From positions 672,001 to 736,000 of the forward strand of contig CM000434.1 of assembly GCA_000165345.1 (NCBI GenBank): a stretch of 64,000 nt of DNA, written 5' to 3'. The position numbers and the translations under genes were made by a program. Numbering within the stretch: position 1 is the stretch's first letter; every line of letters begins with the position of its first letter. The notes beneath the pieces were generated by a model. It was not told the DNA's origin, made no database searches, and worked only from the letters and a program-made list of their open reading frames with translations. This document shows, piece after piece, positions 1 through 64,000 of the stretch.

Positions 1-3000
1 TTGGATTTTGAAGGATCAACAATGCTATTTTCTATTGAGGTACTTATTGAATGATTTTCAGAATCTTTGGTTGACTTTTTGCTGGATATCTGATTTTTAT
101 TGGAAATTTTCTTCTCAGATCTGCCTGAAATAATATCCAAGAAATTCATTATATCATTATCAAGTAGCTCCTTATTCAACATTACCGAAAGCCTAATACC
201 TCCAGAAGAGTTGTCTTCATCGATTCCACAAAGAGACTTAGCCTGTTCCAGAATCCTTTGAATCTCGGGAGCAGAAAGTGAATTAATCACGGTTTTTCCT
301 CCTCCTGGAGCGTTTTGAGTCATGAGGAAGTCCAAAAATAATTTAATAATTCCCTTAGTTTTAATACCTTTCTCAATGAGTTCATCCCTGGAAATGATGT
401 CTCTAAATACCGGAATAGATATCTCTCCAAAGAGAGAAAATCGCAAGCATTCAAGAATTGACCTTGACAAATCTGAGGTGTTAGATTTAATTATTTCTTC
501 TACTCTTCTCCACCCAAATCTAGAAGAGAATGTTGGGAATAGTTTCTTACTAAGCCTTTGAGCTCTTGCATGATTGTCTTGGATATAGGAAATAATTATA
601 CAAGTTAATATACAAGTAAATACTCCCAAACACTCTTGGTCTTCTTTTAATAGTGCAGATTCAATGAAATTATTTGCAAAAGCAAGCTTTTCTTTGCTAG
701 TTTCAGATCCTAAATTTGAATGAAGGCTTTCAAGATAATAATTATTAATCATAACATCTTCAATATCTGTCAGATAATTTATAAGGATCGGAGTAAAGAC
801 CTGTAGAGTGGTTTTATACTGAGATGAAATTGATATTATTGAAAGAATACAACCAGGAGAAAATGGATGACTAAGAAAATCACTGATTTTGTTTTTATAA
901 ATTCCCAAAGTCTCAGGAGTTGTGACAAAAGCCTCATCTTTTAGATTATCCAGTGGCTCAAAGATTCTACAACTTGGATAAAGCAAGTAATATGGCTTAT
1001 CTTTATCAGAAAAGTTTAAAATACCATTAAATCCTTCAATCAAAGAAGATGAAAGGCTTGAAATTTTAAAATCTTCATTCACATTTTTACTACGGTTTGT
1101 ACAGGTCCAGTAAATTAATTCCTTTGTAATTAATGCCAATTCAGAATCTGAGAGAGCCCACTTTAACTCACAATCTGCATCTGGGTCTCGTAAGTTGTTT
1201 TCAATTGTTCCCTGAAGTCCCGTAATTACAAGAAAAGAACATAAAGAAAGGAGGCTAATTAAATTGAGACATTGGTTATCTGTTGATTTATGTTTGATAT
1301 TATTTCTCAGAGACTCAAGCAATATGCTGCTCAACTTATGTCTAACTGCCTTATATATTTCAATTGTGGATTCTTTAAGATTACTTAAAGTAAGGTAATT
1401 ATTTTCACTTACTTGGTCATCCTCATTGCCTATTTCGTTATTTTCAATAGAGTCAACATCTACTCCTTGCAAAAGATCTTGAACAAGGTGGGCATAACCT
1501 GTAGTAAGCATATCGAGAGTAAGACTATAAAGTTGAGTACATTGGTGTGAGAGAATTTGGTCAAGATTCAGTTGAATAATTCTTTCAGTTCTTTCTAGAA
1601 CCTCAAAAAGAATTTCAAAGGTTATTGGAACACCTGATCCCTGTTCTGGGGACATTTCCGAAGATTTCAATGTTGATAAACTATCTCTATATTGGCTTGA
1701 CAAATATATATTACTGGTAGTAAGGTATTTCACAACTCCAAAAGCTTTTCTAAAGTTACACATCGTATTTAATGCAGAATTTTGTGCATTTTCACTCTTT
1801 TTTGAAGATTTCTTCGATTTCTTTGAATTTGACGTGTTTTCTGCTACATTCGAGTACAAAAGCCCATCAGTATTTGCCAGGAACTCTCTTCCCGACGCAA
1901 AGAAAGTGTCCAAGAGCTTTTTATTAAGGGATTCAACATCAGATTGAATATCTATTAAAGAATTTTCATTAAATTGAAGATTTTTACAATCTAAGCTGGC
2001 AATTGGAGAAAAAGTCATACAAATTCCATCAATTACTCTTGAGTCGCTATGGCTTTGAATAAGAGCAATGAGCTTTTTAATAGGGAAATGTCTCATTCCA
2101 GATGGGATAAAATTTGAATTTTCCTTATCTTGTATTATTTTGCAATACAAACTTATACATGTTGAGAATGTTGAAAGTAATATTGTAAGATAATCAGTAT
2201 TCTGTTCATGAAGAAGAATAAGAGGTTCCATATATTCAAGAATCACAGAAATTGCTACAAATGCTCTGAATCTAGTTAATATAGATTCAGCCTTTGAATA
2301 TAATAAGCTTGAAGTACCTTCAGGTTCTATGAATAACAAATCTTCAATTCGAGAAACATTTGCATGTAAAACTAATAACAAAACTTTCCTCATTTCCTCA
2401 CCTAAAGGCTCAAGTTGCGAGCTTGACGAGCATTCTGTTGCTAGAAGCATTTCTACAAGGAATTTTGAATCTCTAACACAAGGAGCTTTGGACCAAAAAG
2501 CATTAACACATCTATGAGTAAGGACTACCAAATCTCTTCCAAATTCATGAATAAACTCCAGGAAAGTTTGAAGATCTGATCTGATTCTGCCTGGTTCAAG
2601 AGTTTTAAGTTCTTCCAAATTTATCAAACTTTTAACCTTTTTGTTTTCAATTTGGTGACATGCAAGCTCAATGAGTTCTCGTGCCTCAATATTTTCATGG
2701 GAAATTCCACCTTCAAAAAGAGCAGAGTCTACAAACTCAGCAAGAAGGGAACTAATCGCCGGTGATGATGGTCCAAGCCAAAGTAAATCTACAATCTCAT
2801 CAACAAACTCCTCTTGAAGAAGTTCGTTTTTAAGAAGACCTATTAAAACTCTAATTGCCAGTTCTCCACATGATAATACTTCAGGATCTGAAGGAAGCTT
2901 TGAGGCAAGTGCTACCAAATTTCTGAGACTTCTTAGAAAAGGACTATCTGTCAAAATTACGCTACACTTATTAAGAATGTCCTTAGTCTCAATGCAAATC

Positions 3001-4034
3001 AAAATTGAACGGAGAATTTGGATACGATTTGAATTCAGTTCTTCTGGAAGGAGACTAATAAGCATTGAGGGAATTTCAGCTTCACAAACTATACTGGCCA
3101 TATGGGGCTGTAGGATGCTTTCAGAAAGAGTACAAAGACAGTTATTGCGTATTTCTGGACTCACATCTTGTACTCTTGATTTCCAAGAATCAAAGACAAT
3201 ATCTTTAATAATTGAATCAAGCCTTTCACATAATTTGCTAGTTTTGGAAAGCTCTTCTTCCAGACTCTCCTTAGCTCCAGTACCTGGTGACTCATTTTCA
3301 AACTGGATCTTAAATCTAGAAAGCTTCTCTAACAGTTCAAGCTTTGTTAATATTAGGCTTCTTAAGATTCCATTCAGAGCAACACATCCTGAATGTCTTA
3401 GAGGTCTGATTGATGCATTTGCTGTGGATTTAATCCATTTACATGTAATTGCAATTGATTCAAGATTTATATCTTTCACTATACTTTTGCATAATACATC
3501 ACCAATTCCAAGAAAGAAATCAGTAAATATCTCACAAAAGTAAAGATCAGAAGGTTTCTTGGGCCTAATTGGGTAATATTGGAGTATAGAAGTATTATTA
3601 TCTTGAAGATCAATAATTAAGTTTTCAAGACATTTCTCAGCAGAATCTGATCCTGTCCAATCTGAAATTGATTGCAAAAACACGCTTGGGATTCCACCAC
3701 CTTCCAGAATCAGTCTTATAATTTCCTTAAGACTTGAGGTGAATGATGAGTGATTTGGGCGTTCTAATAGTCCTTTTCTTATTTGGTTGAACACTGAATT
3801 GGTGATTGTTTTTGACTGTTTTGGATTTTCTACAGCAGATCTTATTGTTTTGAAAAGTCTACATCTGGTTTGAAGTTGAGTCTTTGAGAAGTTCCGTTTT
3901 GATAACTGGTAATTTGAAATTGTCCAGTTTTCTTTGTGATTTGGATCTGCATCTGGGCTGGGAGTATTACGTAGCTTCTCCGGGATTGCAAACCCCTCAG
4001 GGTCTCTATTTAAAGCCTTAGTTCTCTTTGGCAT
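1..4034 (-). CDS. Large protein (over 1340 aa, 3' part truncated by the window start). Possible cohesin SCC3/SA (STAG)-like subunit, otherwise an ARM/HEAT-like hypothetical protein.
   Basis: ATG at 4034 on the minus strand (MPKRTKALNRDPEGF...). I checked the frame as open and in phase at positions 59, 1019, 2339 and 3302. The ORF track shows no minus-strand ORF here, which is consistent with an ORF that has no stop inside the window. At about residue 290-300, the motif WKSRVQDVSPEIRNNCLCTLSESI resembles the stromalin conservative domain (FxHRYRDVDPxIRxxCIxELGxWI), and this is the position where the SCD sits in STAG proteins. The domain call is by eye only. Confidence 0.5.
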   Translation of the reverse strand, partial: MPKRTKALNRDPEGFAIPEKLRNTPSPDADPNHKENWTISNYQLSKRNFSKTQLQTRCRLFKTIRSAVENPKQSKTITNSVFNQIRKGLLERPNHSSFTSSLKEIIRLILEGGGIPSVFLQSISDWTGSDSAEKCLENLIIDLQDNNTSILQYYPIRPKKPSDLYFCEIFTDFFLGIGDVLCKSIVKDINLESIAITCKWIKSTANASIRPLRHSGCVALNGILRSLILTKLELLEKLSRFKIQFENESPGTGAKESLEEELSKTSKLCERLDSIIKDIVFDSWKSRVQDVSPEIRNNCLCTLSESILQPHMASIVCEAEIPSMLISLLPEELNSNRIQILRSILICIETKDILNKCSVILTDSPFLRSLRNLVALASKLPSDPEVLSCGELAIRVLIGLLKNELLQEEFVDEIVDLLWLGPSSPAISSLLAEFVDSALFEGGISHENIEARELIELACHQIENKKVKSLINLEELKTLEPGRIRSDLQTFLEFIHEFGRDLVVLTHRCVNAFWSKAPCVRDSKFLVEMLLATECSSSSQLEPLGEEMRKVLLLVLHANVSRIEDLLFIEPEGTSSLLYSKAESILTRFRAFVAISVILEYMEPLILLHEQNTDYLTILLSTFSTCISLYCKIIQDKENSNFIPSGMRHFPIKKLIALIQSHSDSRVIDGICMTFSPIASLDCKNLQFNENSLIDIQSDVESLNKKLLDTFFASGREFLANTDGLLYSNVAENTSNSKKSKKSSKKSENAQNSALNTMCNFRKAFGVVKYLTTSNIYLSSQYRDSLSTLKSSEMSPEQGSGVPITFEILFEVLERTERIIQLNLDQILSHQCTQLYSLTLDMLTTGYAHLVQDLLQGVDVDSIENNEIGNEDDQVSENNYLTLSNLKESTIEIYKAVRHKLSSILLESLRNNIKHKSTDNQCLNLISLLSLCSFLVITGLQGTIENNLRDPDADCELKWALSDSELALITKELIYWTCTNRSKNVNEDFKISSLSSSLIEGFNGILNFSDKDKPYYLLYPSCRIFEPLDNLKDEAFVTTPETLGIYKNKISDFLSHPFSPGCILSIISISSQYKTTLQVFTPILINYLTDIEDVMINNYYLESLHSNLGSETSKEKLAFANNFIESALLKEDQECLGVFTCILTCIIISYIQDNHARAQRLSKKLFPTFSSRFGWRRVEEIIKSNTSDLSRSILECLRFSLFGEISIPVFRDIISRDELIEKGIKTKGIIKLFLDFLMTQNAPGGGKTVINSLSAPEIQRILEQAKSLCGIDEDNSSGGIRLSVMLNKELLDNDIMNFLDIISGRSEKKISNKNQISSKKSTKDSENHSISTSIENSIVDPSKS

Positions 4035-4269
4035 CCCTGATATATGAGGAGGAGCTTCTTATTATTTGAATTTCCAAGGCTTTTTTTTGAGATTTTATAT
4101 TTTCCTATCTAAAAAAGAAAAAAAGCCGGGCTCGTAAGTTGCAAGGGGGGCTCTACCTCACCAAGTATGCGTGGGGGGTTTGGAGGCATGTAAGTAAATC
4201 AACTTGGGATGACCAAAGTCCAGAGGCCTTGAAGAAATTAAAAAAAGGTGTTTAATAATTTAATCAGTC

Positions 4270-7200
4270 ATGATAATAGAGAACTTGCTTGCTGATGGCC
4301 TTTGTGAGTCTACTACACCAGATAATCTTTCTGAACTTTCTGAGCAAGTTTTGGAGGCATGGGCTATGGTTAGTATTTCAGCGAAAAACTTTGTAAGTGA
4401 CATTAATAAAGTATTAGATGAATATTTGTATAATTCAAAGGTTTATGAAAAAGTTGAGACTTATCAGGATAATATTTTTAATGGATTCCAATCAGTTCCA
4501 AAATCTCCAGAAAGCAAATTACAGCTTGAAAGATTGGTTTCAACGTTGGAAACTCCGGAAATAACTGAGGCTTTAGAATGTATATATAGAAATGGTCTTT
4601 CAATACAAATCTTAGAAAGCTTTTTAGGTTATTCTCTGGATTACATAATCTCAAAAGAGATCACATTTTTTTGGACTACTTTGCTTTTACTTGGTGAAAC
4701 AGATACAAGTGACTCAAGAATGACAAGTAATGATACAAATTCTGTAGATGGGAGTTTTGTTGAAAATAAAGATTATTCTAAGGATGGTAAGACTCTTATT
4801 CCAATGGATAGAGATATTTTATCTTTTCATAGTTGTTTGATTTTTGGATTGGTAAGATTACTTTGGAATATTGTTTTCATTCTATATGGAGCAACTTCTT
4901 TGGTTAATATTCCAAATATGGAGAGGAGTAGCTTTGTATATGATTGCCTTTCTCAAAAAGATCAAGTATTTCCTAATAATCTTGGTGAATGCCCACTTCG
5001 TAGAGTGATTTATGGTTTTATGACAAAGATTCGTTTATTATTAATAGAAAGTATTCCTTCAGACTTTGACTTAGTATTGGAAAGATATATATTTGGAATA
5101 CTCACTTTTCTTTCTGAGAAGATACTTAATAATGATGAATTTTCGATAAAAAATGATATAAGTCCTATAATAATGAGAGAATATTTGTTAAAAGTTTTAA
5201 TTAATGATTCTTGTGGGAATACAAAAAAAAGAATGGAGATTTGTAAGTCAAGATTAGAGAATCTTCAGCATATATATGAACACAAAGCATCCAGAGTATT
5301 GAGTTTGAATGGTTCATTTCCATCGAATTTGGATTTTGAGACTTTAGAGGTATTATTAAGTTTGATTGGTTGCTCAAATCCTAATGAGAAATGCATAGAT
5401 CAGTTGAATTCAAGTTTTAGTGATAATAGATATATTGGAGAGGAAATTGTAAGACATAGAAATACTGGAGATCAAGATAATTGGGATAACAAGAAGATTC
5501 AGGAAATTCTTAGAGTAATTGCTCAAGGCCCAATTATAGAGGATTTATATAAAAATAATGGAGAGAATTCACTTGAAGAACTTTCAAGAATACATACAAC
5601 ATTATTGGACGAGCTGATTTGGTTAGTTTTTTGCTCTATAGAGCAAGAGAAAGAATATGTGCCTAATAAGAGTAGTCAAATAACTTTGATGACTAGAATT
5701 GGAGATCTTCCAGTTTTAATGAAATTGGTGGGATTTGAACATTTGTGGAAAAAAAGAGTGGTTTACTTGTTAAAAATGCAATCAGTAAATGCTGTGTTAT
5801 TTTTAGAAGGAAGAAAGACAGAGGAAAGTAATTTGAGAATATACTCGAAATATGTTCATGAATTTATGGGCCCAATATTAATGGGTTTATTAGATGGAGG
5901 GTTTGGATATATTAAATCTCAGGATTTTGAACTTGTAGATCAAGAGAATGACAAGAGTGAAAGTTCTGGAATGGCTAATTTTCAAGTAAATAATAACATT
6001 AGTATGATTGGGAAAGAATGTGAGCCAATGAATGGTGATTTGGCATTTCAGATGATATTTGAGGAGTTTTATATGGAATACAATTGGAGTCTTAAAAGAA
6101 GAGTTATAGACCTAATTATGGAATTTCCAAGGAGTAAAAGTTCGATTCTAGACCTTTATATTACAATGAATTACTTTCCAAGCAGCAATATATTAAGAGA
6201 TGTTTGGTTTTCGGAGATTTCAAGAGAGATCTTAAATTATGTGAATGGAAAATTACTTCATTTACATGTTGATACCTCTATAATTGTAGGATTTTATGTC
6301 AAATCGATAATATTTCTGCTCATGTTGGATTTCCCAAATGACAGGATGGATAAAACTTTGATCAGTTTTAGTGATGCTTTGAGGCAGAGAGGAGATACAA
6401 CACTTTGTATAGTTAGTTGGATGCCATTAATGCTTGAGAATTGTTCTCCAGCATTGAGTGATTCTGAGATTATAATGCCAATAAGTTGTTCAGATGAGGG
6501 CGTATATCCTCAGTTTTCAATTTCCAACCCAAACTATAGAAATGAGTGTAGAGGTTTGTTTGAAAAGTCATTTGATCAGATTCAAGAATACTCTCATTGT
6601 TTTCATATTCCCCAGATCAAGTTGGTTTTGAGTTGGATTTCTCGAATTTATGGAAGTAACTTAACTCTTCTATATGATTATATCTATAATTTGGCTTCAA
6701 GAGTGATAGGAAGTGGACAAGAATTGGGTTTTGAATCAAATTCTGTGGATGGTACAGAAAAATGTAGTCTTATTGATGAAAATACTTGGGAAATTGATGA
6801 GAGACGCTTCCAGAAGGATGAATCAGTTTATGAAATGATAAAGCTGACAATTGGTGGAAGGAGTGGTGAAAATTTGCTAAAAGGAGGTTCAGGAAGCTCC
6901 AAATTTGGGAGCAAAGATGAGCAACAATTATTGACCAACTGTAGTATAATTCTACAGGATATAAACAGCTCAATATTAGATAATAAGGAATATAGTAAAT
7001 CTAGAGAAGGATCTTTGCTTAATGCAGAATCCAAGCCAACTGTGACAGGATTTACAATTTCAAGGAATTACTGGTCAGAAGGTGTAATTAATATGGAGAT
7101 AAGAGATGACACCTTTCCTTTAGCTCCAGTATTGGAAGATGAGATTAAAGAGTACAGGCAATTCTTTGAAAGAGAACATCCAGGAAGAACTTTCAATTGT

Positions 7201-8673
7201 TTTTGTGGATATGGAATTGGTTTAGTTGACTTAACAGCAATTGATGGGACAGTGAAAAGCAACATAGCTTTGAATTTCCTACAAATAAGTATTTACGACT
7301 ATATATCAAGCAAACATCCAGAAAATGATTTGGATTATCCAGAAGGTGAATCATCAAAAGACGGATTCCTGGATTCTGATAAACTTTTAAGTTCAAATTC
7401 TATTTTGAATTGGTTTACAATCAGCCCTAAGGCTACAGATAGATCTTCTGATCGTATTAGCAAACCATTAACAGACAAGGAGGAAGTTAAGGTCACATTT
7501 ATGGATATTTTGAATCATTTTAGATTGGATGAACAGACTATTCGTTGGAGTATTGAAAATATGTTATCAAGGGGGATTATTCAAATAGTTACCAAAGAGG
7601 AAGGACTTGAGTGCTTTGATATTCCACAAACCTTTAGCAACATAAAGCTTACAAGGGAGGCAGGCGGAGAAGATGAAAAAGAGCAAGGACGAGAAATGTC
7701 TGTAGCTCAGAAAGATGAAAGTTTCAGCTTAATAAAGACAACAGAAGAAGGATATGGTTCTAATATTAATGATATGACGGTTATGTTGGACTTTAATAAT
7801 ATGCTTAATAATAGGAACAGTAATGCCTCATTGATTGGATTAAATCGTCAAAGCAGTTCTCTTAAAAAAAACTTCACTCTTTCAAGCGTAATGGAGACTC
7901 CAAAGAGGACTCCTCATGAAAATCTAGGAGAAACATCCAGTGAGAGAGCAAGTAGGAGGGAAGAAGAGGGAACAGCCTTCGATAGTCGATATTTGTCAAC
8001 TAGACGTAGTGAAATTGAGAATCAGGATAATATGCAAGAGGGCGAATATGACGAGGGTGAAGAAGAAGACGAGGATTTAAATTTGAACTTCCCAACAGGA
8101 ATAATCACTACAACCATTTCCTTCAAACCTAAAGATTTAGCACAAGATACTAGGCACCAAGGTCCAACTGCAAGCCGCGATGGGCCTTCCTACTCAAAAA
8201 AAGGAGAAAACAATCCTGGGAGTTCTGCTGGAGGAGGAAGCCTTCCTCCAATGATTGCTTTTTCGGAGACATATTTGGAGAAGTACTGTTACTTTACAAC
8301 GCCTTCTGTACTAGACCAGCAAGATAATGGATTAGACTCCTCTTCACCTAGCAATTCCAGATCTAACAAAGACAGAGAACACGCTAACTATGATATTATT
8401 AAAGAATGCGAGCTGCTCATTAGAGCTACACTCCAATTAAACGGTGCAATGGCTCCAGCTGTGCTATTTGCAAGAGTTAGAGCAGCAATTGCAAGTCAGG
8501 GTGAGGACAAGTTCTCCCAAAAAGACTCTGACGATCATCAGGGCTCTAAAGCATCTACAAATACTGACACACAATATACTTTGACATGGCCGCAGCATGT
8601 ACAAGCTATAAATAACATGGTTGACCGAGGAGAAGTATACAACAAAGGTGGAAGATTGTTCTTAGAAAAGTAA
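4270..8673 (+). CDS. Large hypothetical protein, 1467 aa, with an acidic/Ser-rich low-complexity C-terminal third.
   Basis: Uninterrupted ORF with ATG at 4270. It is divergently arranged from the preceding gene across a 235-bp spacer. I recognise no domain. Confidence 0.65.
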   Translation: MIIENLLADGLCESTTPDNLSELSEQVLEAWAMVSISAKNFVSDINKVLDEYLYNSKVYEKVETYQDNIFNGFQSVPKSPESKLQLERLVSTLETPEITEALECIYRNGLSIQILESFLGYSLDYIISKEITFFWTTLLLLGETDTSDSRMTSNDTNSVDGSFVENKDYSKDGKTLIPMDRDILSFHSCLIFGLVRLLWNIVFILYGATSLVNIPNMERSSFVYDCLSQKDQVFPNNLGECPLRRVIYGFMTKIRLLLIESIPSDFDLVLERYIFGILTFLSEKILNNDEFSIKNDISPIIMREYLLKVLINDSCGNTKKRMEICKSRLENLQHIYEHKASRVLSLNGSFPSNLDFETLEVLLSLIGCSNPNEKCIDQLNSSFSDNRYIGEEIVRHRNTGDQDNWDNKKIQEILRVIAQGPIIEDLYKNNGENSLEELSRIHTTLLDELIWLVFCSIEQEKEYVPNKSSQITLMTRIGDLPVLMKLVGFEHLWKKRVVYLLKMQSVNAVLFLEGRKTEESNLRIYSKYVHEFMGPILMGLLDGGFGYIKSQDFELVDQENDKSESSGMANFQVNNNISMIGKECEPMNGDLAFQMIFEEFYMEYNWSLKRRVIDLIMEFPRSKSSILDLYITMNYFPSSNILRDVWFSEISREILNYVNGKLLHLHVDTSIIVGFYVKSIIFLLMLDFPNDRMDKTLISFSDALRQRGDTTLCIVSWMPLMLENCSPALSDSEIIMPISCSDEGVYPQFSISNPNYRNECRGLFEKSFDQIQEYSHCFHIPQIKLVLSWISRIYGSNLTLLYDYIYNLASRVIGSGQELGFESNSVDGTEKCSLIDENTWEIDERRFQKDESVYEMIKLTIGGRSGENLLKGGSGSSKFGSKDEQQLLTNCSIILQDINSSILDNKEYSKSREGSLLNAESKPTVTGFTISRNYWSEGVINMEIRDDTFPLAPVLEDEIKEYRQFFEREHPGRTFNCFCGYGIGLVDLTAIDGTVKSNIALNFLQISIYDYISSKHPENDLDYPEGESSKDGFLDSDKLLSSNSILNWFTISPKATDRSSDRISKPLTDKEEVKVTFMDILNHFRLDEQTIRWSIENMLSRGIIQIVTKEEGLECFDIPQTFSNIKLTREAGGEDEKEQGREMSVAQKDESFSLIKTTEEGYGSNINDMTVMLDFNNMLNNRNSNASLIGLNRQSSSLKKNFTLSSVMETPKRTPHENLGETSSERASRREEEGTAFDSRYLSTRRSEIENQDNMQEGEYDEGEEEDEDLNLNFPTGIITTTISFKPKDLAQDTRHQGPTASRDGPSYSKKGENNPGSSAGGGSLPPMIAFSETYLEKYCYFTTPSVLDQQDNGLDSSSPSNSRSNKDREHANYDIIKECELLIRATLQLNGAMAPAVLFARVRAAIASQGEDKFSQKDSDDHQGSKASTNTDTQYTLTWPQHVQAINNMVDRGEVYNKGGRLFLEK

Positions 8674-8721
8674 TTTTACCACACAAAAAATCCCTCATCC
8701 AATAGAAACCATGTGCTAGCC

Positions 8722-8743
8722 GCCCGCCAAAATTCAGGCGGGC
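8722..8743. promoter_or_regulatory. GC-rich perfect inverted repeat GCCCGCC-(8 nt)-GGCGGGC. It can be read as two inverted E2F-like half-sites or as a hairpin 50 nt after the stop of the upstream gene.
   Basis: Read directly: gcccgcc at 8722-8728, aaaattca at 8729-8736, ggcgggc at 8737-8743. cgcccgccaaaa is the reverse complement of TTTTGGCGGGCG. Confidence 0.3.
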
Positions 8744-9657
8744 AAGTGTGAGGGGAGTGGCGCGCATGTGGTGCGGGGTATAAGTAATATGGGGGTAACT
8801 AATAATTAATATATATATACAAATGAATAAATTGAAGTTGATACAAAAAATAAGAGTGAGCTTGAGGCGCGGGACTCGGAGGATATAAAGAATTTATGCG
8901 AGTAGAGCAGTGAATTGGGGAACCAAGACAAGTATGTATGTGTATTTACAGTATATATATAAGTAGATATACGTGCGAGATAATTAGCGGAAAGTAATTA
9001 AATAGGCGTTCAGAATTTACGCGTGAAATTTAGCTTGAGATTTTGAGGTGAGGTACATTGAAAACAAGAGTGGTGTGAGAAGTGTGGAACTTGAGATTTA
9101 TACGTAAGGGTCAATAAGTGGGAATAAGTTAAATAATACAGGTATCAGGAAAGTATTATAATCTAAAGCATTAAATAAGTGTGTCAAAATTAAAATGATT
9201 ATATAGAGGTAACTGGACTCCTCACAAAATTACATATAAATTTTTTGTAATTTTTCAGTATCGAAAGAATACAATTCGTTTATATATGTATATTACGAAT
9301 AAAAATAAATGAACAATCAATAAACAAAAGATCAAACAGGAGTATTATAGACTCAAGAATTGGACATACAACTAGTTTACTCTGAAGGATCAATGTAATT
9401 TTAGAGTGATTAGAGGAATTTGGAATATTTAGAGAACATTTTGAAATACGAAAAGAATCGTGTGGTAAATAGAAGATTGTTCAGAAAGGTAGTAAAATCT
9501 AGTAAGTCAAGAAGGTCTTCGTCACTGCTGAACAGTCACTGGGGATTTTGCCCTGGAGCTGTTTCTCACAGTGAACGTTTCTGGACCTATAGAGTAAATA
9601 CATATAGGAAAGAAGAAAATTTTTGTGTGAAATGATCATTAGGATATTCGAATACCA

Positions 9658-12474
9658 ATGAGTTTCGAAGAAAGAATTTCAAGTGAAAATGGAGGAATCG
9701 AGATTTTGGGAGGTGCAAATCTTGTATGTGGGGTAACAGATTCTAGCCGTGGCTTAGTTTCTGTGTCAGACTTGAGTCCAAATCTCTCTGGAATAAAAGT
9801 TCAGTTTGGAGATCCCTCCCCTATTTGTGGAATTACTGGGCAGGATGCTTTGGGTGGCTTCCAATCTATCAACCAAAAGACCAAAAGCTCTGAGATAGGA
9901 ACAACTTTAAATGAATCTTTTCTGGTTTCAATTTCGGAGCTCAGATACATTGTTTTGATATGTATCCGATGGAGACTTCAAAATAGCTCCGAGCTGTCTT
10001 CAAACGTAAGTACAATCTTGGGAATTGGAACTGGAAGTTCAATCGCTCCAGTAGACTCCCCTTCAACATGTGGTGAGGAGTCTATAACTCCTTCCAAGGA
10101 GTATCTAGTATCTAATATCTTTCTCTACAGATCCTGTATTAGCGATTCTCATAGAGTGGAGCTAGAATTTCAGGTTGTTAGAGATATCTTGAGGCTTATA
10201 GACCCAACAGTTGAGTCTGGAGGCCGACATTTCTCTGGAAGGCTTGTCAATAGTGCCAACAGAAACATTATCAAGGAACTTGCTGGAGGGTTGGATTCCC
10301 AGGAGGCTAATGAAATGAGAAATGCTGAGAGTGTCTTGGGTTCTCAGTTCCTTCTGAGCAAGCTTCCATTTCCCAATTACGGGACTTTTCTTGGGAAGGA
10401 GACTGCTGAGTACACAATAGGTGATATAATCAACACTACAGAACATCCAACTGGACTAAACCTGGCCAATGTTGCCAGTACTCCCTCTATATTGGGAATT
10501 CTTCTCAAGTACTTTGATGTTTCCTGGCCGAGTCATATTTTTGAAAGTCTTCTTAAGAGTGATGTGGTTGGAGGCGGACTTCAGCAACAAGAAGACAATA
10601 TTAGTTCAACTGTCAAGGATTCTGGAGATGTTTCTCTTTCCTTGGGGTCTTTTACGCACGTTTTGGGCTTATGTAAGCCTTGTGTTTTTGTCAATAAGAC
10701 CAATAAGAAGTGTAGAAACGGTGTACATTGTTGTTTCTGCCATTTTCAGCATAAAGAAAGGAAGAGAGGCAAGAGGTATAAGTCTTCTGCTAACTGCTCC
10801 TCGACATCTAATTCCTGTAATAACTCTGGGGCTGGAACAGGAGTATGTTTGACTTCCTCTTCAGGGCAACCGAGCCATTCAGGGGCAAACAATTCTGGAG
10901 GTATTGCAAGTAATTATGAAGAACTTGGAGGAGGTATCGGGAATACCTCAGGATTTGGAGTCACATCAAATGGGGCCGGTATACTAAATGTTGAGGGCTT
11001 CTCCAAACAGGATATATCAGCTTTAGCTGAAGATTGTCTGCGGGTTTCCTCAATATCTCCAGCATCTATAAGAGGGCCCCACAACATATTTGGATCTAAT
11101 CGTTCTGAACTGTCTCAAGGGGCAGTGGGGCTTAGTTCTATTCAGCCTGCAGGTATGACAGCGGCTTCGGGATCACAATGTCTCCCAGATGTACTCTTCT
11201 CTCACCATGGATCCCAACAGCTCCAGAGGTACCCTTTGAAAGCTAATCAAGGCGCTAACAACCCTCTAACATCTTTCCAATCATCGGCCAGGAGCAATTC
11301 TGTCTTTGGAAAATCGTCTTGTCCTACAGGAAGTGAACAGCAACAGCAAATGCCAGTTAGATATCTTGTACCTCCTCCACCTCCACCTCCTTCCAAGACA
11401 TCAGGTGCTCTTCAAATATTTCAGAATGAAAAGGATGTCAATTTCCGAGATAACTCAAACCCTGTTGCAACATCGACTTCGGCAGGGTTTAACCAGCTCG
11501 GGACAAATTATCAGAAGGGTAGCTCTGACAAACATTCAATGAGGATTCCTGGATTAGTGTTGGATTCATGCCCATTCCAAAGCTCCCAAGGAGCTTCTCA
11601 GTCCTTTAATGACTCATTTTTTGGAGATTTTATTGGTTATAACAAATTGATCAATGAGGCTTCGGAGATGAATAACTGGATATCAGCCAATAACCCGGAG
11701 AACTCGTCTAATGCTATAAATCAAAACTCAAAGGTATATGGCTGCTTTCAGTGGCTCGATCAGCCAGAAATTGGTGAATCCATAGTCGATGCTTGGGGAG
11801 TAGGAAATACCTTTGACTCATTTATAAAGGGAAATGGTGCCAGTACCAGCCCTCAAAACTTGAATCAATGTCTTTATGATTCTCATTCATATTCTAAAGC
11901 TGCTCAAGATTGGACCTTTGCATCATCTATCATTAAGAATTCTTCAATAAACGCTTCCAATAGTGCTTCAGAGTCATCTTTTACTGTTAATAATCATAGC
12001 AACCTAGTAAATCCAAATTCTGCGTCTTCTCTACAGATCTCCACCAGCCAGCCCTCTTCCCAGAAGCTAAGAGAGTCTATTATCGGTTCACCATTAAACC
12101 TGGAGGCCAGCAGCATTAATTTCCATGACCAGGCTCAAACTCAATCTCAAGCCCAGGTTCAGAGTAGTCAGGCTTTACCTGAACTTGCTGAGGGAGTCCC
12201 AAATAGTCATAATGACTACTTTTTGAGCTCGCCTAGTGTATTTAATTCCAATGCTACAACCTCTTCACTCCCATCATCTCTTTCAGATAACAATAATATC
12301 AATAACGGCTCTTTCATTATGCCAAGTGGAAGTGTCGTTCCTCCATTTTTAAGAGGTAACCAGGGAGCTGGAGTTTCTTCTGAATACTCTGACTGTTCTC
12401 CTTTATCCTTTTTAACAGGAGGAGGAGCAACTAACTTTGGGATGGATTTCTGTTTCCTTAACTCATGGAAGTAG
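9658..12474 (+). CDS. Low-complexity Ser/Asn/Gln-rich protein, 938 aa, with a single CCCH-type zinc finger.
   Basis: The ORF contains CKPCVFVNKTNKKCRNGVHCCFCH, which fits C-x9-C-x5-C-x3-H. It also has a poly-Pro run (PPPPPPPS). A purine-rich leader about 900 bp long lies upstream. Confidence 0.65.
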   Translation: MSFEERISSENGGIEILGGANLVCGVTDSSRGLVSVSDLSPNLSGIKVQFGDPSPICGITGQDALGGFQSINQKTKSSEIGTTLNESFLVSISELRYIVLICIRWRLQNSSELSSNVSTILGIGTGSSIAPVDSPSTCGEESITPSKEYLVSNIFLYRSCISDSHRVELEFQVVRDILRLIDPTVESGGRHFSGRLVNSANRNIIKELAGGLDSQEANEMRNAESVLGSQFLLSKLPFPNYGTFLGKETAEYTIGDIINTTEHPTGLNLANVASTPSILGILLKYFDVSWPSHIFESLLKSDVVGGGLQQQEDNISSTVKDSGDVSLSLGSFTHVLGLCKPCVFVNKTNKKCRNGVHCCFCHFQHKERKRGKRYKSSANCSSTSNSCNNSGAGTGVCLTSSSGQPSHSGANNSGGIASNYEELGGGIGNTSGFGVTSNGAGILNVEGFSKQDISALAEDCLRVSSISPASIRGPHNIFGSNRSELSQGAVGLSSIQPAGMTAASGSQCLPDVLFSHHGSQQLQRYPLKANQGANNPLTSFQSSARSNSVFGKSSCPTGSEQQQQMPVRYLVPPPPPPPSKTSGALQIFQNEKDVNFRDNSNPVATSTSAGFNQLGTNYQKGSSDKHSMRIPGLVLDSCPFQSSQGASQSFNDSFFGDFIGYNKLINEASEMNNWISANNPENSSNAINQNSKVYGCFQWLDQPEIGESIVDAWGVGNTFDSFIKGNGASTSPQNLNQCLYDSHSYSKAAQDWTFASSIIKNSSINASNSASESSFTVNNHSNLVNPNSASSLQISTSQPSSQKLRESIIGSPLNLEASSINFHDQAQTQSQAQVQSSQALPELAEGVPNSHNDYFLSSPSVFNSNATTSSLPSSLSDNNNINNGSFIMPSGSVVPPFLRGNQGAGVSSEYSDCSPLSFLTGGGATNFGMDFCFLNSWK

Positions 12475-12847
12475 GAGAGGGGTGCACCGATAATGCGACT
12501 AAGGGTTTGACACAAACATGTCGTGGATACCTAACTCCAGAATGTGCATCTTATCTGCCTAGTTCTTTAAAATAAGATGATGGGATTTCTAAAAGAGAGA
12601 TAATAAAAGATCAAAGATGTAATGTTATCAGGAAAGTGGAAAAGAAGAGACTCCATGAGAGAAATAGCGGAGGAAAAGTAGAGTAAGACATGCCAGAGAA
12701 GTTGTAGGTAACGTAAATAGTGTTTTGTCTGAAATTTCGGTTAGAATGTTGACTAATGAGACAAATTGTTTTCTCTGCATAGATTAATGTGGATATCAGT
12801 ATAACGATATTCTAGTCATGAAATAATAATTGTTAATAATCCGAGTT

Positions 12848-13588
12848 CTATTCCTTCTTTCTACGTTTTTCCTCCTCTTCTTGTTGTTTTCTGATTAGAA
12901 TGACTACAATCTTAGTAAAGAGGTTGACAGCATCAAGGTAAAGCTGAATAGAGTGAAGAAGGAAATCTCTTTCACCATATGCAATAGCTTCAAGAGTCTT
13001 TTGGGTATCGTAGTAAATATAAAATGAGTAAACCATAACAAAAGCATAGGATAAAAGTGAATCAACAAATTTGGATCTTGTGAAGATATTAAAGAATGAT
13101 ACAAGTCCAAGATATGCAATAGTTGTGAAAATAAAAGAAGTAGTATATAGAGAAAGTCTCTTCTTAGTGAATAAAACTCCAAAAGATAGCGAAATAAAGA
13201 TAATACATGTGGTTGCAAGAGCTGTGGGAATGATAACAGGATTAACAAAGTTACTAAATAGAATCAAAGGTCCAAGTCCATTACCAATTACAAAGCATAG
13301 TAACAAATAGGCTGCTAAACGTTTAATGGAAATAGAGCTCTTATTAGATGATGATGCTGTCAAATAGAATGTGACACCAATTCCAGCCAAAAGACCAACA
13401 AATGAGTTGATTCTTAACATTCCATTAATAAATGCAGTCACCCCAAATACTGTCATAAATGAACCAGCAATAATAGAGGAGTACATTTTTAACAAGTGGG
13501 TTTGCTGAATTGAAGTCAGATCTGATGAATTAAAGAAGTTTCCACTGAACTGGGACTTTCTTGAATTAGTTGCAAAGAATGATTCCAT
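12848..13588 (-). CDS. BI-1: Bax inhibitor-1 / TMBIM family membrane protein, 246 aa, seven predicted TM segments.
   Basis: It aligns by eye along its whole length with BI-1: QQHLLKMYSS, GLGP, NPVIIPTA, DTQKTLEAIAYGERDFLLHSIQLYLDAVNLF, and a basic KKE tail. Confidence 0.85.
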   Translation of the reverse strand: MESFFATNSRKSQFSGNFFNSSDLTSIQQTHLLKMYSSIIAGSFMTVFGVTAFINGMLRINSFVGLLAGIGVTFYLTASSSNKSSISIKRLAAYLLLCFVIGNGLGPLILFSNFVNPVIIPTALATTCIIFISLSFGVLFTKKRLSLYTTSFIFTTIAYLGLVSFFNIFTRSKFVDSLLSYAFVMVYSFYIYYDTQKTLEAIAYGERDFLLHSIQLYLDAVNLFTKIVVILIRKQQEEEEKRRKKE

Positions 13589-13824
13589 TTTTTTTTAATT
13601 TTAATTGAATCTTAGTCAATTCGAGTTGTGTGTTTGAATTTACAAAATCTAATAGAGGTTGTTCGCTATAATAAGGATAAACGACTGTATGCCTTTGTTC
13701 CTTCGCAAATTTTCTTTCTGTTTACAATTTAAAGGCAATAATTAAATAAAAATCCAACTTTCTTTGTCAGATCTTTCTTTCTTTTTGTTTTACCCTGAAT
13801 CCTGGCATTTCTTAATTTTGTTTA

Positions 13825-13834
13825 ATACCGGTAT
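13825..13834. promoter_or_regulatory. Palindromic ATACCGGTAT element, 237 bp upstream of the BI-1 ATG.
   Basis: Exact 10-bp palindrome. It belongs to a family seen at 24730, 57960, 36661, 29274 and 48841. Confidence 0.35.
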
Positions 13835-14079
13835 GTGAGCGTCTTGTCTACTGACTTTTAAAAATATTTATTAATGGCAGGAAAGAAATGGAATTTTGTT
13901 ATTGGGCGGGAATTGTTGGAAGTGGTGGGAAAATTGGTGTGTTAGGTATGAATTACGTGTTTGAGCGGCAATTTCATGCAAGTTAGGGTTGGATGGGGGG
14001 ACTAGAGGGAAGAGGGTGCGAATATGCAGTGGTTGTAGCAATACAGTGCATGCATGTGTTTACAATGAACATGTAGGGA

Positions 14080-14200
<121 letters not shown>

Positions 14201-14258
14201 TTAAGGATAAAAAGCTAATATAGCAGTTATTTTCAAGAGTTCAAGTATTGATGAACAA

Positions 14259-15389
14259 TTACTTGGTGACTTTGAATGACTGAACAAGCTGTAAAAGCTC
14301 TTTGGCCCTAGGGTCAGTATTAAAATGGTCACGAATTGGTTGTAGCATAAGGTTCAAAGCGTCAGAAAGACCTTTTTTCAAATCACCAGGGTGAAGATCG
14401 CCACTAAGATAAGCCTTATGGAAATCTTCTTTATTGGTAAAGGTGATATCACCACCATACTCTTCTTTTCTAGAAACATGGAAATGACCGAATTTGGGGA
14501 ATACTAGAGTATTAATATATTCAATGCATGGATTTCCTTCAATAATGCCTGGAGGACAGAAAGCCTTTTTAATTTTTTTAACAACAGCTTCAGGAGTATC
14601 TTCAACAAATATTGCAGAAGAAGTGTCAGATTTTGACATTTTTTCTTGTCCTTCAAGTAACCCAGGAAGCATCTTATGGGAAAGGATTACAGGTTTATGT
14701 TTGATTCCAGCTGCATCACAGTATTCTCTAGCAAGCATGTTAACTTTTCTTTGATCCATACCTAACTGGCAAATATCTGCCTTGAGTTGGAATATATCAG
14801 CACATTGCATGCATGGATAAAATACTGAAGCACACGGTTGTTCATCATTTTCTTGTCTTCCCATAATTTGGCAACATCTTTTAATTCTAGTAATATTAAA
14901 CTTTCTAGAAATATCAAAAACTCTTAACCAATACTCATTAGAATCTTCCCCATTAATAAAATCAGATGCCCAAACAAATCTTACATTTGTCATATCCATT
15001 CCTGCAGCCTTCCATATGTGAACGAAATATTCACCAACAATCTTAATTTTTTCAAGATCACCACCCATCTTATTATTGAGCAGAGCAAACCAATCTGCTA
15101 CGTAGAATACAAAAACGCATCCGCATTCAGTTAACTTATTTACATTAATAGTCTTTAATATACATTGAGCAATATGCATTCTTCCTGAAGGTTCAAATCC
15201 ATCATAACAAATTGGATGTTCTTTTCTCTTTAATAATTCCAACAATTCTGCTTCTTGAATACATTCTTCACCAACTGATAAACATAACTTATGTCTTTCC
15301 TCCAAAGTTAACTTTGATCTTTTCAATGGCTCTTCACTTCCTTTCAAAATGTATTTGGGGATAGTTTCAGTACAACTATTAGATGACAT
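14259..15389 (-). CDS. TyrRS: Tyrosyl-tRNA synthetase, class I, eukaryotic/archaeal type.
   Basis: PSGRMHIAQ corresponds to the HIGH region, and the KMSKS motif is present. The C-terminal KKAFCPPG...GDLHPGDLK...LQPIRDHFNT lines up with human YARS KKAFCEPG...VVHPGDLK...LDPIREKFNT. Confidence 0.9.
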   Translation of the reverse strand: MSSNSCTETIPKYILKGSEEPLKRSKLTLEERHKLCLSVGEECIQEAELLELLKRKEHPICYDGFEPSGRMHIAQCILKTINVNKLTECGCVFVFYVADWFALLNNKMGGDLEKIKIVGEYFVHIWKAAGMDMTNVRFVWASDFINGEDSNEYWLRVFDISRKFNITRIKRCCQIMGRQENDEQPCASVFYPCMQCADIFQLKADICQLGMDQRKVNMLAREYCDAAGIKHKPVILSHKMLPGLLEGQEKMSKSDTSSAIFVEDTPEAVVKKIKKAFCPPGIIEGNPCIEYINTLVFPKFGHFHVSRKEEYGGDITFTNKEDFHKAYLSGDLHPGDLKKGLSDALNLMLQPIRDHFNTDPRAKELLQLVQSFKVTK

Positions 15390-16070
15390 ATTTCCAACAA
15401 GTTCTTTATGAGAAGTTTATTTTTCTTTTTCTTGAAGAATCTTTCTCCCTTTAAACCTCTTTTTCAGTCCTAAATGATCTTTTCCAGTCTAAACTATTTA
15501 AAAGAACTTTGAGCGCCAAAGACACACTAATTATTTGCCCTATAATAACTTGAGTCATGAATTCAGAACTTCTAGAATTACTTTTTTTGGCATATTTCCT
15601 CCTTTAAGTCGTTCAAAGTGTGTTTTAGTACACTCTAAAGCTATGAGTAGTGTTTATAGGAAGGAAAAAGAAGGAAAAATGGTAAAATTTGTTAGCATGT
15701 AATATTTAAATTCTAAAAATTAAAGATATAATCGAAGTAACTAGAGCCTAAAGATAGAAACAAATAAATAATTTAAAATTTAGATAACTATTTAGATTGC
15801 AAAATGCGAATTATGAATATTTATTTTAAAAAAAGAAAATAAAGTCAAAAAGAAAAGCAGTAATTTCCCACTGCGTATTTTCATTCATTTTTACATTATT
15901 ATATACCAGCATGAGACGAAATGAGCGGGAAAATCTCCGGGCCATAAAATACTAAAATAAATTGAAGGAAAAGAATCAATTTGAAGGAGGAAGAAGGAAG
16001 AGCAAATCTTCTCAATGAATTAGTTCAAGTATAATGGAAATAGTATTAAATCACTTAATACATACAGGCA

Positions 16071-16958
16071 ATGCAAAAGTCATTGTCTATACATAAGCAT
16101 AAGATGGTGTTAAAGTTATTATTAACATCACTTTTGGGATTATTAAATATTATTGTGTGGGCCAATGGAGAAGAGCGAGAACCATTTTGTTTGGAGATTT
16201 ACGACAATAAAAATGATGAAAAGCATCTCCCATACTATTTCTTGAACGAGTTCCCAATCTGTAAAGAGCATGAAAGACGAACTTGCTGTAAAAAAAGTCA
16301 TTCTGAGGCAATTTCAAGACTTTTCTCAACATTAGTAGCAAGATCATCCCTTTCTACCAGATGTTCAAACTTTTACCAAAAGTCTTTATGTTCATACTGT
16401 GATGCAGATATAGGTGTTGGAAAAAAAGTTATACAGAAATCCCCAATCCTTTGTCAATCTTACTGTAACCTATGGTATGATGCTTGCTACGAAGATTACT
16501 TTGATAATATACAAAACTCCTATATACGAAATATTGAAGATATATCTTTTATTCGATTAAATCTTATTCCCTGTACGGATTCATCAGCTATTTGTTCCCC
16601 TTTACATGCAATTACATTAGACCCTACAGAGTTTTGTTCCTTAAATGGGTTCTCCACTCATCAAGATTTTCATTCATCATCAGGGCCTGCAAGTCTCACT
16701 GAGTACAATACAGAATGTTTTAATGGTATTCCGGCAGCTTCGGTTCTTAAACCTGGAATTAGACAAAAGACCCAAAGTTACAAATATAAAAGATCGCAGT
16801 ATAGTAAAAAGCCAAAGGCTAAAAACAAATTTTATCAAATTATTCAGGATCATATTAACGTTTTCTTGGAAAACGTTAAGGTTCCTTTACCTGTTATTGT
16901 CTTTATTTCTATCATTTCGATTTGGATTATTAACCAAGTCATAAACTTTTTTATCTAG
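16071..16958 (+). CDS. Secreted Cys-rich protein with a folate-receptor-like (Folate_rec/Juno fold) domain and a C-terminal hydrophobic tail, which is a candidate GPI signal.
   Basis: N-terminal signal peptide (MVLKLLLTSLLGLLNIIVWA). The Cys pattern is RTCCKKS ... RCSNFYQKSLCSYCD ... LCQSYCNLWYDAC, against human FOLR1 NACCSTN ... HCGEMAPACKRHF ... LCKEDCEQWWEDC. It ends in LPVIVFISIISIWIINQVINFFI. Confidence 0.55.
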   Translation: MQKSLSIHKHKMVLKLLLTSLLGLLNIIVWANGEEREPFCLEIYDNKNDEKHLPYYFLNEFPICKEHERRTCCKKSHSEAISRLFSTLVARSSLSTRCSNFYQKSLCSYCDADIGVGKKVIQKSPILCQSYCNLWYDACYEDYFDNIQNSYIRNIEDISFIRLNLIPCTDSSAICSPLHAITLDPTEFCSLNGFSTHQDFHSSSGPASLTEYNTECFNGIPAASVLKPGIRQKTQSYKYKRSQYSKKPKAKNKFYQIIQDHINVFLENVKVPLPVIVFISIISIWIINQVINFFI

Positions 16959-17606
16959 CTTTATACTTAAGCCCGTATACATTTAGAAAATTCCCATTAT
17001 ATATCTTTATTTATCTAATCTTTCTCATTTATTTATTTCTTGACTTCTATAGGTTTACTTTGAATAATTCAATCCTCCGATATATTTCTACGCCACGCAA
17101 TTTGGCGGTAAGAACATGCACGCATGCACTTGCAAATTTTGCAAACGGTAATATTTTCTATGTATACAAATGGTACAAATAGAAAAGTGAGTAACCTGTT
17201 GAGATATATTTGAATTAAAATATTTGAGGTCGAGAATAGAGTTTTATCTGGAAATTTAATATTTTGAGCAACAGTTTACTAAATGTTTTATGTTGGTTTT
17301 CACATTCCTAAAGCGGTAATTTTATAATTTCCAGTGAGAATGCTCAGAAATGGATGCTGTGGTATGTGGGGAGGGAATGACGAAAAGCTTAAGGGAATAT
17401 ATGCAAAAGACAATACATATATTTCGAAAAAAAATAATTATAATTAAATGTAAAGGTATCAATATAATAACATGTAACGGTAAATTATTGCCATTTTTAA
17501 GTAAACAAACTTCTCTATTTTCAATACCTAAATTTAAACCATAAATCCATGTAATTATAGGGATTGCTTATGATAAAAACGTTAATCACTATAAAACATA
17601 ACAAGG

Positions 17607-18389
17607 ATGAAAGATATTAAAAAAGTCGCTGAAACCATTAAATTATTGGTTGCATATAGGGAAAAAAGTGTGAGAATATTTGGGGATGGACTTGACTTAA
17701 GAGCTCCAATTCAGCCATTATTTCCAACCAAAGCTGAGAACATTTCTGGAACAGAGAATTCTATATCCAGATCAAGCTTAGAATCAAGGACCATTACAAC
17801 TGATGCTGCTGATTTGTTGAATGAGCTTGCAGCAATGCACTACGAATGGGCATTGGATAACTATGCAAAGGTAAGAACTAGAGACCATCAGGAACAGCAG
17901 AAAAAATGCTCAGCTATCCAAAAGGAGGAAATAGCAGCTCCAAGCCCATATTTGAGCTACTTATCTAGCCAATACGATGGAATTGACAGTCCAATCGTGG
18001 GTGAGATACTTGAAAATAAGCACGGATATATTGTAATGGAATGTATTCTACTACTACTTAACCAAAACAATTCTATTGAGTATGGTACAGAGCATTTTAA
18101 AAAGTATGCAAGTTTAATGCTTCTTTTAAGTGATATACTTAGATGCATGAAGAGACAAAAATCTTTGCATTGCGATACAATGGACTTCCATGTACTAGTG
18201 GATATTTTATTCAGAGAAATGGTTATCATGAGAGACTCTGGTTTTGCACTATTCGAGTACGTTTCATGCCTAAATATAGTTATCAAATGTATTGCTTCAA
18301 CAAAGGAAAAGTATAGATGGGGTGAGGCTACTTCCCTTCTTTCAGTTACAGAATCTCTGATTGAAGGGTTTGGGGTTTCATCTCAATGA
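17607..18389 (+). CDS. Hypothetical protein, 260 aa.
   Basis: ORF with ATG at 17607. TTTGGCGG and GCATGCA boxes lie about 500 bp upstream, at 17101-17130. Confidence 0.5.
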   Translation: MKDIKKVAETIKLLVAYREKSVRIFGDGLDLRAPIQPLFPTKAENISGTENSISRSSLESRTITTDAADLLNELAAMHYEWALDNYAKVRTRDHQEQQKKCSAIQKEEIAAPSPYLSYLSSQYDGIDSPIVGEILENKHGYIVMECILLLLNQNNSIEYGTEHFKKYASLMLLLSDILRCMKRQKSLHCDTMDFHVLVDILFREMVIMRDSGFALFEYVSCLNIVIKCIASTKEKYRWGEATSLLSVTESLIEGFGVSSQ

Positions 18390-18528
18390 GTAGTTTGGAA
18401 TTGTACAAGAAAATTACTGGCAAATTTTTTTTACGTCATAAAAATGCCCATAGCATTTAAACAAATTGTTTAATTACTATCACAAATGTTCCCGCCAATG
18501 CTCACAGAATATATTTAAAATTTGGTAA

Positions 18529-19465
18529 ATGGTAAATAATTTGATTTGGAGGATCAGCAGGCCAATCTCCTCGAGAGTTTTCTCTGCCATACCATATTTT
18601 AGTAAGAGAACGCTTTTTCTGTCTTTTAAACGCTTCTTTCACTCAGATCCAGAACTATGGACCAAAGATGTTCATCCGAAGATGTAAGTTAATCTATTCT
18701 AGACTTAAGAAATTATAATTAAAGTTCAACTTTTTAATTCACCATTAATTGGATCCTTAGAGAACTTTCGTTTATATTGAGAGATGGTGAGAAGAAAGTT
18801 TTTAATGTAAGTTTAGAGATCTATATCTTTTATAAATACTTTAACCATTTAACTTTGCTATAACTCAGGCTCCAAAGAATATTTCTTTACTAGAAGCTGC
18901 TCAGCATGAAGAACTAGACATAGAAGGAGCATGCGAAGCATCTTTAGCATGTAGCACATGTCATGTCATTTTGGACAAAGTAAGTTTATTGAATAGATTA
19001 ACTGGGGACGAGGAAAAAAAAAGGAAACGGAACAAACTATCGGTCTAATTTCGATGTGAAGTTCCAAATAAATAACATAAAGATCTTCCTAATATAAAGA
19101 CCCAAAAATTCACAATTCATTTGCAAAAGGGGGATAACTATAAAAGCAAACATCTATTCTTCCTCAGATGCGCACAAACTAGAACTTGTCCATGAGACTT
19201 GCATCTTAACTTTGTGCTCTCATACCCTTAAAGGCCTCGCACTTATCCTTATTTTTCACTCTTTAATCCATAGGAAATTTATGATGAACTAGAACCGCCA
19301 TCAGAGAGAGAAGAGGATATGCTGGATATGGCACCGCAAGTTTGCGAAACTTCAAGATTAGCATGTCAAATCAAAGTCGACGAAAGACTGACAAAGGGTA
19401 ACATTCATCTTCCTAACATGACACGAAATTTCTATGTCGATGGATTTAAACCATCACCACACTAA
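18529..19465 (+). CDS. Adrenodoxin-type [2Fe-2S] ferredoxin with an N-terminal presequence. Four exons: 18529-18683, 18761-18806, 18869-18979 and 19274-19465.
   Basis: Spliced by hand at GTAAGT donors (18684, 18807, 18980) and AG acceptors (18759/60, 18867/68, 19272/73). The phases close to give ...ELSFILRDGEKKVFN/APKNISLLEAAQHEELDIEGACEASLACSTCHVILDK/EIYDELEPPSEREEDMLDMAPQVCETSRLACQIKVDERL...NMT, matching the adrenodoxin ACEGTLACSTCH...DMLDLA...RLGCQI motifs. A TAA stop precedes the ATG at 18529. Confidence 0.7.
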
Positions 19466-19486
19466 GGCGGGAAGTTTTGGCGCCGA
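19465..19486. promoter_or_regulatory. Pair of E2F-like boxes (AAGGCGGGAAG and TTTTGGCGCC) abutting the ferredoxin stop codon, about 640 bp upstream of PABP.
   Basis: Read directly: actaaggcgggaagttttggcgccgag. Confidence 0.4.
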
Positions 19487-20125
19487 GCCACTTTGTATGC
19501 CGATACTTTTCCGTCTCTAATATATTTGGGAAGTTTAAGGTCGTGAAGAAAGAAAGGTTAGGAATAAAGATTATTTAATTACATAAGATCCCGCAAGGTA
19601 GACACGTATCCAAAGTAAATTTTAAGTCAGATTTGACAGGCAAGTATATTGTAAATAATGGTATTTGCGGATAACAATGACTTGTAAATCCACTAATACA
19701 GGCCCAGTTAATTTGGCGCTAAATGGTTAATTAGATTTAGTGAATTAATCAGAATGATTACGTCTAAAATAAGTGGAGCGTTATACGTAAAATGATTTAA
19801 GCACTATAAAGTAATTGAAATTAAAGTAAGAATAAGTAACGATGCACCAACGGCGACAGGAAAATATGTCCAGTAGAAATGAAGGTAATAAATGAATAGT
19901 ATTTTAATAGTATGATAATAAGGTCTAATGAGGTAATAGAGAGAAAAGGCTCCAGTCAAGAATAACATTGTAAATTTAAAGAAAAAATTCAAAAGGCTGT
20001 TTTTAGTCAAAAAAAAAAAAAAATAAAAAAAAGACCATTGGTTGCAATTATAGTGACAAAGGGTCGCCCTATAGTTCTAGCCAAACAAATACATCAGATT
20101 TTTGTGAAGAAGGCCTATTGGAAAG

Positions 20126-22366
20126 ATGACAAGTAATAATAACGTAGTACCGGTTAGTGCCTCCCTTTATGTGGGTGATTTGGATGCAGATGTGACTGAG
20201 ACAATGTTATATGAAATATTTAATAGTGTTGCAGTTGTATCATCAGTACGTATTTGTAGAGACGCTCTTACAAGAAGAAGCTTGGGTTATGCTTATGTCA
20301 ATTACAATAGTGTAGCGGATGCTGAGAGAGCTCTAGATACTCTTAATTTCACATGCATCCGTGGCCGTCCATGCAGAATTATGTGGTGCTTACGCGACCC
20401 AGCATCCAGAAGAAACAACGATGGAAATGTATTTGTAAAGAATTTGGATAAGTCGATTGATAATAAGACATTATTCGATACTTTTAGTCTATTTGGAAAT
20501 ATTATGTCATGTAAAATCGCTACCGATGTTGAGGGTAAGTCTTTGGGATATGGTTTTATCCATTTCGAACATGCAGACAGTGCTAAAGAAGCTATTTCTA
20601 GGCTAAATGGGGCTGTATTGGGAGATCGCCCAATTTATGTCGGAAAGTTCCAGAAGAAGGCTGAACGCTTTTCTGAAAAAGATAAGACATTCACTAATGT
20701 CTATGTTAAACATATCCCTAAGAGTTGGACTGAAGATCTTCTATACAAGATATTTGGAGTATATGGTAAAATTAGCTCATTGGTCCTGCAATCCGACTCT
20801 AAAGGTAGACCTTTTGGTTTTGTGAACTTTGAAAACCCCGATTCCGCTAAGGCTGCAGTTGCTGCCTTACACAATGCTTTAGTTACTCCAGTAGGGGTTG
20901 AGTTGGACTCTACAGCAGAGACTCCAGTTGATAACGAGGCTGGAGCTGATTCTGAGACATCATCCAAGCAAGAATCTGGAGAAGCTTCTAATAAAAAACA
21001 AACTGCATCTGGCGAAGCATCAAAGGATTCTTCAGGAACATCAAACGAGGAATCTGCACAGAATGAGGATGGATCAGCTGACAAGAATGTTTCAGCTGAT
21101 GTACAACCAAATAGACTATATGTTTCTAGAGCACAAAAAAAGAATGAACGTCAGGTGGTCTTGAAGTCTCAACACGAAGCTGTAAAGGAGAGCCACCAAA
21201 GATACCAAGGTGTAAATCTTTATGTAAAGAATTTGGCAGATTCAATCAATGAGGAGGACCTCCGTTCTATGTTTGAACCATTTGGAACAGTATCTTCCGT
21301 AAGCATTAAGACTGATGAATCAGGTGTCTCAAGAGGATTTGGGTTTGTTTCATTCCTCTCCCCTGATGAAGCTACAAAGGCTATTACTGAGATGCACCTT
21401 AAGCTTGTGCGCGGAAAGCCACTGTATGTAGGCCTTCACGAACGTAAAGAACAAAGAGCACTACGTCTTCAGCAGCGTATTAGAGGGGGTGCAGTCCCTC
21501 CAGTTTTAAGACCCGGAGCAATTCCCCCAGGCCCTCCAGGAGTACATGGAGCTCCCATGCAATTTGGTGTACCACCACAAATGTACTTTATTCCTGGAAA
21601 TCCAAATGTGGCAGCAACTGCTATGCCACATGGAAGAGCGATGGTTACAGGAGGTTTCCCTAATCAAAATGCAATGAATAATCCATGGAGGCCAAATCCA
21701 ACAAGAATGCCATACACTGCAGGAGGTGTGCCTCCTCAAATGACAGGCGGTCCTCAAATGACAGCCTATAATGGCAACGTTATCCAACAAAATGGAGTAT
21801 CTCCAAACGGAGCTGCTAATGCTACCGGGTCTGTCCAAAATGGAGTCACCGGTAATGCAGTTACAGGAGTTCAAGGTGCTCAAAATAACAGAACTGGAGG
21901 AAATAACCAGAGAATTCATAATAGACATGTTCAAGGTAATGGGCAAGGAGGAAGGCCGGGCTCCCATGGTCATCAAGTTCAGCAAATGCAAAAGCAAGGA
22001 TTCAAATTTCCACAAAACGTTAAGGGATCTGAAATGCAGCGCGTGGATATGATGCAAAATAGACAAATGGATTCATCAAACGGCGCACTTGTTCAGAATC
22101 CATTAATCCCTCAACCAGATGTTCCTCTAACTGCTGCTACCTTGGCAGCTGCATCCCCTAGCATGCAGAAACAATTACTTGGAGAGAGACTTTTCCCAAT
22201 TATTGCCCAATTCCAACCAGAATTGGCAGGAAAGATCACCGGGATGATGCTTGAAATGGATAACAATGAATTATTAGAACTTTTGAGTTCTGATATTGAA
22301 ATCAAAAACAAGGTAGATGAGGCCATGGTCGTACTTGAACGTGCTCAGCAACAAATTAGCACGTAA
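20126..22366 (+). CDS. PABP: Poly(A)-binding protein with four RRMs, a Gly/Pro/Gln-rich linker and a C-terminal PABC/MLLE domain.
   Basis: RNP motifs are present: KSLGYGFIHF, KGRPFGFVNF, SRGFGFVSF and LYVGDL. The C-terminal part reads MQKQLLGERLFPIIAQFQPELAGKITGMMLEMDNNELLELL, as in the PABC domain. Confidence 0.92.
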   Translation: MTSNNNVVPVSASLYVGDLDADVTETMLYEIFNSVAVVSSVRICRDALTRRSLGYAYVNYNSVADAERALDTLNFTCIRGRPCRIMWCLRDPASRRNNDGNVFVKNLDKSIDNKTLFDTFSLFGNIMSCKIATDVEGKSLGYGFIHFEHADSAKEAISRLNGAVLGDRPIYVGKFQKKAERFSEKDKTFTNVYVKHIPKSWTEDLLYKIFGVYGKISSLVLQSDSKGRPFGFVNFENPDSAKAAVAALHNALVTPVGVELDSTAETPVDNEAGADSETSSKQESGEASNKKQTASGEASKDSSGTSNEESAQNEDGSADKNVSADVQPNRLYVSRAQKKNERQVVLKSQHEAVKESHQRYQGVNLYVKNLADSINEEDLRSMFEPFGTVSSVSIKTDESGVSRGFGFVSFLSPDEATKAITEMHLKLVRGKPLYVGLHERKEQRALRLQQRIRGGAVPPVLRPGAIPPGPPGVHGAPMQFGVPPQMYFIPGNPNVAATAMPHGRAMVTGGFPNQNAMNNPWRPNPTRMPYTAGGVPPQMTGGPQMTAYNGNVIQQNGVSPNGAANATGSVQNGVTGNAVTGVQGAQNNRTGGNNQRIHNRHVQGNGQGGRPGSHGHQVQQMQKQGFKFPQNVKGSEMQRVDMMQNRQMDSSNGALVQNPLIPQPDVPLTAATLAAASPSMQKQLLGERLFPIIAQFQPELAGKITGMMLEMDNNELLELLSSDIEIKNKVDEAMVVLERAQQQIST

Positions 22367-23286
22367 ATCTAGAGATTCTGAGTCTTTTTTTTTGCTACTA
22401 GAAGTGTTATAACACTAGATTTTTTTTTATTTCTACGCTTGTTTTAACTTTTTCCATTGCTTTTCTAAATTAGTGTAATACAAATCTTGATTGCTTCTAG
22501 AATCAATGTGTAAATTTCTCTCTTCACTCCTTTATATGCGTTTCGAATGGTTTTTACCACTATTGTTATTAATGCAACTACTACTACTACTGATCCCGGT
22601 TCATCAAGAGTTTGAAACAATGTCTTTAATCATTATCGTCACATTAAATAAACATTACTTTATATATAGAGAGCGCGCACATGCATGTAAAATTTCAAGT
22701 GCATGCAAATTGTCAAAATCTGTGAAAGTTAACTAATAAGAAAGAAAACATATCCTAATTAAAATTTACTTAATCTAGATACACAGCCTAATCCAATTCA
22801 CTGCAACTTTTTAATTAAACAAATACACTCATTAATTTTTTTTTTTTTTTTTTTGCTACTAAAAATAAAACCATTATTTTTCTTAAATTCATCATTACTA
22901 ATGTGTCCACATAAATTGACAAATGCAATTATAAAAATTACATGATGTTGGCGCCCAACACGTAATCTAAATTAAAAAAATGGGGAAATATAAGTAATTA
23001 ATGCTAAATAGATAGAGGGGAAATTATATGGGGAAAAGTCAGGACAAAATTTACATGGAAAATTTGAGAAAAAATATTTGAAAAATAAACGCTTTTAAGT
23101 AATTGATTTTTTTTTTAAAGTGTTTATTAAAATCAAGAGTATTATATTCATGCTAACTAAGGAAATATATTGTATAAATAGTACCAAAGAAGTGAATAAT
23201 ATATTTGAATTGGCAAGATAAATAAAAAGATATTTATCCAAAAAAAAAAATTAAAGTGGAAGAGTGAGAGAAAACTTGAGGAAAAA

Positions 23287-24570
23287 ATGACTCAGGGAGT
23301 AATTTTGGAAATGATTCCAAGAGTAGAACAAACGGAAAATGTAATCGAAGAAAAACCTGTTGAAAATAATGATACTGATTTAGCAAAACTAAGTAATAAA
23401 ATCTTTGGTAATGAAATGGCTAATGTTCCACTAGTTTTCGATGAATTTCCAGTGACGAAGTTGTTACTCAGCTTTTTTGTAATACTATTTATATGTTTTG
23501 GAGTGATTGACATGATTCTAGGCTTTATTAGGCTTGGATTAATGTCATTTATTATTTCAATGTTTGTGTTATTTTTCAGATGTGGAGAAAGAAATCGTCA
23601 GCATAGTTCCATTTTTGTACTTTTTATTGTAGCATTGACCTCATCTCTAAGTTGGAATTCAATATCAAATTATATATTGAAAAATGAAGGAACACTTTTT
23701 GAAGAGAAAATATACCCACTATTGATTCTCGAGTTTTCATCATCACTATTTTTAACACTTTGGCTAATGTTAATAGCTCTTTCTGGTTATTCTGTTAAGA
23801 ATCAGCAAAATATTTATATTGATAATCAATTGTACAGAACAAACACAAATTTACGTTTTACAGCATTATCCGCTTTTAACTGGTATCTAATTTCAATGGG
23901 ATTTGAATTTTCAGTTCTTGTTTTATATTTATTGGAAGGATTTTACATAGTTTCAATCATTCCATTTATAAGTTTGCTAGTTTCAATGTTTTATGTAATT
24001 AGCAAATCCAAACGTATTTTACAATATTCAGAAATCTTTTTACCGTTTGTTATGTTGGCATATGTAATACTTAGAATGATTTATGAGTGGGTGGCTCCTG
24101 ATGACTATTCATCTATGATTGGAGCCTATTTGGTAACTATTATGGTCTTTAAACAGGTTGTCGGTCTTTCAATCTTATTTATCCCAAGCATTAACTATTA
24201 TGACATGATTAATGATAATGGTTCATATAGTGTCACTGTTGTTGTTTCTTTTAAGATTCATCAAAATAAGCAAGAAAATGCTGTTAAGAGTGCAGATATT
24301 ATTGATATTTCACCCACAAACAGAGTAATTGCTGAAAATCCCGAGTCTGAAAATAGGGAAGAGGAGGCTATTACAGTAATTCAAGTCTCTTCTAGCGAAG
24401 ATCCGGAAGGATTGATTAAATCCGTTCAAAATGATCAAATTGAGTTAAATAAAGAATCATTTGACTTAGAAACGCAAAAAAGTCACTCCGCAGTAGAGGA
24501 TGACGCAGAAGCAAATATCCCATACGAGGATGAGTCTTTAAAAATTGAAATAAATAGTAAATTAAATTAA
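23287..24570 (+). CDS. Polytopic membrane protein, about 8 TM segments, with an acidic C-terminal tail; function unknown.
   Basis: The ORF has many hydrophobic stretches. I recognise no family. Confidence 0.6.
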   Translation: MTQGVILEMIPRVEQTENVIEEKPVENNDTDLAKLSNKIFGNEMANVPLVFDEFPVTKLLLSFFVILFICFGVIDMILGFIRLGLMSFIISMFVLFFRCGERNRQHSSIFVLFIVALTSSLSWNSISNYILKNEGTLFEEKIYPLLILEFSSSLFLTLWLMLIALSGYSVKNQQNIYIDNQLYRTNTNLRFTALSAFNWYLISMGFEFSVLVLYLLEGFYIVSIIPFISLLVSMFYVISKSKRILQYSEIFLPFVMLAYVILRMIYEWVAPDDYSSMIGAYLVTIMVFKQVVGLSILFIPSINYYDMINDNGSYSVTVVVSFKIHQNKQENAVKSADIIDISPTNRVIAENPESENREEEAITVIQVSSSEDPEGLIKSVQNDQIELNKESFDLETQKSHSAVEDDAEANIPYEDESLKIEINSKLN

Positions 24571-24729
24571 ATAAGTAGGTAAATTTTTGAAAAGAAAAAC
24601 CTACATATAGTGATTCAAGCCTGAATATTTTCGAATTCTTGATTTTTATTTAAAAAAATTATGCTTAAATAGAAAATAGGTAATAATTAATTTTGAATTT
24701 ATTTTTCTTTTTTTTGTTAATTTGCTTGC

Positions 24730-24739
24730 AATTGCATGT
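24730..24739. promoter_or_regulatory. ATACCGGTAT palindrome embedded in the extended palindrome ATTGCA-TGT-ATACCGGTAT-TGCAAT, 157 bp upstream of the RCC1-repeat gene.
   Basis: Read directly at 24721-24746. A GGCGGCAAAG box lies 25 bp downstream. Confidence 0.35.
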
Positions 24740-24886
24740 ATACCGGTATTGCAATATTGTCATGCTAATAGGCGGCAAAGTTGCCCCACGTAATATTATT
24801 TGAAGGTCAACAATATTTTGTGTGCAAATAAAATTTTAGTATTAAAAAGTAGGGATTAGGTTAGAGAGAAAATTGTGAGGTTGTAG

Positions 24887-27800
24887 ATGAATAGAATTCG
24901 GAATGCGGTAAGATTGAGGAGGAAAGAGTCCCAAGAGACTACAGGAAAGAAGAGTGAAGGAGAGATAAATTTTCAATCGGAGAATAGTAAGGGCTTAAAT
25001 ATTGTGGGGAAGGAAAATTCGGGTGAAATTGGAATTCCTGAAATTTTGAGTTATTTTCCTGACTTATACGTCGATAGTTCGAACGGATTTTCCGCTAATG
25101 GAGGAGGAGTTGGACAAATGATTTGTGGAACAATATCATCCTTTTTCGAGGATACTTGGAACAGAGCAATGGGTGAAATGAAACAGGTCAAATCAAGAAA
25201 TATTTGTAATTTATCATCTGATTTAAGTCTTGGTATTCATTTGAAAAGAGAATGGCATCGTTTGTGGCTTGTAAGAAGCTTTTTGGCATTCGCATGGGAG
25301 AGTTATCTTGAAGACCTGATGATTGAAAATGATAAGTTTCCTAAAGAATATTTGAATCTCCCTAGTTATGGCACTAATTTGGAGGGAATTGGTAAAATTT
25401 CCCTTGGTGAGATTCTTTGTATTGTAAGTTGCAGCAAATTGACTTATTCTGAAAAGAGTACTATTTCAATCCCATTTTCTACAATTCAAGGCAAGATGAT
25501 AATTAAAAAATCACTAAGTTTTAATTATAATCTTCATTGGAAGACCCCTACTCCTAATACAGTTGCTAAATTTCGTGTTCTTCAGGATCAGAAAAAGCTG
25601 CCAAAGACAAATACTAGTAATGTTGAAGGTGGAGATTCTGTATTTATGTCATTGGATATTGATAATCCCCAGTTTCTTTGGAAAAGTTCTTTTTCTAATC
25701 AAATTCCAAAAGAGTTTGAAGATCTTCAAACACTTGCATCTTCCGTAAGAGTTCTAAGAAAGGATGAGACAGCAAAGTTTACTATTGATGGTAAGAAAAG
25801 TATTGTAATAAAATTACTTAATTGGTATCGTGAGACACAAGATATAATTACTTATGAAAACAAAAATGTAAATTGTAAATATTTTATTGAACAAGAAGAC
25901 TTTTACTTTGACAATGATTTAAACAATTCTCAAATTCAAGGAAACGTGACAAGTGTTGAGTATTCCATTACTTCCGATGATAATAGAAAAAGGAAGCTCT
26001 TCACTGGTTTGACATATATATCTAATGGAAGTTATTTCTCTCCAATGTTAGGAACGGTAATGAGAGGAAATTCTAAAGCCGTTATTTACATTACCAAAGA
26101 GTTAGCAAATCTTGAATTGGGAATATTAAAAAAACATTCTGATAACTCCAAGTTTTCAAATTGTCTAAGAAGTATTGTGACTGGAATGGACTCTGGAAAA
26201 AGATATTTTCTTCATTTAGAGATTCCTTCAATAGAAAAAGAGCTACAAGATCTTCAAATAAAAGAAAAAAATAAGACTTTAATGTTTAAACATGTTATCC
26301 AGAATAAAAAGCAATTTGAAAGCAGAATACAACTACTACAAGACCTAAAAGCTTTTGGGCATTTAGTACTTTCCAAATTTTCCATTGGAAATGGAGAGTC
26401 TGCAATAATAGAGAATGTATATATTAGGGAAATTGGAAACGATCCTATTCTATTGGAAACTCTTAGAGTCAAGTTAAATCAACATCTCCTTGAGAATAAC
26501 TTATTTGAAGTTCCATTTGTATTTTTTGAAATTGAAAATCATTCTAAGAGTAAATATCAGGCTTTTATAGTTTGCCCTTGTATCAGAAATTATAATGAAC
26601 TACTCTTTTATTCTCACTTTAGGTGGCTTAAAGGGGAATATATAAAAAAGAAAAGGTTTGAAATCAGTCCAAATGAAGCTTATTCAAGACATATTTTTGG
26701 AGATTTGAGACAAACCAAGGAACAGAATCATCAAAGGAATGACCAAATTCAAATGGGAATGTCTCATTACAATAAAGGAGTAACTCTACTAGTAGAGCTT
26801 GGAAGATTCAACTTCCATCTAGAAGAAGGAATTTTGGAAGATCTGAGAGATAATAGAAGTCTATATTCTTTAGAATGGGAATTTGAATGGTTAAATAATA
26901 ATTCTGAAGGAGGATTATCCTTATTCTTCCATGTTTTAAGAACTTCCTTTTTTATATTATATGAATCTTATGGAGGAGCAATTTCTGATCTAAATCAGGT
27001 TCTACTTGATACACTTAACTTTACTAATATTCAAAAATGGAAATTATCTTTAAGATTTGAGAAAATGATGGAGTTTTTGATCTTAGAAACTAAAAAAAGA
27101 GCTGGATCTATCTATTTTAATATTATTGGATTATTATCCCAGTTATTAATGGAAATTCACTTAGAAGGAAAGACCAGTAAAAGATTAGTTGAGGAAATAT
27201 TGAACAAAGTAAGAGAAAGTATGAAACATGCATCAGTTCAGATTATTTTGTTGGATTACTTGGTAACTTGGATACTAATTAATGTTTCAGTATTTAAAGT
27301 ATGTACAAAGGATTTATCTTTGAAACTTGGGAGTATTTTCCAGAATCTCCTAGTTTTTCATAGAATTTGTAGAAAATTTCTTCAGGATAGAAAAGATCAA
27401 GTTCAAATTCAATTGGAAGTTTTATGTGAAAGAATGACTTTTACAGGAATTATTAATAGTATTTTACCTGTTACGACATCAAATATGAAAGGAGAGAATG
27501 GAAAGGAGGCATTTTTCAAATACATCATGAGGTTTTATATTTTTGAGAAGTTGTCTCAGTTTTTGGTAAATCCAATGGATGCAGAGACTCAATATAATAA
27601 TGAAAAGATAAGTTACTTTAATCTTCTCAGAGAAGAACCAACACTTGATATATTATCTTTGGGAGATAATAGAAGTGGGGTACTAGGACTAGGATCTCCC
27701 AGAATACAACTTTTTTCCGATTTGGAATGTAATCTTTACCGAGGGTTATCAAAAATCAATGAAACTTTCTTGCTAGATAGAGTTGAGGAAGAGAAAACAA

Positions 27801-29221
27801 AAATTTTACAAGATGTTATGATATCAGATGAATCATTCTTAGTAAAGGGAATTAGTTCAATAGCTTATGGGACTGATCATATTGTCATTCTTGGAAAAGA
27901 GGGAGATATTTTGATTTGGGGTAGTAACTCTTCAGGCCAATGTTGTATTGAAAAGAAGCCTATTAGCAAAAAGATTAATGCTGAATTCAATAATGAAAAA
28001 GATTCAAAAGAATTATTAAAAAGAATTGAAGATTATGAGAATACAATTTTTTACCCAACTCGGATATCTTGTTTCTCAAACATTTGTGATAAAATAACAA
28101 TTAGCAAGATTGATTGTGGAGCTTTTTTCACTCTTGCTTTGGATCATAATGGAGATTTATTTTCATGGGGTCAAGGTAGAGATGGATCTCTTGGGACAGG
28201 AAGCTACGAGGACTCATTTGTCCCACAGAAAATTAAACTTGAAAACAAAGTTAAATCATTTTCTGCAGGAATGTTCCACTGTGGTGCTATTGACGAGAAG
28301 AATCAACTTTATGTTTGGGGTTCAAATGAATTTGGACAACTTGGGACAAAACTATATATGGATAATAAGAATTTAAATACCCCTTTTAAGATTTTAGTAA
28401 AGTTTTCAAGAAGTAGCGTGACAAGTTCAAAAATAACTTTAGTAGCTTTAGACAAACAAGATTCAGGAAATACAGAAGAAATAGTTGAATGGAAAGGAGT
28501 GTCTTTTGGAGAAGCTCATTCAATTGCTTTGGATACAAATGGACTTGTTTGGGTATGGGGCCAAAACAATCTCAAACAATTAACGGGAATTCCAGAAATA
28601 CTTGAGACAGAAATAATGATTTCTAATAATATAATTTCTTCAGATTATTATAGAAAACTATGTTCTCAAGTCATTTTCCCAACCCCCTTAGTATCTACAG
28701 ACAAAGTAGTGGTTTTTGCTTCCAGGAAGATTAACATGATCTTCTCAGGAAGTACTACTTGCTGTGCTATTGATGAACAAGGAAAACCTTGGTTATGGGG
28801 ATTAAGTTTTTCAGGAATAGATCATCATAACGTTAATTCAATATTTTCAAGGAAGAATACTTCTGGTTCTACCGAACATAAAAATCTTATTGAATTTGAG
28901 TTTCCTGTTCGGGTTTTCAGAAATATTACTCCAGATTTTGATTCAATTAGAACAGTAAGATTTGGAAAGGGAAATAACAATATTTCAATGGTAAGCAGAC
29001 TAGGAAGATGCTACCTCTGGCTTGAAAACAAAGATTTAGTTACTGATCAAATGAAGTATTTGAATAATCATAACTGTTTTATTCTGGAAGACTTACAAAG
29101 TATTAGTTTCAGAAATAACCATTTAAAAAATTCTCGTCATCATTCAATTCTTGACGTAGCTTTACTTTCAGATTCAATTATCTTTATAACCAAGAAAACT
29201 AACAAAGTCAAAAACAATTAA
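24887..29221 (+). CDS. Large protein of 1444 aa with six or more C-terminal RCC1-like repeats (beta-propeller); the N-terminal roughly 900 aa are unassigned.
   Basis: Repeats are GDNRSGVLGLG, LIWGSNSSGQCC, LFSWGQGRDGSLGTG, LYVWGSNEFGQLGT, VWVWGQNNLKQL and PWLWGLSFSG, with hydrophobic-GxxH signatures before each. Confidence 0.75.
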   Translation: MNRIRNAVRLRRKESQETTGKKSEGEINFQSENSKGLNIVGKENSGEIGIPEILSYFPDLYVDSSNGFSANGGGVGQMICGTISSFFEDTWNRAMGEMKQVKSRNICNLSSDLSLGIHLKREWHRLWLVRSFLAFAWESYLEDLMIENDKFPKEYLNLPSYGTNLEGIGKISLGEILCIVSCSKLTYSEKSTISIPFSTIQGKMIIKKSLSFNYNLHWKTPTPNTVAKFRVLQDQKKLPKTNTSNVEGGDSVFMSLDIDNPQFLWKSSFSNQIPKEFEDLQTLASSVRVLRKDETAKFTIDGKKSIVIKLLNWYRETQDIITYENKNVNCKYFIEQEDFYFDNDLNNSQIQGNVTSVEYSITSDDNRKRKLFTGLTYISNGSYFSPMLGTVMRGNSKAVIYITKELANLELGILKKHSDNSKFSNCLRSIVTGMDSGKRYFLHLEIPSIEKELQDLQIKEKNKTLMFKHVIQNKKQFESRIQLLQDLKAFGHLVLSKFSIGNGESAIIENVYIREIGNDPILLETLRVKLNQHLLENNLFEVPFVFFEIENHSKSKYQAFIVCPCIRNYNELLFYSHFRWLKGEYIKKKRFEISPNEAYSRHIFGDLRQTKEQNHQRNDQIQMGMSHYNKGVTLLVELGRFNFHLEEGILEDLRDNRSLYSLEWEFEWLNNNSEGGLSLFFHVLRTSFFILYESYGGAISDLNQVLLDTLNFTNIQKWKLSLRFEKMMEFLILETKKRAGSIYFNIIGLLSQLLMEIHLEGKTSKRLVEEILNKVRESMKHASVQIILLDYLVTWILINVSVFKVCTKDLSLKLGSIFQNLLVFHRICRKFLQDRKDQVQIQLEVLCERMTFTGIINSILPVTTSNMKGENGKEAFFKYIMRFYIFEKLSQFLVNPMDAETQYNNEKISYFNLLREEPTLDILSLGDNRSGVLGLGSPRIQLFSDLECNLYRGLSKINETFLLDRVEEEKTKILQDVMISDESFLVKGISSIAYGTDHIVILGKEGDILIWGSNSSGQCCIEKKPISKKINAEFNNEKDSKELLKRIEDYENTIFYPTRISCFSNICDKITISKIDCGAFFTLALDHNGDLFSWGQGRDGSLGTGSYEDSFVPQKIKLENKVKSFSAGMFHCGAIDEKNQLYVWGSNEFGQLGTKLYMDNKNLNTPFKILVKFSRSSVTSSKITLVALDKQDSGNTEEIVEWKGVSFGEAHSIALDTNGLVWVWGQNNLKQLTGIPEILETEIMISNNIISSDYYRKLCSQVIFPTPLVSTDKVVVFASRKINMIFSGSTTCCAIDEQGKPWLWGLSFSGIDHHNVNSIFSRKNTSGSTEHKNLIEFEFPVRVFRNITPDFDSIRTVRFGKGNNNISMVSRLGRCYLWLENKDLVTDQMKYLNNHNCFILEDLQSISFRNNHLKNSRHHSILDVALLSDSIIFITKKTNKVKNN

Positions 29222-29429
29222 TCTTTATTTTTCAGTGACTACGAAAAAAAAATCCCTTTCCATTCACAAACACTATACCGGCATTCCAATAGCTACATGC
29301 ATTATTCTATAAAAAATTGGCGGGCTTTTGAGGAAAAGTCCTGGCGAGATATTTATTATTAGGAAAAAGTAATTGGGGGATGTAAAAGAGTTTAGTAAAA
29401 ACGAGTAAAATTACAAGGAAAGGTTGATA

Positions 29430-30734
29430 ATGGAAGAGTTTCACCGTATTCCGATAGTAATAGTGGAAGATGAAGATGAGTTGGAACGGATAGTGAATGA
29501 AGGCAAGAACAAATTAGAGGTACAAGATGAAGATGAGGATAAAAAGTCACGTATAGATCCAAAGGATTTGGCAAATCGAATGAAGGAGAAGGGTGGACAA
29601 TGTTACAAAGAAAAAAAGTTTGATGAAGCTTTAGGGTTTTATTTGAAAGCATTGGGGATTTTAGAATTGGAACAGAGCTTGAAAGAAAATGGAGAAGATT
29701 TTGAGTTGTTGATGGGAGAAATTGTACTAAGGAGTAATTGTATAGCTTGTTATGTAGAGAAAAAAGATTTTGAAAGAGCAGTTTCTGAGTCTAGAAAATT
29801 ACTGAAATATATTAACGAGGAAGGAGACTTTTATTTAAAGAAAAATGGAGAATTACCAACTTTGTGGGTGAATATTGAAAACAAAACAAGATATAGATTA
29901 TCTGTATCTTTATATAATTTATTTGGATGTGGTGATGTTTTCTCTGATGAAATCTCAAAATCTTCTATTAACGAGTCTTTTGAAATGATTCAAACAGTTT
30001 TGGACTACTACCAACATTGGTTAAAGGTATCACCACCTCACGAGATAACTGTTTTGTACTCTAAAGTAAAAAGAGCTATAGAATCTCAGAATTATGAAAC
30101 AAAAAAAGTTAATTCATCACTTGAAAACCTGGATTTCAGAGAAAAAGAAGTTCAATCTCAAACTGAGAAACAAGATGAAGAAGAGATATCTACAAAACAA
30201 AACGAATCACACTATCTAACATCCTACATAACATGCTTTTTAGAAGAGTACTTTGAAGAATCTGGCTCTTGTCCAAAATCTATTAAATCTCCAATCCAAA
30301 TTGTAGACAAAATGAACTGTAACAATTCAATAGAATTCCTTCGTATATGGCAAAACATCTATCAAAACAACCAGTTTATTGATTACTACTTATTTTTTAG
30401 TCATATATTCACAAATTTGGATAAAATATATAACAAGACAGAAATAGAAGTCAATATATTGGAAAAAATTCTTGAAAGGATATCCGTTGTTCTCGATGAA
30501 TTGTTAAAGAATTCTTTTCAATCAAAACCTAAAGAGAAACTTATTTCACACATCTTTAAAATTATCCAGAATTTGGAGAAAACAAAGAGATTCGACTTTG
30601 TTGTATTAATGCTTAATGAAAACTTTCAAATTTTAAATAAGATGGTTCAATTCGAAAAATATTTAAGTAATAATCTTCTACAAGAAATTAAACATTTCCA
30701 AGAAAATCAAACTTCCAAAGGAATCCAAATATAA
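29430..30734 (+). CDS. Acidic protein of 434 aa with at least one TPR-like motif.
   Basis: The track's start at 29424 is a TTG; the first ATG is at 29430 (MEEFHRIP). ANRMKEKGGQCYKEKKFDEALGFYLKALGI reads as a TPR motif. Confidence 0.55.
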   Translation: MEEFHRIPIVIVEDEDELERIVNEGKNKLEVQDEDEDKKSRIDPKDLANRMKEKGGQCYKEKKFDEALGFYLKALGILELEQSLKENGEDFELLMGEIVLRSNCIACYVEKKDFERAVSESRKLLKYINEEGDFYLKKNGELPTLWVNIENKTRYRLSVSLYNLFGCGDVFSDEISKSSINESFEMIQTVLDYYQHWLKVSPPHEITVLYSKVKRAIESQNYETKKVNSSLENLDFREKEVQSQTEKQDEEEISTKQNESHYLTSYITCFLEEYFEESGSCPKSIKSPIQIVDKMNCNNSIEFLRIWQNIYQNNQFIDYYLFFSHIFTNLDKIYNKTEIEVNILEKILERISVVLDELLKNSFQSKPKEKLISHIFKIIQNLEKTKRFDFVVLMLNENFQILNKMVQFEKYLSNNLLQEIKHFQENQTSKGIQI

Positions 30735-30827
30735 ATCTCTTTTATTTCTATTATTTAAAGTATAAAGGAGATAAATTATTATAAAATTATTTTATTGTCT
30801 TACCATGACTAACCTTTTATTTTCTGG

Positions 30828-30868
30828 ATTGGCGCCACACATCTTAGATGGCGGGCTATGGCGGAATT
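30828..30868. promoter_or_regulatory. Cluster of three E2F-like boxes (ATTGGCGCCAC, GATGGCGGGCT, ATGGCGGAATT) about 320 bp upstream of the mucin-like gene.
   Basis: Read directly at 30821-30870. Confidence 0.4.
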
Positions 30869-31184
30869 ATATTAGATCACGAGGAAAGTATTGTCTTAAT
30901 GGATCTAAAAATGATTGGAATATAAACAAAAGAAGGGCTTAGAGAGCGAACCAAAGTTGTGTTTTTATAAGGGATTCTTCGGAAACTGGGAATTTAGATT
31001 TTCTAAGAACTTATTTTTTTTTTTATTTTAAAACTTTCAAGGTTGAAGAGACTGAAGAAATATTCAGAACTAAACTCTTAACCTCTGTTAAGAAAGAAAT
31101 CTAAATTAGTAAAAAAGCAAGAAAATTCACGATTATAGTAAGAAGATCATCAGATTACTCATTTATTAATTTGGAGTTATCGAA

Positions 31185-34100
31185 ATGAAAGTTAACCGAT
31201 TATTTTCGCCTATTGGCATTTTTATTGCCATTTTACTTGTCAATTCTTTTGGTCCAAGTGAATACATAGGACTCGTAGATGCTGCCGCTGCTGCTGCTGC
31301 TGCTGCTTCCAAGGAAAGTGTTAGCTTGCTCTCTGTTCTCTCGAAGTTGGTAGCATTGAAGAACTACTGGAAACGTCTTCACAAGAATAGGATGAAACAG
31401 CCAAATAATAAAGGTCTCATTTCAGAAATGGTAAGGGTTGAGGGCGAAATCAAGGATCTTGAGGCAGAAGCAGGCAACGAATTTGGAGGCTCTAGAGCAG
31501 ATCAAGTTTTTAATCAAGCAGAGTTACGTCTTTCTGGAATGGATCCAAGTGGCCTACTCCTTGAACCAAAAACTCTTCCAAAAGACCCAACTGTACCAGC
31601 CTCAGCCCCAGCTAAAGAAGCAAGATTCGTGGTTTCACCGCCTACCACTCAAACAGTAACGTCAGTTGCAGTTCCAACTGAAACTCCAGCTGTATCAGTT
31701 CCAGCTGTACCAGTCCCAGCACCAACTGTACCAACCCCAGCTCAAGCAACAAAAGTCGTAATTCCACCACCAGTTATTCAAACAGCAACGTCAGTTCCAG
31801 TTTCAGGTCCAGCTTCAGCTATGCCATCTCGGGTTCAAGCAACAAAAGTCGTGGTTTCACCGCCTACCACTCAAACAGCAACGTCAGTCGCAGTCCCAAC
31901 CCCAGAAATATTAACTTCAGCTCCAGCTGTACCAGTCCCAGCTCCAGTTGTACCAACCCCAGCTCAAACTCCAGATATTGAAATTGGTTCTCAAGATCAA
32001 GAAGGTGGAGTTGTGACTACTCCAGAATATCCAGGACATTTGGATATTCCAGGAGAAACTGGTCCAGAAGATTTTCCACAATATGAGACTCCAGGTTCAC
32101 CATATTCTCCAACTCAAACACCAGAACAATTTCCACTTGGCAGTTTCTCAGATAATTGGAAGTCACAATTTGTTGGTACCAAACAATCTGATTTTCTTAA
32201 ATTTGGAGTTGATGGGTCTGAATATGAATCAGATCCTGCTGCTAAAGCAGCCTTTTCTAGGTATATTCAGGCAACTTCCAATGGAGTCTCTGATTTTAGC
32301 TCTTCCTTAAGGAGTTTATCGGAATGTAAAATAATCGCTGAGAGACACATTATTTTCTTGCAGGCTTTCATTCATCATTTCTCAGCCTTATCAAATATTC
32401 AACTACAACCTGAATTATATTGTTTGTTATTCACAAACTCAATGAAGCCAAACATTTTCTCGTTTGTTTCAAATTTGAAAAATTATTTGAACAACAACAA
32501 ATATACATTTGAGGAAGAACATTTAGCTCGATCAGTGAATATTGGATTGAACTATTTAGCAACGAAGACATTCACAAGGAAAGACCTTACAGTTACAGGA
32601 GTTAAGAAGCTTGTTAAAGAAAATAGAGAATTGGCATTAGAATGTGATGCTGATAATGTCATATTTGCTACTTCTTTATTGCTTTTAACAAACATTTATT
32701 CAGATAATCTTGGAATGAGCTCTCAAATCAATTTGGCTGATATTTGTAGTATACTCAAAGGATACCAAGACTTAGAATCAAGAGTACGTGAAATTGTTTC
32801 TCTCTTTTACAGAGCAGGTGATGTTAGCAGACACTCATTATTCGATTTGTCAATCTTGGTTAAAGAATCTTTGGAATCAGCATACAGAGCTCTTTCAATT
32901 CCATTCTCAGATTACTTCTTAGATACTGACAAAAAAACTCTCAAGAGTCTTACACCAATGAGCACTACTATCAATGTTGATGAAATTATTAAACCAATCG
33001 ATCATGATGATGTGATTAGAACTTCTGATAGATATATTTCTGGTAAAGTTCCAATTCCAGAGATTCCAGGTCCACCAAGCCGTCGTGGAAGCGGTCCTAT
33101 TTCAGATAGAGTCATTCCAACTTCAACTGATGAGATCTTTAAACCATTAAGAACTTCCAAAGATTATCAACCATTTAAAAGAGGTAGTCTATTACATCCA
33201 CCTACCCCAGAGAATCTCCCTGATAAGGCTTCAGGCAGAGGATTTGTAAAATCTTTACAAGTTCACATGAAACCAAGAGAGTATGAGACTGAATTTATAT
33301 ATGGAAGCTCAGGGTTTGTTAGTCCTCAGTTAACTTACTTTAAGAGAGTCTCAGAACGTGAATATAATCATGATAAGAAAATTAAACAAGCCAAAGAAGA
33401 ACAAAAACGTCTTGAGAAGAAGAGAGAACAGAGAATGACACGTGGATACAAGGACTTGAGAGGAGTTAAAGAATTAGATGGTGCTGACGAAAGCGTTTCA
33501 GAATTACCAGATATTTCTGAAGAGCCTTCTCCACTTCCAGAATTTGAAGAGCCAGAAAGAATTATTCCATCCAAATTTGAAACTAAATTACACAAGCTTG
33601 TTCCAAAGAGTAGCAGTATTTACACTCAACCATCACAAAGATTCCATTCAACGCCATTAGCATATACCACTTTGAAACCAATGAAGGGAATGCTTAGTAC
33701 TGAGAGTAGATTGAATTCCGATTTAAGCTCTGAATTAGAGTTGGATGAAGCTTCAGAAGGAACAATTGGTCTTCCTTCTCAAAAAGGAGACGACGCTGCG
33801 GAAAAATCTCATGAAGGAGATGTTTCTGTTTCTGATGAATTTTCAAATCTATCGATTTCAAAGTCTGAAAAAACTCTTACAACTGAAGTTGCTGCTAGAG
33901 AATTATTAATAAAGTGCACAGATTTATCTAGATCACAAAAGAAAAGAGCTCTTAGCTTGTTTAGAGTTCTCAAATACCTATATAAAGGACATACAACTGG
34001 TTGGTATATAACTGCATTCTGTAGAGCTGTGTACTTTGCAGAGAAGGATGTATGCATTTCTAAAGGAGTAAAATCTTTAAATATTAAAGAAATGGCATCT

Positions 34101-34223
34101 GAGTGTTTCAATGCTTTAAATAGCTCTCCATTCATTAAAAAAAATCCAGAACTTTCAAATCTAAGTCGTCAAGTATGTTATTCATATTACAAGAAGAGAG
34201 CAGCCACTGTTTGTTTGGGGTAA
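31185..34223 (+). CDS. Secreted Thr/Pro/Val-rich mucin-like glycoprotein, 1012 aa, with a signal peptide, a poly-Ala tract, an internally duplicated PT-rich region and a large non-repetitive C-terminal domain.
   Basis: Signal peptide MKVNRLFSPIGIFIAILLVNSFG. A9 is encoded by (GCT)n at 31281-31307. The unit ATKVVVSPPTTQTATSVAVPT...PAVPVPAPVVPTPAQ is repeated. The Thr/Ser/Pro density is typical of O-glycosylated apicomplexan mucins. Confidence 0.7.
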   Translation: MKVNRLFSPIGIFIAILLVNSFGPSEYIGLVDAAAAAAAAASKESVSLLSVLSKLVALKNYWKRLHKNRMKQPNNKGLISEMVRVEGEIKDLEAEAGNEFGGSRADQVFNQAELRLSGMDPSGLLLEPKTLPKDPTVPASAPAKEARFVVSPPTTQTVTSVAVPTETPAVSVPAVPVPAPTVPTPAQATKVVIPPPVIQTATSVPVSGPASAMPSRVQATKVVVSPPTTQTATSVAVPTPEILTSAPAVPVPAPVVPTPAQTPDIEIGSQDQEGGVVTTPEYPGHLDIPGETGPEDFPQYETPGSPYSPTQTPEQFPLGSFSDNWKSQFVGTKQSDFLKFGVDGSEYESDPAAKAAFSRYIQATSNGVSDFSSSLRSLSECKIIAERHIIFLQAFIHHFSALSNIQLQPELYCLLFTNSMKPNIFSFVSNLKNYLNNNKYTFEEEHLARSVNIGLNYLATKTFTRKDLTVTGVKKLVKENRELALECDADNVIFATSLLLLTNIYSDNLGMSSQINLADICSILKGYQDLESRVREIVSLFYRAGDVSRHSLFDLSILVKESLESAYRALSIPFSDYFLDTDKKTLKSLTPMSTTINVDEIIKPIDHDDVIRTSDRYISGKVPIPEIPGPPSRRGSGPISDRVIPTSTDEIFKPLRTSKDYQPFKRGSLLHPPTPENLPDKASGRGFVKSLQVHMKPREYETEFIYGSSGFVSPQLTYFKRVSEREYNHDKKIKQAKEEQKRLEKKREQRMTRGYKDLRGVKELDGADESVSELPDISEEPSPLPEFEEPERIIPSKFETKLHKLVPKSSSIYTQPSQRFHSTPLAYTTLKPMKGMLSTESRLNSDLSSELELDEASEGTIGLPSQKGDDAAEKSHEGDVSVSDEFSNLSISKSEKTLTTEVAARELLIKCTDLSRSQKKRALSLFRVLKYLYKGHTTGWYITAFCRAVYFAEKDVCISKGVKSLNIKEMASECFNALNSSPFIKKNPELSNLSRQVCYSYYKKRAATVCLG
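31620..31980. repeat. Imperfect tandem duplication with a unit of about 222 nt (plus a partial inner copy) encoding the PT-rich repeats of the mucin-like protein.
   Basis: tcgtggtttcaccgcctaccactcaaacag occurs at about 31627 and about 31849. caagcaacaaaagtcgt occurs at about 31744 and about 31838. ccagctgtaccagtcccagc occurs at about 31700 and about 31921. Confidence 0.6.
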
Positions 34224-35707
34224 TTTCAAACTGAATGATTATATACAAAGAAACAAAAAGTGTGACTATAAGGGAAGATGAGATGAAAATGGGAAAAGGA
34301 AAGTTGTTTGAGTGGGGTAAAGTGAGAAAATTTGGTTGATGGGGAGAAAATGTAAATATTCCCGTCTTAAGGCCTTTGATTTTTCTCCTAATCCTGAGGA
34401 CTAAAAACACTATTTACTTTTGTTAATAGTGAATAATAATCCTTACATCATTGTTCTATTCCCTTCATTACTCTTCTCTAATTCTCAGTTTTTTTTTACA
34501 ATGGTAAAATGCATGTGACTTTTGGACCTTTTCTATTCTCAACATTATTCCATCAACCCATTCAAATTATACTCAATATCATCCTCTAATCTTTATTTCT
34601 ATTACCATCAATCCACCACGTATTAATAAAAAACCTCTCCAAGCTTTTTTTTCATTTTTCCCCACATTGGCGCGCAAATGTAACTTACATGTGATTGCAT
34701 GCATTTACATGAAATCACTTACGTGTATAGTGTTTTTGACGCGGGAAGAGTATTTATGAAGTTATTCATAATAATATAATGATTATAATGAATTTTCTTT
34801 TTGAGACCAAGAAGATAGATAATGAACTTCCGTTTTCCAGATGATTTATGGTAAATGAATGTAATGGTAAAACGTGGTGAAAGTTCTATGTAAATCTAAT
34901 AATTTTCGCATTGGAGGGGTGAGGAGAGATGAATAGAAGGCAGAAATAAGTGAGGAAATGATTTAAATGCATAGTACTTTGTACGGAGGAGAAGATATTA
35001 TCTCTTTATCAAGAATATGGATATTAGTTGATAAAAGTTGGTATGGATGATTATGTAATTTTAAGAATATAATAAATATTATCAAGGGAGTATAAGTAGG
35101 TAGCGATTGCATTACTTACCTATTTAGTTTTGAGTACAGGGATAAATTGAAATAGATTATTGGATTTCACTCTTTCTATAGCTAGAGTTATGCACATGAA
35201 TACTTTGAATAAAATTCAAAAATATCAGACTTAAAATATTACTATGATAGAAATACTTAGCACTTATTAATCTTTAATAAAAAAAAGTTCAAAGCTCTTC
35301 TTTTTTTCTTATTTATTATGTTTTATGATTTAAGGCTTATTTTTACACTCATTATTTAAGCTTAAATATTAAATTTCTCTCTTATCTGGACCGGTGGGGG
35401 AGTGGGAAAGAAAAATTCTGTCTTTTTCTCATTCCAATAATATTAAGTATCAAATATTGTTACAAGGTCCGGGAGGTTTGGGACAAAATAGAAGGAGATA
35501 GAGGGTTAAAAATAGGAAAATTCAATCAAGTAGTAACGAATTGATATAACTTGTAAATTGTAGTCAGGTTTATAGTAATTTTGATTTTAGTAAAGTAAGA
35601 AAAGAAAGAAGATTGTTACATTTTAGATATAATAATAGCAGCTTAAGTTAAGTTAAATATATTATTGGCCTAATATATTCCATATATAAGTAAAATTAAA
35701 GTGAAAG

Positions 35708-36447
35708 ATGGCAAGTTCTTTATTGGAAAATGATATTATTAGTCAAAATATTGGAAATGGTCTCATTTCAAAGAAAAAGAGTAAAAAAAAACTAAACAAG
35801 TTCTCAAAATCAAGTAATAGTGAACTAGAAAAGCAACAAAATGATAAAAAAGAATACTATCCAACAAAAAATGCCATGATGGAAAGCGAAGATGATGATC
35901 TAACAGATGAAGAATTTGAGGAATATGAGGAATACGAGGAAGATATGAGTAACTTTGATTATTTAAAAATCTTCAAAATTCCCTTAATATTATTTATTCT
36001 TTCATTCATTAGTGTTTTATTTGTAGATTTATTCGGAAAAGACTATCTTGGGAATGAATTAGAGAATGGAATATATAATATGATTGATCCTAATTATGGT
36101 TCTTTTATTTGGAATCTTTCAGGTAAGTAAGCTAAATTTTCATGATAGCTTCTTTTTTTTAAAAAGGAGAAACTAACTAACTAAATCATTTTCTTGCAGA
36201 AAAACAAATAGATAAAGTAAGAATTGAAGACATTCAAGTGGCAATTCAAATGCTATTGATGTATGTTGACAATCATTTTAACCAAACAAAGCTGACATTA
36301 GACGGATTGGAGTCAAAACTAAGCAAAAGTATTACAGAAAATAAAGATACCTTAATAGAATTAAACAACCAAATTGATAAAATTGAGCGGGAAATTTCAC
36401 ATAAGACTGACTATTTAGAGAAAATGATTTCAGAATCCAAGCTTTAA
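35708..36447 (+). CDS. Two-exon gene (35708-36122 and 36200-36447) encoding a protein of about 220 aa with an acidic N-terminus, one TM segment and a C-terminal coiled coil.
   Basis: The donor is AG|GTAAGT at 36123. A 77-nt AT-rich intron ends TTCTTGCAG at 36199, and the phase-1 junction joins ...NLS-E-KQIDKVRIEDIQ.... This merges two track ORFs (35708-36130 and 36238-36447). Confidence 0.5.
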
Positions 36448-36691
36448 AGCTTGTGAAAAAACTTCCGGCTAAAATTTACTATGATCAAAACTATCTTAGA
36501 AAAACTAAAACCTAGAAAGAGCTAAACTAAATTTCTATATATTTTTTTTAATAATAAACTACTGCTCTTCTTGGTCATTTTCATTATTTTTATTAATATT
36601 TTATTGCATGTAATAATTACGTGTCATACATGCAAATTTGCATAATTTTTGCAAAATTGCTATACCGGTTTGACAGTAGATTAATCGGAAA

Positions 36692-36704
36692 TTTCCCGCC
36701 AAAA
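36692..36704. promoter_or_regulatory. Canonical E2F box TTTCCCGCCAAAA, the reverse complement of TTTTGGCGGGAAA, 30 bp from a TATACCGGTT element at 36661-36670; about 300 bp upstream of the next gene.
   Basis: Read directly: gctataccggtttgacagtagattaatcggaaatttcccgccaaaagtgac. Confidence 0.45.
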
Positions 36705-36997
36705 GTGACAATTCAAAAAAAAAAAATAACCCAAATTAAAAAAAAAAAATAGTGGTGAATTTTTAATAAGATAGGAAAATAACTGGGTAAGAGAGGGCTT
36801 AAGATTAAGAATTTGGAATTTAAATAATTCAATAACAGTGATTTTATTGCAATTATAGATCAAGTATAAGAGAAATTACTCATTGCGAAGGTTTATTCGG
36901 GAATGTAATTTTGTACAAAATTTCGGCTCAGCTTATTACTGGCAGAAAATTTGACTTGAGTCTGAATAATTGATTTAGAGTATTCTGCTGTGAAGTA

Positions 36998-38797
36998 ATG
37001 ATTTTCTTACTAACCTGTATATATTTATTTGGCATTACTTTGCTAGAATTCAAGGCCAATGCACAGAATATATTGGATGATTGTGTAAAGGCTGGGTTGG
37101 CAAGCTACAAACGACAAAATGTATTTCAAAAGTTTAGGTTAAGACTTGATGTGTCGGATAATATTTCAAAATATGAAAATTTTTTGAAAAATTATAATAC
37201 TTTGGATGAGAATATTTCTTTTATGGATGAGGAATATCTTCAAGACATTTCAAGATTTTTATTTGACAGGAATGAAATTTTGATCGATTATTTTTGGGAC
37301 TCAATGATGGATTCTCTGCCTCCTACTTGGCATGTATATGGAATAAGGCCTATACAAGCTTCAATTATAAGGACTAGATTCATGGAATCTTGTGTAAGCA
37401 ATATATATAGTTTATATAAAGAAGGTAAGATAGAGAAGTTTCATACTGCAATTCCGAACCTTAGGGATGCAAGGTATCTTACTTCAGGTAAGGTGAATGA
37501 AATATGCCGAAATATCAAAGGAAAGATTGAGAATTTTGGTTTTGAGATACCACCTGTAATTAAAACAATTGGGAGATCAAATTTACCAGTATACTACAGA
37601 TGTTCAGAAATCCAAAGTGACGAACTAGCTGACGTTACTATCTTTATTTTAGACAAGAAGATTCCAAAGTTCAATATTCCAAAGCAAAAGATTTGTGAAA
37701 TAGTGAATGTAATGATCAGAGAACCAGCTTCATTCCATAACTCTTGTTTTGGAGTTTTGTCTTTTGGTTTGAGAGGATATCTTCCCATTGACAATGAAAC
37801 TAGAGATAGCTTGGACTTTGCTTGTAAAATTATGGATAATATTAGAAAATATACAAGATTATTTTCCAAAGAGCCAATACAAATGCCTAATAAAAACATT
37901 AAAGACATCATTGTTGAAAATTTATTGAGAATTTATCCTAATATTGAGTTAACTGGTATAGGAATGGAAATTGTTGAACAAGTGAAGATTAGTGAATACA
38001 GATTCATAGAAAGTTGTACGAACTTTTCGGAAACTCTATTCGCATTGCAAGGTTTTAAAATCATTGAAAAACAAGTTTCTAAACAAAATGGTATGAAGAC
38101 AAATGGTTCATCTGATGAACAGAAGGATGAAGAGGATAAGGAGATTGATAATAATATTGCTCATCCATTTGAGGGGGATCCTAGAGATCTCAGGAAGAAA
38201 CTTTTACTTGCTTGTTCTGGGATTCATATGCATTTATTTGAAATTAAACCAAAAGGAGTATCATTTACAAAACTAATAAACTCGAGGATTATTGTTCAAG
38301 AAGATTTTTCAAAGGTTTCAAAGTCTAAGCTACTTTATCTTGATATGTGTGACAATAAAAATGCAGTGATTTTGGATAAGCATAGTATCACCCAAGATAC
38401 TTTGGCTGAGATTATTCTCTCAGCCATTTTACACTCCTCTAGCAAGTCAATGAGCTCTATAGCCCTTTATAATGGATTTGTTAAGGAATATATTTGTTCA
38501 ATTTCCGGAGAAATCATTAGTTCATTGAGAAACAATTTTGAAACATTCCCAAAATTCGAAGAAACTGGTTTTATGAACAGTTGTAGACAAATTATTTCTG
38601 AAGAGGTTTTTCCAAGACAAAAAGAGAAATCAATGAATTTTATGCTCAAAAAATCCATTATCAAACTTTGTAGTATTGTTGTCAATTCCCTTATCCAAAT
38701 TTCTCAGCTACTAAACTCAAATTCAAGCCTCGATAACATCAAAGGCCAGGATGATGACGAATTAACCTCTAGTGAGTATTTAAGCGAAGAAATCTAA
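36998..38797 (+). CDS. Secreted hypothetical protein of 599 aa with an N-terminal signal peptide.
   Basis: MIFLLTCIYLFGITLLEFKANAQ reads as a signal peptide. I recognise no domain. Confidence 0.6.
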   Translation: MIFLLTCIYLFGITLLEFKANAQNILDDCVKAGLASYKRQNVFQKFRLRLDVSDNISKYENFLKNYNTLDENISFMDEEYLQDISRFLFDRNEILIDYFWDSMMDSLPPTWHVYGIRPIQASIIRTRFMESCVSNIYSLYKEGKIEKFHTAIPNLRDARYLTSGKVNEICRNIKGKIENFGFEIPPVIKTIGRSNLPVYYRCSEIQSDELADVTIFILDKKIPKFNIPKQKICEIVNVMIREPASFHNSCFGVLSFGLRGYLPIDNETRDSLDFACKIMDNIRKYTRLFSKEPIQMPNKNIKDIIVENLLRIYPNIELTGIGMEIVEQVKISEYRFIESCTNFSETLFALQGFKIIEKQVSKQNGMKTNGSSDEQKDEEDKEIDNNIAHPFEGDPRDLRKKLLLACSGIHMHLFEIKPKGVSFTKLINSRIIVQEDFSKVSKSKLLYLDMCDNKNAVILDKHSITQDTLAEIILSAILHSSSKSMSSIALYNGFVKEYICSISGEIISSLRNNFETFPKFEETGFMNSCRQIISEEVFPRQKEKSMNFMLKKSIIKLCSIVVNSLIQISQLLNSNSSLDNIKGQDDDELTSSEYLSEEI

Positions 38798-39362
38798 TTG
38801 GTTACATTTTTAAAAGTTTTAAAGAAAAAAACAAGAAAAGAGCATTTTTAATATTCAAAATTTGTAGATCAGGGCGCCAAAATGTGTGCATTTATCCGAT
38901 ACCCAAAATAAGAATTATGTCAGAATTTATCCTTAAATTGGAGCATAAATAAATATTTCAGATTCCTAGTATAATAGATTTTGTGTGATTTGGATATTGT
39001 ATGTATATTCATATCATATATGGACGTATATGCATCCCTTATTTGAAATTTCTTAATTTCCAGATTTATTTCCGCCCTATTAATTTTTACCCTCTGCTTT
39101 GGGGGGAATCTCCTCTGAAAGGCGGCAAGTCTAATAATTAAAAGATTCAGGTGCGTTATGTCGACGCTTGGAGATGATTAGTTGATAAAGCAATAAATTG
39201 ATAAAAAGGTAAAGTGGGATGTACACTTGTACACAGTTTTAGGGCTTTGAAGAAAAAGAAAGTGTGAGAGAAAGCCATTATATTTGAAGCTTGTACAAGT
39301 TTTTATTTGAATTGATTCAGATTTTCTTTTAAGCATTGTTAGGTGGAAAAGAACAAGTGAAT

Positions 39363-41315
39363 ATGAATAAGAAGACTTATGTTTTGGGAGCAATTGGGTG
39401 TATTATCCTTGCTGTTGGGGGAGTTCTTGGCTCTGAGACTGATTTATATGGGTCTGACATTTTAGGTTCTGCTGGTGAGAAATCTTCATCAATGTTTCCA
39501 AGTAATGAAGAGTCAGCATCAGCTTCTGGAGAAGATCTCGCAGGTATTTCTAGTGACTCAGAAGTAACATCTTCTTCGGGATCTGGTATTGATGGTTCCA
39601 ATTTGGATATGAGTAAATCGCAATCCCAAGGTGATTTGAGTGCTTCCGTAGGAGGAATTGCTCCCCATTCTGATTTTGTTGGTGGAGATGCTAGTGAAGG
39701 TCTTAGATCATCATTAGCATCTTCCATTCAACCAGATATTACTGTTGAACCATCAACTTCTCAACAAAGATCTATTGGATTTGTTGATAAATCAACTGAT
39801 GATACTTCTAAGCCTGAAGAGAGGTCTTCAAGGATGGAATTTGTTATTACAAGAAATGCAGAAATAGCAATTGAAAACCTTTTCCCATCTTTAGAGTCTG
39901 CCAATATTCTTACAGTTAGTGATATCTCCAAGTATCCAAGTGTTGAACTTAATGATGAGAAGGTATTGGAAAGTCAACTTAATAAAAAAATTAATTATTA
40001 TAAGGTTGAGCTTCCAATGACCCACGATACAATTTCTGGACTCTCTACTAGTGATCCTAGAGTTGAAATTGGAGTAAAATCCAAGTTTGAATTGTTAGTT
40101 GATGAAAATCAGCCACGTATGGAACGTATTCTAAGGTTCTTAGGCTCAAATCCTGTTGATTTAGCTGGTCAAGATAAATTCGATTTAGCTACAATATTAT
40201 TCTCTGTAGTTGCTTATGGAGAATGCATTAAAAGATTGAATGGAATCAACTCCGCTCTAGATGTTGTTGAGATTTGTACCCAGCTTTCCAGAGAAGATGT
40301 CCTTACAATTCAACCAGAAGATCTACCAAAGAATGTACTTAAAGAGAAGATTGAACTCTTTAAGCTTACTGGAACTGTTATATCCATTCCTTTACCTCTA
40401 TTTACTGAAGCTTCAAACTTGAAATGGAGACATGTTTCAAACTCTAATGGAATTTACCAAGTATATAACAGTGGAGCAATTGATGGTTTTGCTCATTTTG
40501 ATTTCCTTTACAAAAAGCTCTACGATATTATTAATACCATTCACTACCCAGGATTCCAGTTTATCGATGATGTTAGAGTAGATTTGTATTATGGTATGAA
40601 AGGAATTAGACTTCAGCTTGGAAATGGTGAACAAAGCAGAAGAGTCAAAAAGAATATTTCAAATATCATGGAATTTTATGATGATTGGTATAAAGGACCA
40701 AAATCCAAGAGATTATGTTCACAAAATTACTATAATTCTTTATTGGCTGTGGGACCAATATATGATGCTGTTCGCGAAATGACCAAAATCCTCAAATCTA
40801 TACAAGATGAAATGGTTGCCAATCCCAGTGTTGTTGAAGAAGAATTTAATGGAATCCCAAGACAATCACTTTTTAATATACATTTTAACGAAAGAAAATT
40901 CTTTACTAATAATGTTGTTCCAATATTTACCAATATTAACGATGCAGTTAAAGCAGGCAATGTCAAGCCAATCAGATCTGAAATCCTTCGTATTCTTGCA
41001 ATTCTTGAAGAGATTGAATTCAATTCTAAGGAAGTTATCAAAGTTCTTCAAGATCTTAACAAATGTATTAAAACTTCTGGACATAACTTTAATTATGAGC
41101 TCGGGTATATTAAGCGCGACTATTACAAACTTGTTAAGGCTGTCAGGAAAATCCATCCGAGACATCCCTTCCCTCTTCCTTCCAGTCCATTATACATTAA
41201 AGGGAAAAAGTTCGGAATCAAGAATCTCTTCAGAAAGAATGCTGCTAGAGCCAAACTCGGATACTATCGAGAAATTAATCCTTTCAATAAGTCCGAGAAA
41301 ACTTCGAAGAAGTAA
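39363..41315 (+). CDS. Secreted hypothetical protein of about 651 aa with a signal peptide, then an acidic Ser/Gly-rich low-complexity region.
   Basis: The track's start at 39336 is a TTG; the first ATG is at 39363 (MNKKTYVLGAIGCIILAVGGVLGS). Confidence 0.6.
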   Translation: MNKKTYVLGAIGCIILAVGGVLGSETDLYGSDILGSAGEKSSSMFPSNEESASASGEDLAGISSDSEVTSSSGSGIDGSNLDMSKSQSQGDLSASVGGIAPHSDFVGGDASEGLRSSLASSIQPDITVEPSTSQQRSIGFVDKSTDDTSKPEERSSRMEFVITRNAEIAIENLFPSLESANILTVSDISKYPSVELNDEKVLESQLNKKINYYKVELPMTHDTISGLSTSDPRVEIGVKSKFELLVDENQPRMERILRFLGSNPVDLAGQDKFDLATILFSVVAYGECIKRLNGINSALDVVEICTQLSREDVLTIQPEDLPKNVLKEKIELFKLTGTVISIPLPLFTEASNLKWRHVSNSNGIYQVYNSGAIDGFAHFDFLYKKLYDIINTIHYPGFQFIDDVRVDLYYGMKGIRLQLGNGEQSRRVKKNISNIMEFYDDWYKGPKSKRLCSQNYYNSLLAVGPIYDAVREMTKILKSIQDEMVANPSVVEEEFNGIPRQSLFNIHFNERKFFTNNVVPIFTNINDAVKAGNVKPIRSEILRILAILEEIEFNSKEVIKVLQDLNKCIKTSGHNFNYELGYIKRDYYKLVKAVRKIHPRHPFPLPSSPLYIKGKKFGIKNLFRKNAARAKLGYYREINPFNKSEKTSKK

Positions 41316-41775
41316 TAAGTTGGGACTTTTTTTTAAGTTAACGAGGGGATTATTCATTACTCCTGGGTTGTATCGTGGCGGCGATGGTGGTATACCTTTA
41401 TTACAACTTTTCTCTCCTTTATCCACATAAATAGCTATATTACTTCATCTTTAGTTGGAGGATTTTCAACACTTGAATTTCAAGTTTTATATTTTTATTA
41501 ACTTAGGATAATATTAGAGATCAGCAGTTGGAAATTGGTTGGTAGTTATTAAAAATAAATGAACTGATAATACTGATCGGAGTAAATAAAATGTATATTG
41601 GATTCAAAGGATTTCCATAAAAAAAAATAACAGAGAAAATGATTCTGTTTTTTTTTATAGAAATACTCTTTACCTATATATATAGAATTTGAAGTTAATT
41701 CCTTTTATTATTTACAATATATTCTCTTTCCTTAGTAGTTATTATTTCTTGTAAGAATTATTAAAGTTAGAAGAT

Positions 41776-44700
41776 TTATTCCTCTATAAATTCTGAGAAT
41801 AACAACTCTTGATATTGTTGAAAATGATATTCAGAATTAAAGAAGTTCTCAATTAATGATGAATGATCCATTATTGTTTCAAAATGAATTGTGACTTCTC
41901 TTTCAAGCTCTAGAACCCAATCTTGAAAGAGTGGACATACTAATTTTCGAATCGAAATAAACTCCAAATCTTGGTTATTTTTAAATGTTGTAATTAGATT
42001 GTACCAAACAATTAATACCATTAAAATCTTCCATTTAATACATTTAGAGCATACTTGAAAATAAAGATATGAAATTTGATATAAGGAAATTTTAGTATTT
42101 ATTATTCCATTTTCAAATTGTTTTTTATCAAGTTTATTAACTTTTTTTTTGGAAAAGAAGGCACCAGAGTTAGAAGAAATACTTTTTGTTGAGTTAACTT
42201 TAATTTTATTGGAAAAAACAATATCAAATATCCCAAAAAGTAGATTTGTAATAATTGCAGGAAATGCAGAAATTATTTCATTGTTTCTTCGTTTATACAT
42301 ATAATTTAATATAATTTGTAGTCCAATAAAAAATAGTTTAGAATCTTGATTGAGAGAATTTTCATATATTAATAGAGAAATTTGATTTGAGAGCCCTTTA
42401 TAAATTTGAATTTGTTTGTCTTTGATTATTTTATTATCTAGAATAGGAAAATCTAGATGGTAAAAATGATCAAAATTATCCTGATACTTGACTTGAGTGA
42501 GTTTATGATCTGAATATGTTCCTAAATCGAAATAAATTCGATGAAAAATGAGTTGTTTTTTAGATAAGTCTGAAATTGATTCCAATAGATCAATTGCAAT
42601 AATTCTTGCATGATTTTGAAAGGTAACATTATGGATGAGCATGTTGGGAAAAGAAATAGAAAAGTCTGCAACTTTCAACTTCAATTTGTTTCCAAAAGCA
42701 ATAATGTGATCAATTGACTGAGAATAGGTGGTAATATCGGTATTAATAGAATCATAATTTCTTTTAGTTTTTGAAATATCCAAACAGCTTATAACTCTTG
42801 TAGAAACAAGCTCCAAAGCTTTGTCAGTATCAAAGTTTTTCTCAACAAGAAAAAAAAAGAACTTTTTGTGATCAGATGGAGATCTGTAAATAAGACCTGA
42901 TTCAACTCCCTTGAAAGAATAACTTCCTGAGACAATAAAAGGATCTTTATGAAATTTGTGAGTATTAGTAGAATTACTGTGAACTGAAATAAGTTGAAAA
43001 ATAGTATTTGGTATAAAATTTTGATTTTCACCACGGTTAAAAACCTGAAAAAAGCTATCTTTTCCATTGTTTGGAAATATTTTGAATCTGAAATTTTCTT
43101 CAAAGTTTGAATCATTATCATTAATAGAGTAAGTTTTGGATCCACATAAATTAGCATCTGAATCAAATAGAAAAAGCTGCGAGCTGATTCTTGTGGGACA
43201 TTTATTTGAGTGTGAGTCTGGAATCCAATTCTCAATGTTAACAACAATCCAAGAGTTTTCTTTTAGATAAATCATATTTTCAACTTTATGACGAGTACTC
43301 TTCAAAGGCAAAACTTTGTCGCAACTTTGAAGTTTATTTGATTCCACATTAACTAGCTTAATATATTGATTTTCATGGCCTTGAAGAGATAAAAAGTAAA
43401 GATGATCATAATCTTGGTAATTTTCAGTAAATTGGGTAATAATAGAATAAATTGGAAATTTTAATCTTTTAATATGGAGAATTTTGAGAAATTTTTCGTT
43501 TGTCTCAAGCAATTCTGTATATAAATAATCAGTCATTGATCCTAAAATAATACGATTTTTCCATATTTGATTATTATTAAAAATGTGTCTTCTTTGAGTT
43601 CCAATAACTTTCAAATTAAAAACTTCCTGAGAAGAAATATGAGATTTTAAATTAATAATAATTTTTTTGTATTTGGTTTGATTTGTTTGAAACTTTTCTT
43701 GAAATAAATCTTGTGTAAATTGAATTAAACTAAAAATACATAAGAATCCAAAACTTGTTGTAATATATATATTATCATGAAAATTATTGTCAAATTCAAT
43801 AGAAGTGATCATTCCAACCTCAGAATCAAGAAAATGGTTCAGGTTGAAGTTAGATTTAATATTCTTCAAAGGATTTTGTATTGATGATAAATTTGCAAAT
43901 ATTTGGCTATGAGGATCTCCAATTAGAGTTAATATTACATGAGAAGAATTATTTAATATTAATTTTTTGGATTCAAATGATGAAATAATAGGGATATAAG
44001 TTAATTCATCTTTAATATCAAAATGAAAAAGTTGAAAAGACTCGATTTTTAACTGAATTAATTTATGTCCTTGAGTAATAATCATTAAGTGATTATCATC
44101 AGCCATTTTAGCATACATAATTAAATCAGGATATTCCCATAAATCTTTTATATTCGGTTGAAAATGATCAATATGATTTTGATTTTCAAAAGCTTTAACT
44201 TGTTCAGAAATTCCCTGGTATAATAAAATACGAGATTCTGTAACCTGTAGCATTAAATTATGACATACTTTAACACATAAAATAGTTGAATGACCACTTA
44301 TTAAAAAACCATTAATTTGAATTTTTTTTAAATAATATTTATTTTCAGGAATGGATTCTTGCTTTATAAGTAAATCAATTTGGCTTTCAAGGAACTTTGA
44401 ATAAACAACCAAATACCTGTTTTTTTCGATGGGTATAATAAAAATTTCAAGTACTCCTTTTTTTAAAGAATCAAATTGGGCTATTGTGGAAATCTTTAAT
44501 GAATTTAAAAATATATATCTTAAAACAAAATCATATTGAAAATAATATCCACCTTTAATTTGATCAAAGCAACATTGATATCTTCTGGCTGCTAATATAA
44601 ATTTATTATCAAAACAATTTGGAGCCATAATAGCCTTTTCCATTTTCAAAATTTCAAGAATTTTTGGGGCAAAAATAAATTTTTGTTTAAAGTTTGGAAA

Positions 44701-46296
44701 AGTTATCATTTTAATTACACCAAAAGTTGAGCTTACTATAATACTTTTTACAATGAGACATTCTTCATTATAATACAAGTATGGAGAAACACTTGAAATA
44801 TCTGATAATTCAAAACTTGGAGAATTGATTTGTAGCTTTATTATATCAAATTCTTTCATCTTATTATCTTGAAACTGAAGATTTAATATAAACATTTCCA
44901 TACATTTTGAAGAAATGAAAAACTTAATTCTTTGTTCATTAACATTTTCTTCAATGATTACGACATCTCTTAAATCAATATAAATTTTATCTTGATAATA
45001 TTCATTTAAATTTACGGTCAAAATTTCCTCATTAAATTCTTCAGCATCTAATTCACATAAAATTAATTTTAATTCATTCTTTTCATAATTAAATATTAAC
45101 AATAATTTTCTAAATCTACATATACACCCAGAATTAATAAAGCCAGACTTATATCCACATGCACTTGCACATGCAAGCACCGGTATTGATTTGTCATTTA
45201 TAGACCTCCCCACACTTACGTGTATTGATTTCATGTGGATTACCGGTATATGTGTGCAAAAAATGCGCATTTGATATAGTTGGGGAGAAAATGACGTGGA
45301 TGAAGAGTTTATTAATGGAATCAGATTGGTTTCAGATATTGGTTTTTGATAATTATCTCTGGGATTAATTTGATTTTTAAGTAAGTTATTCCAGTCAAAA
45401 AAGAAAGTTTTTCCATATAGAATTTGGTTTTTTAAATCACTAAAGAGGCAAAATACAATTGGTTGGATTTTTGTGTAGTTTTTGCATGTTTTAGAAAATG
45501 AAATACATTCAAGTTTGTATTTAAGCGAGTCAAAATGGAAGAGATTTTCAGTCTGAATTTTCAACTCCAATTGTTCAATAATACCATTTTTGTTTACTAT
45601 TAGATTTGGAACAATAAGAAAAGAATAAGAAGAAATACAGACAATAATATATCCAGTATCATTGTCTATTGCAATACAATATTCTGGTATTAGCTTTTCA
45701 AAGATTATAGGGAAGGAGTTGGCAAATTTTATACTGTATTCATAAGGTCTAATAAAGTTAATTTTTGGAATTGTCTTATTCTTGGAGAGTGAAATCGAAA
45801 ACTCATTTTTTATTAAAAGCTGGTTGCTGAATATATTTGGTTCATTTTCTTTAATATTATGGTCCTTAATTATTGTATTAATACTTGTTGGAAATGCAAT
45901 AAAGGAATTTGGAATCTTATATGAGATATAAGGACAATCATGCTTGGAATGAGGAATAGAAACGCTTTTCAAAGAAAATAAATGAAGATTTTGAGAACAA
46001 TCCAATACTAAAATTAAATCAAATTGACTTTCTTGAATTGAGTATCTCCAAAAATCAACACAAGTATCTTCAAGTTTAACTGTTATTGATGCTAATTCTT
46101 CATTATTTGATGGAATGAATTCACTGAATACCGTTAATTCATTATATTTTAGTGTGGAAATATCAAGAAATTGTCTATTTTTGTTTAATGGGAAGAATTT
46201 TCCTGTAATTGTTTTTAATACTGAGGAGTCATTATAAAGAACATTTCCCAATATAGAACAGTTTGGATTCATGCTCCGATTTAAAGCTTTATACAA
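41776..46296 (-). CDS. Very large hypothetical protein, 1506 aa, Asn/Ile/Phe/Lys-rich with likely beta-rich regions; function unknown.
   Basis: Uninterrupted ORF. I cannot place it in a family by eye. The coding region around 45120-45300 carries a cluster of promoter-like boxes (see findings). Confidence 0.65.
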   Translation of the reverse strand: MYKALNRSMNPNCSILGNVLYNDSSVLKTITGKFFPLNKNRQFLDISTLKYNELTVFSEFIPSNNEELASITVKLEDTCVDFWRYSIQESQFDLILVLDCSQNLHLFSLKSVSIPHSKHDCPYISYKIPNSFIAFPTSINTIIKDHNIKENEPNIFSNQLLIKNEFSISLSKNKTIPKINFIRPYEYSIKFANSFPIIFEKLIPEYCIAIDNDTGYIIVCISSYSFLIVPNLIVNKNGIIEQLELKIQTENLFHFDSLKYKLECISFSKTCKNYTKIQPIVFCLFSDLKNQILYGKTFFFDWNNLLKNQINPRDNYQKPISETNLIPLINSSSTSFSPQLYQMRIFCTHIPVIHMKSIHVSVGRSINDKSIPVLACASACGYKSGFINSGCICRFRKLLLIFNYEKNELKLILCELDAEEFNEEILTVNLNEYYQDKIYIDLRDVVIIEENVNEQRIKFFISSKCMEMFILNLQFQDNKMKEFDIIKLQINSPSFELSDISSVSPYLYYNEECLIVKSIIVSSTFGVIKMITFPNFKQKFIFAPKILEILKMEKAIMAPNCFDNKFILAARRYQCCFDQIKGGYYFQYDFVLRYIFLNSLKISTIAQFDSLKKGVLEIFIIPIEKNRYLVVYSKFLESQIDLLIKQESIPENKYYLKKIQINGFLISGHSTILCVKVCHNLMLQVTESRILLYQGISEQVKAFENQNHIDHFQPNIKDLWEYPDLIMYAKMADDNHLMIITQGHKLIQLKIESFQLFHFDIKDELTYIPIISSFESKKLILNNSSHVILTLIGDPHSQIFANLSSIQNPLKNIKSNFNLNHFLDSEVGMITSIEFDNNFHDNIYITTSFGFLCIFSLIQFTQDLFQEKFQTNQTKYKKIIINLKSHISSQEVFNLKVIGTQRRHIFNNNQIWKNRIILGSMTDYLYTELLETNEKFLKILHIKRLKFPIYSIITQFTENYQDYDHLYFLSLQGHENQYIKLVNVESNKLQSCDKVLPLKSTRHKVENMIYLKENSWIVVNIENWIPDSHSNKCPTRISSQLFLFDSDANLCGSKTYSINDNDSNFEENFRFKIFPNNGKDSFFQVFNRGENQNFIPNTIFQLISVHSNSTNTHKFHKDPFIVSGSYSFKGVESGLIYRSPSDHKKFFFFLVEKNFDTDKALELVSTRVISCLDISKTKRNYDSINTDITTYSQSIDHIIAFGNKLKLKVADFSISFPNMLIHNVTFQNHARIIAIDLLESISDLSKKQLIFHRIYFDLGTYSDHKLTQVKYQDNFDHFYHLDFPILDNKIIKDKQIQIYKGLSNQISLLIYENSLNQDSKLFFIGLQIILNYMYKRRNNEIISAFPAIITNLLFGIFDIVFSNKIKVNSTKSISSNSGAFFSKKKVNKLDKKQFENGIINTKISLYQISYLYFQVCSKCIKWKILMVLIVWYNLITTFKNNQDLEFISIRKLVCPLFQDWVLELEREVTIHFETIMDHSSLIENFFNSEYHFQQYQELLFSEFIEE

Positions 46297-46654
46297 TAAT
46301 CAAGTAACATCCAAATTATGAGGTTAATCTCATAAAGATGTATTTCTTTTTTTTGTGTGAATTTTAATTCCTCACAAAAAAAAAATGGTATATTTCTTGA
46401 ATAATACTTGTCGTTATAATATACATACATAAATTTAATATTCAGTTTGAGCGCCAACAGTCGAATTTAATAATCCTTGTTAATGTCAAAATTACAATAA
46501 AGAATTTCAAGTGAGAAGCGGAAATAGTTTCCAGAAAACGATCAGATTTGGAGTTTAATACTATTAGAATAGTTTTAATATCAAGGTTGCTTTAGAGTTT
46601 TTATTCATTAATTTTGAAAGCTTCTTGTTTGGTTAAGGTATAAGCTGATAACAA

Positions 46655-46891
46655 ATGGGTAAGGGTGGAAATGCTTGTAAGAGAAATCAATGTAGAGAAA
46701 GAAAGGTTGCTAATGGTGCTAAGGAGGGTAAGTCTCAGCTTAAAGTAAATGCTGAGGCAATGAGTTTGAAGTGTCAGATCTGCTTACAACCTTTTATGAA
46801 AGTTCAGACTGGGCCGTTACTTAAACAACATTGGGAAGCCAAACATCCAAAGAAGACTTTTCAAGAATGTTTTCCAGGGATAGAACTTTGA
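46655..46891 (+). CDS. Small protein of 78 aa with a basic N-terminus and a single C2H2 zinc finger (ZNF706/4F5-like architecture).
   Basis: CQICLQPF...LKQHWEAKHP fits C-x2-C-x12-H-x5-H. The size and layout match human ZNF706 (CTVCRTQMPDPKTFKQHFESKHPK). Confidence 0.5.
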   Translation: MGKGGNACKRNQCRERKVANGAKEGKSQLKVNAEAMSLKCQICLQPFMKVQTGPLLKQHWEAKHPKKTFQECFPGIEL

Positions 46892-47164
46892 AAGAATTTA
46901 ATTATAAAAATTTATATATAAAAAGAGAAATAAGTCAGAAATAATGGGATAAATATATTGTTATTATTTTTAAAGAGAGAAATAGAAAGAAATTATTCAA
47001 AAAGCTTTATAAATTACCAGAAAGGTTTGAATTAGCAGTTTATTTCTCTTTTTGAGTTAAGTTTAATAAAAATGAATAGTAAAATCTATTTGATTTTTAT
47101 TATTACAAATTATTTTTACCATATTTTTTTTTCAATTCAATCTTAATCCAATCAAAAACATAAT

Positions 47165-48298
47165 CTAAGGAAAGTTAAAACTAATCATTTGAGCAATTTG
47201 TGAATTTGATGGATGAAGTAATTTGAAGATATCTTCATTTTCAGTGGGACTTATTATGTTATTATCAAGCCCTATTTGGTTAAGAGTAAATATTAGTGTT
47301 GCGGTAATTTGCATTTTTCTGAGGTAAGATACTATAACTGATGCAATTGATACAGTTTCATTTGTAACTCTTGTCCCAACAATCATTATTGGGAATATAT
47401 CCTTTGGATCTGGATTACTTTCTTCAAGTTCTTTGAACGATTTAATTGTTTCTTCAATTGGTAAATTAGAATAAATCAAATATTCATCCTCTATGGGAAT
47501 TTTGGATTCTGAATTATTTACATGAATAATTCTTACTTCATTATTACTTGCTGATTTTATTTTATTTGGAGTAAAATCCATAATAGTTTTTATTCCCAAA
47601 CTTTTAAGAATCTGAGGATGAACACTTTGAAAAACATTTCCAAGATAAATTTTATAAGTTTCACCCCAGCTGATAACAAGTGGATATTCTATTGAAGCAA
47701 TAATCTTTGATTTTAGATTCTGGGGGATGTTTTTTATTGATTTAATACTTGAAATACATTCGGCATCTATACTACAACATATATATGGAAATTCAAGACT
47801 AAATGAAGAATATCCATTTTTTAATAAGTAAATGGATTTAATTGATTGTATACATTTTTTCAAGTATTCCAATACTTCTCTTTGTGAGATTTCTAAATCA
47901 CTGGTATTTGTAAGTCTTCCTTCAAAGTCATAAATTATTACATGTTTTCTCTTTATTCCAATAATTTCAGAGCTTTGATTTCTATTGGATTCTGGAAATA
48001 TTCTTTTAACCCTATCTAAACTATTACATTCAATTGAGCCATTTATTTTAGTCCTTGATTTTATTATTTGATTTTTTGTTCTAATATCACAAATTACTAC
48101 TGGCTCATTATCAATAATGGAAGCTGAATTCTTTTCAATTTCTTTTAAATTCTTGCAAAGTAAGAGTTGACAAATATTAAATAACTTCTTGTTAGAGATT
48201 GGCTTACATTCCAGCTCCTTGCCTTTCTTAATAAGGCTAGCAACGTCTCTTGATTCATTCAAAAGTCGATTATATTCTATTGCTCTATGGTTCTCCAT
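47165..48298 (-). CDS. MAP-kinase-phosphatase-like pseudophosphatase: an N-terminal rhodanese/CH2 domain plus a dual-specificity phosphatase fold that lacks the catalytic Cys and Arg (MK-STYX-like).
   Basis: Rhodanese-like VVICDIRTKNQ...HVIIYDFEG. DUSP-like GIKTIMDFTPN (compare MKP GIKYILNVTPN) and IPIEDEYLIYSNLPIEE. The P-loop position reads IMIVGTRVTNETVS instead of VHCxxGxxRS, so no Cys is present. Confidence 0.6.
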   Translation of the reverse strand: MENHRAIEYNRLLNESRDVASLIKKGKELECKPISNKKLFNICQLLLCKNLKEIEKNSASIIDNEPVVICDIRTKNQIIKSRTKINGSIECNSLDRVKRIFPESNRNQSSEIIGIKRKHVIIYDFEGRLTNTSDLEISQREVLEYLKKCIQSIKSIYLLKNGYSSFSLEFPYICCSIDAECISSIKSIKNIPQNLKSKIIASIEYPLVISWGETYKIYLGNVFQSVHPQILKSLGIKTIMDFTPNKIKSASNNEVRIIHVNNSESKIPIEDEYLIYSNLPIEETIKSFKELEESNPDPKDIFPIMIVGTRVTNETVSIASVIVSYLRKMQITATLIFTLNQIGLDNNIISPTENEDIFKLLHPSNSQIAQMISFNFP

Positions 48299-49055
48299 CT
48301 TCTTTTTTTTATTTATATATAATAATTCTTTAAGAGTAAAATAAAAGGCTAGAATTGACTTCTCAGATGAATGAATGAGTAAATAAATAAATGTATAAAT
48401 ATAAATATATATATCACGTAATTACCTGCTTTATTTCTCCTTTTATTTTCTATAATATATATTCCACAATTTCTTGTTTTTTTTTTATTTAGGAATTAAT
48501 GATTGTAAATTCTTCCATATAATAACTTGTTATATTAATAGTATAATTAATAATAATCACTTTATTTTCCAGCTAAACTTCCAACTTTTGATTTAATCTT
48601 ATTTTCATTAAAAAAAAATTAAAATCTCTAATATATTTTATTTCTCGTTCAATATCTTGACAGGAAATTTTTACTTAATATAATATTAATATTGCGAGAC
48701 GAGACACGTACACATATAAAAAAATGCATGCAAATTTGGTTAACAATAATTATGTTTATATATTTTTTAAAAACTTTAATTGGGGGGTGGAGGGGTGTTA
48801 CAGAAAAGGCGGGAAATATTCTTTAAGTCAAAAAAAATTGTATACCGGCATTTGCATGCAAAAAAAAAAAAAAAATGACATATTAATAGGTATTCATACG
48901 AAAAGGTAAATAAATTATATGATTTAACTTCCTACTTATATGTGAAATTTCTCACATCTATTATTTAATTAAATGAATAATTATATCCAATACATAAACT
49001 CAAATGATTCAAATATGAATTCAATATACACCTGAATTAATAATTAAAACATAAT

Positions 49056-50915
49056 TTAAGCTAACAATGGGGTAGAAAGATCTGATGAAGTCTGGACTGA
49101 TACAACCATTCCTTTGTTTATCTTTGAATTTGGAGAGAGAGAAAAAGAGTCACCTCCTTCTTGTTGAGAAAGAGCTGCGGAAATTAAAGTAGAAGAACCA
49201 GTTGAATCTAAATTATTAGTTGTCTTTGAATTACTTTCATGATTACCTGAAATTAAAAAACCATTCAAACTTTCTCCTCCTTCATTTTCATTAAATGTTC
49301 CATTCATAAACATGTTTCTTTGAGATGAATTTCCGATACAAGTATTATTATTATTTGCACTTAAAGAGGTATCTTGGTTTTGAAATAGAGGAAAATTGTG
49401 GATAAGAGAACCCGTCATGAAGTTGGGATGTCCTGTAATAATGTTCCCGCCAACTCCAGTGATAGTTAATCCAGCTAAATGGTTTAAATACCCAAGATGA
49501 TTGAAAAAATTGAATTGGTTTTGAAAGGCAATTTGGTGAAAAGTTTGACTCAAAAAATTGTTCAAATCTGGCCCAAAAATTCCGTTACAATTTGGAGAGA
49601 GTAAATCTGGGAAAGAAGAGGGAGGGCTACTAGTTGAATTAAAATGGGTTGTTGGCACGTGATTTTGTATTCCAGGTGGTAATTGATTTGGGAAGATAGA
49701 CCCCATGAGAGTAAAGTGGGTTCCCATTCCTACTCCTCCTAGACCTGTTCCTGCTATTCCTCCAATTCCTCCTGTTCCTCCAATTCCACCTGTTCCTCCA
49801 ATTCCACCTGTTCCTCCAATTCCTCCTGTTCCTCCAATTCCTCCGGTTCCTCCCATTCCTCCTGTTCCTCCCATTCCTCCTATTCCACCCATCCCTGCTA
49901 ATCCCATTGTTCCTGCTGCTCCTGTTCCACTTAAAAATGGGTTCTGCTCATTTATACTAGAAATTACACGATTAATCATTGTGTTGAATCCATCGATATC
50001 AGAAGAAAATTGCTTTTTCAGACGACTATTATTGTTAATTCCATTTTCACTTTCATTGTTAAAATCAGTAGATGAAGTAATATTTGGAATAGGTGGTATT
50101 TGAATATTGCTAAGAAAATTATTACTTGAGCTTTTCTTTATGTGATTACTATTTGTACTAGAAATACTGACTTCTGGCTCATTCTTTGTTGTAGATTCTT
50201 CAGTAATTGAGATTCCATTTTCGATTCCTTCTCCTGCTCCCACTCCTCCTACTCCTGCTCCTCCTACTTCTCCATTATTACCACTACTATTCCCACCAGA
50301 ATTTGTGATAATTGATAATGGTGATAGTATTCTGGATTCATTTGGTGAGTTATGATTACTATTATTTAAGATTCCAAAGTTAGGCTGTGATTCGATTTGA
50401 AATTGTTCTCTAAGATTATTGAGATCTGAATATTTCTCAGTTTTAGTTAATTTAATTGGTTGTTGAGGAGATGTACAAGATATATTACTCATAGTAGGAG
50501 ATTGTGTTTGAGCTAAAGTGTATAATGGAACAATACTTGGTTCAGATATATTTTTATTATTAGAATTGCCACTATTTTTTGGTTTATTCTTCTTTTGTAA
50601 AGCTTTTCTACTTTCATGAAGTGCACTATAATATTCGATTAATTCTTTTTTGGCTGGATCTAAAATTGGAGGATCATGAAGATCATCCGGTACTACACCT
50701 TTTACATCGATATAGTCAAGAACCGCTCTAGAAAGTAAAGATGCTGCTTCTTTACCATATTTAGCTTCACTAAAAGAACATTGTCTTCTACTAGGTTTTG
50801 TTGATTCATGAGTCCAAAAAACTACTCTCCATTCTTTTTTTCCACCTGGTTTATATACTCTTTCTCCCCTTGCTCTTGTTGGAGTTCTATTCTTATTAAT
50901 TAAGGAAGTTGTCAT
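49056..50915 (-). CDS. AP2-domain (ApiAP2) DNA-binding protein of 619 aa with low-complexity Asn/Ser/Gly regions and a (GGTGGI)n hexapeptide array.
   Basis: The N-terminal RGERVYKPGGKKEWRVVFWTHESTKPSRRQCSFSEAKYGKEAASLLSRAVLDYI matches the AP2 domain pattern (RGV..kgg.W.a.i..ngk....sF....yG.eeA..a...A). Confidence 0.8.
   Translation of the reverse strand: MTTSLINKNRTPTRARGERVYKPGGKKEWRVVFWTHESTKPSRRQCSFSEAKYGKEAASLLSRAVLDYIDVKGVVPDDLHDPPILDPAKKELIEYYSALHESRKALQKKNKPKNSGNSNNKNISEPSIVPLYTLAQTQSPTMSNISCTSPQQPIKLTKTEKYSDLNNLREQFQIESQPNFGILNNSNHNSPNESRILSPLSIITNSGGNSSGNNGEVGGAGVGGVGAGEGIENGISITEESTTKNEPEVSISSTNSNHIKKSSSNNFLSNIQIPPIPNITSSTDFNNESENGINNNSRLKKQFSSDIDGFNTMINRVISSINEQNPFLSGTGAAGTMGLAGMGGIGGMGGTGGMGGTGGIGGTGGIGGTGGIGGTGGIGGTGGIGGIAGTGLGGVGMGTHFTLMGSIFPNQLPPGIQNHVPTTHFNSTSSPPSSFPDLLSPNCNGIFGPDLNNFLSQTFHQIAFQNQFNFFNHLGYLNHLAGLTITGVGGNIITGHPNFMTGSLIHNFPLFQNQDTSLSANNNNTCIGNSSQRNMFMNGTFNENEGGESLNGFLISGNHESNSKTTNNLDSTGSSTLISAALSQQEGGDSFSLSPNSKINKGMVVSVQTSSDLSTPLLA
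49740..49905. repeat. In-frame 18-nt minisatellite (CCTGTTCCTCCAATTCCA-like, about 8-9 copies) encoding (GGTGGI/M)n in the AP2 protein.
   Basis: Read directly. Copies vary at one or two positions (cct/cca/ccg/ccc). Confidence 0.85.
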
Positions 50916-52452
50916 ATTTATTAAATAATGAAAATAATTAATTATAATACCAAAAATAGGTATTGGAATGGAGTTACAATATCCTAAAACAAGAGATATT
51001 GAATAGATTTTCTTTTATTATGATTATGATTATTATATGAATTCCTCTAGTTTCAAGCTTATTAATTCAAATAAAATAGATATATATGTTTTTGTAATAT
51101 TTTAGATTCTATTTATTTACTTAAGCCTACTTTAAAAGCAAAAAGCCCGAAAGGCCTAAAGCTTTAAGCAGGAAACTTGAAAACAAAAATCCCGTAACTC
51201 CAAAGCCTGAAATTTAAAAGCAGGAAACTATTTGTTTTTTTTTGGTATTGATAATATATAAATACTGCTTTTCTTTTATTCTGAATATATTAAAAAATCT
51301 CTATAACTAGAACAATTGTCTTATTTTAAATATATTCGATTTTTAGAAATAATATATTAAAATAGTTTTACCTCTTTATATTTCTCTATTATTTCTTCTT
51401 TCTCTCCTTATCTTTATCTCTATATCTCTATATAATTTCACTAACAATTTTCCGATTTATAAGTATTAATGTTAAAAAAACAATGAAATAATAATATTAG
51501 TGTTATGAATGAAATATATATTAAAGTTATATTACTTTTTAATGTTTATTATATAAATCCAATTGTCAAAGTTAGACTATAAATATTATACATATATTTT
51601 CCTTTTTTTTTTTTTTTTTTTAATTTTCTGATTAAAATGGATTAACTTTATATTATTGGATAAGACTTATTTAATAGTAATTCAATAATATTGGTATTAG
51701 AGGAGTGTAATTTTTGATAGAATTTTACTTCTATCAAATACTCACTCTTTATAGATTTCTCAAGTCAAATCCTTATTTAATAAAAATAAGAATAATAATA
51801 ACTTGACCAATATCTGAATTAACCAATTTTATCCCTTTATTTTCCTTTTCTTAACTTTATTTATATAAGTTCTCCATAAACGTAGATTTTTTTTTTCTAC
51901 CTATAATTTTTGCTGACCTATTTTCCAACCATATACCCCACGTAAATCAATATATAATATATTATATCTTGCCTCTTTTCTCTTTATCTATCCCTATCTA
52001 ACATTTAATGTTACACCGTGACTAAGCGTCTGTCATACCGCAACTCAGTCTAATGCATTAATTATTAGATAAATTCACTATTTAATATTATTTTAATTAC
52101 CGGGGTGTGCTAAATAATACGTATACTCCCGTTTGGCGCCAAGTCTTTTATCAAATAGGGTGTACCTATGGGGAAAATTTGGGATGAAAAAAGATTAATA
52201 AATTAGAAAAGATTTAGTAAGAATTAGTTTTTGATATAAGTAATGATTAGATTTGTTCTATAAAAAAAGAGTAAACAATGTTTTTTTTTGTTTTAATGGT
52301 GAATTTTCTTTCAAAGCATTCAATGATTTTTCTATTGAATTTTTTTTTGTTTTTTTTTTCTTCTTGTTCACCCACAAATTTTATGTTTCATTATATATTT
52401 ATTTGAAAAGAATAAATTAGAATTGCATGCGTCTTCCCGCCAAAGCATGCAA

Positions 52453-52580
52453 TATATATATATATATATATAATATATATAAACGAAAAGGGGGGAGAGG
52501 GGGGAAGAAGAGAAGAGAGGGGGAGGAAGAGAAGAGAGGGGGAAGGAATGAGAAATAGGGAGAGATGAGATAGTTAAAAA
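52453..52580. repeat. (AT)n microsatellite at 52453-52480, followed by a purine-only GA/G-rich tract with an internal duplication of about 21 nt (GGGGGAGGAAGAGAAGAGA).
   Basis: Read directly inside the 2.65-kb gene-free spacer. A separate G10 run lies at 53274-53283. Confidence 0.8.
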
Positions 52581-53567
52581 GAGAATGGTAGTAATAATAA
52601 CTATAGAGTTTTTTGATTAAAAAAAACTTGTAGGGCTTGTAAATTATATTTTCTCTTATAGTTTTAAATATATTATTGCGAACATTTTTTTAATATAAGA
52701 AAAAAAATATTTGTATGACGTGTGCGCGGCAACTTTTGGGATTTTAATATCATTACATGTCAATGCAAGTTGCATGTAATAATGATTTTTTGTAATTATG
52801 CTTGTAATGTATTGTAAGTTGCATGCAGAATAGTAATAATAATAAGAGAAGGAAAATGATGAGAAGAGAGGAAAGTGAATGGAATAGATTGTATTTGATT
52901 TGTTTGAATGATTTTTTCTAAATGAATTGGAGGAAAAAAACTTTTAAGTACATTAATTATATACCTAATCAATGTATTGAATTTTATGTGAGTTCAAATA
53001 TATATATGTAATTTTTTTTCTTTAAATTTAGTTGAAAGTTTGGCTAAATTGGAAAATTTAGCCGCGTATAATATTAAGAGCACAATAACTTAGAAAGTTT
53101 TAATAATATATATAAATAATAGTTTTGAGTAATTGACACGAATAGTAACAAATTATAACTATTTTTCTTTAGGTTAGGTTAGAAAAGTCAAATTAAAGAT
53201 GACGATAATAATAATAGTAATAATAATGATACAAATATAATGTTACTAATAATTAAATAGAAACATAGGGAGAGGGGGGGGGGCTATATTATATTACAAT
53301 AGTAATAATAATTTCCATAACTCTATATAATATTTGCATGCATGAAAAATTTTAAAATAATTTTTTTTTGAATATTTTGGCGGGAATAATGAGTTGGCAA
53401 TAAAATTGTGGTTGCGCATGCAAGCAAAAGTATTTATGTGGCTTAACAAAATATTAATAAAATAATAAACACAAACATTGAAAAAAAAAATCCGAGAAAG
53501 AAAGAAAAAGAAGGAATATTTAGGAGTAGTATATAAACAGAAAAAGTGAAGAAAATAGGAGGAGAAG

Positions 53568-55952
53568 ATGCTCAATGTTGAGGGAGGCGATATTGATGAA
53601 GATATAAATTATAGTAATTATCAAAGAGAAATATATTCAAATGAGCTAGAAAAAAAAACTGGACTAAATAATAATAATAGTAATAATAACAATAGCGACG
53701 ATTATTATTATTATTATGGGAATGATACTATACAAGAAAGTTATTATAGCAATTATGACAAAAATGGAATGAACAAGAATAATGATGAATATGAATTAAA
53801 TGATAATGAAGTATCCTTGGAAATGTATTCTAAAGAACTTGATATAATAAGTTTAAGTAAAGGAATAGTTGAGAATATTTGGTATGTTGAAATAGAAAGT
53901 AATGGAGAAGTTGTTTGGTCTAGTGTAATTGCTTGTGATTTTTCAAAACAAGAAAATGATAATGAAGAGAATAATAGACAATGGGAGAGTTTAAGTTCCA
54001 AAAGTGGTTGGAATAAAAAACAATTATTTGGTAATGAAGTTAATATAATAACAAAAAAACAATTAATAGAATTATTAATTCAAGATGGCATTACAAATGA
54101 AAATAGTATAAAACTTTTTACTTCAATTGGAATGTGGAAATCACTATTTCTAACATTGAATTATAGTACATATATTAGAAGAAAGCGAGAAATGCTTTAT
54201 TCAAAACAAGTTAAGGATTATATTGTTAAGTTTAATAATAGAAGGGAAACAATAGAAAGAAGAATGAGAATAAATTATAATGAAGATGATCGAACAAATT
54301 TAATCAAGTTAATATATCAAGGAATTCAAGATTTATTTGGTTCAATTTCTATTTGTAATAGTCCAGAAATTTTTAAAATTACTTACAAAATTCCTTTTTA
54401 TTGGGCTTCTTTAATTGCTAATATATATGTTTTTGAAAAGCTAAGGAATTATGACATCATGTTAATTATTATTGAATATATTTCAGAAGTTAATCCAGAG
54501 CTTATTTTTGAATTTCAGAAATATTCTAAGTCGTCTATTCAAAGTAATAATAATAATATGATTGAAATGCTCAATATTTTCAATAATGAACTATTACAAA
54601 ATACTTCAACATGTTTTCAAGAATATCTCTCAGATTTATTATCAATAACTGAAAAGAGTAAACTTATTTTAAGCTCTTATATAACATCTAATAATAGTGA
54701 TACAGAAAAACAGAAATCTAATATAAATATTGAAGAAAATCAATCAATTCAATTCAAAGATAAGAATCAAAATGATGAAAATGTAGTCAAAATTAATAAT
54801 CAAAGTGATATAAAGAGAAAACCAAATTATATGAGACCAACTCGACTTTCAGAAATAAGAAGACAGAATAGCAGAAAAAGTATCAATGAAAAAGTTCACT
54901 CCAAGTTTGAAGAAGGTGTTAATACTAGTACTAGTGTTTTTACTACTGCTAATACCAATTCTAATACCACTAATATCATTAATACTACTAGTACTACTAA
55001 TAATACCACGAATATCACTAATAACAATAATACCACTAATAACAATAACTCTAATAATAACAACAGTAATAGTAAAAACACAGTTCTTGGCCAAGTTAAA
55101 GCAAATATACAAAAAGATCCAGAAAAGGAAATGATCAAGGATAATGAAAAGAACCCTTCAAGTTTAAAAAATGACCAAAATAAAAAAAACAGGTTTAGAA
55201 ACTTAAGTACAAAACATTTAATTGATTCAAAAGAAAACAATGAAATGTTGAATAATTCTGTTTCTAATGATAATCTTTCCAAAAATCCAACTATAATCAA
55301 CACAAATAATTCCATCAATTATAATAGTTATGATGAAAATAAATTCATTAATGAAAAAAATAATTTAAAGACTATTTTGAATATATTGGAAGAAAAATCA
55401 AAGTCTCAAGTTGTCAATAAAGTTAACTTTGATGATGAACTTTTCAATATTATCAGTGAATTAGATAAGATTAATTTTAAAAATCAAAATAATGAAAATG
55501 ATATTTCCACAAATATTTCAGAAGATTTCTCTCAAAATATTTATTCCAATAATAAATCTGATAATGATAAAGATTTTCAATATCAAGATGAAAATATTAA
55601 TGATGAAACATATTTACAAGTAAATAATATCAAATCTCATTTAGATCCTTATGATTGGTACTATTCATCAAGTAATAATGAAAATGGTGATAATGAAAAT
55701 GTTCAAATGACTACAAAGTTAAATAAATTAAGTCCAAAAACAGTTCATACTAATAATGAGAAAGTTACACAATTAATCAGTTTGAGCGAAAATGATGATA
55801 ATAATCATAATAATAGAAATATTACAATAGAAGAAAATGTATCTTCAAATACAGACATTAATGAATTAAAATATATTGAAAGTATATTAGATAAAGAAAT
55901 CGAAGAATTACAAAGACAAGAAGATGAATTAGCTTCAAATATTTTCTTTTAG
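53568..55952 (+). CDS. Asn-rich low-complexity hypothetical protein, 794 aa, with poly-N, poly-Y and NNT/TNN runs; the C-terminus is weakly coiled-coil.
   Basis: The ORF starts at the ATG at 53568. A TTTTGGCGGGAA E2F box and GCATGCA lie 150-230 bp upstream. Confidence 0.55.
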   Translation: MLNVEGGDIDEDINYSNYQREIYSNELEKKTGLNNNNSNNNNSDDYYYYYGNDTIQESYYSNYDKNGMNKNNDEYELNDNEVSLEMYSKELDIISLSKGIVENIWYVEIESNGEVVWSSVIACDFSKQENDNEENNRQWESLSSKSGWNKKQLFGNEVNIITKKQLIELLIQDGITNENSIKLFTSIGMWKSLFLTLNYSTYIRRKREMLYSKQVKDYIVKFNNRRETIERRMRINYNEDDRTNLIKLIYQGIQDLFGSISICNSPEIFKITYKIPFYWASLIANIYVFEKLRNYDIMLIIIEYISEVNPELIFEFQKYSKSSIQSNNNNMIEMLNIFNNELLQNTSTCFQEYLSDLLSITEKSKLILSSYITSNNSDTEKQKSNINIEENQSIQFKDKNQNDENVVKINNQSDIKRKPNYMRPTRLSEIRRQNSRKSINEKVHSKFEEGVNTSTSVFTTANTNSNTTNIINTTSTTNNTTNITNNNNTTNNNNSNNNNSNSKNTVLGQVKANIQKDPEKEMIKDNEKNPSSLKNDQNKKNRFRNLSTKHLIDSKENNEMLNNSVSNDNLSKNPTIINTNNSINYNSYDENKFINEKNNLKTILNILEEKSKSQVVNKVNFDDELFNIISELDKINFKNQNNENDISTNISEDFSQNIYSNNKSDNDKDFQYQDENINDETYLQVNNIKSHLDPYDWYYSSSNNENGDNENVQMTTKLNKLSPKTVHTNNEKVTQLISLSENDDNNHNNRNITIEENVSSNTDINELKYIESILDKEIEELQRQEDELASNIFF

Positions 55953-55983
55953 ATACTCCTAAAATATAAATATCTTCAAGTAA

Positions 55984-57660
55984 TTATAGAATATCTAAAA
56001 TAAATGGAAAAACATGAGAATTATCTGGTTTATGTACAAGATCATATTCACTTGGCTTTTCTGAAGGAGGATCAAATTTTGGAAGAATAATAAATCCATC
56101 TTGATCTTTCTCAAAATTATTCTTATTATCAGTACTTCTTGAAGATGATGAATATTTACTGGATTTCTTATAACCATTTCCTTCTATCCTATTTTCACTC
56201 CAAGGTGATGGTAAAAAGTGATTTCCAAGTTCTGGTAATGGTGTTTTATTACCATTATATGCACCATGCATTGTTTCTCTATAAAATTTATAAAGATGAA
56301 GCTGAGGATCAGATTGTACAAAACTTGGAAAACTTTCATCAAATCTTCTATCTCTACGAAATCTATAATAATACAAGTCAACAAGATCTTGATGAGAAAA
56401 TCTATTTTGTTTTCTAAGATCAATCTTTCTTAAGAATTCTATTTGATTTGGTGATAAATCTCTTGGCTCCAAATTCCCCCAACAATAATATGGTGAATTT
56501 CTATTTGAAATCCCATATATTATTTCATCAGAATCTCCCTTACCAAATTCTACAGGTTTTGGATCTAAAATACCAATAGTACCAAGTTGTTGCTTATTTA
56601 ATGGTAAATCTGTATAGTAAATTAATCCACAATCAAAACATTGAAGTATAATAGTATCAGGTGGTATTTCTATTGAAGATACTGGGAAATGTGGCATATT
56701 TTCAAATTTGTTTTTATTATTATAATTTGGAATTTCTCTATTATCTAAATCAAAGGCATTAACTAATTGAAATAATACATCCATAAATATTTTCCCTGTA
56801 ATACCTAATATATTTATTGCTCCTTTAATATTCGAACAAGTATTATTCATACAAGTAATTGGAGATAATTCTTCACTAAATAATGGTCTTTTATTATTGA
56901 CTAATGATCCACTATTCCTTTTAAATTCTTGAATTAAAGCATTTTCTTTTACTTTATTATTTGATTCTTTTCTTTCTGAAGATTTAATACTAAACATGGA
57001 CTTTAATTGATCATTGGATTCATTTACACCAACAATATTATTATGAGATGATGGTATATTATTAACAATATTTTTACTAATAGAGTTAAGTATTTTTTCA
57101 TCTCTAACAACAACTTTGGAATTATTAGCTCTTCTTTCATTTGCCAAAGTATTATATCTTTCAACTTTATAATAGTCTCCTAAAACTCCTAGAAGACTAC
57201 CATTACTAATACTACTGCATTGACTAAGAATACATGAATTTTTTTGTGATGATAATGGCGATGGAGATGGCGAGGGCGATGATGATGATGAAGATATTAA
57301 TGGTGATGGCGCTTTACCTTGAGTTCTTTTAAATTGTTGACTTTTTCTTAATTCATTGCTCATTCTTAATCTTTCACTATATTCATCACTTCCCATACTA
57401 ATACTATTATATATTGGAGCTCCTGTTAATGAATGAATTGGAGTATATCTAACATGATTATCACTATTAGATAATAAAGGAGGTTGGTTAGAATTTGAAC
57501 TGGAAGATGATACAATATTAGAAACTTTTGATTCATTATTATGTTCAACAGGAATATTTCCTAATCCTTCATTTAAAGATCCATTTTGAAAGAAATAGTT
57601 TGGTAATATTTGACTATTTCTTGAAATAGAAGAAGAAGCTGATAAAAAAGATGAGCTCAT
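55984..57660 (-). CDS. Ser-rich hypothetical protein, 558 aa, with an SPSPSPSP tract.
   Basis: Uninterrupted ORF; I recognise no domain. Confidence 0.55.
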   Translation of the reverse strand: MSSSFLSASSSISRNSQILPNYFFQNGSLNEGLGNIPVEHNNESKVSNIVSSSSSNSNQPPLLSNSDNHVRYTPIHSLTGAPIYNSISMGSDEYSERLRMSNELRKSQQFKRTQGKAPSPLISSSSSSPSPSPSPLSSQKNSCILSQCSSISNGSLLGVLGDYYKVERYNTLANERRANNSKVVVRDEKILNSISKNIVNNIPSSHNNIVGVNESNDQLKSMFSIKSSERKESNNKVKENALIQEFKRNSGSLVNNKRPLFSEELSPITCMNNTCSNIKGAINILGITGKIFMDVLFQLVNAFDLDNREIPNYNNKNKFENMPHFPVSSIEIPPDTIILQCFDCGLIYYTDLPLNKQQLGTIGILDPKPVEFGKGDSDEIIYGISNRNSPYYCWGNLEPRDLSPNQIEFLRKIDLRKQNRFSHQDLVDLYYYRFRRDRRFDESFPSFVQSDPQLHLYKFYRETMHGAYNGNKTPLPELGNHFLPSPWSENRIEGNGYKKSSKYSSSSRSTDNKNNFEKDQDGFIILPKFDPPSEKPSEYDLVHKPDNSHVFPFILDIL

Positions 57661-57959
57661 TTGTATTATTATTATTATTATTATATTAATTGAAGTAAAA
57701 AAGTGATAATTTAAGTAATTTATTATATAATTCTTTAATAATTAATTAGTTAATTAATATTAATAATTTTGTTTTATTTTCACAGATTTATCAATTAATC
57801 AATTAATTTATTTACTTATTATTATGTAATATTAAGTAAATTTAGCTTCAAATGTTTCTTAATCTAATCAATTTACTTTCATTATTTCCCTTTAATTTTA
57901 ATCTTTTTTTTAGAAAAAAAAAATTCTCACACACATGCCGTTATAAACCTAAAAATTCT

Positions 57960-57969
57960 ATACCGGTAT
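57960..57969. promoter_or_regulatory. ATACCGGTAT palindrome 300 bp upstream of the ATG of the 55984-57660 gene.
   Basis: Read directly: ctataccggtatccacgtc. Confidence 0.35.
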
Positions 57970-58335
57970 CCACGTCTTGTCTCCACGCTGTCAGAAAAAT
58001 AATAAAAGATGACATGAGCTAAAAAAAAGATATGATTTTTGTAAAAAAGAAAAGAAAAAAAATATGGAAATGAATATATTATTTAATTTTGTAAAACATA
58101 GTTGTTTGTTTTAGTTATATGATTTAAGGGAGTTAGGTTATATTAAAGAAGAATTTAGGGAAAAATAATAAGATTTAAGTATTATATAAATAATGAATAG
58201 TAAGTATAAAGAAAATATGCAGATTTAGTGTTTCGTTATAATAATAAAAAATAAGTAGTGTGTAATTAGAAGAGGAATGGAGATAAGAAAAAAGTCCCGT
58301 TTCCATCTTCAAATTAAAAAGAGATATATTATATT

Positions 58336-61300
58336 TTAAAATAGCTCTTCTAGTAGTTCTGTTTTTTGCTCAGAAAGCCTTTGTGCAGCAAGCCAGAGAC
58401 CAAATCTATGAGAAATAGTTCCATTAAACTGCTCAAGAGTACGATTGAATCTTCTATAGTCGAAGGTAGATGGAATACTATGAAGGATGGATATACATCC
58501 TTCAAATGATGTCATAATCAGCTTATGTTCATGGTACTTAAGAACACCAAGAGCAACTTGGAATGCATATGGTTCTCCAAAAAGAAAAAGAGAATCCCAA
58601 ACCTTTGGAATAACTTGTATTGGAATACATGTTGAAAATAAAGAAGTCAACCATGAAATTAAGTATGTGTCTGATGTAATACTTAATAAATCAAAATGAT
58701 AAGCCAAAGAAGGCATTAATTCTTTAAATAACATATCAAAGAAATCCAATCTCATTTTAACATTTCTATGATTAAGCATAAACATATCTAAGAAGAAGCT
58801 GTTATGCAAAAGGTTAGTAAAGGTTTTAAATGCTTCCATCAAATTAATATTAAATAACAAAAGAATCATTGCAATATGACTCATCCCCTCAACATAACCT
58901 ATATCAGGCCTATACAATATAAAACATTCAACCAAAATCTTAGTACTCTGGTCTATTCTATATATACTCGGATTGTCATTAAAAAATAATAATACACTCT
59001 CAAGTTCTGAATCTTCATCATCTTCCAGAATTTTCCTATTAATATGAGATTGGGAAATTGGAGAGAGCCCGCCTAATGGTGAAGGAACTGTCATAAATGT
59101 AGAATCTGATTGTTCATTAGCCATTTGTTTCTGTTCTATATATTTTGCTTTTTGTTTAGATTTCATTTTGTCCCAAATTCTGTATCCTAGTACTGCTCCA
59201 GCTCCAATAAAGAATGAATGAAGTTCTGGAAATACATTCGATATATCTCTATGAAACCTTTTAAGGTGTATGAAAAATGCCTCTTTCAATGGCCCGCCTT
59301 CAAAGTATGCATGCATGCACATTTGCATTTCCCCACATGCTGAGGGGCAGATTGACTCTGACAGGTCTGTCAGAAAATTACTTCTGAGTCTTAAAAGATG
59401 GTTAAAAGTGGCAGCTTGAATTTGAAGATTATTTCCTACAGAAATATTCCATAAGATTCCTCTATATGAACAAGGAATATTGTTAACCCATAAATGAAGA
59501 ATAAGGTGAGAAATAGGCGCCTGATAATTAATATATTTATTATGTAAATTATGACTTGGGGGTGCATATTTTGGCTTTTTAAGCTTCAAAAAGCTAAATA
59601 TACTCATTATTTTCCATGAGAATGTTGATTTTGGTACAGAAGCTTTATATTTGTTCTTTTTATTATGAATCCAAGCCATTTTTTGGGGATTCGAGGACAT
59701 TTTTGATTTTGATTTCCAGCTATTAGTATTAGAATTCAAATTCTCTTTTTGGCCAGAAACTATTTCTTGAAGAATACTACCTGTGGGATTATTGTCGGCA
59801 CATGAATTATATTGGTGTAAATCAAACAGTGTGGAAATAGAATTCGAATTTGAGTTGGATGATAAAACTTCCTTATTTGAGAGGGAAACTGCATTAGGAA
59901 GTTCAGTATTACATAAGTTGATAAATGAATTTAAGCTCCAGTGATTTTCCCATTGAATAAAGATTCCATGGTGCCATACTCTTAATAAGTCACTTTCAAT
60001 TCCTTTATCTATAATTGGGATTCCATAAACTGTCATTACATTACCATCTTGAGCTTCTTTAGCTTCTTTGGTTTCTTGATTTTTAAGAATAGTTTGGTGA
60101 AAGAATCTGACCCATATTAATAATGATGGAAAAGTAGAATCTAATGAACAGAGATTAATGGATTCCCCTGAGCGAGTTATCAGTGAGAAACATTTGGATT
60201 CCAGTTCACTTTGTAAGTGGTTTGCATTATTTTTGGATAAGGTTGAACTGGTCTTTCCTTTTCTTAAGATTTTACTGGATTTTCGATCTAAATGGATTTT
60301 ACTTGATACTCCCACATTAATATCCACAATATCATCCAAAAGAATACAAGATAAATCAGAAATGTCCATTCCAAAAGCTCTACGGATTCTACTTGTAATT
60401 CTTGAATGTCTGGTTAAAATACAGCTTTGGTTATCAAACAGATTTTCATCTCTTAGAAAGATATTCGAATCCATTGCTTTATTATTGTTAATACTATTAT
60501 TATTTAAAGGTCTAGAGAGACGTTTCTTGTTATAATTAACCAGTTTACTAAGTTTAAGAGACATATTACTAACAAAATTACTTGGATTTAATAAGTGACT
60601 TGATTTACTTCTAACTTTCTTCCAACAGAAGAATTTTGAATCTGAAGATATCCAAGCAATTATTGTATGAGAACTATTTTTATTTGAGAATCTTCTAAAG
60701 ATTGTTCCTTTTTGAAGAAGAGTTGGACTAACTTGAGATACTTGTTTAGATCTTAAGACTTTTGGATCTCTAGAAAGTCTTCCATATACTTTTTCAGATG
60801 GAGATAATAATGGTTTAAGTTCATTTTCAGCAACTCTATCGTACATATTTTCAAGTTGAGTACTTGTTACTGGAAGATTTGAATGCATACACATTGTAAT
60901 AAATTCTTGTTTGGACATTTTTGTTCTTACATGAGAATTATGTAAGGATGTATTTAACATTACCAAAGCATAACAAAGTGTATGGATCTGATCAGAGGTA
61001 TATAAAGTTGTTGGATTGTCTCTAATATAACTAACAGAGAACCTCTCTAGTATTCTATAAACCATTTGGGATTCTCCTGGAAGAAAGAATCTAGATAAGA
61101 AATATCTTAAAGCAATATCAGGTTCCAAAGAATTAGTATTAAATAAGTGAACATAATTATTGAGTATACTTAAAGAGAGGTTTGAATGTCCTCCTAGAAG
61201 CTCTCCAACTTTACGTTTATCCAAGAAATCAGTATGAAGAATAAAGTTTGCAATATATAAAGGATCATCTTCAACAAGTTTATGTTCAATTAAATAAGAA

Positions 61301-62211
61301 ATTCCTTCTTCTGGTGAGTTATTGAAAAGTAATACTCCCTGTTCAAGTTGTTCCATTAACTGTATTTCTTCTTTAAGTATATCCATGTGGCATTGTCCTT
61401 GAGAGATGTATGGTTGTGAACAGAAGATATCTGAACTTACTCCTTGGTGTATATTATACCTCCTTTTAGTGTTAGAGGATGCAAAAGATCCAGACTTTTG
61501 GTGAGCTTTATGATATTGACAATCAATAGAAGAATTATAGTGGTTGTATTCATCTGAATTCAAGTTAGGGTGGTTTTGAAAGACATGAGAACTATTACTG
61601 GTTTTTCTTTTTGTTTCATTTGATACACCAAAACTTTTAAATGAAGGAGAATTTTCTGAAGTAGTATCAATGGATTTTATAGATTGAGCTGAGTTATGTT
61701 TACTTTGTTGATTGGAAGTAACTCCGCCAGTTTCAGATTTCAGTTGGAATGAATTTGATATTCTGGAAGCCATTAAGATTTGCCTGATCTTTTTTGCTGT
61801 TAGTGATGGTATGACAGGCTGATTTCCGTCAGGACTTCTATTAATAGCTGAACCAGACCAATCTTGTGAGATCCTCATAACAGGAAGACTAGCAGAACTT
61901 GAATTACTTGCAAATCTAATTTGTTCTGGTTCAAGTGTTGAAAAACTTTTAGAGGAGAAATTTGAATGATTTTGACAAGAATCTTGTTCTGGAACATAGC
62001 TGAAGGTTGTTATGGGATTTTCGGAGAAGTTTACACTAACTTCAAATTCAGATTCTTGAGATAAGGCTCTAACTTGAGTCGTAGATTGGTTTTTGTTCTG
62101 ATTCTCAAAATCACTACTATTAAAGTTTTCAGAGCAAACATTTGATGAGATATTCGGAACATTCTCAGCTTCCATGATTTGTACTCCCTTTTTTAAGGCC
62201 CGTGGAGACAT
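58336..62211 (-). CDS. Large TBC (Rab-GAP) domain protein of 1291 aa with a long Ser/Asn-rich N-terminal half. The TBC catalytic fingers look substituted.
   Basis: TBC motif A is NIPCSYRGILWNISVGN (compare GIPxxLRxxVWxxLLG). Motif B reads FHRDISNVFPE against the IxxDxxRTFP consensus, so Arg appears as Asn. Motif C reads DIGYVEGMSHIAMILLL against xxGYxQGMxxxxxxLL, so Gln appears as Glu. Confidence 0.65.
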   Translation of the reverse strand: MSPRALKKGVQIMEAENVPNISSNVCSENFNSSDFENQNKNQSTTQVRALSQESEFEVSVNFSENPITTFSYVPEQDSCQNHSNFSSKSFSTLEPEQIRFASNSSSASLPVMRISQDWSGSAINRSPDGNQPVIPSLTAKKIRQILMASRISNSFQLKSETGGVTSNQQSKHNSAQSIKSIDTTSENSPSFKSFGVSNETKRKTSNSSHVFQNHPNLNSDEYNHYNSSIDCQYHKAHQKSGSFASSNTKRRYNIHQGVSSDIFCSQPYISQGQCHMDILKEEIQLMEQLEQGVLLFNNSPEEGISYLIEHKLVEDDPLYIANFILHTDFLDKRKVGELLGGHSNLSLSILNNYVHLFNTNSLEPDIALRYFLSRFFLPGESQMVYRILERFSVSYIRDNPTTLYTSDQIHTLCYALVMLNTSLHNSHVRTKMSKQEFITMCMHSNLPVTSTQLENMYDRVAENELKPLLSPSEKVYGRLSRDPKVLRSKQVSQVSPTLLQKGTIFRRFSNKNSSHTIIAWISSDSKFFCWKKVRSKSSHLLNPSNFVSNMSLKLSKLVNYNKKRLSRPLNNNSINNNKAMDSNIFLRDENLFDNQSCILTRHSRITSRIRRAFGMDISDLSCILLDDIVDINVGVSSKIHLDRKSSKILRKGKTSSTLSKNNANHLQSELESKCFSLITRSGESINLCSLDSTFPSLLIWVRFFHQTILKNQETKEAKEAQDGNVMTVYGIPIIDKGIESDLLRVWHHGIFIQWENHWSLNSFINLCNTELPNAVSLSNKEVLSSNSNSNSISTLFDLHQYNSCADNNPTGSILQEIVSGQKENLNSNTNSWKSKSKMSSNPQKMAWIHNKKNKYKASVPKSTFSWKIMSIFSFLKLKKPKYAPPSHNLHNKYINYQAPISHLILHLWVNNIPCSYRGILWNISVGNNLQIQAATFNHLLRLRSNFLTDLSESICPSACGEMQMCMHAYFEGGPLKEAFFIHLKRFHRDISNVFPELHSFFIGAGAVLGYRIWDKMKSKQKAKYIEQKQMANEQSDSTFMTVPSPLGGLSPISQSHINRKILEDDEDSELESVLLFFNDNPSIYRIDQSTKILVECFILYRPDIGYVEGMSHIAMILLLFNINLMEAFKTFTNLLHNSFFLDMFMLNHRNVKMRLDFFDMLFKELMPSLAYHFDLLSITSDTYLISWLTSLFSTCIPIQVIPKVWDSLFLFGEPYAFQVALGVLKYHEHKLIMTSFEGCISILHSIPSTFDYRRFNRTLEQFNGTISHRFGLWLAAQRLSEQKTELLEELF

Positions 62212-62777
62212 TGTGTATAAATATAAATATATGAGAAAACTTTCTAAGTGGATTTTAAAGAAAAAAGGCCAAAATGAGTTTTCATTGCTAAAAAAAAATA
62301 AGAAAGTAAAGCTTGAAGATTATTACCTCTAACAAAAATGTTAAAGTTGAGGCTTCTCTTTCTCCTGTTGAGCCTTAAACTCTTAATTCAAAAGAAAGCT
62401 ATATTGTATTTCAGGACTTTTTGACGCTAGCCTAAACCTCGAGATACCCAGTTTCTCTCCGTTCATTCGCGGTCTACAAAAAAGTCTTGAACAATCTTAT
62501 CTCTAATTCGTGTTCATACAATTATTGGTTATTTTAATTCCAGTCCTAAAGCATCTTTCCAAACTATTCCAAAAGGCCGGGTTCGAGTCTGTGCCCGCGC
62601 GCGCCAAATGTGTTGCATGCAACAGTTAATTCATTATCGGTGGGAACGGAGAAGAAAAGAGGTTGGGATGAAATGATGACAAAAAACATAGAGGTAAAGA
62701 TGTTATATATAGAGAATGAGTTATATAAGTGGATTAAAAGTGTGTGGTAGGCTCAGGAAGGCTAAAAAAAAGACGAA

Positions 62778-64000
62778 TTACCATAGCAGGGAAGAAATCC
62801 AATCGAAGCTTTTGACTCCTTGATCTTTTGTTGGAATGTCAATTTTGGAGTAATTGTTAGAATTTTCTGGGTCTTTAGAGCTGTCTTGGTTTTCAATTCC
62901 GAACTTTTGGAAGATGCTGTCAAGGTTAAATTGATCAAGTTTGGAAAAAGAGCAATCAAATGTTTCAACTTCCTTCTTGAGGGAGCATTCCTCAGGAGGA
63001 GCTTCCCGGATTGCTTTAGAAGAGGTAGGAGAATAGTCTTTTTTGATATCTGAGATATTTTTAGAGGATACAGGAGTGTAATTTCTAGGTTCTGACATTT
63101 GGCTAATGACCATAGGAGCATGGTAGTCTTGATCCCTGTCCTGGTCTTGGTCTGGGTCATGGTCTTCTATGGGAGAATTAAAAGAAGTAACAAGATCTGG
63201 AGGCGATTCTGGGTCAATAGAAGTGGATAGGAGAAAGACAGCTGAAAATCCAGTAATGATTTGGGTCTTTTCGATAAACTCGTGATCAATTTCAAACAGC
63301 TTGGAATGAAAAAGAGGTTTTTCCCAATGGTACTCAAAGGGTATAATGTCATTTCCAAGGTCTGAAACGCACATCTGGTCAATAATGGCTCTTTGGCCAA
63401 TGGAAATAATTAAAGGAGATCCGGGAGCTCTTAGAGTAATGAATACAGGAAGCTGACAATTTTCTGCTAAAGCAATAGCAATTTTGAACTCTCTAGAATT
63501 GAAGGTAAAATTGCTGTTTTCCAGAATACTTTCACATAAGCTTAAGGTATCAATCTGTTCTTTTTTAATTTGGATATCTTGATAAGTTGAATTATTTGAA
63601 ACACTATTTCCACTGGTATTTCCTGTTCCAATTGAAGATCCTGTGATTGGCACATCATATCCAGAAATACCAATTGGTTGAACTTTAATTGAAATTAAAG
63701 ATTCTTGGGATGAAATTGAGAGTGTCATCTTTGATTCCTTAATTTCCATATATCCAAATATATCCTTAAGAAGGCCAGAAGATATCCTTAATCCATGTCT
63801 TCTTTTCCAGAAAATTGTTTCATGAAGAAGAATTCTATCTTGATGTCCAATAACTGGGTATATACAATGCTTTCTAATTACTCCAATTTTACCGTGTAAA
63901 GTAACCCTTAAAGTATCATCATCATTTCCACTAATCTCAAAAATGAATCTGGTGGCTTTAAACCACTGAGTATTGTTAAAGCATTTAATCAGTGAGTCTA
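62778..64000 (-). CDS. Hypothetical protein whose 5' end runs off the window; the frame stays open upstream of the ATG at 63749.
   Basis: The minus frame reads ...DSLIKCFNNTQWFKATRFIFEISGNDDDTLRVTLHGKIGVIRKHCIYPVIGHQDRILLHETIFWKRRHGLRISSGLLKDIFGYMEIKESKM... from the window edge with no stop. The true start is either beyond 64000 or the ATG at 63749. Confidence 0.5.
   Translation of the reverse strand, partial: DSLIKCFNNTQWFKATRFIFEISGNDDDTLRVTLHGKIGVIRKHCIYPVIGHQDRILLHETIFWKRRHGLRISSGLLKDIFGYMEIKESKMTLSISSQESLISIKVQPIGISGYDVPITGSSIGTGNTSGNSVSNNSTYQDIQIKKEQIDTLSLCESILENSNFTFNSREFKIAIALAENCQLPVFITLRAPGSPLIISIGQRAIIDQMCVSDLGNDIIPFEYHWEKPLFHSKLFEIDHEFIEKTQIITGFSAVFLLSTSIDPESPPDLVTSFNSPIEDHDPDQDQDRDQDYHAPMVISQMSEPRNYTPVSSKNISDIKKDYSPTSSKAIREAPPEECSLKKEVETFDCSFSKLDQFNLDSIFQKFGIENQDSSKDPENSNNYSKIDIPTKDQGVKSFDWISSLLW

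What the first reader, a model, noticed from the sequence alone, without database searches (positions are those of the whole stretch)
18529..19465. Intron-containing adrenodoxin-type ferredoxin missed by the ORF track, with an unusually long third intron
No ORF of 60 aa or more is reported here. Three GTAAGT...AG introns of 77, 62 and 294 nt join four exons into a 167-aa [2Fe-2S] ferredoxin with a basic presequence, the expected electron donor for Fe-S cluster assembly in the mitosome. The 294-nt third intron is several times longer than the others in this intron-poor, compact genome. That raises the possibility of an intron-hosted snoRNA or regulatory element. The gene begins only 139 bp after the stop of the upstream gene.
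Basis: partly seen in the sequence, partly recalled or inferred. Interest (0 to 1): 0.5.

Follow-up and report, generated by a model that had tools for sequence, protein, structure and literature searches.

The report
Known Cryptosporidium ferredoxin gene; long neutral intron
This is the already annotated four-exon gene for the mitochondrial-type [2Fe-2S] ferredoxin (Fd1) of Cryptosporidium parvum, and its unusually long third intron evolves like junk sequence, with no sign of a hidden snoRNA, so the finding is correct but ordinary.

Summary
Exons 18529-18683, 18761-18806, 18869-18979 and 19274-19465 (+) are joined by three GTAAGT...AG introns of 77, 62 and 294 nt. They encode a 167-aa adrenodoxin/FDX2/Yah1-type [2Fe-2S] ferredoxin with a basic, acid-free N-terminal extension.

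The gene is not new. The identical 167-aa protein is already deposited as C. parvum "ferredoxin-like protein Fd1" (EAZ51527.1, QOY41184.1/CPATCC_002841; AAM50091.1 differs only in its last residue). It escaped an ORF list only because no exon gives an ORF of 60 aa or more.

Intron 3 really is long: 294 nt against a published C. parvum median of 61 and mean of 82. That length is shared by intestinal Cryptosporidium species (224-329 nt), while C. muris has 57 nt. Its sequence, however, diverges at the same rate as four-fold degenerate codon sites. It has no C/D boxes, no conserved ACA box, no Rfam match above chance, no unusual folding energy and no covariation.

The strongly conserved non-coding DNA at this locus lies elsewhere: about 550 bp upstream of the neighbouring poly(A)-binding protein gene.

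The parts
18489..18496 (-). E2F-like motif GGCGGGAA, 33-40 bp upstream of the ATG, inside the only conserved block (18470-18508) of the 139-bp intergenic spacer. Probable core promoter element (inferred).
   Evidence: 8 copies in the window against 0.26 expected.: three-species identity 0.72 at 18470-18508 against 0.3-0.4 further upstream.
18529..18683 (+). Exon 1 (155 nt; residues 1-51 plus 2 nt of codon 52). Encodes the N-terminal presequence-like extension.
   Evidence: residues 1-39 hold 7 K/R, 0 D/E and 7 Ser.: the motif RF(F/H)HSDPxLW is conserved in the intestinal Cryptosporidium species.
18684..18760 (+). Intron 1, 77 nt, GTAAGT...AG, phase 2, 23% GC.
   Evidence: Same position and 77-78 nt in five relatives.
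18761..18806 (+). Exon 2 (46 nt; residues 52-67). First beta hairpin of the ferredoxin fold.
18807..18868 (+). Intron 2, 62 nt, GTAAGT...AG, phase 0, 24% GC.
   Evidence: It is 61-65 nt in relatives.
18869..18979 (+). Exon 3 (111 nt; residues 68-104). Holds cluster ligands C89, C95 and C98 in GACEASLACSTCH.
   Evidence: These residues are invariant in the 30-sequence alignment A3.
18980..19273 (+). Intron 3, 294 nt, GTAAGT...AG, phase 0, 35% GC. Long, neutrally evolving, with no detectable embedded RNA gene. A branch-point-like TCAC lies at 19256-19259, 15 nt from the 3' AG (weak inference).
19274..19465 (+). Exon 4 (192 nt; residues 105-167 plus TAA). Holds the fourth ligand C135 and the FDX2/Yah1-type C-terminal motif TRNFYVDGFKPSPH.

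Best explanation
The window is Cryptosporidium parvum chromosome 6. The feature is its single-copy gene for the mitochondrial-type (adrenodoxin / FDX2 / Yah1-like) [2Fe-2S] ferredoxin Fd1.

The pre-mRNA is probably transcribed from a short promoter in the 139-bp spacer that carries an E2F-like GGCGGGAA motif. It loses three canonical GTAAGT...AG introns.

The 167-aa product has a positively charged, acid-free extension of about 40-50 residues that most likely directs it into the relict mitochondrion (mitosome). The acidic ferredoxin domain (residues ~52-167) would bind one [2Fe-2S] cluster through C89, C95, C98 and C135. It would pass electrons from a ferredoxin reductase to the NFS1-ISCU core complex for Fe-S cluster synthesis, as human FDX2 and yeast Yah1 do.

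Intron 3 is an old, large, functionally empty intron. It was already about 300 nt long in the common ancestor of the intestinal Cryptosporidium species and is 57 nt in C. muris. Since then it has drifted in sequence and base composition like synonymous sites, and only its splice signals are conserved.

Shown here: gene structure, identity to deposited proteins, family membership by sequence and predicted fold, and the neutral evolution of intron 3. Inferred: organelle targeting, cluster binding, the electron-donor role and promoter use.
For: Gene model and identity:
- Splice model.
- Exact identity to EAZ51527.1 / QOY41184.1; AAM50091.1 'ferredoxin-like protein Fd1' differs only at residue 167.
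- Conserved synteny (folate-receptor-like, SPIN90-like, Fdx, PABP) in nine other Cryptosporidium genomes.

Family:
- Pfam PF00111 scores 43.5 bits against a cut-off of 21.
- Gapless alignment to human FDX2 (8rmc_I, E=1.9e-31) and to Yah1 (2mjd, 2e-28).
- AlphaFold2 core pLDDT is above 90. The top Foldseek hits are 8rmc_I, 2y5c, 2mjd and 2wlb, with target-normalised TM 0.73-0.90.
- The four Cys are invariant in 30 homologues.
- Presequence: residues 1-39 net +7, mature part net -11.

Intron 3 is neutral:
- Identity of parvum to tyzzeri / meleagridis / chipmunk / ubiquitum is 0.953 / 0.827 / 0.623 / 0.549 for intron 3. Four-fold degenerate sites give 0.966 / 0.839 / 0.596 / 0.560.
- It is the least conserved stretch of the locus.
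- Its GC content follows each species' local composition, from 0.33 to 0.58.
- The longest five-species identical run is 7 nt, and that run is the 5' splice site.
- No C/D candidates in parvum or five relatives.
- No ACA conserved in all five species on either strand.
- MFE z-scores are -0.57 and +0.37.
- The RNAalifold consensus is only -5.1 kcal/mol.
- Rfam gives only chance-level hits (snoR4 16.9 bits against gathering 60, E=7.8).
- No copy of the intron elsewhere in the window.

Length context: Irimia & Roy 2008 (PMC2483917, Table 2) give 213 C. parvum introns with median 61, mean 82.08, SD 72.97, 78% AT; the text says 84% start GTAAGT.
Against: - No RNA-seq or cDNA evidence could be inspected, so the junctions rest on homology, on conservation in ten genomes and on agreement with public annotation.
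- Li et al. 2022 (PMC9465071) report 23 intronic ncRNAs in C. parvum, some without conserved structure. Their locus tables were not available, so an unconserved small RNA from intron 3 cannot be formally excluded.
- Intron 3 length is similar (290-299 nt) in parvum, meleagridis, tyzzeri, chipmunk genotype I and ubiquitum despite near-saturated substitution. I judge this compatible with rare, short indels, but I did not test it statistically.
- Targeting and redox function were not tested.
Confidence: 0.88

Rival explanations
1. Intron 3 hosts a box C/D or H/ACA snoRNA that is released on splicing and guides rRNA modification. That would explain why the intron is retained and long.
For: - The intron is 4.8 times the species median length and less AT-rich (65% AT) than typical C. 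parvum introns (78% AT).
- C. parvum does have intron-hosted snoRNAs: 4 of its 10 snoRNAs are intronic (PMC9465071).
- A snoR4-like Rfam alignment exists at 19123-19199, but at 16.9 bits with E=7.8.
Against: - No RUGAUGA...CUGA pair with a terminal stem on either strand in parvum, chipmunk, canis, ubiquitum, ryanae or felis.
- There is no CTGA at all on the + strand of the parvum intron, and no ACA is conserved across five species.
- Divergence equals that of four-fold degenerate sites.
- No thermodynamic or covariation signal.
- The snoR4-like stretch lies in the least conserved part of the intron.
Confidence: 0.03
2. Intron 3 has a sequence-independent or lineage-restricted role. Examples: regulated intron retention that tunes ferredoxin output, a non-structured intronic or antisense transcript, or a spacing function. 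Under this reading length is kept but sequence is not.
For: - A length of 224-329 nt is kept in all nine intestinal-clade genomes examined, against 57 nt in C. muris.
- Li et al. note highly expressed intronic ncRNAs without conserved structure, cgd2_1365 and cgd5_2965.
- RNAalifold proposes weak pairing between the 5' end of the intron and a segment near its 3' end.
Against: - Nothing positive in the sequence.
- The proposed pairing contributes to a total of only -5.1 kcal/mol and is absent from the single-sequence MFE.
- No lncRNA is listed under CPATCC_0028400, CPATCC_0028410 or CPATCC_0028420 in the supplements of Li et al. 2021.
- The spread in length (224-329 nt) is what drift by short indels would give.
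Confidence: 0.07
3. The gene model is wrong in part (other acceptor sites, exon skipping or a different start), as several public models of the orthologues would imply.
For: - Public orthologue models disagree: C. ubiquitum 139 aa, C. canis 186 aa, C. ryanae 161 aa, C. felis 158 aa, C. hominis 109 aa and a 413-aa fusion.
- Alternative in-frame AG acceptors exist.
Against: - Only the 167-aa model keeps the first beta strand and all four Cys ligands and aligns without gaps to FDX2.
- Applying it to C. ubiquitum and C. canis DNA restores intact 167/168-aa ferredoxins.
- Four independent C. parvum-group annotations give the same 167 aa.
- The variant models lose conserved structure. The C. ubiquitum model lacks the CX5CX2C motif.
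Confidence: 0.02

Closest known systems
Cryptosporidium parvum ferredoxin-like protein Fd1 (GenBank AAM50091.1 / UniProt Q86DP9; EAZ51527.1 in Iowa II; CPATCC_002841 in IOWA-ATCC)
   Same: It is this gene. The spliced product is 167/167 identical to EAZ51527.1 and QOY41184.1, and 166/167 identical to AAM50091.1.
   Different: Nothing of substance. AAM50091.1 ends in Q instead of H.
Human FDX2 and yeast Yah1 (mitochondrial ferredoxins of the ISC Fe-S assembly pathway; PDB 8rmc, 2y5c, 2mjd)
   Same: - 45-48% identity over the whole mature domain without gaps.
- Same CX5CX2CX36C ligand spacing.
- Same C-terminal TRNFYVDGxxPxPH tail.
- Same predicted fold.
   Different: - The presequence is unrelated in sequence.
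- Residue 162 is F instead of the commoner H. F occurs in 8 of 30 homologues, so it is not special.
- The organelle is a genome-less mitosome.
- Function has not been shown in this organism with these tools.
Vertebrate adrenodoxin (FDX1), the steroidogenic P450 electron donor
   Same: Same superfamily and fold (E~5e-19, 36-39% identity).
   Different: The protein is clearly closer to FDX2/Yah1 than to FDX1. FDX1 alignments need gaps and lack the conserved C-terminal tail. Calling it 'adrenodoxin-type' is right at the superfamily level only.
Intron-hosted snoRNAs of C. parvum (Li et al. 2022, PMC9465071)
   Same: The host is a spliced protein-coding gene in an intron-poor genome, and the intron is longer than usual.
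   Different: Those snoRNAs have recognisable boxes and are conserved in at least seven Cryptosporidium species. Intron 3 has neither boxes nor conservation.

Membership tests
Mitochondrial adrenodoxin-type [2Fe-2S] ferredoxin, FDX2/Yah1 subgroup | 2Fe-2S ferredoxin domain (Pfam PF00111) above the curated threshold | tested here: met
   43.5 bits against a cut-off of 21, E=3e-11, residues 60-139.
Mitochondrial adrenodoxin-type [2Fe-2S] ferredoxin, FDX2/Yah1 subgroup | Four cysteine ligands with spacing C-X5-C-X2-C-X36-C | tested here: met
   C89, C95, C98 and C135. All are invariant in 30 homologues.
Mitochondrial adrenodoxin-type [2Fe-2S] ferredoxin, FDX2/Yah1 subgroup | Closer to FDX2/Yah1 than to FDX1, including the conserved C-terminal tail TRNFYVDGxxPxPH | tested here: met
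   FDX2 E=1.9e-31 with a gapless alignment to the last residue. FDX1/adrenodoxin reaches only about 5e-19. Tail residues 154-167 are conserved.
Mitochondrial adrenodoxin-type [2Fe-2S] ferredoxin, FDX2/Yah1 subgroup | Beta-grasp ferredoxin fold superposable on solved FDX2/Yah1 | tested here: met
   AF2 mean pLDDT is 79.8, with the core above 90. Foldseek gives 8rmc_I at E=2e-13 with target-normalised TM 0.85, and 2y5c_A with TM 0.89.
Mitochondrial adrenodoxin-type [2Fe-2S] ferredoxin, FDX2/Yah1 subgroup | N-terminal organelle-targeting presequence | tested here: inconclusive
   The composition fits: residues 1-39 have 7 K/R, 0 D/E and 7 Ser, with an amphipathic start (hydrophobic moment 0.72-0.78) and low pLDDT. 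No targeting predictor or localisation data were available.
Mitochondrial adrenodoxin-type [2Fe-2S] ferredoxin, FDX2/Yah1 subgroup | Binds a [2Fe-2S] cluster and donates electrons to the NFS1-ISCU complex | not testable with these tools
   Inferred from homology only.
Intron-hosted box C/D snoRNA | C box (RUGAUGA) and D box (CUGA) 45-160 nt apart, closed by a terminal stem | tested here: not met
   Zero candidates on either strand in parvum and five relatives, allowing one mismatch in the C box. Shuffles give 0.15 per intron. There is no CTGA on the + strand.
Intron-hosted H/ACA snoRNA | Hairpin-H box-hairpin-ACA architecture with a conserved ACA | tested here: not met
   No ACA on either strand is conserved in all five aligned species. 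MFE z-scores are -0.57 and +0.37. The consensus fold is -5.1 kcal/mol.
Any conserved intronic ncRNA or cis-element | Sequence conservation above the neutral (synonymous-site) level | tested here: not met
   Intron 3 identity is 0.953/0.827/0.623/0.549 against 0.966/0.839/0.596/0.560 for four-fold sites. It cannot be aligned with C. xiaoi, C. ryanae or C. felis.
Any described RNA family (Rfam 15) | Covariance-model match at or near the gathering score | tested here: not met
   Nothing at gathering score in the whole window. The best match in the intron is snoR4 at 16.9 bits against 60, E=7.8.

The most novel reading that the evidence does not exclude
Intron 3, although unconserved in sequence, is kept long in the intestinal Cryptosporidium lineage because it does something that does not depend on sequence. 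It might yield a lineage-specific unstructured intronic small RNA of the kind Li et al. 2022 saw at cgd2_1365 and cgd5_2965. Alternatively, it might slow or gate splicing so that ferredoxin supply to the mitosome is regulated by intron retention.
Probability: 0.06. Interest if true: 0.3.

Novelty: already known. Interest (0 to 1): 0.08.

Why it matters
It matters little beyond bookkeeping. The gene and its product are already in public C. parvum annotations.

Two practical points follow. First, several orthologue models in public databases are defective: C. ubiquitum 139 aa without the cluster ligands, C. canis 186 aa reading into intron 3, C. hominis 109 aa and a 413-aa fusion, and C. ryanae and C. 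felis lacking the first strand. All can be repaired with the four-exon model confirmed here. Second, intron 3 can serve as a local neutral-rate yardstick. Measured against it, the region upstream of the neighbouring PABP gene stands out as strongly constrained.

If the intron had carried a snoRNA, that would have supported the idea that ncRNAs keep introns alive in intron-poor genomes. It does not.

Tried and rejected
- snoRNA in intron 3. Rfam was searched at gathering score on the whole window and at E<=10 on 1.9 kb and on the intron alone. Only chance hits came back.
- Custom C/D scan in seven species, both strands: nothing in parvum or its close relatives. The two hits were on the minus strand of C. 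xiaoi only.
- ACA and CTGA conservation scan: none conserved.
- Structured RNA in intron 3. Single-sequence folding of both strands and RNAalifold on four species gave no signal.
- Repeat or mobile origin of intron 3. blastn against the 64-kb window found only chance matches of 26 nt or less.
- Hidden exon or ORF in intron 3. ORFs there are 38 aa or shorter. Alignments carry many indels. The FDX2 alignment is gapless across the junction.
- Published locus tables of C. parvum ncRNAs. No supplementary text is held for PMC9465071. Gene ids and 'ferredoxin' are absent from the supplements of PMC7840661.
- F162 in the C-terminal tail as a Cryptosporidium peculiarity. Rejected, because F occurs in 8 of 30 homologues from other lineages.
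- Globally structured ncRNA in the conserved PABP upstream region. Fold z-scores are -0.50 and -0.90, and the covariation term is +2.48. This is not supported as a stable global structure.

Full report
**What is in the sequence**

Region 18529-19465 on the + strand has GTAAGT at 18684, 18807 and 18980. I removed 18684-18760 (77 nt), 18807-18868 (62 nt) and 18980-19273 (294 nt), each ending in AG. This joins four exons of 155, 46, 111 and 192 nt into a 504-nt reading frame of 167 codons plus TAA. Intron 1 is phase 2; introns 2 and 3 are phase 0.

No ORF of 60 aa or more overlaps the region on either strand. The longest are 52 aa on + and 46 aa on -. The upstream ORF (17607-18389, 260 aa) ends 139 bp before the ATG. 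Every number in the finding is therefore correct.

**Is the splice model real?**

Three lines of evidence support it.

- The product matches Pfam Fer2 (PF00111, 43.5 bits against a cut-off of 21). It aligns without a single gap to human FDX2 over residues 52-167 (8rmc_I, E=1.9e-31) and to yeast Yah1 (2mjd, 2e-28). That alignment runs straight across junctions 2 and 3.
- The locus is syntenic in nine other Cryptosporidium genomes, in the order folate-receptor-like, SPIN90-like 260-aa protein, ferredoxin, poly(A)-binding protein. The same donor sites and intron positions give intact 167/168-aa ferredoxins in chipmunk genotype I, C. ubiquitum, C. canis, C. meleagridis and C. tyzzeri.
- An exact-sequence look-up finds the 167-aa product already deposited. 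It appears as C. parvum Iowa II 'ferredoxin-like protein Fd1' (EAZ51527.1) and as IOWA-ATCC CPATCC_002841 (QOY41184.1). The older entry AAM50091.1/Q86DP9 differs only in the last residue. The flanking 260-aa and 746-aa proteins are likewise exact C. parvum proteins.

The window is C. parvum chromosome 6 and the gene is known. I could not inspect transcript data directly.

**What the protein is**

The ligand cysteines are C89, C95, C98 and C135 (spacing X5, X2, X36). They are invariant in an alignment of 30 homologues, as is most of the C-terminal tail TRNFYVDGxxPxPH.

An AlphaFold2 model built on that alignment has pLDDT above 90 over most of residues 50-150 and low confidence over residues 1-40. 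Its best structural matches are human FDX2 bound to the core ISC complex (8rmc_I), free FDX2 (2y5c), Yah1 (2mjd) and S. pombe Etp1fd (2wlb). FDX1/adrenodoxin and putidaredoxin rank below these.

Residues 1-39 contain 7 Lys/Arg, no Asp/Glu and 7 Ser, with an amphipathic first turn. The mature part has net charge -11. This composition is what established knowledge of matrix presequences predicts.

The role as electron donor to Fe-S cluster assembly in the relict mitochondrion is an inference from homology to FDX2/Yah1. It also rests on the known presence of ISC components in that organelle (LaGier et al. 2003, cited in PMC3617024; Miller et al. 2018, PMC6282951, listed). It was not tested here.

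**Is intron 3 unusual?**

It is unusual in length. Irimia & Roy 2008 (PMC2483917, Table 2) give 213 C. parvum introns with median 61 nt, mean 82.08, SD 72.97 and 78% AT; the text says 84% start GTAAGT. Li et al. 2022 list 1370 introns covering 1.29% of the genome sequence.

Introns 1 and 2 (77 and 62 nt, 76-77% AT) are typical. Intron 3 is 4.8 times the median, about 2.9 SD above the mean, and only 65% AT.

The long state is shared across the intestinal species:

| Species | Intron 3 length (nt) |
|---|---|
| C. parvum (window) | 294 |
| C. meleagridis | 294 |
| C. tyzzeri | 292 |
| chipmunk genotype I | 290 |
| C. ubiquitum | 299 |
| C. canis | 321 |
| C. xiaoi | 329 |
| C. ryanae | 320 |
| C. 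felis | 224 |
| C. muris (gastric) | 57 |

All ten introns sit at the same position.

**Does intron 3 carry anything?**

All tests were negative.

- Conservation. In a locus-wide alignment, intron 3 is the least conserved segment. Three-species identity is 0.2-0.6, against 0.7-0.9 in exons.
- Rate. The table below compares intron 3 with four-fold degenerate codon sites of the same gene. Intron 3 evolves at the neutral rate.

| Comparison with C. parvum | Intron 3 identity | Four-fold site identity |
|---|---|---|
| C. tyzzeri | 0.953 | 0.966 |
| C. meleagridis | 0.827 | 0.839 |
| chipmunk genotype I | 0.623 | 0.596 |
| C. ubiquitum | 0.549 | 0.560 |

- Alignability. Intron 3 cannot be aligned with C. 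xiaoi, C. ryanae or C. felis.
- Composition. Its GC content drifts with each genome, from 0.33 in C. xiaoi to 0.58 in C. felis, as unconstrained sequence should.
- Identical runs. The longest stretch identical in five species is 7 nt, and it is the 5' splice site.
- snoRNA boxes. No C box/D box pair with a terminal stem exists on either strand in C. parvum or five relatives. There is no CTGA at all on the sense strand, and no ACA triplet on either strand is conserved in all five aligned species.
- Structure. Minimum free energies are ordinary (z = -0.57 sense, +0.37 antisense). The four-species consensus fold is only -5.1 kcal/mol.
- Rfam. Nothing reaches gathering score in the whole window. 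The only intron matches are chance-level: snoR4 at 16.9 bits against 60 (E=7.8), and an lncRNA fragment at E=0.86.
- Repeats. The intron has no second copy in the window.

That is what is found.

One caveat remains. Li et al. 2022 describe 23 intronic ncRNAs in C. parvum, some without conserved structure, and their locus tables were not available to me. The lncRNA supplement of Li et al. 2021 has no entry under the three neighbouring gene ids.

**Most likely account of intron 3**

It is an old, large, functionally empty spliceosomal intron. Only the GTAAGT donor, the AG acceptor and perhaps a branch-point-like TCAC 15 nt upstream of the acceptor (19256-19259) matter. TCAC is invariant in four species, but the result depends on the alignment. 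Published work also finds no clear branch consensus in this species.

The near-constant length among the closest species is, by my estimate, compatible with rare short indels. I did not test this formally.

**Comparison with known things, and novelty**

The gene is C. parvum Fd1, a member of the FDX2/Yah1 subgroup of adrenodoxin-type ferredoxins. All sequence and fold criteria I could test are met. The presequence criterion is met in composition only, and the biochemical criteria cannot be tested here. The intron fails every criterion for an intron-hosted snoRNA. Nothing here is new, so the novelty class is 'already known' and the interest is low.

**Other things seen**

- The truly constrained non-coding DNA at this locus is 19575-20125, the 551 bp upstream of the PABP start codon at 20126.
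  - Its identity to tyzzeri/meleagridis/chipmunk/ubiquitum is 0.978/0.944/0.858/0.799, equal to or above the ferredoxin exons. Long blocks are still invariant in C. canis and C. felis.
  - Small indels between close species rule out coding.
  - It contains an A14-T-A8 tract (20009-20032) followed by a conserved inverted repeat (about 20040-20081).
  - Global folding is unremarkable and covariation is absent.
  - A long conserved PABP 5' leader or promoter with an oligo(A) autoregulatory site, as known for PABP mRNAs in other eukaryotes (my own knowledge), is the obvious hypothesis. I did not test it.
- The E2F-like octamer GGCGGGAA occurs 8 times in the window against 0.26 expected. One copy lies 33 bp upstream of the ferredoxin ATG and one starts on the first base after its stop codon. 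TTGGCGCC occurs 6 times against 0.23 expected.
- Several public orthologue models are defective.

Noticed in passing
window 19575-20125 (+), upstream of the PABP ATG at 20126: A 551-bp non-coding stretch is as conserved as, or more conserved than, the ferredoxin exons. Identity to C. tyzzeri/meleagridis/chipmunk/ubiquitum is 0.978/0.944/0.858/0.799, against 0.953/0.827/0.623/0.549 for intron 3, and invariant blocks persist in C. canis and C. felis. Frame-breaking indels show it is not coding. Fold z-scores are -0.5 and -0.9, and there is no covariation or Rfam match. It is probably a long PABP 5' leader or promoter, or an undescribed ncRNA.
   Followed up: partly
window 20009-20081: An A14-T-A8 tract (20009-20032) lies about 95-115 nt upstream of the PABP start. 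It is followed by a sequence-conserved inverted repeat, GGTTGCAATTATAG...CTATAGTTCTAGCC. The A-rich tract is present in all ten Cryptosporidium species compared; in C. muris it abuts the ATG. It resembles the oligo(A) autoregulatory element of PABP mRNAs in other eukaryotes (my own knowledge, untested).
   Followed up: partly
window 18489-18496 (-), 19466-19473 (+), 19477-19484 (+), and six further sites: E2F-like motifs are strongly over-represented in the window. GGCGGGAA occurs 8 times against 0.26 expected, and TTGGCGCC 6 times against 0.23. One GGCGGGAA sits 33 bp upstream of the ferredoxin ATG in the only conserved block of the 139-bp spacer. A GGCGGGAAGTTTTGGCGCC pair starts on the first base after the ferredoxin stop codon.
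   Followed up: partly
L003:3001-3946 (C. ubiquitum), L002:3001-3970 (C. canis), L005, L006; proteins P0006, P0002, P0004, P0005, P0129, P0127: Public gene models of the orthologues are inconsistent. C. ubiquitum is 139 aa and lacks the CX5CX2C ligands. C. canis is 186 aa and reads 18 codons into intron 3. C. ryanae and C. felis lack the first beta strand. C. hominis has a 109-aa truncation and a 413-aa fusion with the upstream gene. Applying the four-exon model restores intact 167/168-aa ferredoxins in C. ubiquitum and C. canis.
   Followed up: yes
window 19649-19701 (+): A weak SNORD42-like Rfam alignment (19 bits against gathering 39, E=9.4) lies inside the conserved PABP upstream region. 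It lacks canonical C and D boxes, so it is probably chance.
   Followed up: partly
L007:3326-3382 (C. muris): The gastric species C. muris has the same three intron positions, but its intron 3 is only 57 nt. The roughly 300-nt state is therefore specific to the intestinal clade. The direction of change (expansion or shrinkage) was not resolved.
   Followed up: partly

What the first reader, a model, noticed from the sequence alone, without database searches (positions are those of the whole stretch)
47165..48298. Rhodanese plus catalytically dead DUSP: an MK-STYX-like pseudophosphatase
The 377-aa protein has the MAP-kinase-phosphatase architecture: a CH2/rhodanese domain followed by a dual-specificity phosphatase fold. 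The DUSP general-acid region and GIKTIMDFTPN align with MKP-3. At the P-loop, HCxxGxxRS is replaced by IVGTRVTNETVS, so there is no nucleophilic Cys and no Arg. That makes it a predicted pseudophosphatase that could sequester a MAPK or phospho-substrate rather than dephosphorylate it.
Basis: partly seen in the sequence, partly recalled or inferred. Interest (0 to 1): 0.5.

Follow-up and report, generated by a model that had tools for sequence, protein, structure and literature searches.

The report
Catalytically dead MAP-kinase-phosphatase-like protein, Cryptosporidium
This Cryptosporidium parvum gene encodes a conserved protein with the two-domain shape of a MAP-kinase phosphatase but without the residues needed for catalysis, so it is a "pseudophosphatase" like human STYXL1 and Plasmodium MKP1: a sound but unsurprising finding.

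Summary
Window 47165..48298 (-) is an intact 377-aa ORF, identical to C. parvum Iowa II EAK89940.1 ("dual specificity phosphatase, signal peptide", very probably cgd6_3100).

The P-loop aligns without gaps on HCxxGxxRS as V307-G308-T-R-V311-T-N-E314-T315. The nucleophilic Cys, the P-loop Gly and the Arg are therefore all missing, and the general-acid Asp is not conserved either. The Cys position is G/S/T/A in every Cryptosporidium species examined and D in Chromera.

The gene is syntenic across species and under purifying selection (dN/dS 0.08-0.13), so it is a working non-enzyme.

Because Arg is replaced by Glu, a STYX-type phosphate trap is unlikely. A non-catalytic docking or scaffold role is the best guess, and its partner is unknown.

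This is a new member of a known kind. PfMKP1 and STYXL1 are precedents, and no literature on the Cryptosporidium protein was found.

The parts
47165..48298 (-). Complete intron-less gene for the 377-aa MKP-like pseudophosphatase (stop codon 47165-47167); C. parvum EAK89940.1, very probably cgd6_3100
   Evidence: syntenic orthologues in C. meleagridis, C. ubiquitum and C. felis; dN/dS 0.13 and 0.08
48209..48298 (-). N-terminal segment, aa 1-30, with a predicted helix at aa 9-24 ahead of the rhodanese domain. It is hydrophilic and charged, so it is not a signal peptide, despite the database name
   Evidence: helix 9-24, pLDDT 77-85; the sequence itself; alignable in Chromera and in P0011
47771..48208 (-). 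Rhodanese/CH2 (MAPK-binding-type) domain, aa 31-176. It is non-catalytic: D124 follows the strand VIIYD where Cdc25 has its Cys. It ends with the MKP-typical FPxxC (C174 invariant in all 13 sequences)
48002..48013 (-). R96-V-K98-R99, a possible kinase-interaction-motif remnant. K98-R99 align on the Arg-Arg of the DUSP16 KIM
   Evidence: alignment; the basic pair is present only in intestinal-clade Cryptosporidium and absent in C. bovis, C. muris, Chromera and the ciliate
47684..47770 (-). Inter-domain linker, aa 177-205. Its end (EYP, continuing into the first DUSP-domain residues LVIS) corresponds to the (Y/F)PVEI that precedes the catalytic domain in MKPs and STYXL1
47168..47683 (-). DUSP-fold domain, aa 206-377. 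It includes IYLGN, GIKTIMDFTPN (47564-47596), the degenerate P-loop, and the C-terminal HPSNxQIAQMISF, which I read (my own judgement, not from a tool) as the counterpart of the DUSP PNxxFxxQLxxFE motif, after an insertion of about 18 residues
47354..47380 (-). Degenerate P-loop V307-G308-T-R-V311-T-N-E314-T315, occupying the positions of H-C-x-x-G-x-x-R-S. It has no nucleophilic Cys, no Gly and no Arg
   Evidence: ungapped alignments; predicted strand 304-308 / loop / helix 313-327; orthologue columns

Best explanation
The gene encodes a catalytically inactive member of the MAP-kinase-phosphatase architecture: a non-catalytic rhodanese/CH2 domain joined to a DUSP fold. In the DUSP domain the HCX5R phosphate-binding loop has become V-G-T-R-V-T-N-E-T, and the general-acid Asp is also gone. 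It cannot form the cysteinyl-phosphate intermediate. With Glu in place of the P-loop Arg and Val in place of the Gly, it probably cannot hold a phosphate in the old pocket at all. The protein is kept under purifying selection, and the dead P-loop strand and the helix after it are among its best conserved parts. The most likely mode of action is therefore non-catalytic: it uses the MKP scaffold to bind and position, or sequester, a partner protein. The precedents are STYXL1, which acts as a structural or adaptor subunit, and Plasmodium MKP1, which affects cell-cycle progression. What is shown: the fold, the architecture, the loss of catalytic residues, their distribution across species, and selection. 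What is inferred: that the protein works by binding, and the identity of its partner. A MAPK docking on the rhodanese domain is one candidate.
Against: There is no biochemical test. The model rests on a 13-sequence alignment; the first attempt with 9 close orthologues failed (pLDDT 43). I had no model coordinates, so the geometry of the pocket was not inspected. Pfam does not recognise either domain in this sequence. No partner is identified. The KIM-like basic pair is not conserved across the family. Orthology to PfMKP1 could not be tested, and no Plasmodium or Toxoplasma protein came up at E<=1e-3 in the 1.84-billion-protein search.
Confidence: 0.8

Rival explanations
1. MAPK-docking regulator in the strict MKP sense. 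The rhodanese domain binds a Cryptosporidium MAP kinase through a KIM-like basic patch, and the dead DUSP domain shields or anchors the kinase without dephosphorylating it. This is a specific sub-case of the best explanation.
For: K98-R99 align on the Arg-Arg of the DUSP16 kinase-interaction motif. The rhodanese domain is closest to the MAPK-binding domains of DUSP16, DUSP10 and DUSP6. STYX and MK-STYX are reported as MAPK-pathway modulators (PMC8622459, listed).
Against: The basic pair is absent in C. bovis (VISAF), C. muris (VKENV), Chromera and the ciliate, so it is not a family-defining feature. No MAPK interaction was tested. Whether Cryptosporidium MAPKs have a matching common-docking groove was not examined.
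Confidence: 0.25
2. Alveolate orthologue of metazoan STYXL1, sharing its microtubule-related role (radial-spoke or CCT-tubulin-folding cofactor) rather than a MAPK role.
Against: No full-length active MKP structure appeared among the hits, so STYXL1 is the only target that can match both domains at once. That inflates its rank. On the rhodanese domain alone DUSP16 scores at least as well (39.0 vs 36.7 bits). The ciliate member matches DUSP1 and DUSP4 (about 1e-8) far better than STYXL1 (0.0087). Cryptosporidium has no flagellum at any stage (my own knowledge), so the RS3 role cannot apply. STYXL1 keeps the Arg, and this family does not.
Confidence: 0.15
3. It is still an enzyme: a low-activity or unconventional phosphatase, or another hydrolase, that uses different residues. 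The Ser/Thr found at the Cys position in many orthologues would be one candidate.
For: Databases name it 'dual specificity phosphatase' or 'putative MAPK phosphatase 1'. PfMKP1 is described as possibly 'low activity' (PMC8949495). The old P-loop is well conserved.
Against: C. parvum, C. hominis and C. meleagridis have Gly, and C. muris has Ala, at the nucleophile position, so no side chain is available. Arg is replaced by Glu, Lys or Ser, the P-loop Gly by Val, Ile or Leu, and the general acid is not conserved. The database names are automatic and carry no experimental support.
Confidence: 0.05
4. A decaying gene or a mis-called ORF with no function.
For: No Pfam hit, and few homologues in very large databases (6 representatives at E<=1e-3).
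Against: The ORF is intact and of the same length in more than 15 Cryptosporidium species. dN/dS is about 0.1, synteny is conserved, and the predicted two-domain fold is confident.
Confidence: 0.02

Closest known systems
STYXL1 / MK-STYX (vertebrate pseudophosphatase of the MKP subfamily)
   Different: STYXL1 retains the P-loop Arg (only H->F and C->S, PMC8907265). This protein has Glu at the Arg position and Val at the Gly position. Sequence identity is about 14%. Orthology is not shown. The known STYXL1 setting, radial spoke 3 of motile cilia, does not exist in Cryptosporidium.
Plasmodium falciparum MKP1 (PF3D7_1305500, 'atypical MAPK phosphatase')
   Same: It is an apicomplexan protein described as rhodanese plus DUSP-like with poorly conserved catalytic residues, 'low activity or pseudo-phosphatase' (PMC8949495; cited as a Plasmodium pseudophosphatase in PMC10317984). 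[quoted passage not shown]
   Different: PfMKP1 has 771 aa against 377 here. No Plasmodium protein was retrieved by the Cryptosporidium profile at E<=1e-3. The apicomplexan phosphatome review lists no C. parvum partner in the PfMKP1 row and files cgd6_3100 among plain DSPs. Orthology was not testable here.
Active MAP kinase phosphatases (DUSP6/MKP-3, DUSP9, DUSP16/MKP-7, DUSP10/MKP-5, DUSP1, DUSP4)
   Different: The active-site HCX5R, the P-loop Gly and the general-acid Asp are all missing. The KIM is at best vestigial. There is an insertion of about 18 residues before the last helix.
STYX (single-domain DUSP pseudophosphatase)
   Different: STYX has no rhodanese domain and keeps the P-loop Arg needed for phospho-binding.

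Membership tests
MAP kinase phosphatases (rhodanese/CH2 + DUSP subfamily) | N-terminal non-catalytic rhodanese/CH2 domain | tested here: met
MAP kinase phosphatases (rhodanese/CH2 + DUSP subfamily) | C-terminal dual-specificity phosphatase (PTP-type) fold | tested here: met
MAP kinase phosphatases (rhodanese/CH2 + DUSP subfamily) | Active-site signature HCxxGxxR(S/T) with nucleophilic Cys and phosphate-binding Arg | tested here: not met
   V307-G308-T-R-V311-T-N-E314-T315 in ungapped alignments. No orthologue has both Cys and Arg.
MAP kinase phosphatases (rhodanese/CH2 + DUSP subfamily) | General-acid Asp in the loop before the P-loop | tested here: inconclusive
   The Asp aligns on Y273 in a variable column (Y/N/C/D). 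The loop has pLDDT below 50 and is the least conserved segment. Acidic residues at 270-272 lie nearby, so the loop alignment is not secure.
MAP kinase phosphatases (rhodanese/CH2 + DUSP subfamily) | Kinase-interaction motif (cluster of Arg/Lys) in the rhodanese domain | tested here: inconclusive
   K98-R99 align on the DUSP16 KIM Arg-Arg, but the pair is missing in C. bovis, C. muris, Chromera and the ciliate.
MAP kinase phosphatases (rhodanese/CH2 + DUSP subfamily) | Dephosphorylates pThr/pTyr of MAP kinases | not testable with these tools
   This needs an enzyme assay. The sequence predicts no activity.
STYXL1 / MK-STYX | MKP architecture with the catalytic Cys (and His) substituted | tested here: met
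   Here His->Val and Cys->Gly. In STYXL1 the changes are His->Phe and Cys->Ser (PMC8907265).
STYXL1 / MK-STYX | P-loop Arg retained (FSX5R), the basis of the proposed phospho-binding | tested here: not met
   E314 occupies the Arg position. The column is E, K, S or I in the family and never R.
STYXL1 / MK-STYX | Orthology: closer to STYXL1 than to any active MKP | tested here: inconclusive
   STYXL1 is the top hit, but it is the only two-domain target among the hits. DUSP16 scores as high on the rhodanese domain alone. The ciliate member P0013 prefers DUSP1 and DUSP4 (about 1e-8) over STYXL1 (9e-3).
STYXL1 / MK-STYX | Association with radial spoke 3 (CFAP91/MORN5), CCT or G3BP | not testable with these tools
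   These associations are known from the literature only. Cryptosporidium lacks axonemes (my own knowledge).
Apicomplexan MKP1 (PfMKP1, PF3D7_1305500) | Rhodanese plus DUSP-like region with degenerate catalytic residues | tested here: met
   Shown for the window protein. The family description comes from PMC8949495.
Apicomplexan MKP1 (PfMKP1, PF3D7_1305500) | Sequence orthology to PF3D7_1305500 / TGME49_294570 | not tested
None appeared at E<=1e-3. The review table gives no C. parvum orthologue.
Cdc25 / catalytic rhodanese | CX5R active-site loop after the central beta-strand of the rhodanese domain | tested here: not met
   The strand HVIIYD is followed by FEGRLT, with D124 at the Cys position as in MKP CH2 domains (alignment to DUSP16 VVVYDQSS). 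Cdc25 hits are only E 0.008-0.09.

The most novel reading that the evidence does not exclude
The Cryptosporidium protein belongs to an ancient alveolate-wide family (ciliate, chromerid, Cryptosporidium) of rhodanese-DUSP pseudoenzymes that is orthologous to metazoan STYXL1. Its retention under strong constraint in an organism with no flagellum would then show that the ancestral, core job of STYXL1-type proteins is not axonemal. A role as a CCT/tubulin-folding or cell-cycle adaptor would be one alternative. It would also supply the alveolate STYXL1 counterpart that the Tetrahymena radial-spoke study did not find.
Probability: 0.15. Interest if true: 0.55.

Novelty: new member of a known kind. 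Interest (0 to 1): 0.3.

Why it matters
Databases and an apicomplexan phosphatome review count this gene as one of only five C. parvum dual-specificity phosphatases. Showing that it cannot be an enzyme corrects that inventory and removes it as a conventional active-site drug target. It also marks the protein as a likely signalling or cell-cycle adaptor in a parasite with a very small phosphatase repertoire. The family further shows that catalytic residues of the MKP scaffold were lost long ago in alveolates and that the protein was still kept, which adds a protist example to the mostly metazoan pseudophosphatase literature. The concept is established (STYX, STYXL1, PfMKP1), so a specialist would find this expected rather than surprising.

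Tried and rejected
- Pfam on the single protein gave only a sub-threshold Spc24 match (E 0.086), and phmmer vs PDB gave nothing.
- The profile of nine close orthologues gave marginal hits only. Its top 'hits' were histone H2B, caused by a chance resemblance of ETYKIYLGNVFQSVHPQ to the H2B ETYKIYIFKVLKQVHPDI (E 0.02-0.9). I rejected these as coincidence because the region is the first strand-helix of the DUSP fold.
- The first AlphaFold run, on 9 close orthologues, was unusable (pLDDT 43.5). Only adding C. bovis, C. muris, Chromera, the ciliate and one transcript gave a confident model.
- Two further word-indexed homologue searches with alignments, including one trimmed of low-complexity regions, added no new relatives.
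- The AFDB Foldseek library was unavailable.
- Balu et al. 2013 (PMC3811562) and Campbell et al. 2014 (PMC4497549) on PfMKP1 are not held, so PfMKP1's exact motif could not be compared.
- No paper mentions cgd6_3100 in its main text, and none pairs Cryptosporidium with this pseudophosphatase.
- An E2F-like site (TTTCCCGCC) lies 518 nt upstream and would have fitted a cell-cycle role. It is not conserved even in C. meleagridis, so I dropped it.
- I rejected the 'signal peptide' in the database name, because the N-terminus is charged and predicted helical.

Full report
**What is there.** Window 47165..48298 on the minus strand is a single ATG-to-stop ORF of 377 aa. The window has about 30% G+C and long intron-less ORFs. 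The translation is identical to C. parvum Iowa II EAK89940.1, named 'dual specificity phosphatase, signal peptide', and is 99% identical to the C. hominis protein. The same product name is attached to cgd6_3100 in Table S1 of an apicomplexan phosphatome review (PMC8949495), so that is very probably the gene. Orthologues of 371-402 aa exist in C. tyzzeri, meleagridis, chipmunk genotype I, ubiquitum, canis, felis, bovis, xiaoi, muris, andersoni and serpentis. Gene order is conserved in C. meleagridis, C. ubiquitum and C. felis: a low-complexity 447-619-aa protein, then this gene, then a zf-met2 mini-protein, then a protein of about 1500 aa. The zf-met2 gene was not called in the C. felis locus.

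**Is the architecture real?** On the single sequence it is not detectable. Pfam gives no Rhodanese or DSPc hit even at E<=10, and phmmer against PDB gives nothing.

- Three of nine orthologues hit Pfam Rhodanese, best E 1.2e-5.
- An exhaustive HMMER search of 1.84 billion representatives with the orthologue profile found only six proteins at E<=1e-3. Beyond Cryptosporidium these were one protein from Chromera velia, one from the ciliate Pseudocohnilembus persalinus, and one EukProt transcript.
- A profile of these 13 sequences hits PDB chains of STYXL1 (1.4e-9 and 1e-8, spanning the rhodanese domain, the linker and the start of the DUSP domain). It also hits the rhodanese domains of DUSP16 (3.6e-9), DUSP10 (7e-6) and DUSP6 (1.7e-5), and more weakly the DUSP9 and DUSP6 catalytic domains (about 0.006-0.03).
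- For the C-terminal half alone, every meaningful hit is a DUSP. hhalign against a DUSP9 catalytic-domain fragment, taken from the output, gives 94.7% probability and E 6e-8.
- The ciliate member on its own matches DUSP1 (3.9e-9) and DUSP4 (1.2e-8) by plain phmmer, which gives a transitive link.
- AlphaFold2 failed with nine close orthologues (pLDDT 43.5). With the 13-sequence alignment it gave pLDDT 79.4 and pTM 0.80.
- Foldseek against PDB puts STYXL1 first, from the bovine sperm axoneme (9fqr) and from mouse radial spoke 3 (9d2f), at 4.7e-10 and 1.3e-9 with about 350 aligned columns. The DUSP1/4/5/7/8/9/10 catalytic domains and the DUSP16 rhodanese domain follow.

The rhodanese-plus-DUSP architecture is therefore confirmed.

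**The active site.** Two independent alignments (hmmsearch, hhalign) put I-M-I-V-G-T-R-V-T-N-E-T-V-S-I on V-L-V-H-C-L-A-G-V-S-R-S-V-T-V with no gap. This gives His->V307, Cys->G308, Gly->V311, Arg->E314 and Ser->T315. The predicted strand 304-308, loop, and helix 313-327 have the shape expected of a PTP-type P-loop.

Across the family the columns read as follows.

| Species | Cys column | Arg column |
|---|---|---|
| C. parvum, hominis, meleagridis | G | E |
| chipmunk genotype I, C. bovis | S | E |
| C. felis | S | K |
| C. ubiquitum, C. canis, two unnamed | T | E |
| C. muris | A | S |
| Chromera | D | S |
| ciliate | C | I |

The Arg column is never R. The general-acid Asp aligns on Y273, a variable column in the least conserved (0.50 identity) and lowest-confidence loop. 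In the ciliate it is Lys. In the rhodanese domain, D124 follows the central strand as in MKP CH2 domains, so there is no Cdc25-type CX5R either. All elements of PTP-type catalysis are thus missing in C. parvum.

**Is it functional?** Yes.

| Gene | dN/dS vs C. meleagridis | dN/dS vs C. ubiquitum |
|---|---|---|
| this gene | 0.127 | 0.081 |
| neighbouring ~1500-aa gene | 0.22 | 0.25 |
| neighbouring low-complexity gene | 0.24 | 0.16 |
| zf-met2 gene | 0.066 | 0.005 |

The former P-loop strand and loop (0.80 identity) and the helix behind it (0.83) are more conserved than the protein average of 0.74. This is a maintained non-enzyme, not a decaying gene.

**How it probably works.** Catalysis is excluded, with high confidence. 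A STYX-type phosphate trap needs the P-loop Arg, which MK-STYX retains: its signature changes only H->F and C->S (PMC8907265). Here Glu sits at that position and Val replaces the Gly, so I infer that the old pocket does not bind phosphate.

The remaining option is a docking or scaffold role for the two-domain body. For comparison, mammalian STYXL1 is a structural subunit of the radial-spoke-3 stalk that clamps a CFAP91 helix together with MORN5 (bioRxiv 10.1101/2025.05.19.654877). It is also reported as a CCT cofactor (PMC10761714). PfMKP1 is described as rhodanese plus DUSP-like and 'low activity or pseudo-phosphatase', and it is needed for timely pre-S to S/M progression (PMC8949495; PMC10317984 cites it as a Plasmodium pseudophosphatase).

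A MAPK partner is possible. K98-R99 align on the Arg-Arg of the DUSP16 kinase-interaction motif. However, the pair is present only in the intestinal Cryptosporidium clade. The partner is therefore unknown.

**Relationship to known families.** The protein works like, and looks like, MK-STYX, but specific orthology is not shown.

- STYXL1 is the only two-domain target among the hits, which favours it in whole-chain comparisons.
- DUSP16 scores as well on the rhodanese domain alone.
- The least diverged member, from the ciliate, prefers active DUSP1 and DUSP4 over STYXL1 by six orders of magnitude.
- Cryptosporidium has no axoneme (my own knowledge), so the RS3 role cannot apply.

Orthology to PfMKP1 could not be tested. 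The C. felis orthologue carries the name 'MAPK phosphatase 1', but the review table leaves the C. parvum cell of the PfMKP1 row empty and lists cgd6_3100 as an ordinary DSP. I found no paper that discusses this Cryptosporidium protein or its pseudo-enzyme status.

**Verdict.** The mechanism it suggests is partly unlikely (phospho-substrate trapping) and partly untested (MAPK sequestration). This is a new, unstudied member of a known kind of protein (MKP-type pseudophosphatases). It is useful for correcting annotation and phosphatome counts, but not surprising. Interest 0.3.

Noticed in passing
window 46655-46891 (+): A 78-aa protein with a SERF-like N-terminus and a zf-met2 zinc-binding domain (Pfam 3.5e-17) lies next to the target on the opposite strand, tail-to-tail (their 3' ends face each other). 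It is extremely conserved: 99% identical to C. ubiquitum, with dN/dS of 0.005 vs C. ubiquitum and 0.066 vs C. meleagridis.
   Followed up: partly
window 49056-50915 (-), repeats at 49744-49904: The upstream 619-aa ORF is low-complexity. It has an 18-nt tandem repeat (7.7 copies, 93% match) encoding GTGGIGG runs, and no Pfam hit. The repeat creates a spurious mirror ORF on the + strand (49705-50103, PPIPPV repeats). The protein's length varies between species (619, 599, 528 and 447 aa).
   Followed up: partly
window-wide; 48725-48732 and 48853-48860 upstream of the target: The palindrome TGCATGCA occurs 11 times in the window against 0.55 expected. I know it as an apicomplexan AP2-type motif. 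Two copies lie 434 and 562 nt upstream of the target's ATG. A GCATGC core is present upstream of the orthologue in C. meleagridis, C. ubiquitum and C. felis.
   Followed up: partly
window 48808-48816 (-) and 36692-36700 (+): The E2F-like site TTTCCCGCC occurs twice (0.09 expected), both times in intergenic DNA upstream of a gene. The copy upstream of the target is not conserved in C. meleagridis, so no weight was put on it.
   Followed up: yes
window 47606-47656 (-), aa 215-231: ETYKIYLGNVFQSVHPQ resembles the histone H2B segment ETYKIYIFKVLKQVHPDI closely enough to make H2B the top PDB hit of the shallow profile (E 0.02-0.9). I judged this coincidental, because the segment is the first strand and helix of the DUSP fold.
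   Followed up: yes
window 48209-48298 (-), aa 1-30: The GenBank product name includes 'signal peptide', but the N-terminus (MENHRAIEYNRLLNESRDVASLIKKGKELECK) is charged and predicted helical with no hydrophobic core. The annotation looks wrong.
   Followed up: partly
P0013 (Pseudocohnilembus persalinus KRX10958.1) and P0012 (Chromera velia Cvel_24457): A ciliate has a rhodanese-DUSP protein that keeps the P-loop Cys but has Ile for the Arg and Lys for the general acid. Chromera has Asp for the Cys. A Tetrahymena radial-spoke study reported finding no STYXL1 orthologue (PMC12399478). Whether this ciliate protein family is that missing counterpart is open.
   Followed up: partly
window 41776-46296 (-): A 1506-aa ORF has no Pfam domain and evolves fast (35% identity to C. 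felis, dN/dS 0.22-0.25). The mechanical ORF call starts at TTG, so the true start is probably a downstream ATG, since orthologues are 1494-1525 aa.
   Followed up: no
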